Below, piece after piece: positions 1 through 64,000 of a stretch of 64,000 nt of DNA. How positions within the stretch are numbered: the first letter of the stretch is position 1; the number at the start of each line of letters is the position of its first letter. Where the stretch lies: contig JALMLS010000579.1 of the NCBI GenBank assembly GCA_038496445.1, positions 124,001-188,000 of the forward strand. The letters run 5' to 3'. This DNA comes from Trichosphaerium sp. ATCC 40318. Its lineage: Eukaryota; Protista; Tubulinea. The notes below the pieces were generated by a model. It had not been told where the DNA came from. It saw only the letters and a program-made list of their open reading frames with translations, and did no database searches. Made by a program: the position numbers and the translations under genes.

Positions 1-1415
1 AGATTGTTAAGTACGTTGCGGTAGCTTTGCCATTGCAATACAACGAAATGGAACCACTAGGGACAATGCAAGGTACTGGCGCACTATTATGTCTTGGCGT
101 TCCGTTGGGTTCGACTTTTGGAATTGATATGCGTGAATACACTGTAGGCCCTCTATTTAAGGGTGTCAAACTCATTCCACCAGGTCCTCACCTTGTTTTT
201 TACAAGTACGTACCAAACTCATATTAGCTAACGCAACATACTAATTACGCGTAGTTTAAAGGACCAGAACGATAATATACGTTCTAGACTATGTTTCTTT
301 TTAAATGTCAAGCCAAACGAGGTAAGTGTCAAAAATAGGTGGAAACACGTTTAAAATTAATCCTCCTTTGATTGTAGAATGTTTTCTCAGGAATTGTAGG
401 TGTTTGTAAAAAAATGGGACCCACAGTTAGAAGACTTTGCTGATAGCATGGACAGCGATGAAACTGATAGATATATTCAAGGTGTAAGGAACTACGACTT
501 TGATAAGAATCTTGGAGCTTATCCGAAAGAATGTTCTGTTAAATGGAAAGGATTGTCTCAGTACCTCTCTGGACATATTGTAGATAAGCTCAACCCTGTC
601 AAACAGAAGCTAGCCGGTGTTAGCAAGCCGTTGACAATGCAAGAGGCTCAAACTGCTGGTGTTAATCTTACAGTACCACAAAATAGTAATCAATCGAATA
701 GTTCTTATTCTAGGAGACCTTTTTATACTGTTATTCCAAAATCTAAAAAAGTTAAACCTGGTACATCAATACAAGATTTGACACGTTGGAATAGAGATAA
801 ATCATTTATTTTGTATGACTTAATTAGAGAAGAGTTTAACGGAGGTATGTATCGTTTGTATTATGTTCTATGCGTTCTTTGTTAATTGTATATGCTTATA
901 CAATATTTTTAGATCCTATGGGTATCATTGGAGAATTGCAATACGCGTTTATAACATTTTTTTTGGGAGAAGACTTTGAAGGATTTGAACAATGGCGTAA
1001 AATATTTGTTCTTCTTTGTAATTGTGATGAGGCTCTATCACGTTATCCTCAATTATTCGTGGCATTTATAACAGCTTGTATACCACAGTTAAAGCAAGTA
1101 CCAGAAGAATTTTTCACTGACATTGTAACTGGTGAGAACTTTCTGTTTTATTCACTACAGGCACGTCTTTTTTCTTCATAATTTTTTTTTCCTGTTGTTT
1201 TAAAGTTGGGACCGTTATCACGTGATACATTGCGTAAGTTATGCTTATACTTTCGTGTGTAGGGTTTCTTTGAACTTCTAGACGACGATTCATTGGCTGG
1301 AGAACTTAGAAAGCTAGCGCACAAATTCAAAGTCTTCGTTCAACAAAAGTTTAAATTTCAGTTTTCTGATATGGACACAGATGAGATGCCCATTGTAGTA
1401 GAGACCAATATGTAA
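1..1415 (+). CDS. AAR2: AAR2 (U5 snRNP assembly factor) homolog; probably 5'-partial, multi-exon
   Basis: Spliced translation GALLCLGVPLGSTFGID...GPLFKGVKLIPPGPHLVFY...VRNYDFDKNLGAYP...IIGELQYAFITFFLGEDFEGFEQWRKIFVLLCNC matches the AAR2 family. TAA at 1413-1415. A probable intron at 11-60 implies the start lies upstream of the window (alternative ATG at 48). Confidence 0.9.
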
Positions 1416-1583
1416 AAAAAGAAACAAAGAACTTAGTGAACACCGATAGCGTTTTGAAAAATAAAAATGTTGTTTGAGGAGAACAGTTAGGAAAAGCTCA
1501 AAAAGGCCTTTACGGAATAATTATTTTGGTCCAAACAAGTCATTTTTCGGATTTACAGCTGAACAGACTCTGAGTTACTGAGT

Positions 1584-4500
1584 ATGGCACAGCCACCACC
1601 AGGATGGCCACCAGGCTATAGACACACAAACCCGAACTATCAGAGAAACCCTAATCAACAGCAATACCAACAAAATGTTCCACCACAGCAACAGGGTTAT
1701 AATACGGCTCCTGTACCTTACGCAAGACCAGTTCAGCGCCAACAACAGCGTAGTAACAGCCCGTTATCAGCTACAAATCCTTTTGCGCGCCCACCAGTCC
1801 AACAACATAACCAACACGTATGATTTGTGCTTTCGCTAAAGGAAATAACAAGTTAATAAATAGATACCTATGGCAAGGCCCCATACGGCTCCTGCACCTC
1901 AACAAGGGACAAACCCATTTCGTAGAGCGCCTGCGGTACCTGTACGCATAAAAATTAAATTTACAAAGTTAACCACTACAAGAATACGCAACCAGTGCAG
2001 CAAATACAAACACCTCCTTACTCACATCAACCTACACGTTTGAGTCCTGCAGCAGTTGATTATCGCCACCAACAAGCTCAAAGGCCTCAGAAAGCGGCAC
2101 CTGTGCGACCTGCATCAAAACCAGCTTTTGAACATCGTCACGCTCCACCTGTACCGCAAGAAAGCGGTCCACCACCTGTCGAAATAATACGTCCACAGAC
2201 GCCTACTGGTAATCAAAGTGGTTACTCAAATGACAATACAGTACGTTTCGTGTTTGAACGACTTTTCCTGTGACACGTTCTGGTTTTCCCTTTTTTTTTT
2301 TTCACGTTCTGTCTTCGTTTCAAGCCTAAACTAAGCGTGTTTTTAGAGTGGTGATCCAAGTGGCTACAATTCCAGTACAGAATCTGATATTAGTGAAGAA
2401 TCTACTGAGGAAGAAGCAAACGTAAGCCAAGTAAGTGATTAATAAGGAAGACAAAGTGGGAATCATTTTGATTTTTATTTTTGACGTCATTTTTAAATCC
2501 TTTTAGGAAACAGCGAGTAAAAACGTTGCTGGTCCTTATAGAGCACCTTCAAGACCAGGGTAATGTTTTTATGCTTGTATTGTTATGTTTTCTCATATTG
2601 TTGTAGAAGGAAGCCTTTATCTTTGTATTCTACATCAGATTCTTTTATTATTTATAATCATGATAAACCAACACTTGATCCTCTTGTTATTGGAAAGAAT
2701 AATTCACACCCTGGTGACTTTTCTTCTTTTAAAGCTACTAAAGACAAGAAGACATCATTTCCAAAACAAGTATCTAATTTTGATTGTTTTGGTATCCTCG
2801 GTATTATCGCATTGGAGCAAGGCACGTTTGTTTGGTTTTATTACTTTTTTTGATACGAGTTGAGTTGTATTTTTTTTTTCCGTTTTTTGACTTTTGAGCA
2901 GAAAGTTTCCTTGTGGTGATAACAGATTGCTCTCCTGTTGGTCTTGTCAATGGAAAGGTTATTTATAATATAACTGGAACAGAATTTTTATCTTTTTCGT
3001 CTCGTAGAGAGTATATGTACAGACATACGCCAGGCATAAAAGCACCGTACGTTCGAATTTTCTTTAAATATTTTTTTGTTCGAGTGGTTTCTCATTTCCG
3101 TCTTAGATATGTCAAGCTTCAGAAGTTTTGTTGTTTTGGCAATCTATACTTCTCATATGATTACCCATTAACACATAGTCTTCAAAGACAAAATAAATTA
3201 GCAACAGAAATACAGACACAGGTATGTTTGTTGGGTTTTCTTTTTCGTATTAATTTTTTTAGCCTCCATCTAAAGTTGCCGATAAACGATTTTTCTGGAA
3301 TAGATACCTCATGCGTCATTTTATTAAAAAGGGATTATGTGATTATATTACTATTGTAGTAAGGTACCAACTAAAGTTACAATTTTATTCACAACAAAAA
3401 AATCCCAACCTTCCTTCCATACTACTTTTGGAGTGAAGTAAAATAACATGTAGTTGTGTGTGCTGGTAGTAATTACTAGTAGGAATTTTTTAGTTGTATT
3501 TTTATTATTTTATTTGTCACGTGGGTCGAATTATACTAATTTTTTCGCTTGTAGAGGATATGTTGGTAAATATGAGAATGAACTTGTTCCTTCTACAAGT
3601 AACCATATTGATCTTATTTTGATATCTCGTATAAGTTGTATGCGTGCTGGAACTAGATATAATACAAGAGGTGAGTTTTGAGGTTGTCATGATTATCACG
3701 TGACAAAAAGTGATAATACAACTGAATTTTTAAGTGATTGTAATATTATATATGTTGTTCTAAAGTACACTATTAGGCATCAATGACGATGGTAATGTTG
3801 CGAATTTTGTTGAAACAGAGCAAATAATTCAATGCAAGACAAAAAATCGTGTTGTTTCTTTATTACAGATTAGAGGATCTATTCCTGTACGTTTAGTATA
3901 TATAATAGTATAATTGTACTTCCACTTTAATATCATATTGTCGCTGATCAGTCAATCATAGGTATTCTGGGAGCAAGAAAAACTCAAAAATGTACATCCT
4001 TTTGACGCCAAGAGTTTTTTTTGTTTGTCCGTTTTTTTTGATGCTCACACTATTTTTTTAGGGTAGACGACAGCCTGTAATTACTAGAAAGTTTCAAGCT
4101 ACTGTACCAGCTTTCAAGAAGCACATGGATCAAATGTTTAAATTTTATGGGAAGGATATTCATATTATAAATCTACTTTCTCGAAAAAAGAACAAGTCTG
4201 GTGCTTCAACTTTGTCTGAGGGATATGTTATGCAAGTACAAAAATATGCTTCTTTGGCATTAACATATACAAACTTTGATTTCCATAAAGAGTGTAAAGA
4301 TACTAAATGGGAAGCCATTGATCATCTCATTCGAGGCAAGTATTTTTTTTTTTTTGGGTTGAAATTTGGATATTTTTTTCTCGTGTGACAAATCGTTGTT
4401 TATCATTTACCACTTTCGTTCTTTTATGTTGAAAATATTTGTTTACTGATATCTAATAATTATTAGGCAAGAAAGTTGGTCCTGCATTGACGAAATATGG

Positions 4501-7500
4501 CTACTTTGAAACGTAAGAAATGATAGCTCGTAAATTGGATTTGTTTAACAAAGTGTATAGGAAGCTTGGTGATAATCGAGAGGGAATAGCAGTTCAATGT
4601 GGTACTTTTAGAACGAACTGTATGGATTGCTTGGATAGGTATGCACTAAATTGGTTTTCCCCACTGTGTACTAACTCTCTTGTTCTGAATAGAACAAATG
4701 TTGTTCAAAGTAAAATAGGTACGGGTTTTATAAAAATTAGTTTAAACTTAATGTTAATTTCTAGCCAATCACTCCCTTGCTTCACAGCTTAAGCGCCTTG
4801 GTCTTGGCAACGGATCTTTGGTTCCTCCAGGAAGTTCATTAGGACGTGCTTTTAAGAACATATGGGCTAACAATGGCGATTGGCTTAGTAAGGCGTATGC
4901 TGGTATGTTTTTTTTCCAGAAATGCTGCCAAGTTTTTGAAAAGAGAATATTTACTAACTTTACTTAGGTACTGGCGCTATGAAGAGTTCATTTACGAGAC
5001 ATGGCAAGTTGACATTTGCTGGTATGCTTGACGATGGATTGAAGTCCGCAACACGTATTTACGTACGCTTAAAGCTTAAGACATCGAGCGGAAAAAAACT
5101 TACAATTACTTTTAGCAAAATACGTTTAAGGATGGTTCGAAACAAGAAGCAATTGACTTGTTCCTTGGACGAATCGAAGAAGAGGTTTGTAGTACTATTT
5201 TTATGGTTGTTTCTCTTATGAATGTTATAGATTGAAGAGGAAGCCAGGACAGATACTGATAAATGGGTTAAAGGCCAACTGCGTCTTTGCAGGGTACATG
5301 ATTTATTGGTTTTACTGCTTATCTTACTCATGTATTTATGTAGGGGTCTTACACTAGATCTATCATATCTCATATGTTCTTGGTCACGTGGAATGTAAAT
5401 GCTAACCTACCTGCTGGAGACAGTACGTTGTAGTTTTTTTGTTGTTGTTTTTTTCATTTGCTGCGACTTGTGTTTGTGCTCACGAGAAATACCGTTTGTA
5501 GGTCAGAAAGAGCTCTTAAAGTTGTTTGATGTTAGACGTGTTAATCATGAGCTTATTGATACATATATTGTTTGTCTACAAGAAGTTGTAGAACTCAACA
5601 CTGGTCAGGTATGTTTACATTACTACAAAATAAAGGCTATCCAGTATTTACGTTTCTTAGGTGCTCAAGACAGATGTCACTAAAGCTTTAGCATGGGAAA
5701 AGGCTCTAACGAATTGTATAAATTCATTAAGAAAGAGCAAGGTAGTTCTCGTACAATCAGATCAGATGGTGGGCGTAGTAACTCTCATGTTCCTCAAGTA
5801 CACAACAATTCATTTGATTGTTTTAAATGTTAATGCATGAGTTTAGAGAAGACTTGATTAATGAAGTGAGAGATATAAAGACGTTTAGTTGTAAGACTGG
5901 TGTTAGTGGATACGCAGGAAACAAAGGAGGTGTCGCTGTTCGCTTCAAGTAAGTACTTTCTTCTTTCTCAATGTTTTTGAAAAGTCTTAAAAAAAACCAG
6001 TGGTTGGGTGTGGTCTCATTTTTGGTCACGTGACCTTTATTGTCTTGTTGCGTTATGTATTTTTTAAACTTCAATAACTATTTGGTTTTATAAAACCCAG
6101 AATTGTCCTAATGCACTTCAATCAAGTTACCTCTTGTTTTCGTTGAACTAATGTTTTTTTTAAAGGTACAGAGACTCCACAGTTTGTTTTATTGGTGCTC
6201 ATATGTCTGCTGGACAGAGTGCTGTAATGGAACGTGTTAGTGATTTCTGGGGTATTACAAACAAGGTGGCATTTGGTACACGTAACTACAAGAGTGGTAT
6301 CAAGGATCATGAGTACGTAAACCAGCGACCAGTATCTTTTTACTAATGTCCATTTTTAGTATGGTTTTCTGGCTTGGAGATTTTAACTTTAGGATTAACA
6401 TGCCTTATAATGATGTTATTGAATGTGTTAATAGAGGTGATTGGAGTCAACTATATAACCACGATCAAGTACGTTAGTCACGTGACTACCAGCGTGCTAT
6501 CACTATTTTTTGACTAGCGTCAAGAGCTTTCTTTTTCTATCTTTTTTTTTGTTGTGTTTACTTTCATTGTGAACCTAACTCTATTATTAGCTGAGGGAAG
6601 AGCAACATAAAGGATCTGCATTTAGTGGGTATAGTGAAGGCGCTATTGACTTTGCACCAACTTATAAATACGATATTGGCACTGATCGTTACGATACAAG
6701 GTACGGAAGAAATTTATAAACTTGTTATTTCTAGAAAAGTTAGATTGTTAATCCAAAAAATTAGCGAAAAACGAAGGATACCTGCATGGTGTGATAGGAT
6801 TCTTTATAAGAGTAATTCAGGTGAAATGATTGAACAGTTGTCTTATGCACGCTGTGAGATTACTACATCTGATCATAGACCAGTACACTCGCATCTCGTC
6901 ATTGAAGTGCGTGTGAAGCTCGTTTTATCCGAGTATTTTTTTTGTTTTTTTTGTTTTTCTTTTGGTGCTTTGTGATCGTTGTTACTGTTTCTTTTATTGC
7001 TTGGAGTCTAATATACCTTACTTAGGTTGTCGCCATCGATCATGATAAAGAGAGCAAGCTCAAGGATCGTCTATACAAGCTTGTTGAAACTCTTGATGAA
7101 GCAACACTTGCTAAACCTAATGAGTTGCATCATTCTCTTTCAATGCTAAAAAGAGAGGACTCTAGATCACTTATTTCTGAATCTAATAAAAGACCAGCTA
7201 CTGGAGGAGGCCCACCAGCCATACCGAAAAGTCATCCAGATGGTTCAAGAAGAAGATCAACACCTCCTAGTAAAGGTTCGCGTCAAAAAAACTGTTTTTT
7301 TTTTTGTTAATTTTCTGCACCTCTTCAAACGATCTGTGCTTATACTAAAACTTGCATATAGCTAATCAACCTGATGAGAATCTTATAGAATTTAAAGCAC
7401 GTCAAAATCGTAACACATGGGCACCACAACCTGCTAAATCTCAGGAACGTTTAAATATTGAAGGATACATGAATTCTTTGACTCAGATTGGGTCTCAAGT

Positions 7501-7959
7501 GAACAGCTCATTTGGTGATGTACAACTTCTTAAAACAAGTACAAACCTACTTGGAAACACAGGAAAGGCATTGGTTAATTACTTAAACAGCTTGGGAAAC
7601 CCACAAGCAACGGTACGTTGAAGGAAAGGAGAAAACCCTTCTCCATCTTTTTTTTTTTCTTCAAAAAAACAAAACTAAGAAAAAAATAGGACTTTTCTAA
7701 ACAAGTTACTATATGCTTTCAAACTCTTGGTAATGCTGCACGTACTGCTTCACAAAATGTAAAAGACCAAAATCTACATGCTCATCTTGTGAGTGCAGTT
7801 AATAATCTTCTGACATTGATAAGTAAATACGCACTGTATTTCTAAATGATAAATAAATAAATACAAAAAACACTTTCTTGAACTTCATGTGCCTTATGTT
7901 ACGGACAATTTATAGACTTGGATACCGTTACCAGTCTTCGCCTAGCTCATGTTGTGTAG
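1584..7959 (+). CDS. Synaptojanin-like phosphoinositide phosphatase (Pro/Gln-rich N-terminus, Sac1 domain, inositol 5-phosphatase domain, helical C-terminus)
   Basis: Sac1 motifs: [37 protein letters not shown], catalytic [16 protein letters not shown]. 5-phosphatase motifs: [35 protein letters not shown]. The last exon is uncertain (alternative stop at 7843-7845). Confidence 0.92.
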
Positions 7960-8162
7960 AACACTGCTACAATATAGCACGTGTTGAAAAACAAAGAACA
8001 AACTTTTCAGGGAAGTGATTCTGGCAAAGCGTGGTTGTCTGATGATTTATAGCGTTTGTACCCAATGCAGAGCAGTAGAAAGCAGTAAATACGAGGCCAG
8101 ATAAAATAACAGTTTTAATTTGTCTATTTACAATTTTTCTTCTTTTCGCAGTTTTTTTTTGT

Positions 8163-11100
8163 TTATACACTATTACTTTCACGTTCACTGTTGGTACCCT
8201 GAGAGAATATAATAGAATCAATAGTCATAACAGCGTTCTGAGCAGCTCTTTGTTTCCTTCTTCGAACTCTTCTTTTATACCTAACAAAGCAAATACCAAA
8301 GAAAGCCTAATAACCAAAATATCAATACCCAACCACGTGAAAAAAAAAAAACCAAAAATTCCAAACAGCAAATTTGGATTTCATCTTAAGCGTACAGTCA
8401 TGGCACAAGCACACCCGCAAACACCTATTAGTAATCCAAGGAAGACAGCTTGGATAAGCATTTTCTGTATTGATTCAGGATTCCATGGAGCTCCCTCAGC
8501 CACTGTATCTATTTTTTAAAATAAGTCAATGCCTTAACATCTCGCTTAACGAGCAATACTTTCTTCCTCGTAGGGATAAGAATAACGTACTATTAGTTAA
8601 AGAACATCTAGGAGTTGCAGCAATGCCTAGATTGAAGCATCTATCGCTATTGCTGCTGAACATAGGAAAACTTGTATTGGGTAATATTTCTGCACACAAT
8701 ATTTGGTTTTTTGCCTAAGAACTTTAGCACGTCATTTACGTCAATATCTTTCTTACATTTGGGCACGCAGTACGTAAAGAATTACAACTAGACATACAAG
8801 ACTGTTTAGCAACAGTTCTGAAATCTAGAGACATAAAGGTTAAGCCGCTATGAACATTTCTTGTTACTTACCTAATGAGCTCAAATTTTTTCCAGCAACA
8901 ATGATTTGATAGACTGCCTGAGACATGATTTTATCTAAATCTGCATTGGTACACACTGGTGCTATCTTAAAATAAAGTTAGAAGTGCTCCTGCTCCCAAA
9001 AAGAGCTATCCGTACCAATGAGCAAAGAGTTCGCCGTTGTGCGTTTTCGCAGTATGGACAGTCCTGTAGTTAATGTAAACACGTGTTAATTAACTTAAAA
9101 TTTGCGTACAGGATCAGCTACAGCATCAATGAAGTAGCTCAAATGCTTGTCATAGGCAAGAAAGTCTAGACCTGAAAAGTCTACAGTATACGTTTCCCAC
9201 GTAATATACGGAGCACAGTTTGGAATATCTGTACGGTTACCACAGTACTTACACTTTTGAGAAGGAGATAACCTAGGTGTATATATCTCCCCTAACAAAT
9301 ATGTCACGTGATTGATAAAAATAGGCTGTAGTACGTACCACAATTTGCCAAAAAAGGCCATGACGAACAGTACAAGTTTGTTAAAGCTGGAAGATTACAA
9401 ACTTCCAAAGCAGCATGACATTCACTACGACATGTCTTTGGATGTATTTCCCTAGTAGGCAAGTTTGAATAAACAAGAACTCAATCACTTACTCTCCTTT
9501 ATCACATCCAATAAATACAGACCTACAAATAAACCTTTCTATAGCTTCATCACAGTCCTTACATAGAATCTCAAAATCGCTGATAAAAAACGAGTAAAAA
9601 AACTGAGATAAAAGTCAACGAATGCTTACTCTACACCGAGGTGACTAAGTAAATGAGATACACCTTCTTCTATAAGGTCTTCTATACCGCTATAAAACGG
9701 CATAACAGGGTAGTCAATATAAGCATGACAAACGCCCTAGAAAAGGTGTTAACAAACTAAAGATAACCCGCTTCTTAAAAAAAAGCCTCACCTTTAATTG
9801 AACATATCGACATGGACACTTCGCCCTAGTGTTTGTGCCTACACATAGTTAACAACCAACAAATATGACGCCTAAAATAGGACAAGACATACCTATAGAC
9901 ATACAGTGTTCATTCGAAGCATAGGGAAACCGTCGACAGTTTGTTAAATGAGTCAAATCTTCAAAAACAGAAGCAAAATCTTTAACAACACGTGATGTTA
10001 TTTCAATCACATCTAAGTCTTGCATAGCATTTAAACTGCTAAACAAAATCACAAAAAAAGTAAGTTGCTTCAACATGACTACGAATATTGCTTACCATGT
10101 ATCGACAAGCGCTTGACAAACATCTTTACAAGGAGGAGCACCCTCCATAGTACCATCACATCCAAAATAAGCATCCCTGCACATTGTTGTCTGTAACTGC
10201 TGTAGGCAAGCTAAAATATAAGGACGTATTAGCATACTAATAGAACCGAGTGTCATGATTTCTTGCTTGTACAGAGATGAATACTTATCCCTTCTTCGAT
10301 ATTACTAAGCAAGTCAACAGCCTTTTTGTAGTGCCTGTAAAAAAGTAAACACAAAACAAAAACCAGTCAAGGAAATCATCTGTAATACGCACAAGGCTAT
10401 CAAATTCTCTACAGCTTCTAAGTTCATCATAAAAAGAGAAGATATTGGATATCCCAATTGACCTTTGCACATGGTCATTTGAGAATCATAAATCTCAGGT
10501 CCCTTAGTTTTCTGTTAGCATTATTTCTTTTTTTTGTATGAGCAGCAATATCACCTCTTTTACGTACCACACACTCTGTAGATGTATCTATGATATTGCT
10601 GTGAACGTTTATACACGTGCTAACTTTTACTACATCTGAGTTTGAAAACCCAAGAGACGTAGCAAGCTCCTCTGTGTGTTTTACTAACTGTTTCCAAAGC
10701 TTAGAAAAAACAAAAACAGTTTTGAACATGTGCTCAAAAGTACGTACAGCTAAATGTACTCTCTTGTATATGCCATTACAACCCTCACCGATTGCTCCAA
10801 AAGAATTAACTAGAGTCTTAAAAAGAGTGAGTCAAAGCGGTCTATTAAAAAGACAAAAACATTGGCGTCTAGTTTTTAAGCAGTTAAACTGAGACTCACC
10901 ATGACATTATGACGTAGAGTTGTCTGGAGCTGTTCTCTCACATCAACCTGGAATGAAGGCGCTGCTAAGCTATTGATATGGCATGCCTCGCTCAGAACCT
11001 TTACATGGAGGTTAAAAGATGCAAAAGATTAAGCCATTTTTAGAAAAAAATGACGTCATACGTCAAAACTACTAATACTAAAAAAGGATAAACCTATCCC

Positions 11101-11627
11101 CGTGTATACGGAATTGAATAAATAAAGCTTCAATACAACGTACAAACTCACAGCTTTGTCTACAAGGTGTTTGCGGCCATTTTACAGAAAACGTTTCACC
11201 TTCTAATTCTATACTGTCCTTGCATGGTGTAATATAGTTATGACAGAATATACGTTTAAGGTTATCTCTGCATGATCTAATTGAAAGCATTAGAAAGCAT
11301 CAGAGTCTACAAAAACTATAAAACAAACAAATGCTGCCGAAAAGTTTAATACGAGTCCAATAAGAACGTTTTTGTAATCATACGGGTAAGGAAGTGCGTC
11401 TATAGACGAAAAGAGTGTTGACCAGGATGTTATATCAAAATCGTCTACTTTTTGCCCATACGTGTAGCCTACGTAAGACTAAACCCATTTATGAGCGTTA
11501 GAAGTAATTCTACTGGCAATACCTTGCAAAACTCAGGAACTTCATCTCTACATAACTCTTCGCCATTAATTATCATAACATAAGCTATACAAAAAGCTAT
11601 AAACGAATGTACACGCCATGAGCACAT
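8163..11627 (-). CDS. Type I membrane protein with four tandem Frizzled-like cysteine-rich domains
   Basis: Signal peptide MCSWRVHSFIAFCIAYVMIING. CRD-like cores: CRDNLKRIFCHNYITPC..PCRQSC, CLQQLQTTMCRDAYFGC..PPCKDVCQALVDTC..CRRFP..C, CDEAIERFICRSVFIGC..TCRSECHAALEVC..CSSWPFLANC, CENAQRRTLCSLIAPVC..SCMSSCNSLRTAC. TM segment LIQAVFLGLLIGVCGCACAMTAFFGICFV followed by RYKRRVRRRK. One junction near 10760-10790 is ambiguous. Confidence 0.7.
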
Positions 11628-12238
11628 ATAAAGCAATTTATCTAAAAACTGTCTTTGACCGTCGTCATTTTAGTGTAAAAAGAACGTAACAAGACGTTAT
11701 CCCATTCGTACATTAAGATGACCCGTAATTTAAGATGCCGTTTCGGTTTATCATTTTTTTAAGCGCTTTTTTGTTGCTAGTACCGGCAATCTGCGTTTTT
11801 TTACGTTTATTACCGCTTAAAAGGCCTAGCTATGAAGGTCTTTTCTTGTAGTTCAAAAAAACCCGCTAGGCATTGCACAAGCTTAAAATAGGATTGTTGG
11901 ATATACTGTTTATAAGAACCGTGAAAGATTACCCTAGCTGTTGCAATAAAGCTATAGACGTACGTAAGTACCACGTATATAGTAAAAGAAGTTTACTTCA
12001 GGCAAAGTCAAATCGACAGTCAAATAACTAAAAAGACACCTCTGTGCAATTACACTTGAATCCACCTTAAGGTTCGATATTTGATCCCTTTTTCGGACAT
12101 AAAAACTTCAGTACAATGTATAAGGTTTTAAATTACTTTATGTACATCACTGACAAGTAAAAATAGCGTTGTGTATACACGCTTAGTATTTTGATGCTCT
12201 ACGCTTCTTTTTTTGGATTTCAAACTACTGTTTATAGT

Positions 12239-15197
12239 CTAACCTGTCATTCTTGTACGTCTTGCTTTAAATGCTAGAACCCCTAATGACATAGCATGTA
12301 GTACAACAAGGTAAGCACATAATATAATAACATCAATCCACAAAGAAGACTCATCTACAAAAAAGATGTAAGCTTCAACAAGTACAAATTCGTGAGAGAA
12401 ATTAGTGACAGATCTCGAGTTGTTTTCACGCAAATTCCAAATACTCAGAATCGGTACGTACCAAGCATACTGAAGAACTCTAGGACTTGTGTACCAGAAT
12501 TAGGACCCTCATAAGGACAAATACCTCCAAAAGTATCAATTTCTTCTTCTGTACAGTAGAATTCTTGACCTTCAAACTAAACAAAGAAGAACATTAATAA
12601 GTCTTCAAAAAGCGGGGAAACTTACCTCATTTCTCATTGAGGCGCGGAATCCGTATTTAAGGAATGACAGGTATCTTTAACGTTGGATGTTAGTATGGGA
12701 GTATATATTAAAAATAAACAACGTACTCTACCCAGATAAAGTATACAGGAGTTGACTCAGAGTCAATGTAAAATCCAGAGAACAACTGAGAATTGTTAAT
12801 CAATAATAATAAAAAGGAAGTTCAAATGAGGTACCATTAGTGGAACAAAAAACAGCGGGAATACAGTCAATGCAACTGCAGGACTAGGGAATATAACAAT
12901 AATGAAAGTGCCAAAAGCGAGGGCAATCTATAGGAGTTGTAAGCCAAACACAGAGAAAAACAACAAAGTGAACGCACATTATTCATTAGCAAGTTTATCA
13001 AACAGAAAATCAAAAATGCCTCCACAGTAGCTTTGTATCCAACCATCCAGTAAAATATTGAACTGTAGCACAATGTTAATATCAAAAGAGTATTTAATGA
13101 ATAACTACGCACTTGTATACCATCACCAAGAAGAAAAATGTTACGGCTTCAGTTAGCACCTTGCCTATGTTATTCCAGTTAACAATATGTTTCAGTACCA
13201 GATTGGAACTCACCAAAATAGTAAGGAACAGTTCCATATAACCCAGCAAAATAATCGCGCATGAATACCTTACTCTCAGTAGCAACTAGCGAACAGTAAG
13301 TGAGAAGAGCACTCTAGTACTAGACAACATTCAAATGCAAAACAGCTTGAAACGTACAACTGTTGAATGGCGTAAGGAGTCCCATCATCATAATAAATAC
13401 AGCGCTAAAAAACAAGGATCCAGGACGATCTTGAATTGCAGCAGAGTTTGAGTTATCAAATTGCCAAAAGATAAGACCCATCACAATAGCAATACCAAGA
13501 AACTAAAACAAAACTCAGTGTCAAAAAAACGAGAAAAAAACGAGATTGTAGAAAAAGAAAGCTCTACCTGAATAAATTGTGCACGTGTAGAATTAGGTTC
13601 ACGGACAACATTTCTGAAGTTACGTTGAAGTAACTTATAGCACTGAACAAAAAAATTTGCTTCTTTAGAACGTCCACCAACAGTCAACTTTTCCGGCGTT
13701 TTACCTTTTTTTATACTCTTCTTTTTCTGAGAAAACGAGTTAAGAAAAAAAAAACACATTGTTTGCACTTACATATTTGGATTGATCAAACAAAGCACCC
13801 ATGGATTGAGCATGGGCTAATTTCTTCGCCATATCATCCTCTGGTTCACCAAGAGTCACTGCATTAGAATCCAAAGTAGCAGTTATTGTAGCGTCAAACC
13901 GAGCGTTTGGATCTTGACAAGCACGCACTAATTTGTATAAGTTTGATAGTGTATACATTTCGCTACGTACAGAAATAATCTCCTGGGTCTTCTTGTTTAG
14001 GGCATTCGTAGCCAACGCTCTTGAAATAATCTAGAGCTCTATCATATTTTCCGTTGTACACAGTATATCCTACAAATAACATTAGCACACGCCTCAACAT
14101 TACAAAAAAACAAGCTAATGTTGATAATTAGTAATCTCGTCATCACGTGCCTCTACTAATGAGTAACATGTTATCGAACAACTCCATAATCTCAGAAGAT
14201 GGTTGATGAATTGTAAATACTATAGTCTTTCCCTTGTGTGCTTTGAAGAACAATTAGAAATGGCGGCCACCCTTTAAAAAAAAAAAAAAGAAGTGTCAGC
14301 GTACATAACCTCTGTAGCGTTTTAATAACGCTCAATGCAGAAAAAGCATCTAAGCCTGTAGTAGGCTCGTCAAGGAACAGTAATGAAGGGTTGCTAATAA
14401 GCTCCAAGCCTACACTCAATCTTTTCCTTTCTCCACCAGAAATACCACGTTTAATACCAGAATTAAGAGCATCTACGATAACAATAAACAAAAGAACGGA
14501 GAAATAGCGAAATTACGGCGTTTTGGTTTTGTACCTTCTCCTACATAGCCTACATATGTCTTTGCGCATTTACGTAGACCTAGCTCATCAATAGTGCTGT
14601 TTACGACAGCATCTCGTTTTGCCTTTGAAAGCTGTGGTAGCTTTAAATCAGCAGTGAATTGCATAGTTTCTGTTACTGTCAACGCCCCAGCTAGAATATC
14701 AGCCTAAATCACATTGTTCATTAATTTATTATCTTACGTGCATCAAAAGGGAACAAAAATAACGCTTTAGGTACCTGTGGTACGTAACCAACGTAGTCCT
14801 TGTACTTTAGAGCAGAAACTTTAGCTCCGTTGTATGTAACAGATCCATTGTATTCCTTTCTGTGTATTCTACCAGCGAGGATGTTGAGCATGGTCGTTTT
14901 ACCAGAACCTAGCATGTTGGTTAACATCGTGTTTAAAGGTAAAATCGAATCTTTGTTGCTCCACACGCCCAATACGATTCTAAATTACGTACCACTTGGA
15001 CCTAGAATAGCATACATCGATCCAGGCTTTATTACGCCAGACATGCCATTGATGATATGAATACGCTCTTGTTCCGCTTTGCTGCAACATGAGAATACGC
15101 CTTTGATCCCAGGTATGGGTTTAGGTACAGAGTAGTCGATATCAGAGTAGACTATCTTAACAGGTGAATTTGAACCTTCTTTATCACCGTCTAACAT
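12239..15197 (-). CDS. ABCG (White-type) half transporter
   Basis: Walker A GPSGSGKTT, signature [10 protein letters not shown], Walker [13 protein letters not shown] and TIHQPS, followed by a C-terminal ABC2 membrane domain ([23 protein letters not shown]). Confidence 0.95.
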
Positions 15198-15712
15198 TCT
15201 TGTGTACTATTTTGAACTAAGTTTGTCCTTCGGGGTAATAATGCACACGAGAAAATTCAGAAAAATTCGGGCTAATAATTTTTGAGGTTTTATTAAACTA
15301 GAGTATCAAGAATAAGCTTGCATTTACTTTAAAACTGTTTTTTAAACACTGTGTAGGGTGTTCCGAGATTGTTAGGTCAATCCCTTCATTTTTGTACAAC
15401 GACAATGATCAAGATGTCATGGGAGACGTTAAAGTACTCTACGTACGGCGCTATAAACTATGCAACAAAAATAAAGTGTACAAACACGAAACTCGAAAAC
15501 CGTTAGTATCATCCATCATTTCAAAGGCGAATAGATTCAAACGCTATTTCTACGCCTAGAGACTCATTTTCTATACCAGAACAGTTAGTAACAGTAAAGT
15601 ATTTTATACAACAATTTAAGGGGCACCCTTAAAACTAAGATAGAAAAGAAGCAACTGTTTTAAATTAACAATTTGGAGTAGAGATGAGAACTTTATTCGA
15701 GTTTTGATAAGA

Positions 15713-16918
15713 TTACAAATCTGACTTTGAGTCATCTTCAATGAATTCATCTTGCACAGCGTTTTCCGGGTCAATACGGTTTGTATGTAAACAAGGTAAC
15801 CCACCACTATCTACTTTCATTTTTATCACGTGAGCGTACAAAGACGCGTCTTCATTATCAAGGAAGCATTCAGAGATGTACTCTGGGAAGTTATAAGTAA
15901 CCTCCATACCAGTAATGTACTGGCAATTATCACATTTTCTTTTCAATTCCGCAGACATCAAATGGTTCATAAAAAAACTGCCTTCTGATCCATACTTTTC
16001 ATTCGTTTTCGGGTTCATTGGATTACCATCTATTGCGTCATCGATATGTTGTACAAGAATATCCCCACTTATTCCTTCATACGTTATACCCGATCCATCT
16101 TGCATGTTTTTAATACCCGATTTCATCACATGCTCGACGCTGTTTCTAAGCGTTTTAAGGCATTCAAAAACGCCCATGGACCACACTTCAGTCCCATTTC
16201 CTTGCCATGTATCTGTAGTAGCAGTCAACCATATATTTGGGTGTAAAGCGTCGAATTTAGGCTCAATAGAACCTTCCAATACGCCATTAACTCTTTCGCT
16301 CATATCATCATAATTTATAATTCCTCTTCCATATCGTAGTCGTAAATCACGTGGGTATTTAGGAGGAGGCACTTCTTTACCTTCTTGATCTGGAGGTACA
16401 TGATCTTCAGGTCGTTCATCAAGTTCGCCCATTTCATCCTCGCTAAACCCGTATTGACCGGTAATCATTACGTTCAAAGGAAGAGGTAGCATACTAAAAC
16501 CAAAAGTGTCTTCTCCAAAGTAAAATATTGAAGACTTTGTTTTTATGGCGTCCTTCTCTTCGCATGCTAGAATCGTAGGTGTACGTCTGTGTATCCATCT
16601 TAGCGCTTTTTTAGCTTGTTTTGCATCTTGTGATAGCTGAACAGGCTCAAAACGGCATGTATCAGGGCTGCCATCGGTTGATGAGAATATTACGACAATG
16701 TATAGCTCTTTTGGTATATTTTTGTTATTAGCGCTGCGATAGTGGTTCCATAGCGTATCACCGTACGAATTCCATTCTTTACAGACAATAGGAACGTTGT
16801 GGAGGGAAAATCGGTCTAAACATGCGAATATTTCAAGCCAGCAGTCTGCGGGTAACGATTCCGCGTCAGCGGAGGGTTTTTGCAATGTTGTTAGCCGTTG
16901 CTTCGTATTATTAGACAT
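15713..16918 (-). CDS. Intronless F-box protein with unrecognised C-terminal region (401 aa)
   Basis: Single long ORF with N-terminal LPADCWLEIFACLDRFSLHNVPIVCKEW (F-box pattern). The remainder was not recognised. Confidence 0.7.
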   Translation of the reverse strand: MSNNTKQRLTTLQKPSADAESLPADCWLEIFACLDRFSLHNVPIVCKEWNSYGDTLWNHYRSANNKNIPKELYIVVIFSSTDGSPDTCRFEPVQLSQDAKQAKKALRWIHRRTPTILACEEKDAIKTKSSIFYFGEDTFGFSMLPLPLNVMITGQYGFSEDEMGELDERPEDHVPPDQEGKEVPPPKYPRDLRLRYGRGIINYDDMSERVNGVLEGSIEPKFDALHPNIWLTATTDTWQGNGTEVWSMGVFECLKTLRNSVEHVMKSGIKNMQDGSGITYEGISGDILVQHIDDAIDGNPMNPKTNEKYGSEGSFFMNHLMSAELKRKCDNCQYITGMEVTYNFPEYISECFLDNEDASLYAHVIKMKVDSGGLPCLHTNRIDPENAVQDEFIEDDSKSDL

Positions 16919-17320
16919 TTTTGATTTGAAACAAATTTTTTTACTCCTGTGACACTAACTTGTCACAACCTTTCTCTGAAATACAACACAATAGAGATTC
17001 CCAGAATTTGAGTTGTCTTTTGTTTAAGTCTATTTGTTCGGAAAGTAGTAACCTTCAAAAACAAATGTCGTTGTAGATTGAGAATAATACCAGATCAAAA
17101 AAAAAAACAACAAAAAAAAACTATTGCGAATGAAGTGACTATTGTATTATTGTACTACGATACAAGATGGTAAAAAATATCATGTCATGTTTTAGTGCAA
17201 TAACACTAGGTTAAAAAAAGAGCCACTTGAGCATCGTTACTTATATAGTATGAATGCGAAAACCAGTTCTTCTTTTTTTTTTCTTGTGAACTATTTAAGG
17301 TAGTTAAAAGCAGACTACGT

Positions 17321-20300
17321 CTACTTCATGTTGGAGTATTGGAAATCATCCTTTTCCTTCTTACGACAACAGCATAGTATGCTCAAAGGTACAATAACAG
17401 CAAATATTATTGCTAGGATACCAAACGCAATACCAAGACCAAGAGCAAGTCCCTGTTTGTAAGAAAAAAATGAGAAAATTGAAATGAAACAAATAAAAAT
17501 GATCCGTACACCATAGAGGTACACTGTGTCTTTAAACTTTTTAGAATCTTCTTCGCTTAACTCAATATAATCGCTTCCCCAAAATAATGGGTACATAGCA
17601 TCACGGTATACATTAGGACTACAAACAAAAAACGTCAATAAAAGTAACTATCTAAGTTTTTGGTTTTCTTCAATCCAAAATTAAATTCTTGCTTGCGTAC
17701 TTGAATGCATCAAAGTATTGAGTATCTTGTCTGATATATAAGTTTGCTTGTAATCTTTGAGCAACACGGAAAGCTATTAATAAGAGTGAGGCTATTTCAC
17801 AACAAGACGGCAAAAGAATAATGAAAAACTATGAAAACAGAATTATCAACGCACGTTTGCCAGTTACTGGTTCAACATCAATGAAGCTAGAGTACTTATC
17901 TGAAGGCTCAGAAATACCATCAACTCGCTTACTCCAATTGCCAGGAACCTAGAAACACATCGAGTTAATAGAGCAAAGTTTTAAAGAAAAATACAACAGA
18001 CAAAAACGTACATCAAGGAAGTGAGGGAATGAAATATAAATTGGCGTTTTTCTTATCTCTTCAAGGTTTGCAAATCCAGCAATATCTTGTCGATACAAAG
18101 AGTTTACGTCTAATTCTGTAGGGACTGGTCGGAATCTTCTTAATCCAATTCCCTTAAACACAAAGTTAAAAAATACAAAAACAAGCCCAAAAACAAAAGT
18201 TATCCACGAGATTCTAAGTGTTAGAAATAACACGTCATACAAAAGGTTTTTGAAAAAAAAAAGCGTTATTATAGTTATATACATGTGGTGTTCATCCTAG
18301 CGTAATTTGGTGTGATGATAGTTTGTAATCAAATGGTTTACGTACATTTAGTTTCTTGTAATCATTCTTATTCTTAAAATCTGTCTCAAAAGCTACAGGA
18401 CGTAGTAGAAGCTCTACAAGAACCTTGACATCACCTTCCGTCAAAGGGTACGTAAATTGTGTACCATCACTTGAACCTTAAAGAGATAAAACGGTCAGAG
18501 TAAATCAGACAGAAAAAAGAAAGAAAACTGTTTTTGACAAAAGATAGCGTACCTGCGACTGGAACAGAACCATTCCAATAAGGGATATTAGTAAGGTTTC
18601 TCCAAGCAACGTATGTGTTAATATTATCTATATCGTCTTTACCAGTCAATACAGTTGTTGGTGGATCTGTAGTATCATTTTGTTGATAATGAACAGCAGA
18701 TGGTTGGTTCAACAAAGCAAGCAATGGATCTTGACCAGTCCAAAGCCATTCACGGACTGTCTTTGTTGTAAACAATCCTCCTCCTGCGCTGAAAGCACCT
18801 TGTAGTTGAGGTACAGCAAAAGTGTTCTTAATATACTGGATATATCCAAGTACAGTTTGAATTTGAGAAACATCTGTGAGCTTGTATGTGGCATTAAATG
18901 TTTGTAAATTTTTTGTTATATTCTCTGTAGCTAGTCTCAAGAAGTATCCAAGACCATCAGGGATTGCAAGGCCAGGAACTGTAGTACGAAGTAGAGAAGC
19001 AGCAGCTTCAATACTAATCTTGCTGTTGTTTGCCCTGTTTTATTTGTCAGTCATCGAATCATTGAGTATGAAGTTGTTAATTAGCGTACCACACGCCTAA
19101 CTCCATAGTAGGAACAGGAGGAGTTTGATTAGGACCAATACCACCTGGTATAATAGCCCCGGTACTCCATTGTAATAAACCAAGTTCAGTAACAGCTATA
19201 AACGAAGGTCAGTAACAATGGTTTGAAAATATAAATAAGGAGAAAAAAAAGACGTACAGCTAACGTTGTATGATGAAAGTACAGCAGGAGTGTATTTATC
19301 AGCTGTAAATTTACTTCTCCACTCACTTACAAGTGTCAATTGTTCATCAGTAAGCCCAGGAAATGCGCTTCTTACAGCAGAGCGCACGGACGCATCTCCA
19401 AGTGCAATAAGTGCCCAAGCACCTGAAGCCGCTGAATCTGTATTTGGAATAGAGAATGGATGCTAAACAAAATCATTAGACTACAAGAATTCTTACCAAT
19501 TTTTTGTTAGTGATTGCGTACAGAAGCATTCCATAGAAGTGAAGCAGTCTCTAGAGTAATACCAGCAGATACAAAGTCTTGACTTACTCTGAAATCATCT
19601 AATGGACTTGTATTGTTAACAGACTTTGTTGTTTGACCAAAGTTAGTCAAAAATGTCGTTTCATTTATCATTGTAGCTGCCATAATATCGCTCTTTGCTT
19701 GAGCAATCTTTGATGCGAATACAGCATTAAGAAATACAACCGGAAACCTTTTTGGTAAAGTGTCAGTATCTAAGATATTGTGACTTTTTTTTTTGCTTAC
19801 TTTACAACGAATACTTGATTAAAGGTAGCCAAAGCACCTGCTGTAACAGCTACTGAAAGTGCGTTTTCGCTTCCAGCGTTTTTCATTACAGCAAGGTATG
19901 CAGAGTTAATGTTTGTTGCCATGTCACTCTCTGATAGGTTTCCTGAGCGTTCTACAAAAAGAAAGAAACTTGAGCATAAAAAAACCAAAAAAGATACCTG
20001 ATAAGGAAAGAAGGCTAAATACAGACTATCGCTTTGGTTTGAATAAGTAATTGCAAATGCGCCAGAACAAAGTGTACTCGATACTTGCATGTCACCCAAG
20101 ATGATTAGGGTCATAGCGAGCTATTGTTTTAGTATCGAGTACACTAAGTAGTGTGGTGCTGGAGTTTGGGAACTCTTTCTGTACCTTGAGAAAAAACGAA
20201 CTGCGTATTTAACTCAAATGTTGCCCTGTTACCGCCGTCGGTGAATTGTGGGTTTGTCCGTATACGATACCGCCTGTATAGAATTTAGAAACCCCGAAGA

Positions 20301-20663
20301 TATTTAAAACTGCCGTGCCTGTATACATAAGGTCCCTTTTGTACGTAAGAAGGCTTAGAGTCATTTTTTACTGCTTCAGGGTTTGTCAAATGCCACAAGT
20401 AGAGACTTCTGTAGAACGGAACTTTCTCGCTGCTCATGTCTAGCCATTGGCTGCGTTCAATGTTAATAAGGAAACTACAAAAAAAAAACTTGAGAATTAG
20501 CGTACCGGTAGTTATCGTTATCTTCAACTCTAGTAATTATGTTGCGGTCATCAACTCTTCCTTTTAATGTAATCGTGATTACAAAGTAGCAACCAACAGC
20601 TGCACCGGCAAATACTACGCCTAGTACAACAAATAAAATAGCGCAGAGGCAAGGCCGCTTCAT
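17321..20663 (-). CDS. CD36/LIMP-II family lysosomal membrane glycoprotein (Dictyostelium Lmp-like, extended luminal domain)
   Basis: N-terminal TM; LYLWHLTNPEAV..KPSYVQKGPYVYR; GGLFTTKTVREWLWTGQDPLL; TVLTGKDDIDNI; PIYISFPHFLD; FIDVEPVTG; C-terminal TM; tail ends QYSNMK (YxxPhi sorting motif). Confidence 0.88.
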
Positions 20664-20892
20664 TCTCGCTAAAATTTTGTGTCTTAAGGAAAAAATTACG
20701 GTTGACTTATCGGGAGCTCCAACATTTGACACTTGTTTGTTTTTTCATTTCAAACAACTTGTAAAAATGATCTTGTAGCTAAATAATCACCAAACAAAAA
20801 AAAAGAAAGAAATGTAGAGCGTGTTTACTTGCAATTTTGTTTATTTTGTTCCGCTATTTACATACCAGCCAAGCAAAAGGTTTAACTTCACC

Positions 20893-22328
20893 TTAGCTAG
20901 TTTCCATTTTGTCATCTTCATTTTCGTCATTTTCTTCTTTCCCGTTTGGTTTTTGGAAGCAGTAAATAGGCCTTTGGAATCCTTTTGTTGTGTGTGAAGG
21001 TGTCATTGTATCTACAAGCTTAAAACCTTTCTCAAGTAGAATTTCTGTAAACTGATCAGGTTTGATTTTAATAGTTTTGTAGACCTCTTTAATCTTCTAA
21101 AATAACAGTCCAAACGTTAGTTGCATCAAAGGGTAGGGACTTCAAACTACAAGAATTTTTTTTTGTAGAATCCTAACGTACGGGTGTAAGTTTGCTCTTA
21201 TTTCTATAAGACTTCCAGTTCTGAGGTTCTAGTATAAAGTATCCGCCAGGTTCAAGACTGTTGTAAACTTTATCAAAGAATTTTAAAACGCCATCATCAC
21301 CAAAGTTTAGGTGAACCCATTTCAATACGCTGAAACTAAACAAAAAAAAAATGTCACAATGTCGAAAAAAGAGTCAAAAAAAAGTCCGACTTTTCACAGC
21401 ACTTCTAAGGCATACAAATTTGTAATTTTACCATGAAAAAGGCTGCGAGAGTTCACAATAGCTCAAGGTTACTATGAAGTTCTATAGCTATTTTGCTTTC
21501 ATAAAACGAGCTCCACAAAAAAAAAAAAGGAATGTGTCAAATTAGTCATAAAAAAACCCAACTGGTCATCAGCAAGTTCTGGTTAAACGCACGCGAAAAT
21601 AATACCAAATGTCAGATCTTTGTTTAGATCAAGAACATTTGTTGCTTTGAAACTAATCAATCCTTCAAAATCTATCATTATTTCCTGTATGGCGTTTTAG
21701 CGCCTATTTCTTTTGAAGAGATTTAAAACCAAGTGTTTTGTTTATGTACCTTTTTCTCTAATGCTGATATAGGATACGCATACCCATCACTTGACCTTGG
21801 TCGCTCTACGTTCCACTGTTTGAATTTTGAAATCTGCATTGGCAAAGCCTTAGCAATCAAACTGACAATGTACTCCTGCTCACATACCTTTACATCTAGC
21901 TTCTTTTTGGCGTAATTTACAAGCTCTTTGTCAATGTCAATGCCAAGAATCGACTCTAGGTCAAAGTGCTGCACTAGTCGTACGTTAGCGCATAAATTGT
22001 GCGTAGGGAGGCGAAAAAACGCGATTTCGTAGAGTTTAAAATGTTTAGGTTTGTACCAAGCGCAAACGTTACTGTTCCATCGTTACAACTATACAGGCGT
22101 TATTTATATTACTAAGACACTATTTTACCCAATATCAAGAGCACGTCTGTTGACAAGCCACTCAGGGTTTAAAAGATCAAAACGGTTATCTCGTTCGCCC
22201 CAATTTCGGTATTTGTTGTAGTAGTTGCGATAATTACCGTATTGATAGATGTCTCTGTGTTTTTTGACTCTTGCACGTTTCTTGTCATCTTTTGGTAGCA
22301 AATCCTGGGCCTTGCGCTTGTTACTCAT
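20893..22328 (-). CDS. Bin3/MePCE-family RNA methylphosphate capping methyltransferase
   Basis: [70 protein letters not shown]. Confidence 0.9.
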
Positions 22329-22894
22329 TCTCACTGGCAATGTTACACTTTTTTTTATGGCACTTAATTACGTACTAAGCCATCGAACCTCGAACGCACC
22401 TAGAGCCGTCGGTAGTTATTCAATGAGCGTTTTTAACTGGTAGGATACAATGTGATGGAGTTGTTTGGAAAAATCGTACGGAAAATGCATTAAATGGTAT
22501 ATGTTGTATAACTAGCTCTAGTAGTGATGATATAGTTATAACTGCTTTTTATTTATGATTTACGCAATACTTGCTCTATCCTGATTGAACAGAGACTTTA
22601 ACCTATTGAAAATGCGCAATTGATACCAGAGTAAACTCCAAACAGGCAAAAACAAAGTATTGTAATTCTACGCTATTTTTCAACTGCACTTTTTGAAAGA
22701 AATTTACTATTTTTTATAAACCTCATATCGCACACACAAGAAAACAGTTCTCGCTCTTCTTTATAGATTATAAAGAACTCTATATAGAGATTACAACAGC
22801 GGGTATTTTACATGTTTTTATTCTACTCTACTTTTTTTTTTTTGGATTTACTTTTGTTACTTTTAAAAATGATAAAATTCGTTTTCATAGTTGT

Positions 22895-24172
22895 TTAAAT
22901 GTTCATCATTGCGTTATTGAGACCTCTTGGTGATTGAAATGATACCTTTGGTTTAGATCTCTCAAAACACGTTGCAACGCCCATAAGAGCATCCAGTCCC
23001 TTTGTTGTTATCCCACAACAATCACTTACAATCAACTTTTTAACTGATTGAATTTGTCTAATTCCAACATCAGTTACTTGGCTACAGTTTCGAAGAAACA
23101 ACGTGTTTACGTTTGTAAGAAACTCAATACTTCTATCAGTGATAGCATTACCGTACGTATATACAGTATGTACTCCAGAAAGACATTGTAAACCTTCTGT
23201 AGTAACGCCACTGCAAAAACCAAGATTAATCGAATGTAACTTGGCTGCTGTCAAGCATTTTAGACCTTTGTCGGTGATGGGATTATCGCGAAGGCTTATG
23301 GTATGTACACCAGCAATAGCAGCAAGACCTTTATCGGTAACTTTGGTGTTTCGTAAGTCTAATGAGTGTACGCCTTTAAGAGCTGAAATTCCTTCATCGG
23401 TAACTTTTGATAGACCTCCAAGATGGACAGAATGCGCTCCAGCTAATGTTTTGACTCCTTCATCGGTTATTTGGATACAACCGTTTAGCGCAATGGTATG
23501 TACACCACTCAAAGATTTGATGGCTTTATCCGTTATCTGAGATAAGCCATTTAAGTGTATCTTTTTAACTCCTTTCAGAGCAATAATTCCATCATCTGTT
23601 ATACTCCTACATCCTTCGAGATATACGCTGTGTGCGCCAGCAATCGAAACAAGTGCCTTATCGGTGACATTACAGTCGCGAAGGCTGATTGTATGAACAC
23701 CAGACAATGCTTTGACGCCATCATCTGTGATATTGCGACACCCCTCTAAATCTATGACACGGACTCCTGATAGCGCCTTAAGGCTTAAATCTGTGATATG
23801 ATGACACTGCCAAAGGTATATTGACCGTACACCGCCAAGGGATACAATGTTTTTATCTTTTACACCAGAATAAGCGAGATTAATTTTTTTGAAGCCTTCA
23901 AGATTTGTGATTGATTTTCTATAGTTTCCTTTTTTCTTCATACGCCTACAATCAACTATAGTGTTGTTTTTGACGCCTTTATAATGCGAAAATTTAGATA
24001 TGTCACGGCTAGATCGTGGTAGCACTGTAGTATAGCCTGTAATGTCGTGTATGGTGTCTTTGAAGCGACGGCATACTTGTACTACCAAGAAACGCTCGTA
24101 GGTTAGATTTTTGAATATAGCGTCTAGAATCTCGTATGGCATAGCTGAGGAGAAGTACGAGATTGAAGGCAT
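22895..24172 (-). CDS. Intronless F-box/LRR (cysteine-containing LRR) protein, 425 aa
   Basis: N-terminal MPYEILDAIFKNL..VVQVCRRF, then about 12 repeats of the type GVHTIxLxxCxxITDxGxKAL. Confidence 0.85.
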   Translation of the reverse strand: MPSISYFSSAMPYEILDAIFKNLTYERFLVVQVCRRFKDTIHDITGYTTVLPRSSRDISKFSHYKGVKNNTIVDCRRMKKKGNYRKSITNLEGFKKINLAYSGVKDKNIVSLGGVRSIYLWQCHHITDLSLKALSGVRVIDLEGCRNITDDGVKALSGVHTISLRDCNVTDKALVSIAGAHSVYLEGCRSITDDGIIALKGVKKIHLNGLSQITDKAIKSLSGVHTIALNGCIQITDEGVKTLAGAHSVHLGGLSKVTDEGISALKGVHSLDLRNTKVTDKGLAAIAGVHTISLRDNPITDKGLKCLTAAKLHSINLGFCSGVTTEGLQCLSGVHTVYTYGNAITDRSIEFLTNVNTLFLRNCSQVTDVGIRQIQSVKKLIVSDCCGITTKGLDALMGVATCFERSKPKVSFQSPRGLNNAMMNI

Positions 24173-24789
24173 TGTGTTGGTTGGTTTAGTGTCGGTTTAA
24201 TATTTGGCTTAAACCCTCCAAGCGACACTCGGCTTAAATATACACTTAAATAAGCCTGTTCTCATTTTTAGCTAATCCAGGAAAGTGAAAATCGTCGATA
24301 AACAGCATTACGGAGGTTATGGCATCGTTTTCTGACTAATTCCTGATGCAACTTGATCGTTTCATTCTCTGAATTTGCTTAGTCACTCCGAAAGATGATC
24401 GGGTTTTGACAGGCAAGTTATATTACTCGTTCGCTAATTATACAAGTGAAGAGGTATTTACTACAGTAAAACAAGTGCAGTAGTACAGCAGGAATTGTTT
24501 CACACGGTTTTAAATAGAACTGTTTAGCCTAACGGCAATACTTATCAATATTATTTAATTGGCTTTAGCGATTGAATTAATTGTTCGCTAATCAACCCAA
24601 AGAACTACCAATAATGACCCAGTAGGCTCACAGGGTACCAATATATAGTGTTCTTGCTGTAATAAAGTAATGATAACTAAAGTATGTTTACGCTAAGCAC
24701 TATACAGATTTGTTCCGTTTTATATATTTTTTTGTTAAGTTAACTGTTTTTGACTTGAAGTTGTCTCGTTTAAGTCCTAAACCCAGCGT

Positions 24790-27630
24790 ATGTCTAATGG
24801 AGTACACTCGCTTCCTAGGCTAATTTCATTATGCGTTGAGGTGATTGTAGATAACCTCAACGAAATTGACAGCAAATCATGCCAAGTATTGCCGGCTGAC
24901 TCTAGAAACATAATAATCAAGCGTTTTAGAGGTAAAAACCGCGTATTAAATACAATACAGCTAATATATTTACAGAAAAGGGCCAATTATCAGATAAGGC
25001 TCTACAACTGTTTCTGTCGCGTCAAAAAATCGTCCTTCTACACTCAAACGTTATTTTATCCGATCTATCGATTAAACACATTGGTACAGCCTAAAAACAG
25101 CAAAGAATCCTTTCTAATACCCTGAAGCCCTCGTATGTGGATCGACGTTGTGCAGTCTTGTACTCAAAGACTGCTGTCTCCTCACAGATCACGGGTTTAA
25201 ATACATTGCGGCCAACTGCGCAAATTTGCAAAACCTTGATATCTCCGGTATGTTTTTGGCACTTGTAGTCTTTTGTTTTAATACGTTACACGTGCTCATT
25301 CACGTGTTTAGGTTGTGGCTTTGTTTCAAATGAAGCAATAAAGCGATTTAGATATGGGTGCACACGTCTTAATGAGCTAGATCTTGGTGGCTGTGTTGGT
25401 ATAACTGACGAGGCTGTAATGTACTTGGTTCAACTTCCATGCTTGAAAATACTTAATTTATCATATTGCTCTAATATTTCATGGACAGATCCGGTTTTGT
25501 ACAAGGTGTACGTACAATACATATCGCACGAATATCTGATCGAACTTAACCAATTTTTTGAAAACTTCACAAAAATCGCTTTGTTTGGTGTTTCACTTGC
25601 CTTACTTCTCTTTTACTAGACAACCATGTACTACCCTAAAATCCCTATGTTTACGTAGTCTCCCTACTATAACCAATGAGGTCATGCCACGGTACACAAA
25701 GGCATAAGAGGTTTATACACTAATAGTAAAATAGTATCTGTCAAATGTTCCCTAACTTATGTATTCTTGACTTGAGTTTCTGTACAAATATTGGAGATAT
25801 TGGGCTTGCTGCAATAGGAAAGTATTGTTCAAAGAATATATTCTCGTTAAATATTTGGGGTGCCAAACAAGTGAGTAATGATGGGATGAACTATTTATTA
25901 AAGTACGCTAATTTTTTTTATTCGAACACGTGATATTTTGTGGTACTTGTTACTACTTCTTATGATTGATACATAGGCATCGGTTTTTTATTTATTTATT
26001 TTAATGTAGTAAGACATCACAACTTCAATCTCTTACAATATCAAACTGCTCTACATTGACAGAATCATTTGTTATCACTCTTATTGCCAAAGCAAAACAA
26101 TTGCGTTCTTTCATCATATGGAATTGTACTGGTCTCAGTACGTACTCCTAGAACCATTTGAATCGAGTGCTAAGTGATGTATTAATTTGATAGGTAAGGG
26201 GTCAATACGGTTGTTTATGAAGTACTTTCCAAAGCTTCAAACACTAGGACTAAATAATTTGCATTTGAACGATGCAACACTAGAAAATGTTCTACCTGCA
26301 ATGACAAATCTTAAGGCCCTAGAGCTAGATAATAACCCTAGGTTAACTGATAAGGTAATAAAAGATTGCGGAAGTACCAGCTTGGTCTCAATAAGCGTTA
26401 AAAATGCAGAACAGTACGATGACAAGAATACCAAAAACTTCATTTGTTGCTTTGTATATTGTGCTAACACTCCTTCTAGCATTACTTTGGCTGGGTTATT
26501 ACCATGTATAGAAAGGAGCCCTAATATCAGAAGTCTTAATTTAAGAAATACAGCACTTTTACCTGACCAAGTACCTATGCTACTATTGCATCCTCATAAA
26601 ATATCAAAATTAGTATTAGGTACGTTTACGAAGTTTTTATTGAATAGTTTGCTTACTGTATTTGTTAGGTCCGAACTTAACAGACAAGGCCCTTGTTGAT
26701 ATAGTTTCCCTTGTTAGTAAAACTTTGAGTGTAATAAGGATAGATAATTGTAGCGGTATTACTAGTAGCGGTGTTAAACAAATGTTCAAAAAGTGTAAAC
26801 AACTTCAGGTATTTTATGATTTTTGTTGTTACTTTTATCTCATGTTTCTACGTAGAATATATCTCTCTCATTTTGTGGACAACTTGAGGATGAAGCATTT
26901 GAATCTATTGATCAAGATAACTACAAGCTAGAGCATATAAATCTTGCTGGGTGTAGTAACCTCACTGATGAGCCCATTCTATCCATTGCAAAGTATTGTC
27001 CAATTGTAAAAGTAAGTGGGTTTTTGTTGACATTTTTTTGACGGTTTACTAGACGTTAGCACTTTCGCTATTACGAAAAATTACAAGCAAATCTATAGTT
27101 CAAATAGGTAAAAAGTGTCACTGTTTGAGTACACTGTACTTGGCAATGTGCACTGAAGTCAAGATTGATGCCATTAAAAGCATAGCTATTGGTTGTCCTG
27201 GACTTGAACAACTTAATCTGAGTGGACTACGTACGCCACATAGACTACTATGAATCCTTTAGAATTAATAAGCTATTTAAAGCTGATCTTGGTGACCACG
27301 CTGTTGCATCTGTATCACATAGTTGTTTTTACTTACAAAGATTCGGTATGCTTCCTTTTTTTTACCATGTTCATTTGAACATGTTCTTTTACTAGCACAT
27401 GACTTACCACGTCTCTTAAGATTTACCTCATCATATATCTGCGAAGGCAATAACCGATCTCGTTTCAAACTGTCAATGCTTAACGGTAAGTAGAAATGTC
27501 TTTATTAAAAAGAGCTTATCTTTGCTCTCAATAGACACTTTGTGTTTTTCCTAATAGTTTCGAAGATAATTTTTACGATTCACTTCGTACAATTAATCCA
27601 AGGTTACTCATCATGCGTGCTAACTATTAA
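24790..27630 (+). CDS. AMN1/FBXL-like cysteine-containing LRR protein with an N-terminal BC-box-like motif; multi-exon
   Basis: SLPRLISLCVEVIVDNL, then repeats LVLKDCCLLTDHG, LQNLDISGCGFVSNE, LDLGGCVGITDE, LDLSFCTNIGDIG and INLAGCSNLTDE. TAA at 27628-27630. Confidence 0.8.
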
Positions 27631-27738
27631 ACATGTATTACGAGTTCTATGATTCTATTGTAAATAATAAATTAACCAAAACACAAAGTTATAAGCGTGA
27701 ATCACATTGTTAGCAGAGCAAACATTCTGTTTGAGAAT

Positions 27739-28439
27739 ATGGAGGTGTTTGTAGATCTATCTTGGTTTCGATGTAGTTTCTCTCAATCACCAACACATAC
27801 TACATAGATAAGCATATTGCAAGTCTACTTGATGGTAGGAACAAGTGATGCTTATACGCTAATTGTGGGAAATCACGTGCTAACAAACCAGCTATTTAAC
27901 ACGATTATAATTTTCCAAACTTGATAGCAGTAAGAAACAAACTGTGGCGCATTTCGTACAAACGAAGTTTGATGAAAACAGTACGTAGTTACAGTGGGAT
28001 ACGTACAACGTTGTAAAGTTTAGAATATAATGGGGTAGATCTTTGGTGGTTCCAAGTGTACCACAAAAACCCTCGTTATCTAGCTTGTAAAAGCGTGGAC
28101 CCAAACAAAGGCCCAAGAAGTACAACAAAGCCCTGGAAAATGCACACTATAGCCCTGGTACAATATACAGCGTGCTGTAGTTTCTAGCGATCGTCGTGTA
28201 CTTTGATTGCATTAGGTAACTGAGATCGCTTCACTTGGTGAAGTTTACCAAACTTTTATTTATTACCCAAGTACTTATTTTTTGTAAAAACTGTTTGTCA
28301 CAAACGGTTTACGCATAATGAGAATTCAGGTGACGTCAAACCAGCACGTGCACAAAAGGACTTTGGGTTGGTTAAACCAACTCTATACATTGACGTCTAT
28401 GGCAGTATATCATCTCGTTATGAGTACTGTAACACGTGA
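27739..28439 (+). CDS. Possible small spliced orphan gene or degenerate gene
   Basis: Canonical-looking introns join open exons (VAHFVQTKFDENK|YNGVDLWWFQVYHKNPRYLACKSVDP..HTIAL|VTEIASLGEVYQTFIYYP|SDVKPARAQKDFGLVKPTLYIDVYG). The 5' exons could not be joined without a stop codon. Confidence 0.35.
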
Positions 28440-28538
28440 TACCACGATTGGAGCTGAATTCACAATGAAAACTAGCACAAAATTGGTAGATAAGAACATA
28501 AAATACAAAACACGCTCAACAACACAACAACTCTGACA

Positions 28539-30383
28539 ATGTACCATGTTATATTTGCCTTGGCAGTACTGATAGCACTTGTACGCAGGTCTCTTTGTTA
28601 TTTTTCGTTGTACTAACAATCGTTTTAGGTATCAACTCAGATTACAACAAGCGTTCCTGGACGTATTGAAGCTGAGAAGTTTACTGGAAAGCGAGAACTC
28701 AGCAGCTCATGGTACACGAATACCAAAACCCTTCACCCTTTTATCCCTTTTGATGCTTACAGTTTTAACTCAGGTGGTGAGGCTTGTGGCATCTCACAAA
28801 CGCGACCATTTGTTGATCTTGAAAGGACTTCAGATCCACAAGGCGGAAACTGTAACGTTGGGTGGATTAAAGCTTCAGAGTACCTTGTATACGACAGTCC
28901 AGTGTTTGTTAGGACTGCTTCGTACACCATCAGACTGCGTGTTGCTTCTGCAAAAAATACAGAAAGTATAGTCAGAGTTCAAGTTGGTTCTGTCAGCAAT
29001 ACAGCTGTATTACGTGGATCAGGAGGTAAGGAGTCTATTTTTTTTTTCTACTTTCTATGAATGTGACACGTGTTGTTTCAGTTCTTTCTCACTTTTTTAG
29101 GATGGCAAGAGTGGACTGATCTTTATGTGAATATGGGTCGTATTACTCAAGGACCGCATAGAATACAGATAACGTTTCTGAATGGAAGCATTAACTTAAA
29201 TTTCTTTGAAGTACGACAAGATGGAGACTACAATATTGAATGGGGCTTCGAAGGTGTTCGGACACCACAGATCAATAAGCTTGTATGTCCTTTTAATCAA
29301 GTCATGTCCTTCTATTCTTATATCTTACTTACTCCTTAGCTTGCTCAAACAGAGGATGCTGCTCGTTTCTGGGAGAGTGTCATTATTGGTGATTTACCAG
29401 ACCGTAGATCTAATGTGTTCAACAGAAATGTTGGTATGTCAAAATGCTTTGATGGTTTTTTGTAACTGTGTACTAGATGATCTATACATTGATATTACAT
29501 TCCCTGTTATTGGTACGTCTTTAGTACATAAGAGTATGTCTGACAATGAAATAGATGGTCCTGGAAGAACTCTTGGAAGTGCTGGCGCTAGAGAAATCCG
29601 TGGTGGCAAAAACCTTCCTGTATTTTTGGTGTTTCCCTTTTCTGTAGCTCATGTGTTGGTAGGCTACTGGTACTATACGATTTGATATTGCTGATGCCCA
29701 ATCTCTTCTCAATAGAGGACAATTTGATGAAGTTGTAAGACATGAAATGGGTCACATTATGTATGTCTAGATTGTTTAAATTGACCCCTAACTTTTGTCT
29801 TAAAGTGGTCTTGGAGCTTTATGGGTGTTCAAAAAAGGAGTCATCATCGATCGTGACACCGACGACCCACGTTATACTTTACCTCTAGCAACAGCCCAAT
29901 ACAATAATATTTTTGGAAACTCAGAAACCACTACACCTGTCGAAAATAATGGCCGTCCAGGCAGTCGTCTATTGTAAGTTTGAAGTTGTATTTTTGAAAT
30001 TATTTTCTAAGCCACTTTATTTAAGGCATTGGCGGGAATCTACATTTAAAAATGAGCTCATGTCAACTCGATTAAACGGAGGAATGAATCCACTTTCAAT
30101 AATTAGCGTGGAGTCACTTAGAGACCTTGGGTAAGAACCTAGTACTTGTATTTAATTTAGTCTCTCTGGAGCTATATGCTGAACTTCAATCTATGTTAGA
30201 TACACCGTAGACGTCAGTAAGGCGGAACCATATAATAGACCATCAAAGAGATCATTAAGAGGAAGGAATAAGCGTAGAAAGACGTTTGAATGTCGCTTTG
30301 AAGCACCTGAAATGTACGTTCAAGTCAATTTTTAAACAGAAATTTTGTCTTAACTTTCTGCTAGTGTTGTACTTGAAGAGTGA
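28539..30383 (+). CDS. Secreted CBM6 carbohydrate-binding domain plus leishmanolysin-related (M8-like) zinc metalloprotease
   Basis: Signal MYHVIFALAVLIALVST. CBM6-like part: VPGRIEAE..VDLERTSDPQGGNCNVGWI..YTIRLRVAS..GGWQEW..INLNFFEV. Protease part: DGPGRTLGSAG, GTIRFDIAD, VVRHEMGHIMG (HExxH), VENNGRPGSRLLHWRESTFKNELM, NPLSIISVESLRDLGY. Confidence 0.85.
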
Positions 30384-30735
30384 CATATAACCCAAAGAAT
30401 TAGCTCTTTGCATTAAATAAACATTTGATTAGTCTACAAAAACGCCAATGATGACTCCACTTAAACTTTTCACCTCTGTGTGTATGTTTAATTGCGTGGG
30501 AGAGCCAATTCTACCCATACATAAAAAATGTATGGTTCCATTTTTTGATGTCAAAATTGCATTGTTTTAAAAATCACCATGGCGTTGGCGCTTGCTACCA
30601 CGTGATACTTATAGCAAAAAACAGCCATACATTGTGGTCGTGGGAGGCTTAATGTTACTAGTAGTAAGCTTATTTTCATTGAAAGGATTGCTTAAGATAG
30701 ACAAGTTTGTGTTCTTACTTAATCTGGCGTTTTCT

Positions 30736-31264
30736 ATGACCGCGATGTCTTTTTCTGATGCCAAATTTATTGCTTTGCGGTTGAAACCAGGACAAGACTT
30801 GAAAAAAGCTTTAATTGAGACGTCAAAAGCAAATGGCATCAAAGCTGGTTTTATAGCTACTTGCGTTGGCTCTGTAACGCATCTAAGCCTAAGACTGGCT
30901 AATACAACGGATCAGCTCAAAAAACAAGGTCATTTCGAGATTGTTTCGCTTACAGGTACTCTTTCGCCTGGAGGCGCTTGTCATATGCATATGAGCGTGT
31001 CTGATAGTAAAGGTATTATTATTTCTACCAAACGCTTTTAAATAACGTTAGAATAGGTACAACGTTTGGAGGACATCTAATGGATGGTAATATAGTATAC
31101 ACAACAGCAGAGATTGTAATCGGTACGAAATTGACGCTAAAATGTACAAATTGTTAAAATGATTGTTTGAAGGTGTATTGCTAAATTACGAGTTTCCGAG
31201 GCCTCACGATGAAAGCACAGGTTTTGACGAACTGGCTCCTAAGTATATTCCAAAAAAACAATAA
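30736..31264 (+). CDS. PPC/DUF296 (AF0104-like) domain protein
   Basis: ALRLKPGQDL, GFIATCVGSV, FEIVSLTGTL, HMHMSVSDSKGTTFGGHL, YTTAEIVIG, DESTGFDEL; two introns. Confidence 0.9.
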
Positions 31265-31500
31265 TTCTTTGCGAAATTGAGAATTTAACTGTTTTTGAGC
31301 AAGTGCCCCATGTGAGGCTCAAGTTGGATTATCAACTCAACTACAATACGTCACTGTACATGTAATTTCATTAGTGAAGTGGTGGTAGCAAATAAAATAA
31401 CATCATGGAAATGTAAGGAGTTTTATTGCCAAGGACCAAAAATGCTTTGTTTCGTTTGCTTTTTCCGCAGTTTGCACACGTGCTAAAAAAATCTGTTCTT

Positions 31501-33537
31501 TTATTCTCTCTTTGCGTTTAATTCTGTAGGTGATTTCCAAGACCACTTGTTGAGATCTATGTTTCCACCTATAGTCAAGAAAAAGATGAGTAGATTCAAA
31601 ATTGGATATATTTGTTTCGAAGATTGCACAGCTTTGTCTTTTACCTGATAGGACAATCCCAACTCTTTCTATTCCTGATAGGGATTTGAATTCCTCAGTT
31701 AATACTACAGCTAGAGGAATAGCGCCACTAGGTTCAACAACCTGAAACAAACTTGATTAGAGTTTTTGACATGGATTGTATTCCAACACTTTAAACGAAC
31801 TGCTTTGCACGTACTATTTTCATACGCTCCCAAATGAGCCTCATAGCATCACGTACTTGATCATCGGATACTGTAATAATCTTCTCAACATGTTTCTAAA
31901 ACGTTTTTCAGCCAATAAGGTAATAAACAACCCAAAACGTAAAAGGCAGTTTTCTAGCTTTAAGACACGTGATAGACGCGAAACAAGGTTTTTTTTGGAA
32001 AGTACGGTCTATTGCGGAAACGTACATGCATTATAGCGAAAGTATTATGACCAAGGTTAGTTCTAAGTAAAGCATCATGTCAGCAAAGTTTTTTTTTGAT
32101 AGTTAATTTTGGAACTGTTCAACAAACCTTAGTCCATCACATATCGTATTAACCTCTTTATTGTGAATAATTTTTCCACTCTCAAGAGACAGCTTAGCAT
32201 CATTTGCACCTAGACGGATATTTAATTTATGAAAATAAAAGTGAACATCACGTGCTGTTCAAAACAAAAAAATTATGGATTTCTACGTTGGCAAAAAAAA
32301 AAGAAGCCACAAATTGGGTTTATTGGGCCTAATCAACACAAAGAATACCTTCAGGCTCTGCTCCAAACATTCGTATATTTTTCTTGATGCCTTTAGCAGC
32401 TATACAAAGCCCAGACATCATCCCTCCTCCACCAACAGGAGCAACAATTGCATCCAATCCTAGAACACTAAGAAAAATACAGTTCCAAAATAGGCTCACC
32501 TTCTGCTTGTTCCATCAATTCCAAACCCATGGTACCTAAGAAAAATTTTAGATTTAAGCGCATCCAAAGAAAAAACGTTTCAACTATCGTTCTTTTTTGT
32601 AGGTTTGTACCTTGTCCTGCTATGACGCGTACGTCATTGGAAGAGCCTATGTACACTGCTCCTGTCTCTGCTACAATTCTATTACATGTTGGTATCCTTT
32701 CAGTTATGCCTTTACAGAAAACAACACGTGCGCCTAATTTTCAAAGTGAGCGAATGGCTTTGTTTAAACTGAAACGACGCGAAAAAACGATCTATCACGA
32801 TAGATGGAAAATAATGGTGTCATATTTTCTAGGCGTACCATATCCTCTAACAGCGCGTACTTTTACTAATATGGGTTATTTAGAAATGTTTAGTAAAACG
32901 GCTGAATACCTTCGGGTGAACTTTCAATCATGACAATGTGTGCAGCTACGGAAGACGCTCAGTTCACCAATCTACCTTGTAATACGAACAAAAAGACCTA
33001 CCTACGCCTCTCATACGAGCCGCTAGTGCTACTGCTTGCGCATGATTTCCTGAACTACTCTATCATTAAAACGAGTGTAAACATTTGGGTTTGGGTCATT
33101 TTGGACGAAAGCAAAGTTGTGTGCCTGTGAGTTGCTACTCCTTGGCTTATTTCCGAATCTTCAAGTGAAAGTACAGCGTTACAAGCCCCTCGGAACTTGA
33201 ACGCTCCGACCTAACCCCATATTTTTTAGTTGAAATTTTTTTTGAACTGATTTTTTTCTCGTAACAAGAGGCAGAGCTTACTTTCTGGAAGTTCTCACAC
33301 TACAAAGTTTTATTAGTTTTAATTTTCTAATCATCGCTTATGCCAAACATACCTTAAAGAACAATTTCCTGCCCGCCATTTCATCAATAGTAGAGCATGT
33401 GAGGACTGGAGTTCGTTTTACCCTTCGAAGGAAAAAAAACGTTAGGAGATGAAGATTGATGGAGTAACGTACAAGCTCTTTATCCTTTCTTGAGCACTTA
33501 ATACATCTTCAAATGATACAGGTAGTGTGTTTGTCAT
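31501..33537 (-). CDS. Serine racemase / threonine dehydratase family PLP enzyme
   Basis: RTPVLT, KCENFQKVGAFKFRGA (PLP lysine), THSSGNHAQA, VIAGQGTMGLE, APVGGGGMMSG, TICDGLRT, VVEPSGA, VLSGGNIDL. Confidence 0.93.
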
Positions 33538-34001
33538 AGTTTAATAGTAACTTTTATGAAGGAAACGGCTTAGCACCCGAAAAAGAAAGAATACAGTTGA
33601 CCACATCCGACAAGTTTTTTGAGTTTTTCGATAGCGTTATTTATTGCTCGACTTGAATTAGTGTTTGGAGTTGAATTTACGCTATTCTAGGGCTTTCAGT
33701 TTCTATTCACGTAACAAAACTGGCTTTTGTTTATTGAGTCAAGAAGTCAAAATAAGACAAATCCTAGGAGTTGTCAAATAATTTGGGGCGGAATTATCTC
33801 ACTTGTAATGGTTAGCAAGCGTTGTAGGTGTTATAAATTTTGCGAGTTTCTTCCCTTATTTAACACGCAATTGAATGAGCCCTCTTTGTCGCTGCTGTCA
33901 TTGAGGTGTAAGGTATAGCGAAAACTCGCGTAAGAAGTGATATTATCCCCTGTATGGTATACCTCCTCAAATAACCTTGTAAATACGCTAAGTCTCCTTT
34001 T

Positions 34002-34533
34002 CTACGCATAAACAGGCGTATCAGGGCTATCGCTTTTGATCTGAGATCCGACATGCGTTCTAGTGCATTTACTGAATCCAACTACGCTCCATTTGCGTAT
34101 AAAGAGGTACCTCGCAACGGTTGAAGAACGCTGGGAGCCATTACATAAAGTACAGACTACAAAAGGTTTATTGCTGTTTTTTTTTTTGGCGCACACACAT
34201 TTGGTTACATTGGTTGTAAGCTGCTTCACATGTATTCTTTGGAAGCCCAGTTGCTTCGCAAGCCTGTTCAACCATACGGCACTGCTCTTTACAAGAGGAA
34301 GGGGTCGCTTTAGCTACAACGCCTTGTGTTTCCGTCGCGTTGCACCCAAGTTTTTCAAAACACGCTTTGACAATGTCCAAGCACCAATCATCAGGCATAC
34401 GAGCTGCCTCACAGGCCATACCTGCCCAAATACAAGGTCCAACATTACAATCTTTTTTGTCGTCAGTAGTTGTACGGCTCGAAACGAGAGCCACAGTGAC
34501 AAGCAAGATTGAGAAGATAGTAACGAGTTGCAT
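34002..34533 (-). CDS. Small secreted cysteine-rich protein with two 6-Cys repeats
   Basis: Signal MQLVTIFSILLVTVALVSS. Repeats CNVGPCIWAGMACEAARMPDDWCLDIVKACFEKLGC and CKEQCRMVEQACEATGLPKNTCEAAYNQCNQMC. The 3' exon structure is uncertain and may extend to about 33830. Confidence 0.65.
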
Positions 34534-35032
34534 TTGCTGAGGTTTACAGTAAAAAAAGAAAGTCTTGAGGATTCTATGTGTTACACAACTCTTTGTTTCA
34601 AAACAAATTCTTCGTAGACTTGTCCTGTATGTTGTTGTATATGTTTCTGTAACTTCTGGAATTGGGGAAGTCATTTTCCATAAGCAGAATTCCAGCAAGT
34701 TTTGGTAACTAATGTCGACTTCCACTTAAACGTTTCCGCCTCTGTGTGGGCTTTACGTGCGTAGGAGAGCTAAGTTCGACTATTCGTACGCGCTTCAGGA
34801 GCATTGTGAGCGAGAGGCAAAATAGCCTAAAACAGCACGTTTTCTTTGTAAAAAAGCTAGACTACCACACCAAATCACAGGGTTCCACGAAAGAGTCCTA
34901 CGTGGTTTTAGTACCTGGTAAGGATCTCAAAGAGAACTTCATGAGGCATGCGGTAGGTCAAGGCTAAGATAGCTATCCTCGAATCTACATGATAAAAACG
35001 GTCACCTTTTTTAATTGTTTTTCTTTTCAATA

Positions 35033-36337
35033 CTACTCTTCTTCTTTTTTTTCTGGGCTTGGAAATACTCTGGAAATACAATGAGGAGATGTTACATAAA
35101 GTAAAGAATTTGCCATAATCATTGATCCAAAATTATCTTCACTCTATTCCAGCCACCATCACCACTGCCATCGCTTGGTAAAAAGAATCCAATAGAAACT
35201 ATCCTTGTTTTGGCTTCTGTCAACATCTCTGCAATAAAAGGACTTGAAGGTACACCAGCGATCAATGTTGCATTAGTAGCTAATGGACCGGCAGAACAGT
35301 AAGAAATACGATAAGTTTTTTTAGTATTTATTCCAGTTGCAATAAAATGATCATCCAAGACCCACGTCTGGTCTGGTATCCTACTTTGACCTAGTATTTA
35401 GTTAGTAAGTTTATAACAATTGTTTTATAAAAAGAATAGAGTGACCTGATGGTGAAATTGGATGTAATCCACCATTTAAAAATTTACCCTCTAAAACATC
35501 ATGTCAACATAAAACATATTACAACTTTGGCTCTCGTTGAAAACGTTCAATACTGTAACAACAAATTTTCACGCACGTGCACATTCTCCGACCGAACCAT
35601 TACAAAACCGGCCAATAATCACACCTTGAAGAACCAAGTTTAGTCAAACTTCTTTGTGTAAATAATTTGTGATACCTTTCTTTTCAAGCAAAGCGTAATC
35701 ATGCAGAGCATCACCAAGTTGCTCCATATCACCATTATATCCATTAGAAAATACAATAACTGCATCATATGGCTTCATTTTTTCAAAAATATCTTCTGTA
35801 GTAGCAGGGTTTGGTAATGTGTACATATCAACCTATTTTCGCTTTTGAGGTAAGAGCAAAAACGATCAAAAAAAAACAATCAAGATGCGTTTTTGACTTC
35901 AAAGACAGCAGCTACATAAAAATAGCGTGTGTTGGGCGTGATTGTAAATTGTGGTTTGACGCACGTTTTTAAGGCCTGTTGACGAAATACACCTTTCAAC
36001 GTCTTCAATATAGCGTGTAGAACCGTTGTTGCACACAACAAGGTACCTAAAGTACGTTTAAGCTCAAATAAGCAAGTACGTTATAAAAAGCTTACTTGCG
36101 CTCTGTTACATGCTTGTAAAACACCCGCCAATCCTTTACAGTCTTGGGTAGTTCTTTCAGCTTCTCTAATGGCGTGTATTCGCTACAACTCTTTACCTTC
36201 CAAGATACATTACTAGAACGCCTGATATCGCGCCACGTTGAACAAACCGTTGAAATAACACCAAGAGTTGAAATATTATCAATTTGGTTGAATACTAGCT
36301 CTACAATTTCTGGTGGGAGGTCCCCAAACGTACTCAT
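35033..36337 (-). CDS. F-box protein with alpha/beta C-terminal domain; apparent frameshift near 35143
   Basis: FGDLPPEIVELVFNQI..ISTVCSTW (F-box); YDAVIVFSN..LGDALHDY..KGVII; IVSIGFFLPSD..GGW. The plausible terminal helix GSMIMANSLLYV lies in a different frame. Confidence 0.65.
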
Positions 36338-36613
36338 GGAGGTATTACTTGTTTTTGTGTTATTTTTACATAACCACAATCAACGCTTTTGACTGTCAAG
36401 ACCGGTTTTTGAGTGGCAAAACTTGCTATTAAAATCAAGCTAGTAGTAGCTTGGTGTAGTGCACTCTCTCATTTTACGTAGCAATGTTAATAGCATACAA
36501 ACGTGTCCAAACGCAGATATAACACATTTTGCTCAGGTGAACAATCACGTGATTCGCGTTAAGTTGTTGGTTTTAGACGAACACCAATTTGCCATGTAGG
36601 ATTTTATTATTTT

Positions 36614-38370
36614 CTACAGAGTATTTTTCCACTCTTCGTATTCTCTTTGTGGCGTCTTGAGCATTTCACTTGAACAAAAAAGTTACGGATTTTACTTCCA
36701 AATTGGGGACTTACGCGAAAGGTTTTACATTGCCTGTCCTGTTATGTGATTTAAAAGAGTTGTGATCCTCAAGTATAGCAAACGCAACATACTTAAATGA
36801 ATCTCCGTAGTAGTTTAATGCAGATTTAAATAGTTTAGCAATGTGATAAGGTGGATTCCCTGAAAGTCATTAATGACAAAAAACTAACAATCTCGATTTC
36901 ACTTTTTGATTTATACCAGAGTGGCACATGTAGTTTGTGAGTTTGTTTGTTATATTACGTACCATATGCACCACATCCAAAAGCTCCTAAAACAACACTA
37001 TCATGACCATTCCTTATGGCTATTTCAAGTATTGATTTGATTTTGTTAAGTACATCACGAGTAAGATTAGAAGATGATATTTTATCTTGCCCTGTAGTTG
37101 GGTCTACTTCTGTAGGTGGTTGTTTAAAAGCTGTATGGTACAGACATTAATATACATGCATTAAAACCCAGGCGATCTAAAAAACGTACCAGCAACTGCA
37201 ACAAATGACATTTCAAACGGTTTCACTAGAAATGGATACCCATCATGTTCCGCACCTCTTTGATAGGTATTAACATTAAGAAATATTGTCTAAGTACTCA
37301 CCTCAATACTGTGGCGTTAGGTACATATATACCACCAATATTAGGAAGAGGATAACTCCAAGATCGTTTATGATGACCATAAGGATCTTCCATACACTAA
37401 TTAATCAATCAAAAGAGAAACTTCTTGTTTAATAGCGTACATCGAAAAGGTTTGTACGTCTGAACATATTTTCCTCCTGAGCGCCAGCACCTAGAAGCGA
37501 TGCTTAATTCAACCTCTGCAATAGGGGTAGCAGAAACGAAAAAAATTGTTTCAAAAAAAGAGAGGTGCTCTCCTGTTTGTTCTTGTTACCTTTACGCCAT
37601 CCACCACCGGGATGAGACATAGATGCATTGATAAGACAGCAAGGATTAAATCCTACAAAACTAGATTAATGAAGGCAAAAGTTTGAACAACTTAAAAGAA
37701 CAATAGGAAATACTGTTGCTTACCTCTGTCAACAAGTGCAGCACAAACATCAAGGCAATCGCCTTGAATAACAGCAATAGGTGGCATATCAAAATTAGGC
37801 GGTTTTTTGTCTCTTATATTGACATTCCGAAGTAGTACTGTGCCTTTACCACTTGCCATCTGTCAAAAAAAAATGTCAATAATTTTCTGGTCTAGATAAA
37901 AATAACTGCACCATGCGCTTAGGAGATAGAGAAATGGTTTTTCCAGGTGCAATTGTATATTTCTTACGCAGTACAGCGTGTATGGTACCGATCTAAACGT
38001 AATCAACGCTTGTATAAGTTGGCTACGCGGTTTGCCGCCTGAAGGCTGTTGTTCGCTTTGTTCGTACCTGAACTAGTTTTCTCATTGCTCTTAGTTGCCT
38101 TGTAGATGATTTAGGACCGTTGTAATGTCAGAATACCGCACTTACTGAGGACTATTTTTATACTGTAGCCAGTAACGTTTAAACGTCTCTGAATCGAAGA
38201 TATACTTTACCGATTCATGCTGGAACTTCTCTGCAACGCAATTCTTAAATACATTCGCCGGAATCGGTTTAACTACAGTAACTTGGCTCGCTCTGCGTGC
38301 ATTAGCACTAAAATGACAATAAAGGTCGCGTACGCTTTAATACCAAACGGATAGCTAACAGCAGCGTTCC
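36614..38370 (-). CDS. Microbial-type poly(ADP-ribose) glycohydrolase (DUF2263/TIGR02452-like); 5' end unresolved
   Basis: IQGDCLDVC, LINASMSHPGGGWRKGAGAQEENMFRRTNL (macrodomain PARG GGG-x-QEE motif), GGIYVPNATVLRG, SFVAVAA, HDSVVLGAFGCGA, NPPYHIAKLF, VAFAILED. Confidence 0.88.
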
Positions 38371-38665
38371 CTGTTTTTTTTTAGACATCAGAACCGTCTA
38401 CTAAGTGCAAAACACAGATTTAATGAAAAACTCTGCTAATTTCTCAAGACTGCTTCAGTGAAGGGTGACACAACTACAATGCTTCTAGATCAACTGATTT
38501 GGACGATGTGTTTCTATGTTCTAATAACACAAGTGTGGGTTCTTGTTGTGGACTTGTCAGAAGACAGCCTAATTCGTTTGAAAGGAAGTTGCAGTCTTTT
38601 TTTTTTGTAAACCGTAATACTTATTTACATCCGATCTACAGAGCTTGTATTGACATCAGTTCCTC

Positions 38666-39343
38666 TCACTCATCTTTTTTCTCTTGGGTCTCTTCCTCTT
38701 TTTTGTCTTCTTCTTTTTTATCTGTCTCCTCTTTATTGTCATCTTTCACCTCTTCCGTGGATGTCGCACCCTTTTTTTCGAAATTAATTAATTTAGCTTC
38801 ACGTTTATTTTTAAAGAAAGTGCAATTTCTCGCTTTTAGCTTTTTTAAACCATCTGTGACGCTCAGAAAATATATTTAGCGTATATACGTACAGCTTCAA
38901 GGTCCTTAACTTTTTTTCTGAGTGTTGCGTTCTCTTCCTTGAGACGTTTGTTTTCACTCGTTAGTTTTTCGATATCTAGTGATACATTAGAATACAATTA
39001 ACTGGTTTTAAACCCGTTGAGTTGGTATTTTCTGATTTAACGCACCAACACCAACTAAACCGCCGAAATGTTGTTTAAGAAAACTACGGTGCGCGTTAGA
39101 GATTAAAACCAAGCGATAAAATTAATCTTACTCTTGAATGTCTTTTGGGCGTTCGTTGGAGGTGTACAAGTCACTGATAACTATAAATCAGTCAATATAG
39201 TCGCTTTGTCACCATTTACCTTTTGTGAGTGTATCAATTATGCCAGTAGTCTTCAAGTACGTCTTAAACTTGTCTTTGTCGGATAAATTAGACTATTCAG
39301 GGTTAAAAACAGCACGATTTACGTTTTTTATTACATGTTCCAT
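38666..39343 (-). CDS. c-Myc-binding protein (MYCBP/AMY-1)-like domain with acidic tail; possibly the 5' part of the PARG gene
   Basis: DKDKFKTYLKTTGIIDTLTKVISDLY..ERPKDIQEFLKQHFG..IEKLTSENKRLKEENATLRKKVKDLE follows the MYCBP pattern (FRRYLEKSGVLDTLTKVLVALYE..KP..ALDFLKHHLG plus coiled coil). Confidence 0.7.
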
Positions 39344-39674
39344 TAGGTTGGGTTTGTACGTAATGTTACTAACAGCAGACACAAAATTATGACGTGGGAG
39401 TCATTTTTATTGAAGTGTCTTGACTGTGCAAGTATTCAATTCACTAAAAAAAACTGTAATCTTGTTGTAAGCAGCACGTCACGTGGAGAATAATAGTCAA
39501 ACTTGGGGTTGGCTGTAATTTATATCTGAGGCATTAAGTGCTAATGAACCAGTATTTACTTACCTGTTTCTCGCATGTGAAAAGAATTAGTTTCCTTATT
39601 ATTACTTGTTAAAAAAACTGAGGTCTTGTTTTAGCTCGCATAATTGCTTGGATATAAAGTTTATTTTAAGGGCT

Positions 39675-39725
39675 TCATAACGCCGCACGACGAACCAAAG
39701 AAGAACGGTTCGCCGGTGATTGTCA
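39675..39725 (-). promoter_or_regulatory. Candidate stop-codon readthrough element of PGK (TGA-CAATCA, stem-loop, 15-codon extension)
   Basis: mRNA sense: GCA TGA CAA TCA CCG GCG AAC CGT TCT TCT TTG GTT CGT CGT GCG GCG TTA TGA. 9-bp stem CGGCGAACC/GGTTCGTCG (one G-U pair), arms at 39707-39715 and 39688-39696. Confidence 0.55.
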
Positions 39726-41558
39726 TGCGTCAGTGAGAGCATATAAACCAGGTAATTGTTTTCCTGCAAAAAAAAGAGTTAACACTTTTATGTTTAAATA
39801 GCTTGGAAAGTACCTTCGAGTAATTCCAAAGAAGCACCACCTCCAGTAGAAACATGGGTGACTTGCTTATCAAAACCAAATTGGGCAGCACATGTGGCGG
39901 TATCTCCACCACCAATGATAGACTTGGTGCCGTTTTTGGTGGCATCTACGAGTGATTGAAGGGCACCTTTGGTACCATTGGCGAATTTTTCAAATTCAAA
40001 AACGCCCATAGGACTGCAAACAAAGTTAGTGTTGGTAAAGGAAATAATCAATTATAAGTTAGCTTACCCATTCCATACAACTGTCTTTGCTCTGTTGATT
40101 ACAGTGTTCATCTCAGCGATAGTTGCTGCACCACAATCAAGACCCATCCAACCGTCTGGGATACCTTCTTTGATAGTGACTTGTTTTGTCTAAAAGATGT
40201 GAGGAGTAGTTCGTTGTAAATTACAACAAGAAAATTTATCGTACGTTTGCATTTTTGTCAAATTTATCAGCAATGATGAAATCAATAGGGAAATGCAATT
40301 TGACACCTTTAGCCTTTGCTTTATCGACGATACTTTGTACAATAGCAGCACCTTCATCATCAAATAGAGAAGTACCAATTGCCATGCCGTTTACTACTTT
40401 GAGGAAAGTGTAACTGAAGGAAGTCTAAGAAAAGAACAACAAAAAGAAAGAAGCTGAACCGTTACGTACGCCATACCGCCACCGATGATCATTTCGTCGA
40501 CTCTGTCGAGTAGAGCTGTGATAACCTTGATCTTATCTCTTACTTTAGCACTGAAAGAAGTTAATCAAGAGCAACCCAAGTCATCGTAAATTATTGTTCG
40601 TTTTTTTTGATCTAAAAAATGTACCCTCCAAGGATTGCCAAGAAAGGTTTCTCTGGGGCTTCAAGAGAGTTGTTCAAGTAGTCGATTTCTTTCTTAAGGA
40701 GGAATCCTGATACTTTTTGAGGCAAGTTGACACCAACCATAGAGCTTGAGAAGTGTAAGAACGCAAATAAACGCAAGAACAAATAAAATATTGAAAAAAA
40801 AACGAAAAAAAAAATTATCAACCGTTTTTTTTTGTTTTGTTTTTTATCGTACCTGTGAGCTCTGTGGGCAGTACCGAAAGCGTCACATACGTAAACATCA
40901 CCGAGAGAGCTCAAACGAGCACGGAACTCAGTTACCTTAGCTGGATCTGCCTTTACAGCAGCACCAGAGGCGTCTTTTCCTTTTCCTTCTTCTTCAACGT
41001 GGAAGCGAAGATTTTCAAGCAAGACAACTTGGCCTGGTTTAAGGGCTTTGCACACAGTAACAGCTTCATCGCTGACACAGTCGTTTACAAAGATGACAGA
41101 CCTAATTTTAAACAGTTAGATACAGTTTGAGACATAGAGAAGTGCTCGTACACGCCAAGGAGCTCCTCTAGCTTCTTTGCTACTGGTTTAAGAGATAGTG
41201 ACTCTTTGACTTGACCAGCTGGACGGCCGAGGTGGCTCATTAGTATACAGCTACCACCTGTAATGCATTAGTACTCGAGTACAGCGGAGATTTGTCAAAC
41301 CTTGTGCGAGGACATGCTTAATTGTAGGGAGCGCGGCAGTAATACGAAGTGTATCTGTGATTGTAGTTCCATCAAGAGGCACATTAAAATCTACTCTGTA
41401 ACAATAGTAAATACGACGTTGTTGATGAAAAACAGTTAAAAAACCGCCAGTGCACTATTTTACGGGTAGTTGGTTGAAAATCTCTATTGTACGTACCTAA
41501 TAAGAGCGCGTTTGCCTTTGAGGTCAACCTTGTCAATACTAAGTTTGTTGAGTGCCAT
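39723..41558 (-). CDS. PGK: Phosphoglycerate kinase
   Basis: [111 protein letters not shown]. Confidence 0.98.
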
Positions 41559-41663
41559 TGCTTACAGTTAGTAGTGTCTCACGAAGAAAAACTTAATCGA
41601 TGAAAAGCGAAGCTTAAAACTTTTCCATTTTGACGCTGCAACCAACGCTGAAACCATTTACAA

Positions 41664-44600
41664 ATGTCCAAGACTCTCATTATGCCCTTAGGTGCAGATT
41701 CTCCTTTAATAGAACGTGTGTAAGTTCAAACAGAAATTTGTCAATTAATGGTTGTAGGCATTGTTCTGGAAACTATATCATGGGCAGGTGCGGATGGTGG
41801 TATGGATATAATAGGCAGCACAATTACTACAAACTGGGCAAAAAGATTAAAAAGAGCTGTATTAAGCTCAGCACGCATGCGTGTTGGTAACAACGTTGTA
41901 ATTTGGGTATTACACAAACAAAAAGTTGAACTAGTTAACGGTTCCTTCTAGGAGCTCAATCTGGGTAATGGAATATCTACAGAGAAGAAATACCGCTCAT
42001 TACTACGAGTACGTACACTTAGAGGAGAGAAACCGTTCGGTTTAACGTTATTTGAATAGTTCGCATGTGGACGTTATAAGATGATCTATGTTATCAATAA
42101 CTGCGCACAAACAAGAAAATATGGGTCTGGGTTCTTAAATTGTCTTGCAGAGAACACTACGACGCCAATACGATGGTTAAATGTTACTCATATACCCAAC
42201 CTATTACCTAAAGCACCTGGGAAGGATATTACTACAGCTAGAGTCATTAATTATACTTCTACGCGTTGGAATCTTCTTACAGACTTGAGACCATTTTCAA
42301 GCTTCTGTAAGGAGGTGACACTTCTTGACACATTCTTTGAAGCAGGATTACTTGTAAAAGGGTTAATGCAAGCATTATGGGAAGATACGACACTAAAGTC
42401 AGGCTATGGCGCAAAGTTTAGACATTTGGTGCCTTTTGATAGTCTCATGAAGTTCCTAGCGACAGATCTAACACAGCTCAAGGAGTACGTCATTCCCACA
42501 TCGAAAAAGCCTATTTTTATTTTTATTTGCTCGTCTTGAATGAAGTTTTGAGCGCGAATTTCAATAACACTTCAAGGAGTTAAGCACGTGTGTAGCAAAC
42601 TTCACGAACTTGTGTGCAACGCAGATATTTTTGCTTGAGAAATCACGTGTTTCTTATTTTTTTTTGGTTCACTTACAACTTATCACGTGTTTAGGTATTT
42701 AAGCAAGAATGAACCGGACTTTAATTCTTTTTGTATGAAAGAGAAACAAACTGTTTTACCTATTCATGTTGCTGCGGCATTTGGAAGTATTGATGTGTTA
42801 AAGTATCTAGTAGAAGAGAAAAAAGTAGATGTTAACGCTACAACAAAAGTATCAGGGTTAACTGCTTTGGACTATGCTCTATTATTTGCAAAACTTGACC
42901 ATGCAAAGTTTTTGATTGATTGTACAAATTTGGAACAAGATGACGATAAATCTCGTTGTGTTGCAGTTGCTCTTGGGAATATAGATAGAAGCTATGATAT
43001 ACTAAGTCTTGTGGTAGAAAAAGTTGGTGGATGGGATGTTTTGGCCTCTTTGAACTTCAAAGGAGCTACAGCTTTAGATATTTTAACAAGAAACATTGTT
43101 TCAGCACCAGAACAACCTGTTGATGAGAATGACATGTTTCTTCGTGTTCTAGATATTTGTAAGAGTATAAGCGTAAAACCTAAGAATATACTTCAACTAC
43201 TCGAGATACTCCAGCAGTACAAAAGGACAGACCCAGAGTGCGTTTCCTTTTTTTCTTAAAATATTCCTTAATTCTTACTTTGTTCCAGGATTGCATCAAA
43301 GATCTGCGCTATGGTGTTTGAGTTACTTTCTCGTATGGGTAAGAGTAACCCTAGTAGTATAATAGAGATCATAGAGCCTAAGGGGGTTTCTATTGTACAT
43401 ACGCTTTGTGCTACCGAGTATACATACCTTCTAGAAAAAGCAATTGAGTTTGTTGATGATCTTGATATTCGCACAACAAAGATTAGTCGTTATCAGCAGG
43501 GTAAGACTCCATTATATATAGCCGTGCACGAGAGAAGGAAAAAGTCAGTTGAGCTATTATTAAAACGAGGAGCAAAGATCGACACGGCAGATGAGAATCA
43601 AGGTAAACTTAATTCGCTTTAATCTTTTTTCACTTTGAAAAGAATTACTTTCTTTGGTCTCCCTGATCAAGGTTTTATTGCAGTTTGTTGACACTATCGA
43701 ACTATAATTTTTTTGAAGTGTGTCACAATGCTAATTTTTGTGGATAGACGCGCCTTCTCTTTTACACTTGGCAGCACACTTTGACAATAAAGCTATTGCA
43801 CAGTTACTTTTGGATTATGGCGCTGATATTAACGTTGGATTACAAACTACAAGACCAGCAACACCTCTTTCTGTGGCTACTCAAAACAAATCATTAGATA
43901 CTGCAATGTTCCTAATAGAGCGATCAGCAAAAGTAGAAACTTTGGACTTTCAGGTTTGTTTTCTTTCTTTTTTCTTAACATGTACATTCATTGAGTACTT
44001 ACTTGTGTGGTCATAGGGTAATACACCTTTAGTCTATGCTGCAACACACGGGTTTACCGATCTATGCGCTACACTTATAGAAAAGGGAGCAAACGTTAAC
44101 GCAAAGTCACACCAAGTAAGTCTTCTGTTGTTACTAGCTAGGTTTTTAGAACTTTTTTTTTGAAATGAAAGAGTAAAACTTTGTCGTGTTTTGTGCACCG
44201 ATATTATTAATAGTCCAATTTTAAGGCCTCACAAAGCACGGCATCTGCCTTGCACAGTGTTTATAATTGTTGTTTATTTTAATTCTAGGGTTATACACTT
44301 CTTACTATAGCTGTTCTTGGTAGGAATCTTCCTCTGGTAGAACTACTTATAGAAAAGAAGGTTGATATAAATGACCAGAATAAGGACAACAAGGATACAG
44401 CATTACATGCAGGTTGCTCAAAGAGTACTTGTGCTATTGTTGAGATTCTTATTAAGAACGGAGCAGATGTTAATATCCCTGATAGTAAGGGTGTTCGTCC
44501 TCTCATGTTAGCTCTTTTAAGAGAAAGAAGAGATGTTGTTAAAGCAATAATGGCATTATGTAAGGATAAACTTGACTATTCAGCAACAGATGAAAAGAAA

Positions 44601-44672
44601 AGGTCTATGGATGATTTTGCTGATATTGGAAATCTAACAGATTTATTTGCAAAACTAAAACCCCCACAATAA
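41664..44672 (+). CDS. Ankyrin-repeat protein with unrecognised N-terminal region; multi-exon
   Basis: LPIHVAAAFGSIDVLKYLVE, GLTALDYA, GKTPLYIAV..ELLLKRGAKID, SLLHLAAHFDNKAIAQLLLDYGADIN, GNTPLVYAATHG, DTALHAG. The 5' exon frames are uncertain. Confidence 0.85.
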
Positions 44673-44887
44673 AGGAAAAGCGATATTTGTTAACTTTCTC
44701 ATTTTATTCTAAACAAGATGAGCGCAAAAATTTGTGGGAAAAAAGTCCTGTCATGAATCAATATGTCATACCACCAAATGCTAAAAGTAGCGAAAAATGA
44801 AAGCTGGATTTCACAAAGTAAACTGTCCGCGTGAGGTATTATTGCGCATAACGTTACTGTTGTAATACATTGGTGGTTGAGTAAGCG

Positions 44888-47722
44888 CTATAAATTCTTT
44901 TGAAATGTAGCAGCCATAAATGTTACACTATCAGCCCATATTTTTAGTGCTTCCCTTTTAGTTATATTCTTTGGTGTAATGAAAGGTGTTTTAGAAAAAA
45001 CACTCCACATAGTTTCAGCTGAACGAATCCACCTTAATATTATAAATATACATCCAAGGCGTTCTAATACTTACCTATGAAGTTGCACAGCAGAAGAGGT
45101 AGATCCTGTAGCACAAAACAATTTATAAATAAAATCCCTTTAAAAAAAAAAATCCATTAGTCAATAGCACGTGTTAAGTAGCGTAAATACCTTGATGATT
45201 CTGTTATACTCTTTTTCCAGAGTACATCTAGTATTATACCACAACAAAGCTTCATGATTGTTATCATGAATGGTATAACTTCACGCAATTGTAAGAAATT
45301 TATTCGATGTCTTTTAAAAGCTGTTCTTTCAACAAACATCTTTTTCAATCTCCAATACTCAGTTCTCATCTACGGCGCGTTAATCCTCACAAAAATGCTC
45401 AAAACAGTCAAGACCGTACTAATTCTAGTGATGCAGTTAGATGCTCTATAATACCTACACACATGTTCGCTGTGACAGCATGTACATCCGTTACTAAGGC
45501 TTCAATATGAAATGATGGATACTCAACAAGCCTTGCAGGTCCCGGTGAAGAACCGAATAAAGAGGGGTACCCATATCCCTCTAGATGCTTATATACAATA
45601 TCTGAAGTAGAAACAATGTATTTATGATACTCATCACCTTCTTGGAAACATCCTTGCTCGTATTTTCGACTTTGCTTTTTAGATTTCTTTGATTTGGTAT
45701 CTGTGTCTTTTTTGTTGTTGTCATTTTCCTTCTTTGGTACTTCCTTTTGTTTTATCTCTTTCCTTGAGTCTTGTACAATGTCAAAAAATCCGTGCCTAGT
45801 TAACTTGTTAGAAGGGTACATACTCACAAGGTCAGCTAGTACCATAGTTTAGAAAATTTGAATACTTGTTTAAAAGATAAAAACAGCACGTGGCAGTATG
45901 TCCTATAATTTTGAAGATACAGTAAGCATTTTTTTAATCCTTCATGTCTTTCCACTATTAAAACCATTATTAAACAGTTAAAAGCGTTTAATGAGGAATA
46001 CCAGTAGCACCAGGAAGATCACGTGCGCATAAACCCAACACAATGGCAAGGTAGTATTCAATTCTTTTCTTTGTCAATGTATCAGGCTTCAAACTACCAT
46101 GTGCAAGCAAATCTCGTATTCTAGATAAGGTTGGCATATTACAAACTGCAGTATTATATTATCTAACTCTAGCGTACCGTATATAAGACCAATAGAACCA
46201 ATCTAATAAGGCGTGCATATAAGACGGCTCAAGAGTTTTATACAACTTATTTTCTTCATCAGGTAGCAACAATATGTCGAGGGTTGTGTAAAGCGAAGTC
46301 GTCTCTATGTCAATTAAATGGATTGTACATAAAAGGTACTGCAGTATTTGTGAGCTACCTGCTGTAAATCGTCTTTCAGGACAACCATTGGCCTGTACGT
46401 AGAGTCCACGAATACCTTGAGCACATTTATAACAAAAGTTAACCATGATTTGCTTACTGTGCTCCATGAGAGGCTGCATAAGGACAGCCGCTTGATAGTA
46501 TGCGCCTTTATTGTAATACGAAAATACTGTCTCCCAAAGATTCCTCATGGATTGGACAATAAAAGGACAAGTAAGAGCAGTGCTCACATCTTCAGAACTC
46601 CTTCGTTTTGTCAGATTTTGGGATTATACTCTAACTGCACCATTTGACTTGAAACTCCCCAGTTATTTCCAGTGCTTCATCAAACTTACTGATATCCCAC
46701 AAACCTTTCCTTTGTTTTCCAGATAAACATGTAACAACATATTCAGAAATACTGAATAGGATCAGAACGAGAAGTGATGCCTAACATATCACATTAAAAA
46801 TCAAGTAAAAAAAAAAAAGAGTACATAGGAAGGGTGAAACTCGTCTTTTGTCATAAAGCCATGCCACGTTAAATTTCTTATGTTTATACCAGACAGAGGA
46901 CCCATCAATGCTCTTAACAAAAATACCTTGAAACAGTCAGGAAAAAATGAAAAAAGTGAGAAAAGAAGGTCACCTTGTCTTCTCCTAATATTTGTATTAT
47001 ACGTCCATGTTTAAGAATATCAGTTAACTTCTTGACAGATGACACTTTGGCATTTTTCTTCTTTGGAGGCTTTTGGAATGCAGCAATGCAATCGAAAAGG
47101 GCCTAAACAATATGTCAGCAAGTACTACAAACGTTCAAGGAGTAACTGAGGTCGAAGGCAAGTGGACAAATTATTCTTTTTAACCACCTCGCTTACAGCA
47201 ACCGCTTACCTCTTCTATCCAAGTCACAGTAATTAAAGCCGCTGTTAAGTGATTTGAATCCCTCATTTCTTCGTATATTGTTTTAGCTACCTTTCTACGT
47301 CAGAATTCAACGTTTGTAGTGGTGTTGTGGCGTACAGATACCTCTTGAAGAATGCCAAAGTAAGAACTGTATGTATTGTGGAATTTATCGTAGGAATCAA
47401 TAGAGCGCATGAGTTCATGTGCTGTGATTGCTACATTGTGTAATTTAGGCGCTGCTGCTTCGTATTCTTCTGCTTCAGTCGTATACGCCTTGGAACCTAT
47501 TTCTACGTTACAATGACACTAAAAAATGACGTGCGGTACCTATTAGGTTCGATTTAGACAAATATTGCCAGTTCAACAGGTTTTCATCCGTTAACGCCTA
47601 ACCGCTTGTTTATATGTAAAAAATAGCGTACACGCAACCTCAGCTGATATTTTCGTAACATTTGGATCAATAATCACGCGTTTTAATACTACAGGCGATA
47701 GGAACGAAGCCTGATTGCTCAT
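44888..47722 (-). CDS. ERMARD/C6orf70-like (DUF4209) protein
   Basis: [74 protein letters not shown]; these motifs recall ERMARD. Confidence 0.8.
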
Positions 47723-47960
47723 GCCGCGTGACAAGCTCAATTGAACAAGTATTAACACCATTGACTTAACTTTCAGAATTTAGAATAAAAAAAGCCTCGC
47801 TTGGCATTGCATGAACAACAAGCCAGCGTGGTATCCGTGGCAAGTACACTGCTCAAGGCAAGCGTAAGGGTTTATTTGAACTAACATTGAGTGTCTTCTA
47901 AATCACGTGGTCTTATCGGCATGATTACTTAACTTTCTATAAAAAAGTGCAGGTTTGAAT

Positions 47961-49512
47961 TCATTCTTTTTTAGTAAACATTGAGGCTATCCCGAAGTGA
48001 TCTGATGGCCATACAGCATCACGTCCTATTCCACAATTCAGAGGCTCCTTACCTAAGATTGTCATTGTTTTAGGTATCCAAGTTTCCGACTTTATCAAGA
48101 CACGATCAAATCTGACTTTCTTCTTTTTTCTTTTGAATTGAAACCTCATTGCATTGATGTCTGTATCTTCAGTATAACCTGTATCATGTGGATAAAGTGT
48201 TACCCAATTATCAATGAAATCTTTTTCTATAAACGTGTTTTCAGGCCATGCTTTCGTGCAACAGAAGTTGAAGTCTCCCATTAATAAAACATCACCTCCG
48301 ATACTCCTTAGTGTCTTTTGACAAAGTTGAAGCTTAATAAAAGTGTTAGATATAGATTAAATAATGATTGTTTTTGATGGTTGTCATAAAGTACCTGCAA
48401 ACGCCTCATTTCGGTGTTTGGTTTGACACTTTCCATGTGTATTGTACCAACAGATAACGTTTTCTCACCGCCGAAAGTAGCTACTAGAAGGCTTCTTTGT
48501 TGCCTTGTAGGCATATATGTGCGTGTAAAGTTGACTATAGATCGTTAGAAATATGATTATTGTTTTATGATTGATGTACTTGGTTGATGTTTGAACAACA
48601 TCATTACACCATATGAACCCAAGTCTGTTCCATTACTCTTTGTTGACACCCAGTAATCTTAAGTAAAGTTAATGAAAGAGTACTCAATAACAAACACGTG
48701 CCTTGTCTGACCCATTCTTGCTTGCAGATCAATTCAGCGAAATATTTTGTAACTTCCTCTAAAAACATATTACTATGAATTTCATTGCTTGACGTCAAAA
48801 GTCGCTTACGATAGCAAATCACATCAGGGCTTTCACTCTTTGTGATATCAAATATAGCATTGTATCGTTCTTCTGCATAATACCTGTCAAACCATACATT
48901 GTACGATACACACTTAAGAGTGTTTCCAACAGTACTTTTTCCGTCAGCCTATATTTTTGAAATTAGGAAAAAAGTGAGTATCTTTACAATATCACGTGCT
49001 ACTGTATTGCTCTCTTGCCATTTACCATCCTTGTATTTATATATTGGAGCTTTTTTAGTCTTTGGGATGACTTCAGTTCCAGAGAAATCAGCAGCACTGC
49101 AAGGAAAATCAGAGGAAGAAAACGCTTTGAACGTTCAAAAAAAAAGTGTACCTTCTGGCATTTAGAGATGAATAAACAGCTCCAAGATCTTTATGAGATG
49201 AAGCAAACTCCTTTATTGACTTGTAGCTCTTTTTCTTATGAACGAAAGAATCTCTGAAGCATTTTTATTGTTTGAACGATGAATTGGACTGAAAATAGCG
49301 TAAAACGCCTGTAAAAGATTCACGTACGCGTCTTGATCATATTTCAAGATAATCTGTTGTTGTTGATTCTTGGCCGTTGTATAAAAGATAGTAAACTTGT
49401 TTTTGTCATTAACATCTTGATTTATAGCGTAATATTTAGGTGAGCTATTTGCCAGTAGTTTTTTGACTTTATCATCGCTTGTACAGAAGAAATACGGACA
49501 AGAATGCGCCAT
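47961..49512 (-). CDS. TDP2-like endonuclease/exonuclease/phosphatase with N-terminal SH2-like region
   Basis: VSYNVWF, PDVICYQEVT, RSLLVA, GTIHMES, MGDFNF, GYTEDTDINAMR, RFDRVL, WPSDHFGI. Confidence 0.85.
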
Positions 49513-49633
49513 TTGTGGGTTGTTAGCCGAAACTGTAGCTACTTTTGCCAAGGAACTTAACACATAACGATTAAGCCGCGAAATTATTTGTTGTACGCTG
49601 GAACATGTGTCAAATAATTTTTGTTGAGGTAGT

Positions 49634-51916
49634 TTACATATGAGGTAAGCGCTCCTCAGAAACAGATACATGACGGCGCTTATGAATATTGGACGAGTAC
49701 GTATTCATATTTACACCTGTAGCTTTTGGTCTATCTGAAATAGATGGGTAGCCTCTTGCAGGTGGACCAGTGTAAACCTATGCAACAAAATGTTAAAACA
49801 ACAACTTTTTGTTGATCAAGGTTACGTACTTGTCTTGGACGTGTTATCTTGTTTTCAGGAGTAGATAAATGCTCATTCCAATGAGCAAGCCATCCTACAG
49901 CTCTAGGAATACAAAACAATACAGGGAACATATCAGTTGGAAAGCCCATTGCCTATTTGAGAGAACAATTGTGAGTCTTTCAAAAACCAAAACTGCAATA
50001 TCAAAATGTGACATACTTTGTAGATTAAACCAGAATAAAAATCAACGTTAGGATAAAGACCACGAGATTTAAAGTAGTTATCATTAACAGCTTGGCGCTC
50101 AAGCTCGATAGCTACTTCAATAAGAGGTTCCTCACCACAAATATCGAACACCTTTGTTCAAGAAAAGTTAGAACAGACTTTGAACAACAAAAAGCAAACC
50201 TCATAAGCGATTTTACGAATGATTCTAGCACGTGGATCATAGTTCTTGTATACACGATGTCCAAAGCCCATAAGCTTCTTCTTCTTATTCTTTACATCAT
50301 CGATGAACTTGCTAACTTCTTTAACGCTTCCAATTGATTCAAGCATACGGAGTACAGCCTCATTAGCTCCACCTACATACGCATTAGAACCAACTTAGTT
50401 ACTAAAAAAAAGGTACCGTGTAGAGGGCCATATAGGGCTCCTGCAGCTGCAGATACTCCAGTGTAAGGGTCAGCCTTCGTACTAGTAACATGGCGCATAG
50501 CGGATGTGGAACAGTTGAGTTCATGGTCAGCGTGAAGGATAAACATTACATCAAGAGCCTTTATGAACCAGGTTAGCAATACAAAAGACAAAAATGTAGT
50601 ACCTTAGCAAGTCGTCTGTTTGGTCTATAATTGGTTTCTTGGAGGCGATCCATCATGTACAAGACTAGAAGACATACAATTAGAATAACGTTAAGGTATG
50701 AGTAGGATACATACAATTCTCTGTGTACGACAAGTAGTTCACTGGCTCGTTGTAGTTTCTTAACAAAAACAATTAATTTAAAAAACCGTTAGGACATTAC
50801 AACAACGAACCTTCCAATACGATGTCTGTACGCAGCAGCTGCGATTGTAGGAAGTTTACCAATAATACGGTATATTTGCTTGTTTCTTACATTAGCATCT
50901 TCGAATATATGCGATCCTTGAAGAGCAGGGTTTGCTTCTGGGTCTATGTGGTACACAAGTCAGAAAGAAGAAAAAGATTTAAGTCACTCGAAATTAGCGT
51001 ACAGAATGTTCCAAGAGCTGCAATTGATGATATAAGCATACCCATAGGGTGTGAGTTATAGCGGAAGGTCTTCCTGTACAAATAAAGTAAATCCAACTGA
51101 ATCATTGCAAGAATTCTCAAAAACGAAGGCAGTTATTTCTGAACGTCAACTGTTGAAGTTGCAGCTGTTCACTTCATCTCAAGAAAAATTTGACATAAGG
51201 TGTTAGAGGGCGTACATGAGTTGCGTGAGGTTCTGGTGGATATAAGTATGCGTCATTATCTTGCTTGTCCAGTCGCTCATTTGTCGCTGATCTGGCAAGT
51301 CTCCGTGAATGAGTAAGAATGCAACCTGAAGTGGTTTTTAATTTTTTGAATTAAATGATAGCGTGACATCGTTATGTGACGTTAGTGCGATTTTATGTCA
51401 CCCATTAGAGTCTTGAGCGTACCTCAAGGAAGTTGGACTTTTCTGCAAGCTCTTCAATAGCGTATCCTCTGTATCTATTTGAAAACGTTATTATACCATA
51501 GATGTAGCGTGGAAACGCACCTTAAGATACCCTTTTCTCCGTCAATGTACGTGATGGCCGATTTTGACATACAAGTGTTTTTATAGCCCGGATCGTACAA
51601 ACGAAGCCCAAGTTGCTTAAATTGCATTGCCTATGGTTGTTTAGTGGAGTTTAGCCATCACCCAAAGTACTTTAAGAACATCGCCGTATTTGATGGGTAC
51701 ACGCGCTTTTTTGCCAGTACGTGAGTCTATTACAGTGACGTATGGTCTAGAAATTTCAGTTAGGCAATAAACAAGCGTTATAAACATGTAAACGCACTCT
51801 GGATCCTCCGTGTTGCGTTTCGCAGTAAAATTACGCTCTTGGCGGCCAAATGGTGTATTAGGCGCTAAGTGACGCACCACAGTTTGTATTCGACGGTTTG
51901 CTGTTTCCCTGTCCAT
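49634..51916 (-). CDS. Citrate synthase, peroxisomal type (PTS2)
   Basis: [27 protein letters not shown]-like [66 protein letters not shown]. The N-terminal RIQTVVRHL fits PTS2 (R-I-x5-H-L). Confidence 0.96.
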
Positions 51917-52087
51917 TGTTTGGTAGGATAGAATTTCCCTTCACTTTAAGCCATTTTTACTTAACTTCGCTACTAATTTTGACACTTTTGGCTAAGAAGG
52001 ATACCATGTATTGGTATGGGTATGGTTTTATTAAAATTGTGATTGCACAGAAATGAAAAAAAAAGTTGCAAAGACTTTTTTTTTGTT

Positions 52088-55000
52088 TTACATGTTCTGT
52101 ACAAGTTGGCAGATAGTTTCTTTGTTGGTATCAAGCCAACGTCCATTATTGTATATAGTATTTAGAATACGGGATCTTGTTCTACTATTCTTTACACCAG
52201 CGCCTTCCATGAAGCCATTAATAGCCTAAAAAGGTTAGCAAGATTTTATAATTGGCAAGAAGCTTTCAATGACGTACAATATGTACTTGTTGACCAGAGA
52301 AGTATTTTGCTGCTGTTTGAAGTAACCCAATGGCAGGTGTACTATGTTAACATATATTAATTATATTGTAAAGGCAAAAATAGAAAGGGAATAACGTACG
52401 TTTTACCGTAAAATTTCCAATGCTGTTTCAAACTTTGAAATGCAATTCTTCTACCTAGTGGATTACCAGCTACTACTCTAATTACCAAGTACAAATCTTG
52501 GCTACGTATGATGCTATCCTAAAGAAATAATATTAAAAAGGTGGTACAGATAGATAAGCTACAGAGGGCTAAGCAACGGGTGTCTTTTAAAAGAGAAAAA
52601 CGGCCTGTATAGAAAGCCGTAAAATGATCCGTACTTCTGCGACAGCAAGGTCTACAAGCTCTTGAAGACGGCTTCTATCGGTAGCATAAGCAGCTGCGAA
52701 TAGGTATCGCAACTTTTCACGTTGATAAGTCTCTGTTTTGTATCTTAAAGCAAAACATAAGAAATTGCATTGAGGTAGTAAAAAAAAGTGTCATACAGCT
52801 CTATCATCTTATTAAAAGCACTTCCTGTCGTGTCATATTTGACGCCTGCTGCGAATACAGGGAGTTTTAATTCCTCTGCCAAATCTGCACCGCTTACATC
52901 TGAAAAGGGAGAGTGAATAAGAGAAGCCCAACTTAAAAGCAAGAAAAAAACGCACTTGTTTTTATGGCGTTCCATTTATCAACCAATCTACTGATTGTAG
53001 AATCATAACCACCCTCTGATATTGCTACATATCTAGGTAATATCAAGGAACGCATCAATGAGTCTTGATGGTTATGATCTTTTGGGAACAAATCGAAGTT
53101 ATCCAATGCAGATTTCATAATGTTAAAGAGCCATGTCTATTTTTTTGGTTAACTTATTTCTTAACAATGGTGACGTACGCCATAAATATTGTAGCACTCA
53201 AGTGAATCTTCATCAAATAGTAGTTGATGGATATCATGTAATTCGCTGGTAGCAGCGTGCCATACCTTTATAAAAGGTAAGAAAACAAACTTTTTTTTTG
53301 TTTGTAAACTCAACAAAAACAATCAATCGTACTGCTGTGTTATGTTCTTTAGCTAGTTTAGAAGATATTAACAATGCCTAAGATTTGCTCAGTACAATAC
53401 CAAAGTGGATATAGTCAATGTATTACCTTCTTATAGTCTATCCTTTCTGCCTTGGCTAGCACCAAAGCGTCGTTGATAAGACCAGCACGATCTTCAATAC
53501 CAAAGTTCTGGAAATTACCAATAAGGTTATCCCAAACATGTGATGGATAATTTACACGGTAGAAACCTATATAAATTTTAAAACAATTACAAAGTTCGAC
53601 TGAAAAGATTATCAAAAGAGTTGTTAGTTTTTTACCTTTTTGCTTGTAATTGGCTTTAATCCACTTAACATCTTTACTCAAATGATGAAGTCCAGAAGTC
53701 ACTGCATGCTCCTGATGATCAGGATGCTATAGACGGAATAAATTAACGTTATTGTATTGAATTTGTACTGTAATACGTACCAATTCTATAACGTGACGCT
53801 GTGTTGGCTTACTATCTGTTACAAATGTGAAAGGTATCCACCAAGTGTTTCCTTTGTTGACACCGTGATTCATGTGGTATTGTCCATAAAGCAAGAATTG
53901 CTCTTGTTTTATATCCAACAACTTGTATGCGCCATCAGGAGAGTTCTTAAATGATACAGTTACGATAGGATACCTAGGTACGACATGAGTTTGACGTTGA
54001 CGCCAAAAAAAAGTAAACATACCCAGCTTGAGCAGTCCATGGTTCAAGATTCTTCGCGAAGTTGTGTACGCCAGTTACCTAGAAGATGAGTTAAATAAAG
54101 TATAATTTGTTGAATGTATTTTAGCTTACTTTAGCAAATGTCTGCCAAAGGTCATCTGTATTTGCATTGCCATACTTATGTTTGTTCAAATGCGCCTACA
54201 AAAACACTAAGTATTGTTGTACAATTAGTAACTTACTTGTAATGATTCCTGGAACAACGACGATCCATAGTAGTCCTGAATCATGTTCAAGATAGAAGCA
54301 CCTAATTCAATCTTTATTCTGGCGAAATGTCAAGACAATGGTTATTACCTTTAAGATAGGTTATCGAATCAAATACTTCATTAATTTGAGAAGACGTCTC
54401 AACTTTTACTTCAATTGGATGCGTAGACTCAAGGGAATCGCTACGTAAAGCCACATCATCTGTGCTGTACACAAACCGATGCATTATCTAGAAAGCATAA
54501 GAAATATCGAGGAACACCCAACGTACACCCCAATGTGGATTAATAAAATCATTTGCCTATTGATGATCATTACTTTGATAATCAAACATAATAAAGAGCT
54601 TTACCTTCATTTCAAAGTAAGCTGCGAACCCTTCGTTTAGCCACAGATGCGTCCACCACTCCATAGTTACTAAATCACCAAACCATTGGTGTGCAAGCTC
54701 GTGGCATACAACTGCAGAAACACGCTCGCGAGTTGCAGAAGATGTCTCTGTAGGAAGAGTTAAGAGCGCTGTAGTTCTGAAGGTTATCAATCCCCAGTTT
54801 TCCATTGCTCCTGCAGCAAAACTAGGCGAGTTTTAGTTGATACCTTTTTGAAATTTTTTTTTAATAGTACTCTGGAATGGCTATCAAGTCAAGCTTTGCC
54901 AAGTGTTTATGATGTGCATCGTTGCCACGGTATGAAATACCTGTAAAGTGCTCAAAATAATGTAGGCATCCCAATGTAGAGTTCAAGGCGTAATCTAATT

Positions 55001-56580
55001 GAGATTTGCTGTCATCTACACTCCAAATACTAACCTATGAAAGTTGTTTAGAAGGAAATTCAGTTATCGTTATTATAAGTCATACTGGTATTGTGATGCC
55101 GTCAATGCTCTTAAATTTGCGTTCTACACCGTGTAGATTACCTACGATAAATGCAACGAGATAGGTACTCATTGGAGGTGTTTTGTGGAATCGGACAGCC
55201 TGTTAATCCAATTTATTAAACACAAGTTTGTTAGATTTTCTTGAGGTACCTTAAGCGTTTTTCCTCCTTCAACTATACCTGAAGTGGCAGCTATACCAGC
55301 ATTACTCAATGCCTAAATTATAAATTAGCCATATACAGCAATACATAGCAATCTATCGAGCACTTACACGGTACTTGCCAGGTACAATTAGCGTTATTTC
55401 AAAAACAGCCTTAAAACCTAAAGAAAATCAGTTGAGTCAGATAAATATTGACTGTACTTGGTTCATCGAAGCAAGGAAATGCTCTTCTGGCATCTACAGG
55501 CTCGAATTGTGTTGTTGCCAAAAATTGTTTTTTACCATCAGCTAAACAAAGTTACTCCGAAAGATTTGATTGGGTTGTTAAAAAAATGAAGTTCAAGAAT
55601 TTTGATTCGTACAATCTGTGTAGTTGGACCTATAGAATCCTTTTAAGTCATCTCTGATTTTACCCTCAAAGTTCTACAGATATATAATTAATACAATGGG
55701 TTTTTCAGATTATTCATCAGTACCAATTGAAGCTTTCCCTAAAAATAAAGTAAGTATTTTGAGGGGTTTTTTTTTGAAACAATAATCTTCTTCCTTACCT
55801 TCCATGGTGCAACTAGTTTATCCTTTACGATAATGCGAAATATTTCAAATTCTTTTACTAGTTCCACTGATCTTATTTCAGCAATGTGGTAGCCTCTGTT
55901 CTGAAGGAATCTTGAGTTTTTTCGACTCAAACTGAAACACAACTTTTCTTATTTTTAACGTACTGGAATTAGGTTATACATTGAAATCATCAAGTCTGCT
56001 GCATGCATCACAATATTATCAGTGGTCTTATGAACCTATTATTTAAAATGATTAGAGAACAGCTCTACCCGAAGATAGTCTGAGAAGGGATTGAAAAAAC
56101 AAACTCACTGTGATGTCAATTGTGACATTGCCAACAAACCTCGCTTTGTCCATATCCACTTGTATAGTAAGGTCGTAATTATGAGGTAGCACGTTTGTGG
56201 GAAGGCGCCACTCGTTCGTTAAGAGTTCTTCGTAATCAACTAAAGGATTTTAAATTGCCAAAGCTGGACCAAAAATTGTAGCAGTATGAAGCGTCTATTG
56301 TCGCTCCCACGCAATATAATAGTGTTTTAAGCGTTTTGAGCTTAAAACCGTACCTGGCAGGTGGCCTGGGTCTAGACTGTTTCCAAGACCCATCACTGTT
56401 ATATCGACTGCAAAGCGACCAATTAGCAAAGGTTAAAGCAAGTATTTGTGGAAAGAACCCAATTTGTTTGAAAAAAACACGTTGACATACGAACAGCAGC
56501 AATCAACACAGCGACAAGTGAATACCATACAATCAGACTAGAATCGTAAGTAGCGGCGTGTCGCAAGTGACGTACCGCAT
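52088..56580 (-). CDS. M1 family aminopeptidase (aminopeptidase N/ERAP-like) with N-terminal hydrophobic segment
   Basis: [92 protein letters not shown]. Confidence 0.96.
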
Positions 56581-56834
56581 TGGAAAAGGTCCACCGCAGC
56601 ATGGAAATGCCCGTATGCCCTCTTTAGGCTTTTTGCTTACAAAGTGTTACAACTTCCGGTTTGTAGATTGCGTACGTTTGCATTACGTGCTCATACACAA
56701 GTTTGTGGCTGCGTACTACGTTTTGACAATAAGTTTTTCTCTGCCTTAACGCTAGCCAGCGTACATTTATTCAATACGCTCATTGCCTTACACATAGCCT
56801 ATACTGCCTCATAAGCAAAAGGAATTTTGAATAA

Positions 56835-59706
56835 ATGACAACCAGGAAAATAGATGAGTTAGACGTAGAAGATACGCCGCCACGCAAGAGGCATAAGGTA
56901 CGTAGTTTGAGAATAAAAATAACGAGCAAATTTTGTAAAAAACACGGTAATACTAACACGAGCGACAGACGTCGCGTAAAAGCACTGGAGATAAAAAAAA
57001 AACGCCTGTGAAAAGAAGAAAGAGTAAAGAAAACATCAAAGCTACATTAAAGCGGTCAAAGCAAACTAAAAAAGTCAAAAAAGAGGTTGTAACGCCTATG
57101 GATGATGATTTTGACTTTGCAGATGACTCCCTTCAAAATGATGATGTATCGATGGAAGACGCACCAGAAGTGGTGGAGCAGAGCCAATTTTCGTGGGAAA
57201 GCTTTTTCTCAAACTTGACGTTAATAACACCTGCAACGTACGTCAAAAGGGTACCAAACGCTAACAGCGAGACATCTAACGCCAATTTAGACAATACGCT
57301 GAAATATTCACCGAAAACGAACTGACACCAAGCGACGACTTCTCTGAGTATGATCACGATGCTTTATCAAGCATGGGTGTTAAAAAAATAAAAGATAGGC
57401 TTGCAATAATGTCAGGTATGTCAACACAAAGCCTTAAATTAGAATGAATTCATTTTGACTTGTGTAACCACTAATGTTGTTGTATAGCGCTTAAAAATAT
57501 TAAACATATGCCCACTGCAAAACTTACAACCTCTGTATCCTCTAAAAAGACCTCTAAGCCTTCAAAGAAACCGTACGAGCCAAAATTATAGACATTTCGT
57601 AAAAATGATTTTTTTGTAGTGTTAAAGTTGAGGCTAGTGATGAGAGTGATGATGAGAGCAATGATGGAAAACAAGATAGTGATAATGATAGTGATAGTGA
57701 TAGTGGCAATGAAAGCAATGAAAGTGACAGCGAGGAAGACGAGAAGCCAAAGAAAGAAATTAAAAAAGTTGCTAAAAAACCAACATTAAAAAAAGAGGAG
57801 AAATTGCTTCCTAAAAAAGTGAAAAAGGAACCCGTAGTAGAAAAGAAGGAAAAAACGAGCGTACGTATTTGATATTTAGCATTCCAAAATCTGAATAACT
57901 GATGCTCTTTGCGTGAATTGTTGTTTTTTGTTCAATCTATTTTTTTGTTTTTAATTTTTTTCTTAGTTGTACATTGCTAATGTACCATGTGGCATGAACT
58001 TTGACAGACTACGTTCAATAATTTCCTCTACTATTGGGAAACTCGCTGAAATGCCATTCATGAAATGGACTGTACAACATGATAGCAAGACGCGAAAGTA
58101 AGTCAAACAGGTTTTTATTTAGAAATTAGAATTATTTTCTTTTGAGCAATGGTAGACTTCAGTACTATAACTTGATAATGCACTAGTTTTACTAATTTTT
58201 TACGTACTATTGTCAATATAAAAATCTATATTCGTTTACTGTCAAGTCACGTAAACGGTTTTGAGTTGATAGTAGTTTTTTAATTGATTTCAAGTCTAAT
58301 TACGTTTCAGGGTTGCGCTTGTCACTTTCGCGAGCAAACAAGAATCAATTGCATTCATGAATCTTTTTAAACATCAAGAGCTATACGTTATACCACTCAA
58401 CCCACCACATCCAGATGCAAATACAATATGGGTAGAATCACCAATTCCAAACACAATAGCTGAAAATGAATTTTCTTTTTGGCTATTACACCAAGTTTCA
58501 AAAAATGTCAAAGTTATCAACAGGCCAAGCTCTGTAGATATCGAAGGCCGTAGGTATGTAATCACACCGATATCCTAGATATATTTTTTCAATGTAACCG
58601 TCCAACACGTGCTCATATGCACTATTTTTAGATACTATACAATGAGCGTTGAAACATCTGAAGCAGCTAAAGAACTTGTTGCCAAGACAGGTCAATTGTT
58701 CATTTGGAAAGATAAGAAAGTGCCTGTTGTATTTCACTGGTGTACGTTAATGAATACTATCTTGATATCAAATAATAACTCATATTATTAGTGGTTGGAT
58801 GCTCTGAAGATAATATAAAAAATATCAATGCAACACCTGGCTTATGCCATTATGACTTGACACCAAAAGAGATACAGCGTAGTCTGTTATTCTATTTCTT
58901 GCCTTCTCATTGGGATATGATGGTATTAACACTTGCTTTTGCCGTCATGGGTGTTGAGATGCTTCATAAAGTACATTGGCTAATGGCTGATGAAGAGACA
59001 TTCAGAGGGTACGAAAACGCAATTCTTGTCAAACCAATAATTGTTTTTTTTGTTAATTTGATGGTTGTAGGAGTGCTTTGGTTACTTTTAATTCACTAGC
59101 GTCATTTAATAAAGCTAAAGAAGGTTTATCAAAACTCAGAATATGCCCTCTTCGTAATTACATGCGCTTTGAGAAGCCTCCAGGTTAGTGGAATGTTACG
59201 TAGTATTCTTATTTACATTCTTGTCTTTAAGCTGCTGTTGGTGTATCTGTACATTTACTACACATGGGTCGTAATAGAGAGGCTGTCCAAGAACTACTTC
59301 AGTGCGTCAATGATTAATTTTTTATTTGATTAGATAATTAACAAGAAATCTGCAGGCATTTGTCACTCGCTGGTAACATACGCGATAAAAAACCTAAATA
59401 CTTGGCTAAACTTAAAGATGTTGATGATGGATATAAAGCTTTGCTTCTTAATGGTATATTGATAACAAGTAAGAATCAAGCTGCTACAATAGAATGGTGT
59501 ACGTTAATCGCAAGAATCACTTCAGAATTTTCCTCTTTTTTTGAAATTCTTGCAAGAATTTTTTTTGACTCTGTATAGGGAGTGAGAGGCCTAAAGATCC
59601 TTTCAAAGCACTCAAAAGGCGATCAAGTGGAGGTAAAGGACTTAGACATAGTACTTCTACGCCGAGCAAGCACAAGGGTTTACCACCAGTATATTCTGAA
59701 GAATAA
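56835..59706 (+). CDS. Lys/acidic-rich protein with SAM-like domain and several divergent RRM-like domains
   Basis: Basic NLS-like N-terminus; SAM-like WESFFSNLTL..QYAEIFTENEL..ALSSMGVKKIKDRLAIMSALK; acidic Ser-Asp tract; RRM-like VVHIANVPCGMNFDRL..VALVTFASKQESIAFM and later similar units. Confidence 0.6.
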
Positions 59707-59829
59707 ACACAATTTTTAAGGAACAGCTTGCGCCACTGTCATTTTGTAGTAATTTTACCTTTCAACTTAAAAACCCGATGTACACGTGTCAACTCTTTAT
59801 TTATTTAGTAGGAACACTTTGTATTTAAT

Positions 59830-60847
59830 TCATTGTTCGTGAGGGATAAAATCTAGGTAATTCCGGTGTTCCTCACCTCCAACGAAGTAATAATGCTCTA
59901 TCACTCCCACAAGGAAATGAAACTTTTTGTAATCTCCTTCAAGCTTACCGTTGACATAAGTACATAGCTCCTTTACATTACCATTAGAATGCCATGACTT
60001 ACACTCTCCCTCTAATTTATCATTGGCATAGTGGCTCTGTATCTCTATTTGTCCATTGTCGTGCCACTCTGTGTTATCTCCTTCCAGTTTGCCATTGATA
60101 TAATGGCAATGTCTGCGCAGGTGTCCATCATCATACCACTCCTTGCATTCCTTTTCTTCTTTGCCATTAACATAATGTGACTCTAATCGCAGCTGTCCGT
60201 TGTCAAACCACTCTTTGTGTCCGCCAGTTTTTTTACCATTAACAAACGTACACTCCGTTTTTAGTTGTCCATTGTAATGCCACTCCTTGAATTCTCCTTC
60301 AATATTGCCTTTGACATGCATGAAATGTGTTGACAATTGTCCATTACTGTACCACGAACTGTTCTCTCCGTCAAGTATGCCGTTCCGACAATTGATTACA
60401 GAAAGCAATTTACCGTCGTCATGCCAATACTCTTGCTTCCCTTCTGGCTTTCCATTAACATAGTGGCAGTGAACTCCAAGTTGATTATTCTTATACCAAT
60501 ATTTGGAATCTCCATGACGTTTACCGTGTCTCCAATATTCTAGAGCAGCAATACCACGTATTTTAGAGTTTTCATCGATAAATCGTTGTTGTATCCATTT
60601 TCCATGTTTTTTTAAGTCAGTATCGAACCGTGTAGTCGTTGCTGTATGTTTAGACAAGCATGGCCACTTTAAATTCACTTCAAGGTCCAAATCGCACATA
60701 ACAATATGTAAATCAACTGGGAGGTGTAGTAGTAGCGTTTTAGGTAAAAACGGTTTTCCGTTATCTCCTTTCGAGGCATTTAGCTACAAGTATGCTTGTG
60801 AGACACTGTGCGTTATATTTTAAGTAAAGTACCTTGCGTTTTGCCAT
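59830..60847 (-). CDS. MORN-variant (YwqK-like) repeat protein with degenerate N-terminal F-box-like motif; one 5' intron
   Basis: MAKRK|LNASK..LLHLPVDLHIVMCDL..CLSKH, then about 9 repeats of the type GKxEGExKEWHxNGQLxxxCxYVN. Confidence 0.85.
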
Positions 60848-60951
60848 CAGCAGTCGAACAGTTTAAGTCAGTAGCAAGTTTAGTCAAGTTCCCTTTGCAA
60901 CAAATCTTCAAGTAACAAGCACAACGATAACTTTCCAACAAAGCGTAGCAC

Positions 60952-61150
60952 AATGGTGTTCATACTATTGACCTTGTTTGGACTTCAGTGACAGATGAAG
61001 GTATGATAGGATTAAAAAGGAGTCCATTATATAGACCTTGGTAGTACAAAAGTTACAGATGTTGGTGTTAAAGAGCTAAAAGATGTATATTCTATTGACC
61101 TTTGTGACACAGAAGTTACATCCTGCTTACTCAGATACCTCCACTATGTT
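60952..61150 (+). pseudogene. Degenerate LRR gene fragment related to the 22895-24172 family
   Basis: NGVHTIDLVWTSVTDEGMIGLK, then an extra A in the run 61014-61018, then GVHYIDLGSTKVTDVGVKELKDVYSIDLCDTEVT. No recognisable N-terminal part. Confidence 0.7.
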
Positions 61151-61266
61151 GTAAAAACTTGTATTTACATTCGTACAGTTATAAATAAATCTGAACATTT
61201 TATCCCAAAGCAAGGGTTTCGACAGGTTTGCTGATTAGCCAAACAAGCTTTTTTTTGTTTTGGTCA

Positions 61267-63269
61267 TTATTTGTAGTCCCACACTCGACTTGAAAAGTCT
61301 CCAGCACCGGAGACAAATCTATTTGTACCATGGCCTTGACTGCATGCAATAGAAATCACAGAATTTCTATGACCACGTAGTACAAGCTGCCCAGTTGCAC
61401 GATCTATATGTGTATTCCATACACGAATTGATTGATCTTTACTACCACTCATTAACCAAGAACCACATGGGCTGTATGATAATGTGAGTACAAAGTCCTT
61501 GATTAAGAGAGTTAGTTAAGTTCAAAAATGATGTCACTACTAATAAAAAAAAGCACGTGAAAGATAAAACACGAAATGATTTTCTTTCTTTTTTCTTCTT
61601 TTTTGTCACTGAGTTAAAAATACTACGTACTTGGTGGCCTTGTAACGTTGCTTTGCAATTATCAGTACCACTTCCTCTTATGTCCCATATCCTTACAGTT
61701 TTGTCTAATGAAGAAGATGCCAGAGATTTTTTATCAGGAGAAAAAGCAACAGAGTAAACGCTATCTGAATGACCTGCATATCTATCAAGAAAAAATCCAT
61801 TTCTTAAATCCCATAGCCTAACCATCTTATCAAGAGATCCAGCAGCGATTAAATCACCAGCATGGTTAATTGATACAGATGTAACACCCTCAAGAGGACC
61901 TATTTGTTCATCGCCAAGAGTATGCAAACACTAAACAGAAATTAACAAAGAGAAGCTGCATCTAAGCGAAGAAATAGTATCTTCGTTTTTGTGATACCTT
62001 TCCAGTTTCTAAACAAAACGTGAGTGAAAACTTCTGAAAGAAAAAAACTTACCAATGTCCCACACTCTAACTGTCTTATCCCCAGATCCAGAAACAAGTG
62101 TTTGTCCATCAGGAGATATATCTACACCACGTCAAACTGTTAAAAACGCTCAATAATCTTGACATACCAATCGAATAGATTGGCTTTGTGTGACCCAAAT
62201 ATCCTCGACAGAAACTCTTTGTAGTGATGTTCCACAATTTTAACTTCTCTTCACCACCAGAGGCAAGCAGATTAGAATTAGGAACAAATTTTACACCTCT
62301 AAAATAAGCATCTCCTTCACCAGATACAACACTCTTATCTCTAAATGAACTAACGAACGATTAGCATTTCAGAAAGTTTTGCTCTTTTTTTTTTTGTAAA
62401 CGTGCTGTATGTATTTACCAGTATCCGCATCGATTACATTAGCCACACGGTTACCTTAAGAAACGTTATCGATTGTAATGATCGTATATCCCATTTAATT
62501 ACCTCCAGTGACAACCATTTTACCATCATTGGATATATCAACGGCGCACACGACGCTAAACAAACAATTAAAAAAATATATCCATTCAGACCCGATAAAG
62601 GTTTTATCTCTTTATCATCACGTGACGCGAAAAAATGAAGTAAAAAATGAAGAGCTAGGGTTTACCTTGCGTGTTCTTGAGTGTGCATCAAATTTATTAT
62701 CGGCTCTTTCGTCATAGATGGGTTGTAGCTTGTTTTCAAACATTTAGAATCAACCATACTACAAAAATTGCTTTTTGGTAATTTTTATCTTACCTCACAA
62801 CCCACTCCTTCGCATTTGTTTGACTTCTCTCCACAAGCTGCCTATACGTGTGTTAAACCTTATGCGCAAGTATTTATACGCTCTACAAGCAGTCGAGCCT
62901 AAAAAAAAGTTTTTCTTCTTCCTGTTATTTACTTTGAATGGTTTCCGTTTCCGAAACGCCTCATTGATAACATAGCTGTTGGCGTAGTCGTTCTCTGCAT
63001 CACGTGATTCGAAGGTGTTGTAATAGTATTTCTGACATTTCTTTCAGGCTGTGGAGCGTCGTTGTTGTTTTTATACAGAGCTTGACGGTATTTAACGATT
63101 TAAAAATAAATAGGCTTAAAAAAGAGCTACCATCTATTATTTCAGCCTGTATATGCGGAATAGAGCGCGTAGCCCCTTGACCATCAGTTACAGATATTAG
63201 CATCGAATTCGCCAAGCCAATAAGCTCATTACCACCAAGCTCAAGCACGGAAACTACTCGTTGTATCAT
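61267..63269 (-). CDS. Tup1/TupA-like WD40 corepressor; start uncertain
   Basis: EWVVSYNP..LMHTQEHASVVCAV, LVSGSGDKTVRVWD, GVTSV..IAAGSLDKMVRLWD..GFFLDRYAGHSDSVYSVAFSPD, GHQDFVL..WLMSGSKD, LRGHRNSVISIA, SGAGDFSSRVWDY. Confidence 0.85.
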
Positions 63270-63353
63270 CAGACTGCTATGACGTCACTACCATATTTTA
63301 AGGAACGCTGGCAGAGAATAACTTAACTCAGAATCATAAATCACATCATCAAC
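63270..63353. promoter_or_regulatory. Very short divergent intergenic region (putative bidirectional promoter) with a TGACGTCA palindrome
   Basis: The Tup1-like (-) and DMC1 (+) genes are head-to-head; TGACGTCA at 63280-63287. Confidence 0.4.
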
Positions 63354-64000
63354 ATGGCAGCTGCTCAGCAACAAGGTAACCTAGACGAATTAGATGAAGG
63401 AGAGGAACATATACAGCAAATAGAAAAGCTGCAAAACCTCGGCATAGGCGCAGGTACATTGTCTTTTGAACAAGGACAACGAAGTAGACAGTTTTTGACT
63501 ACGTGCTAAGGTGATATCACAAAACTCAAGAGGGGTGGCATAAACACTGTTGCTGGTGTCCTTATGCAGACGAAGAAGGCAATCATCGTTTGCAATCCAG
63601 ATTCGAAACTGACTTTTCTTAATAGCTTCTCACTTCGATTAAAGGCTTGTCTGATGCTAAGGTTGATAAGATCTTGGAGGCGGCTGCAAAACTTCAGGTT
63701 TGCCAAACAAGTTTTGCGCGTAGACTGTAATACCTTACTCGCTAGACAAACATGTTTAAAACAGGCTTTGAAGTACTTCAGGAGCGTGATACAATTTCAA
63801 AGATAACAACAGGAAGCCCTGCTTTCGATACTCTTCTCGGAGGCGGTATAGAAACAATGAGTATTACCGAAGGTATCCTACGGCTTGGCTTTATTGCGAA
63901 CCACCTAACGGTTGTAATAGCTTTCGGCGAGTTCAGAACTGGCAAAACACAGATTTGTCATACGCTATGCGTAACTGCTCAGTTGCCCTCTTCACAACAA
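63354..64000 (+). CDS. DMC1: Meiotic recombinase DMC1 (3'-partial)
   Basis: [34 protein letters not shown]|[66 protein letters not shown]. IKGLSxAKVDKI, MSITEAF and LCVTAQLP favour DMC1 over RAD51. Confidence 0.85.

Follow-up and report, generated by a model that had tools for sequence, protein, structure and literature searches.

[quoted passage not shown] ATCC 40318

The PGK gene of Trichosphaerium sp. ATCC 40318, located within the 64,000-nt stretch of genomic DNA that was analysed in the current work (hereafter referred to as the window), ends in a UGA stop codon which is directly followed by a CAA-UCA hexamer and, after a short spacer, by a GC-rich stem-loop. This stem-loop is exceptionally stable and specific to the mRNA strand, and the whole region is present in the mature mRNA. 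Considering that both the context and the spacing of these elements match published type I and type II readthrough signals, the best single reading is that the PGK UGA represents a candidate leaky termination site from which a minor extended form of PGK would be produced, a reading to which a probability of roughly 0.45 is assigned. Beyond the elements themselves, we infer that the PGK stop may be read through often enough to matter and that a use may exist for the extension.

The PGK gene is carried by the minus strand, and its structure is as follows (coordinates are those of the window):

39723..41558, minus strand: PGK gene, 10 exons, 414 aa (spliced model and RNA contigs)
41558-41497, 41395-41301, 41257-41152, 41101-40853 and 40744-40625, minus strand: PGK exons 1-5
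40550-40470, 40413-40245, 40189-40068, 40013-39814 and 39763-39723, minus strand: PGK exons 6-10

The introns are 43-108 nt in length and the majority of them begin with GTACG or GTAAG. Eight of the nine were recovered as joints in spliced RNA contigs derived from four public runs, each belonging to a different study, while the ninth (40745-40852) is supported by adjacent contig pieces and not by a joint. The latter, being intron 4, contains an A10...T9 inverted repeat as well as long A/T runs.

The encoded protein is 100% identical to P0273, an ORF from an MMETSP transcript whose annotation gives it as a complete ORF of 414 aa; the TGA at 39725-39723 is accordingly the annotated stop. The elements surrounding this stop, listed in the order in which they are encountered by the ribosome except where they overlap, are the following:

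39723..39725, minus strand: annotated PGK stop UGA, next base C (sequence and spliced model)
39717..39722, minus strand: CAA-UCA hexamer, a complete CAR-YYA match (sequence; motif as in PMC3542737)
39678..39722, minus strand: potential 15-codon readthrough extension QSPANRSSLVRRAAL (sequence)
39688..39715, minus strand: stem-loop with 5' arm 39715-39706, 8-nt loop 39705-39698 and 3' arm 39697-39688 (RNAfold)
39672..39740, minus strand: extended 69-nt imperfect hairpin (fold of 81 nt around the site)
39677-39675, minus strand: second in-frame stop UGA-A, with a back-up UAA two codons further on at 39668-39666 (sequence)
39660..39665, minus strand: AAUAAA poly(A) signal (sequence)
39629..39647, minus strand: end zone of PGK RNA contigs from 4 runs, the likely mRNA 3' end

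The longest PGK RNA contigs stop at 39629-39634, which corresponds to 26-31 nt beyond the AAUAAA, and the PGK 3'UTR amounts to approximately 93 nt, only about 45 nt of which lie beyond the second UGA. Since the RNA contigs reach 39629-39647, the whole extension is present in the mature PGK mRNA. Polyadenylation ahead of the second stop, which the earlier note had named as speaking against an extended product, is not what these contigs display, as those from all four studies pass the second UGA. Regarding alternative splicing or early polyadenylation at the PGK 3' end, the constitutive last intron alone was seen among the contigs, which may miss rare isoforms.

Considering that hairpins are present beside the UGA in some selenoprotein mRNAs (PMC3159437), it may be asked whether the PGK UGA is recoded as selenocysteine, or represents a sense codon of a variant genetic code, an explanation that is effectively refuted by several lines of evidence. 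No match to any Rfam family, SECIS included, was obtained for positions 39300-40000 at E up to 10, and the short UTR remaining past the second stop also argues against selenocysteine incorporation. A variant code is contradicted by both Trp residues of PGK being encoded by TGG and by the presence in the window of long ORFs without in-frame TGA, while recoding of either kind is at odds with the PGK C-terminus, which aligns with the regular C-termini of other PGKs. In the neighbouring genes TGA serves as an ordinary stop; a survey of stop codons based on the ORFs of the window proved too noisy, and the five gene ends that could be trusted comprise two TAA and three TGA codons.

The placement of the TGA directly before CAA TCA (39725-39717, minus strand), as described in the earlier note, was confirmed. 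The hexamer CARYYA following a stop constitutes the type I readthrough motif, which is reported to promote readthrough of UGA as well as of UAG (PMC3542737). Type II signals consist of UGA-C and a stem of 10-14 bp positioned 7-9 nt after the UGA, and were found to increase readthrough 3- to 14-fold in reporters (PMC3159437). At the PGK stop, UGA-C is followed, after a 7-nt spacer (CAAUCAC), by a stable stem of 10 bp that is formed on the sense strand only. The three readthrough hallmarks for which the site had originally been singled out, i.e. UGA-C, a full CAR-YYA and a stable stem 7 nt downstream, are thus all present, and, judged by its sequence, the PGK stop falls under the definitions of type I and type II signals at once.

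The resemblance to each of these signals is nevertheless not complete. The likeness to the type I (tobamovirus-type) context resides in the complete match of CAA-UCA to CAR-YYA after the stop; the latter context is that of a plant virus and its natural examples mostly involve UAG, whereas the PGK case concerns a candidate leaky UGA in a cellular gene of a protist. [quoted passage not shown] The published type II stems usually enclose loops of approximately 100-270 nt and are accompanied by compensatory substitutions, whereas the PGK hairpin is compact, with a loop of 8 nt.

Based on the base composition of the window, TGA-CARYYA is roughly estimated to occur by chance at about 0.1% of gene ends, and its combination with a hairpin of a kind that itself arises at about 0.1% would not be expected by chance, the rough estimate being less than one instance per genome. 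If the definition is relaxed as far as possible, to a hairpin behind TGA-C, a genome would be expected to contain one or two such genes. The bare TGACARYYA motif is not enriched in the window, where five copies were found versus 6.85 expected.

For the stem-loop fold, the input was restricted to the RNA lying beyond a ribosome that is paused on the UGA. The earlier note had proposed a GC-rich hairpin of 9 bp with a 10-nt loop following a 7-nt spacer; the GC-rich stem and the spacer were recovered, while RNAfold corrected the dimensions to a stem of 10 bp, two of which are G.U pairs, and a loop of 8 nt. In the sense orientation the stem-loop has a predicted folding energy of -20.1 kcal/mol (z = -3.47), with 0 of 200 shuffled sequences being as stable. 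The antisense sequence of the same region reaches -14.6 kcal/mol (z = -1.15) and is equalled by 23 of 200 shuffles, and this unremarkable antisense fold indicates that the structure is specific to the mRNA strand. The extended imperfect hairpin of 69 nt, in which the end of the PGK coding sequence, together with the first UGA, is paired with the region around the second UGA, has a value of -26.9 kcal/mol (z = -3.56, 0/200 shuffles as stable).

When 25,584 segments of 40 nt from both strands of the window (128 kb) were ranked by fold stability, the PGK hairpin came among the top 3. When stop triplets in any frame were surveyed, just 8 of 7,458 (approximately 0.1%) were followed, between +8 and +51, by a fold of equal stability, and among the listed stop triplets followed by folds down to -14.5 kcal/mol the PGK stop alone closes an open frame exceeding 30 codons, the one exception being an out-of-frame TGA located 7 nt upstream of it. 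Both the fold ranking and the stop-triplet survey therefore bear out that the co-occurrence of these hallmarks at a genuine stop is statistically unusual. The GC peak reported for this region is likewise real, the GC content being 0.57 in 39670-39729 versus 0.27-0.30 downstream, and the hairpin sequence is unique within the window. Two local hairpins stand out as the most stable in the window, with values of -16.7 kcal/mol (33171-33210, minus strand) and -20.7 kcal/mol (49720-49775, plus strand), and both lie outside recognised long ORFs.

A comparison was also possible with a strain designated ‘organism B’, which is diverged by approximately 1% and whose contig departs from the window at 8 sites within the PGK coding sequence. 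Each of the eight variants listed for the two strain-B runs taken together falls on a third codon position and is synonymous, the synonymous divergence being approximately 3%. The strain-B 3'UTR showed 0 differences over 91 nt versus approximately 2.9 expected at the synonymous rate (P ~0.055), a suggestive but weak hint at constraint on the whole UTR, and not on the frame.

These data bear on whether the arrangement represents a pure coincidence, in which a chance inverted repeat happens to lie behind a chance TGA-C stop and has no function at the level of either RNA or protein. Such a coincidence is made easier to accept by the fact that the site was selected post hoc, out of more than 1,000 windows scanned, and by the lack of enrichment of the bare TGACARYYA motif, but it is rendered improbable by the statistics of the hairpin (z of approximately -3.5, none of 200 shuffles as stable, top 3 of all 40-nt windows), by the asymmetry between sense and antisense folds, and by the absence of any 3'UTR change against a synonymous divergence of approximately 3%.

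If the PGK UGA is leaky, the termination site would operate as a two-part signal composed of the UGA with its tobamovirus-type CAA-UCA context, followed by the GC-rich 10-bp stem-loop, the latter being expected to sit at the mRNA entrance of the ribosome while the UGA occupies the A site. Ribosomes that pass the UGA would then unwind the hairpin and add 16 residues (X-QSPANRSSLVRRAAL) before terminating at the UGA-A, with the UAA being available as a back-up. The predicted product would be a low-abundance, C-terminally extended PGK that exists beside the normal 414-aa enzyme.

The sequence of the extension itself has to be interpreted with caution. The earlier note had pointed to a frame that stays open for 15 codons before the next TGA; such a frame is present, yet it carries no information, since across the GC-rich hairpin none of the three frames is interrupted by a stop, and the open frame of the extension is a by-product of GC richness. 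NCG codons account for 4 of the 15 codons of the extension (one CCG and three GCG) versus 1 of 414 in the strongly biased PGK coding sequence, and neither frame-specific openness nor codon usage supplies a coding signature. The extension looks moulded by pairing and not by translation, its NCG use fitting a structure-shaped non-coding sequence.

It is accordingly quite possible that the stem-loop is a 3'UTR element with a role at the mRNA level, for example in the stability of a very highly expressed transcript, in its binding of proteins or in the formation of its 3' end, in which case the UGA-CAA-UCA would be coincidental and any readthrough negligible or a tolerated by-product. This explanation, which ranks close behind a leaky stop, draws on the exceptional strand-specific structure being situated within a 93-nt 3'UTR just upstream of the AAUAAA, on the non-coding-like codon usage of the extension, and on every frame being open with nothing to mark frame 0. 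Because 3'UTRs are very short here (that of the neighbouring gene being approximately 20-40 nt), any 3'UTR hairpin would moreover be found near the stop anyway. What such an element does not explain is the full CAR-YYA after the TGA, which has a chance of approximately 0.1% per gene and, when combined with the canonical 7-nt spacing, demands a second coincidence; furthermore, none of the other real stops in the window is followed by a comparable hairpin, and the Rfam search described above did not return a family to which the element could belong. If the hairpin serves the mRNA instead, what remains would be a gene with high expression that carries a strong structure in its 3'UTR, a matter of local interest only.

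Searches for related PGKs placed the gene in an isolated position. With exon 4 as query, nothing close was retrieved from 1.84 billion representative proteins, and a profile search, followed by a search with P0273 as query against 5.8 billion proteins, produced a nearest PGK with 65% identity. Exon 9, when compared with exon-sized gene calls, gave a best match of 74% over 66 residues, most of its matches being animal-type. In the resulting tree the PGK of the window is found on a long branch with EukProt P0404 as its sister (SH-aLRT 93), and the label ‘amoebozoan-like’ that had been attached to the organism is not established by such a placement. When the 3' ends of five PGKs from distant lineages (L001-L005) were inspected, neither the context nor the extension nor the hairpin of the PGK of the window was shared by them, a metagenome scan with the C-terminal PGK exon gave 0 matches, and one with the hairpin arms gave a single chance match inside a bacterial gene.

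The clade that includes the PGK of the window also contains bacterial sequences, for example from a Verrucomicrobiota MAG, and on bacterial GC-rich contigs of this clade (L003) the next gene begins 3 nt past PGK. These bacterial sequences reflect either the presence of a eukaryote-type PGK in bacteria or a transfer in one or the other direction.

With respect to a possible use of the extension, PGK belongs to the small number of enzymes with a documented readthrough isoform, and the precedent that had been invoked is well founded in the literature, as Ustilago maydis produces a readthrough isoform of PGK that bears a PTS1 (PMC3798809). Cryptic PTS1 motifs acquired by readthrough have been described for Ustilago PGK and TPI, as well as for LDHB and MDH1 (Freitag 2012; Stiebler 2014, PMC4207609; Schueren 2014, PMC4359377). 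The present case resembles these fungal and animal enzymes in involving the same enzyme (PGK), a short extension, a candidate leaky UGA and a small-small-Leu end that is preceded by basic residues, whereas they rely on UGA-CUA and on consensus ends (such as SRL, SKL or AKL), to be compared with CAA-UCA plus a hairpin and with AAL in the PGK studied here.

Proposed as a PTS1-like tripeptide, the AAL end does not conform to the consensus (S/A/C)(K/R/H)(L/M) (PMC3798809), as Ala and not K/R/H is found at position -2. AAL was encountered in the literature searched solely for a thiolase of the red alga Cyanidioschyzon, where it was put forward speculatively as a ‘possible unknown derivative’ (PMC3178647). 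The UGA-CUA element is common to the known peroxisomal readthrough genes (PMC4207609), and the leaky UGA-CU(A) context is not found at the PGK stop, which has UGA-CAA. The two other frames after the PGK stop contain no PTS1.

As a sub-case of a leaky stop, it has been considered that the readthrough extension might act as a working PTS1, non-canonical in the form RRAAL, and thereby distribute PGK between cytosol and peroxisome as in Ustilago. The fungal precedent, the basic residues at -4 and -5 with a terminal Leu, and the existence of some animal PGKs that end directly in -AKL or -SKL would all be in keeping with this proposal, the last of these implying that a peroxisomal PGK is not exotic. 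The lack of the basic -2 residue required by the consensus, the merely speculative standing of AAL in the literature searched and a stop context other than UGA-CUA make it unlikely, and peroxisomal targeting of an extended PGK is therefore retained as one, doubtful, possibility.

Among the PGKs P0305, P0433, P0324, P0301 and P0304, those that cluster with a sponge sequence end in -AKL and those of Trichoplax in -SKL; being located on the normal C-terminus, such a canonical PTS1 suggests that the whole enzyme may be peroxisomal in early-branching animals. The AKL-ended PGKs (P0305, P0433 and P0324) had been considered as close relatives carrying a direct PTS1 and were rejected as such, because the tree groups them with a sponge PGK, and they consequently say nothing on the lineage of the PGK of the window.

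A short C-terminal extension also separates organellar from cytosolic PGK in Trypanosoma brucei, where the glycosomal PGK-C is encoded by a separate gene and does not arise by readthrough. The likeness to the PGK of the window is limited to the short C-terminal extension, the difference being a separate gene in the former and candidate readthrough in the latter.

Functional readthrough in cellular genes is known mainly from fungi, insects and mammals, and cellular cases assisted by a stem-loop are few. If the PGK UGA is indeed leaky, it would constitute a case of cellular readthrough with virus-like signals, unusual in that both types of signal occur together and in an isolated lineage. Upon verification, the extension of the same enzyme that is extended in fungi would indicate that dual localisation of glycolytic enzymes is repeatedly attained by this route, and the site would represent a very compact natural readthrough cassette of approximately 40 nt. 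In its most far-reaching form, to which only a slim chance is given, the argument would be that a free-living, phylogenetically isolated marine protist carries a virus-like cassette of CAR-YYA and stem-loop on PGK, that this cassette yields a regulated extended isoform with RRAAL as a lineage-specific peroxisomal or other sorting signal, and that partly organellar glycolysis has thereby arisen independently a third time, in addition to the cryptic PTS1 enzymes of fungi and the glycosomes of Euglenozoa.

Several further observations concern the surroundings of PGK. Approximately 230 nt downstream of PGK a small gene is arranged in tandem on the minus strand (38649-39400), consisting of six exons with introns of 39-122 nt, all of which were confirmed by RNA contigs. 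Its stop is TGA-G and its 3'UTR is very short, and it encodes a coiled-coil protein of 118 aa whose tail is acidic and which may resemble c-Myc-binding protein (AMY-1). Between PGK and this downstream gene, palindromic CACGTG/ACGTCA-like motifs are found at 39385-39410 and 39468-39490 (CCACGTGACGTG; TGACGTGGGAGTCA), which are possible promoter elements of the bZIP/bHLH type. The neighbouring ORFs at 15713-16918, 22895-24172, 59830-60699, 42687-43259 and 61442-61927 encode ordinary eukaryotic domains, with F-box, F-box plus LRR, MORN repeats, ankyrin, WD40 and a CD36 fragment being represented across them.
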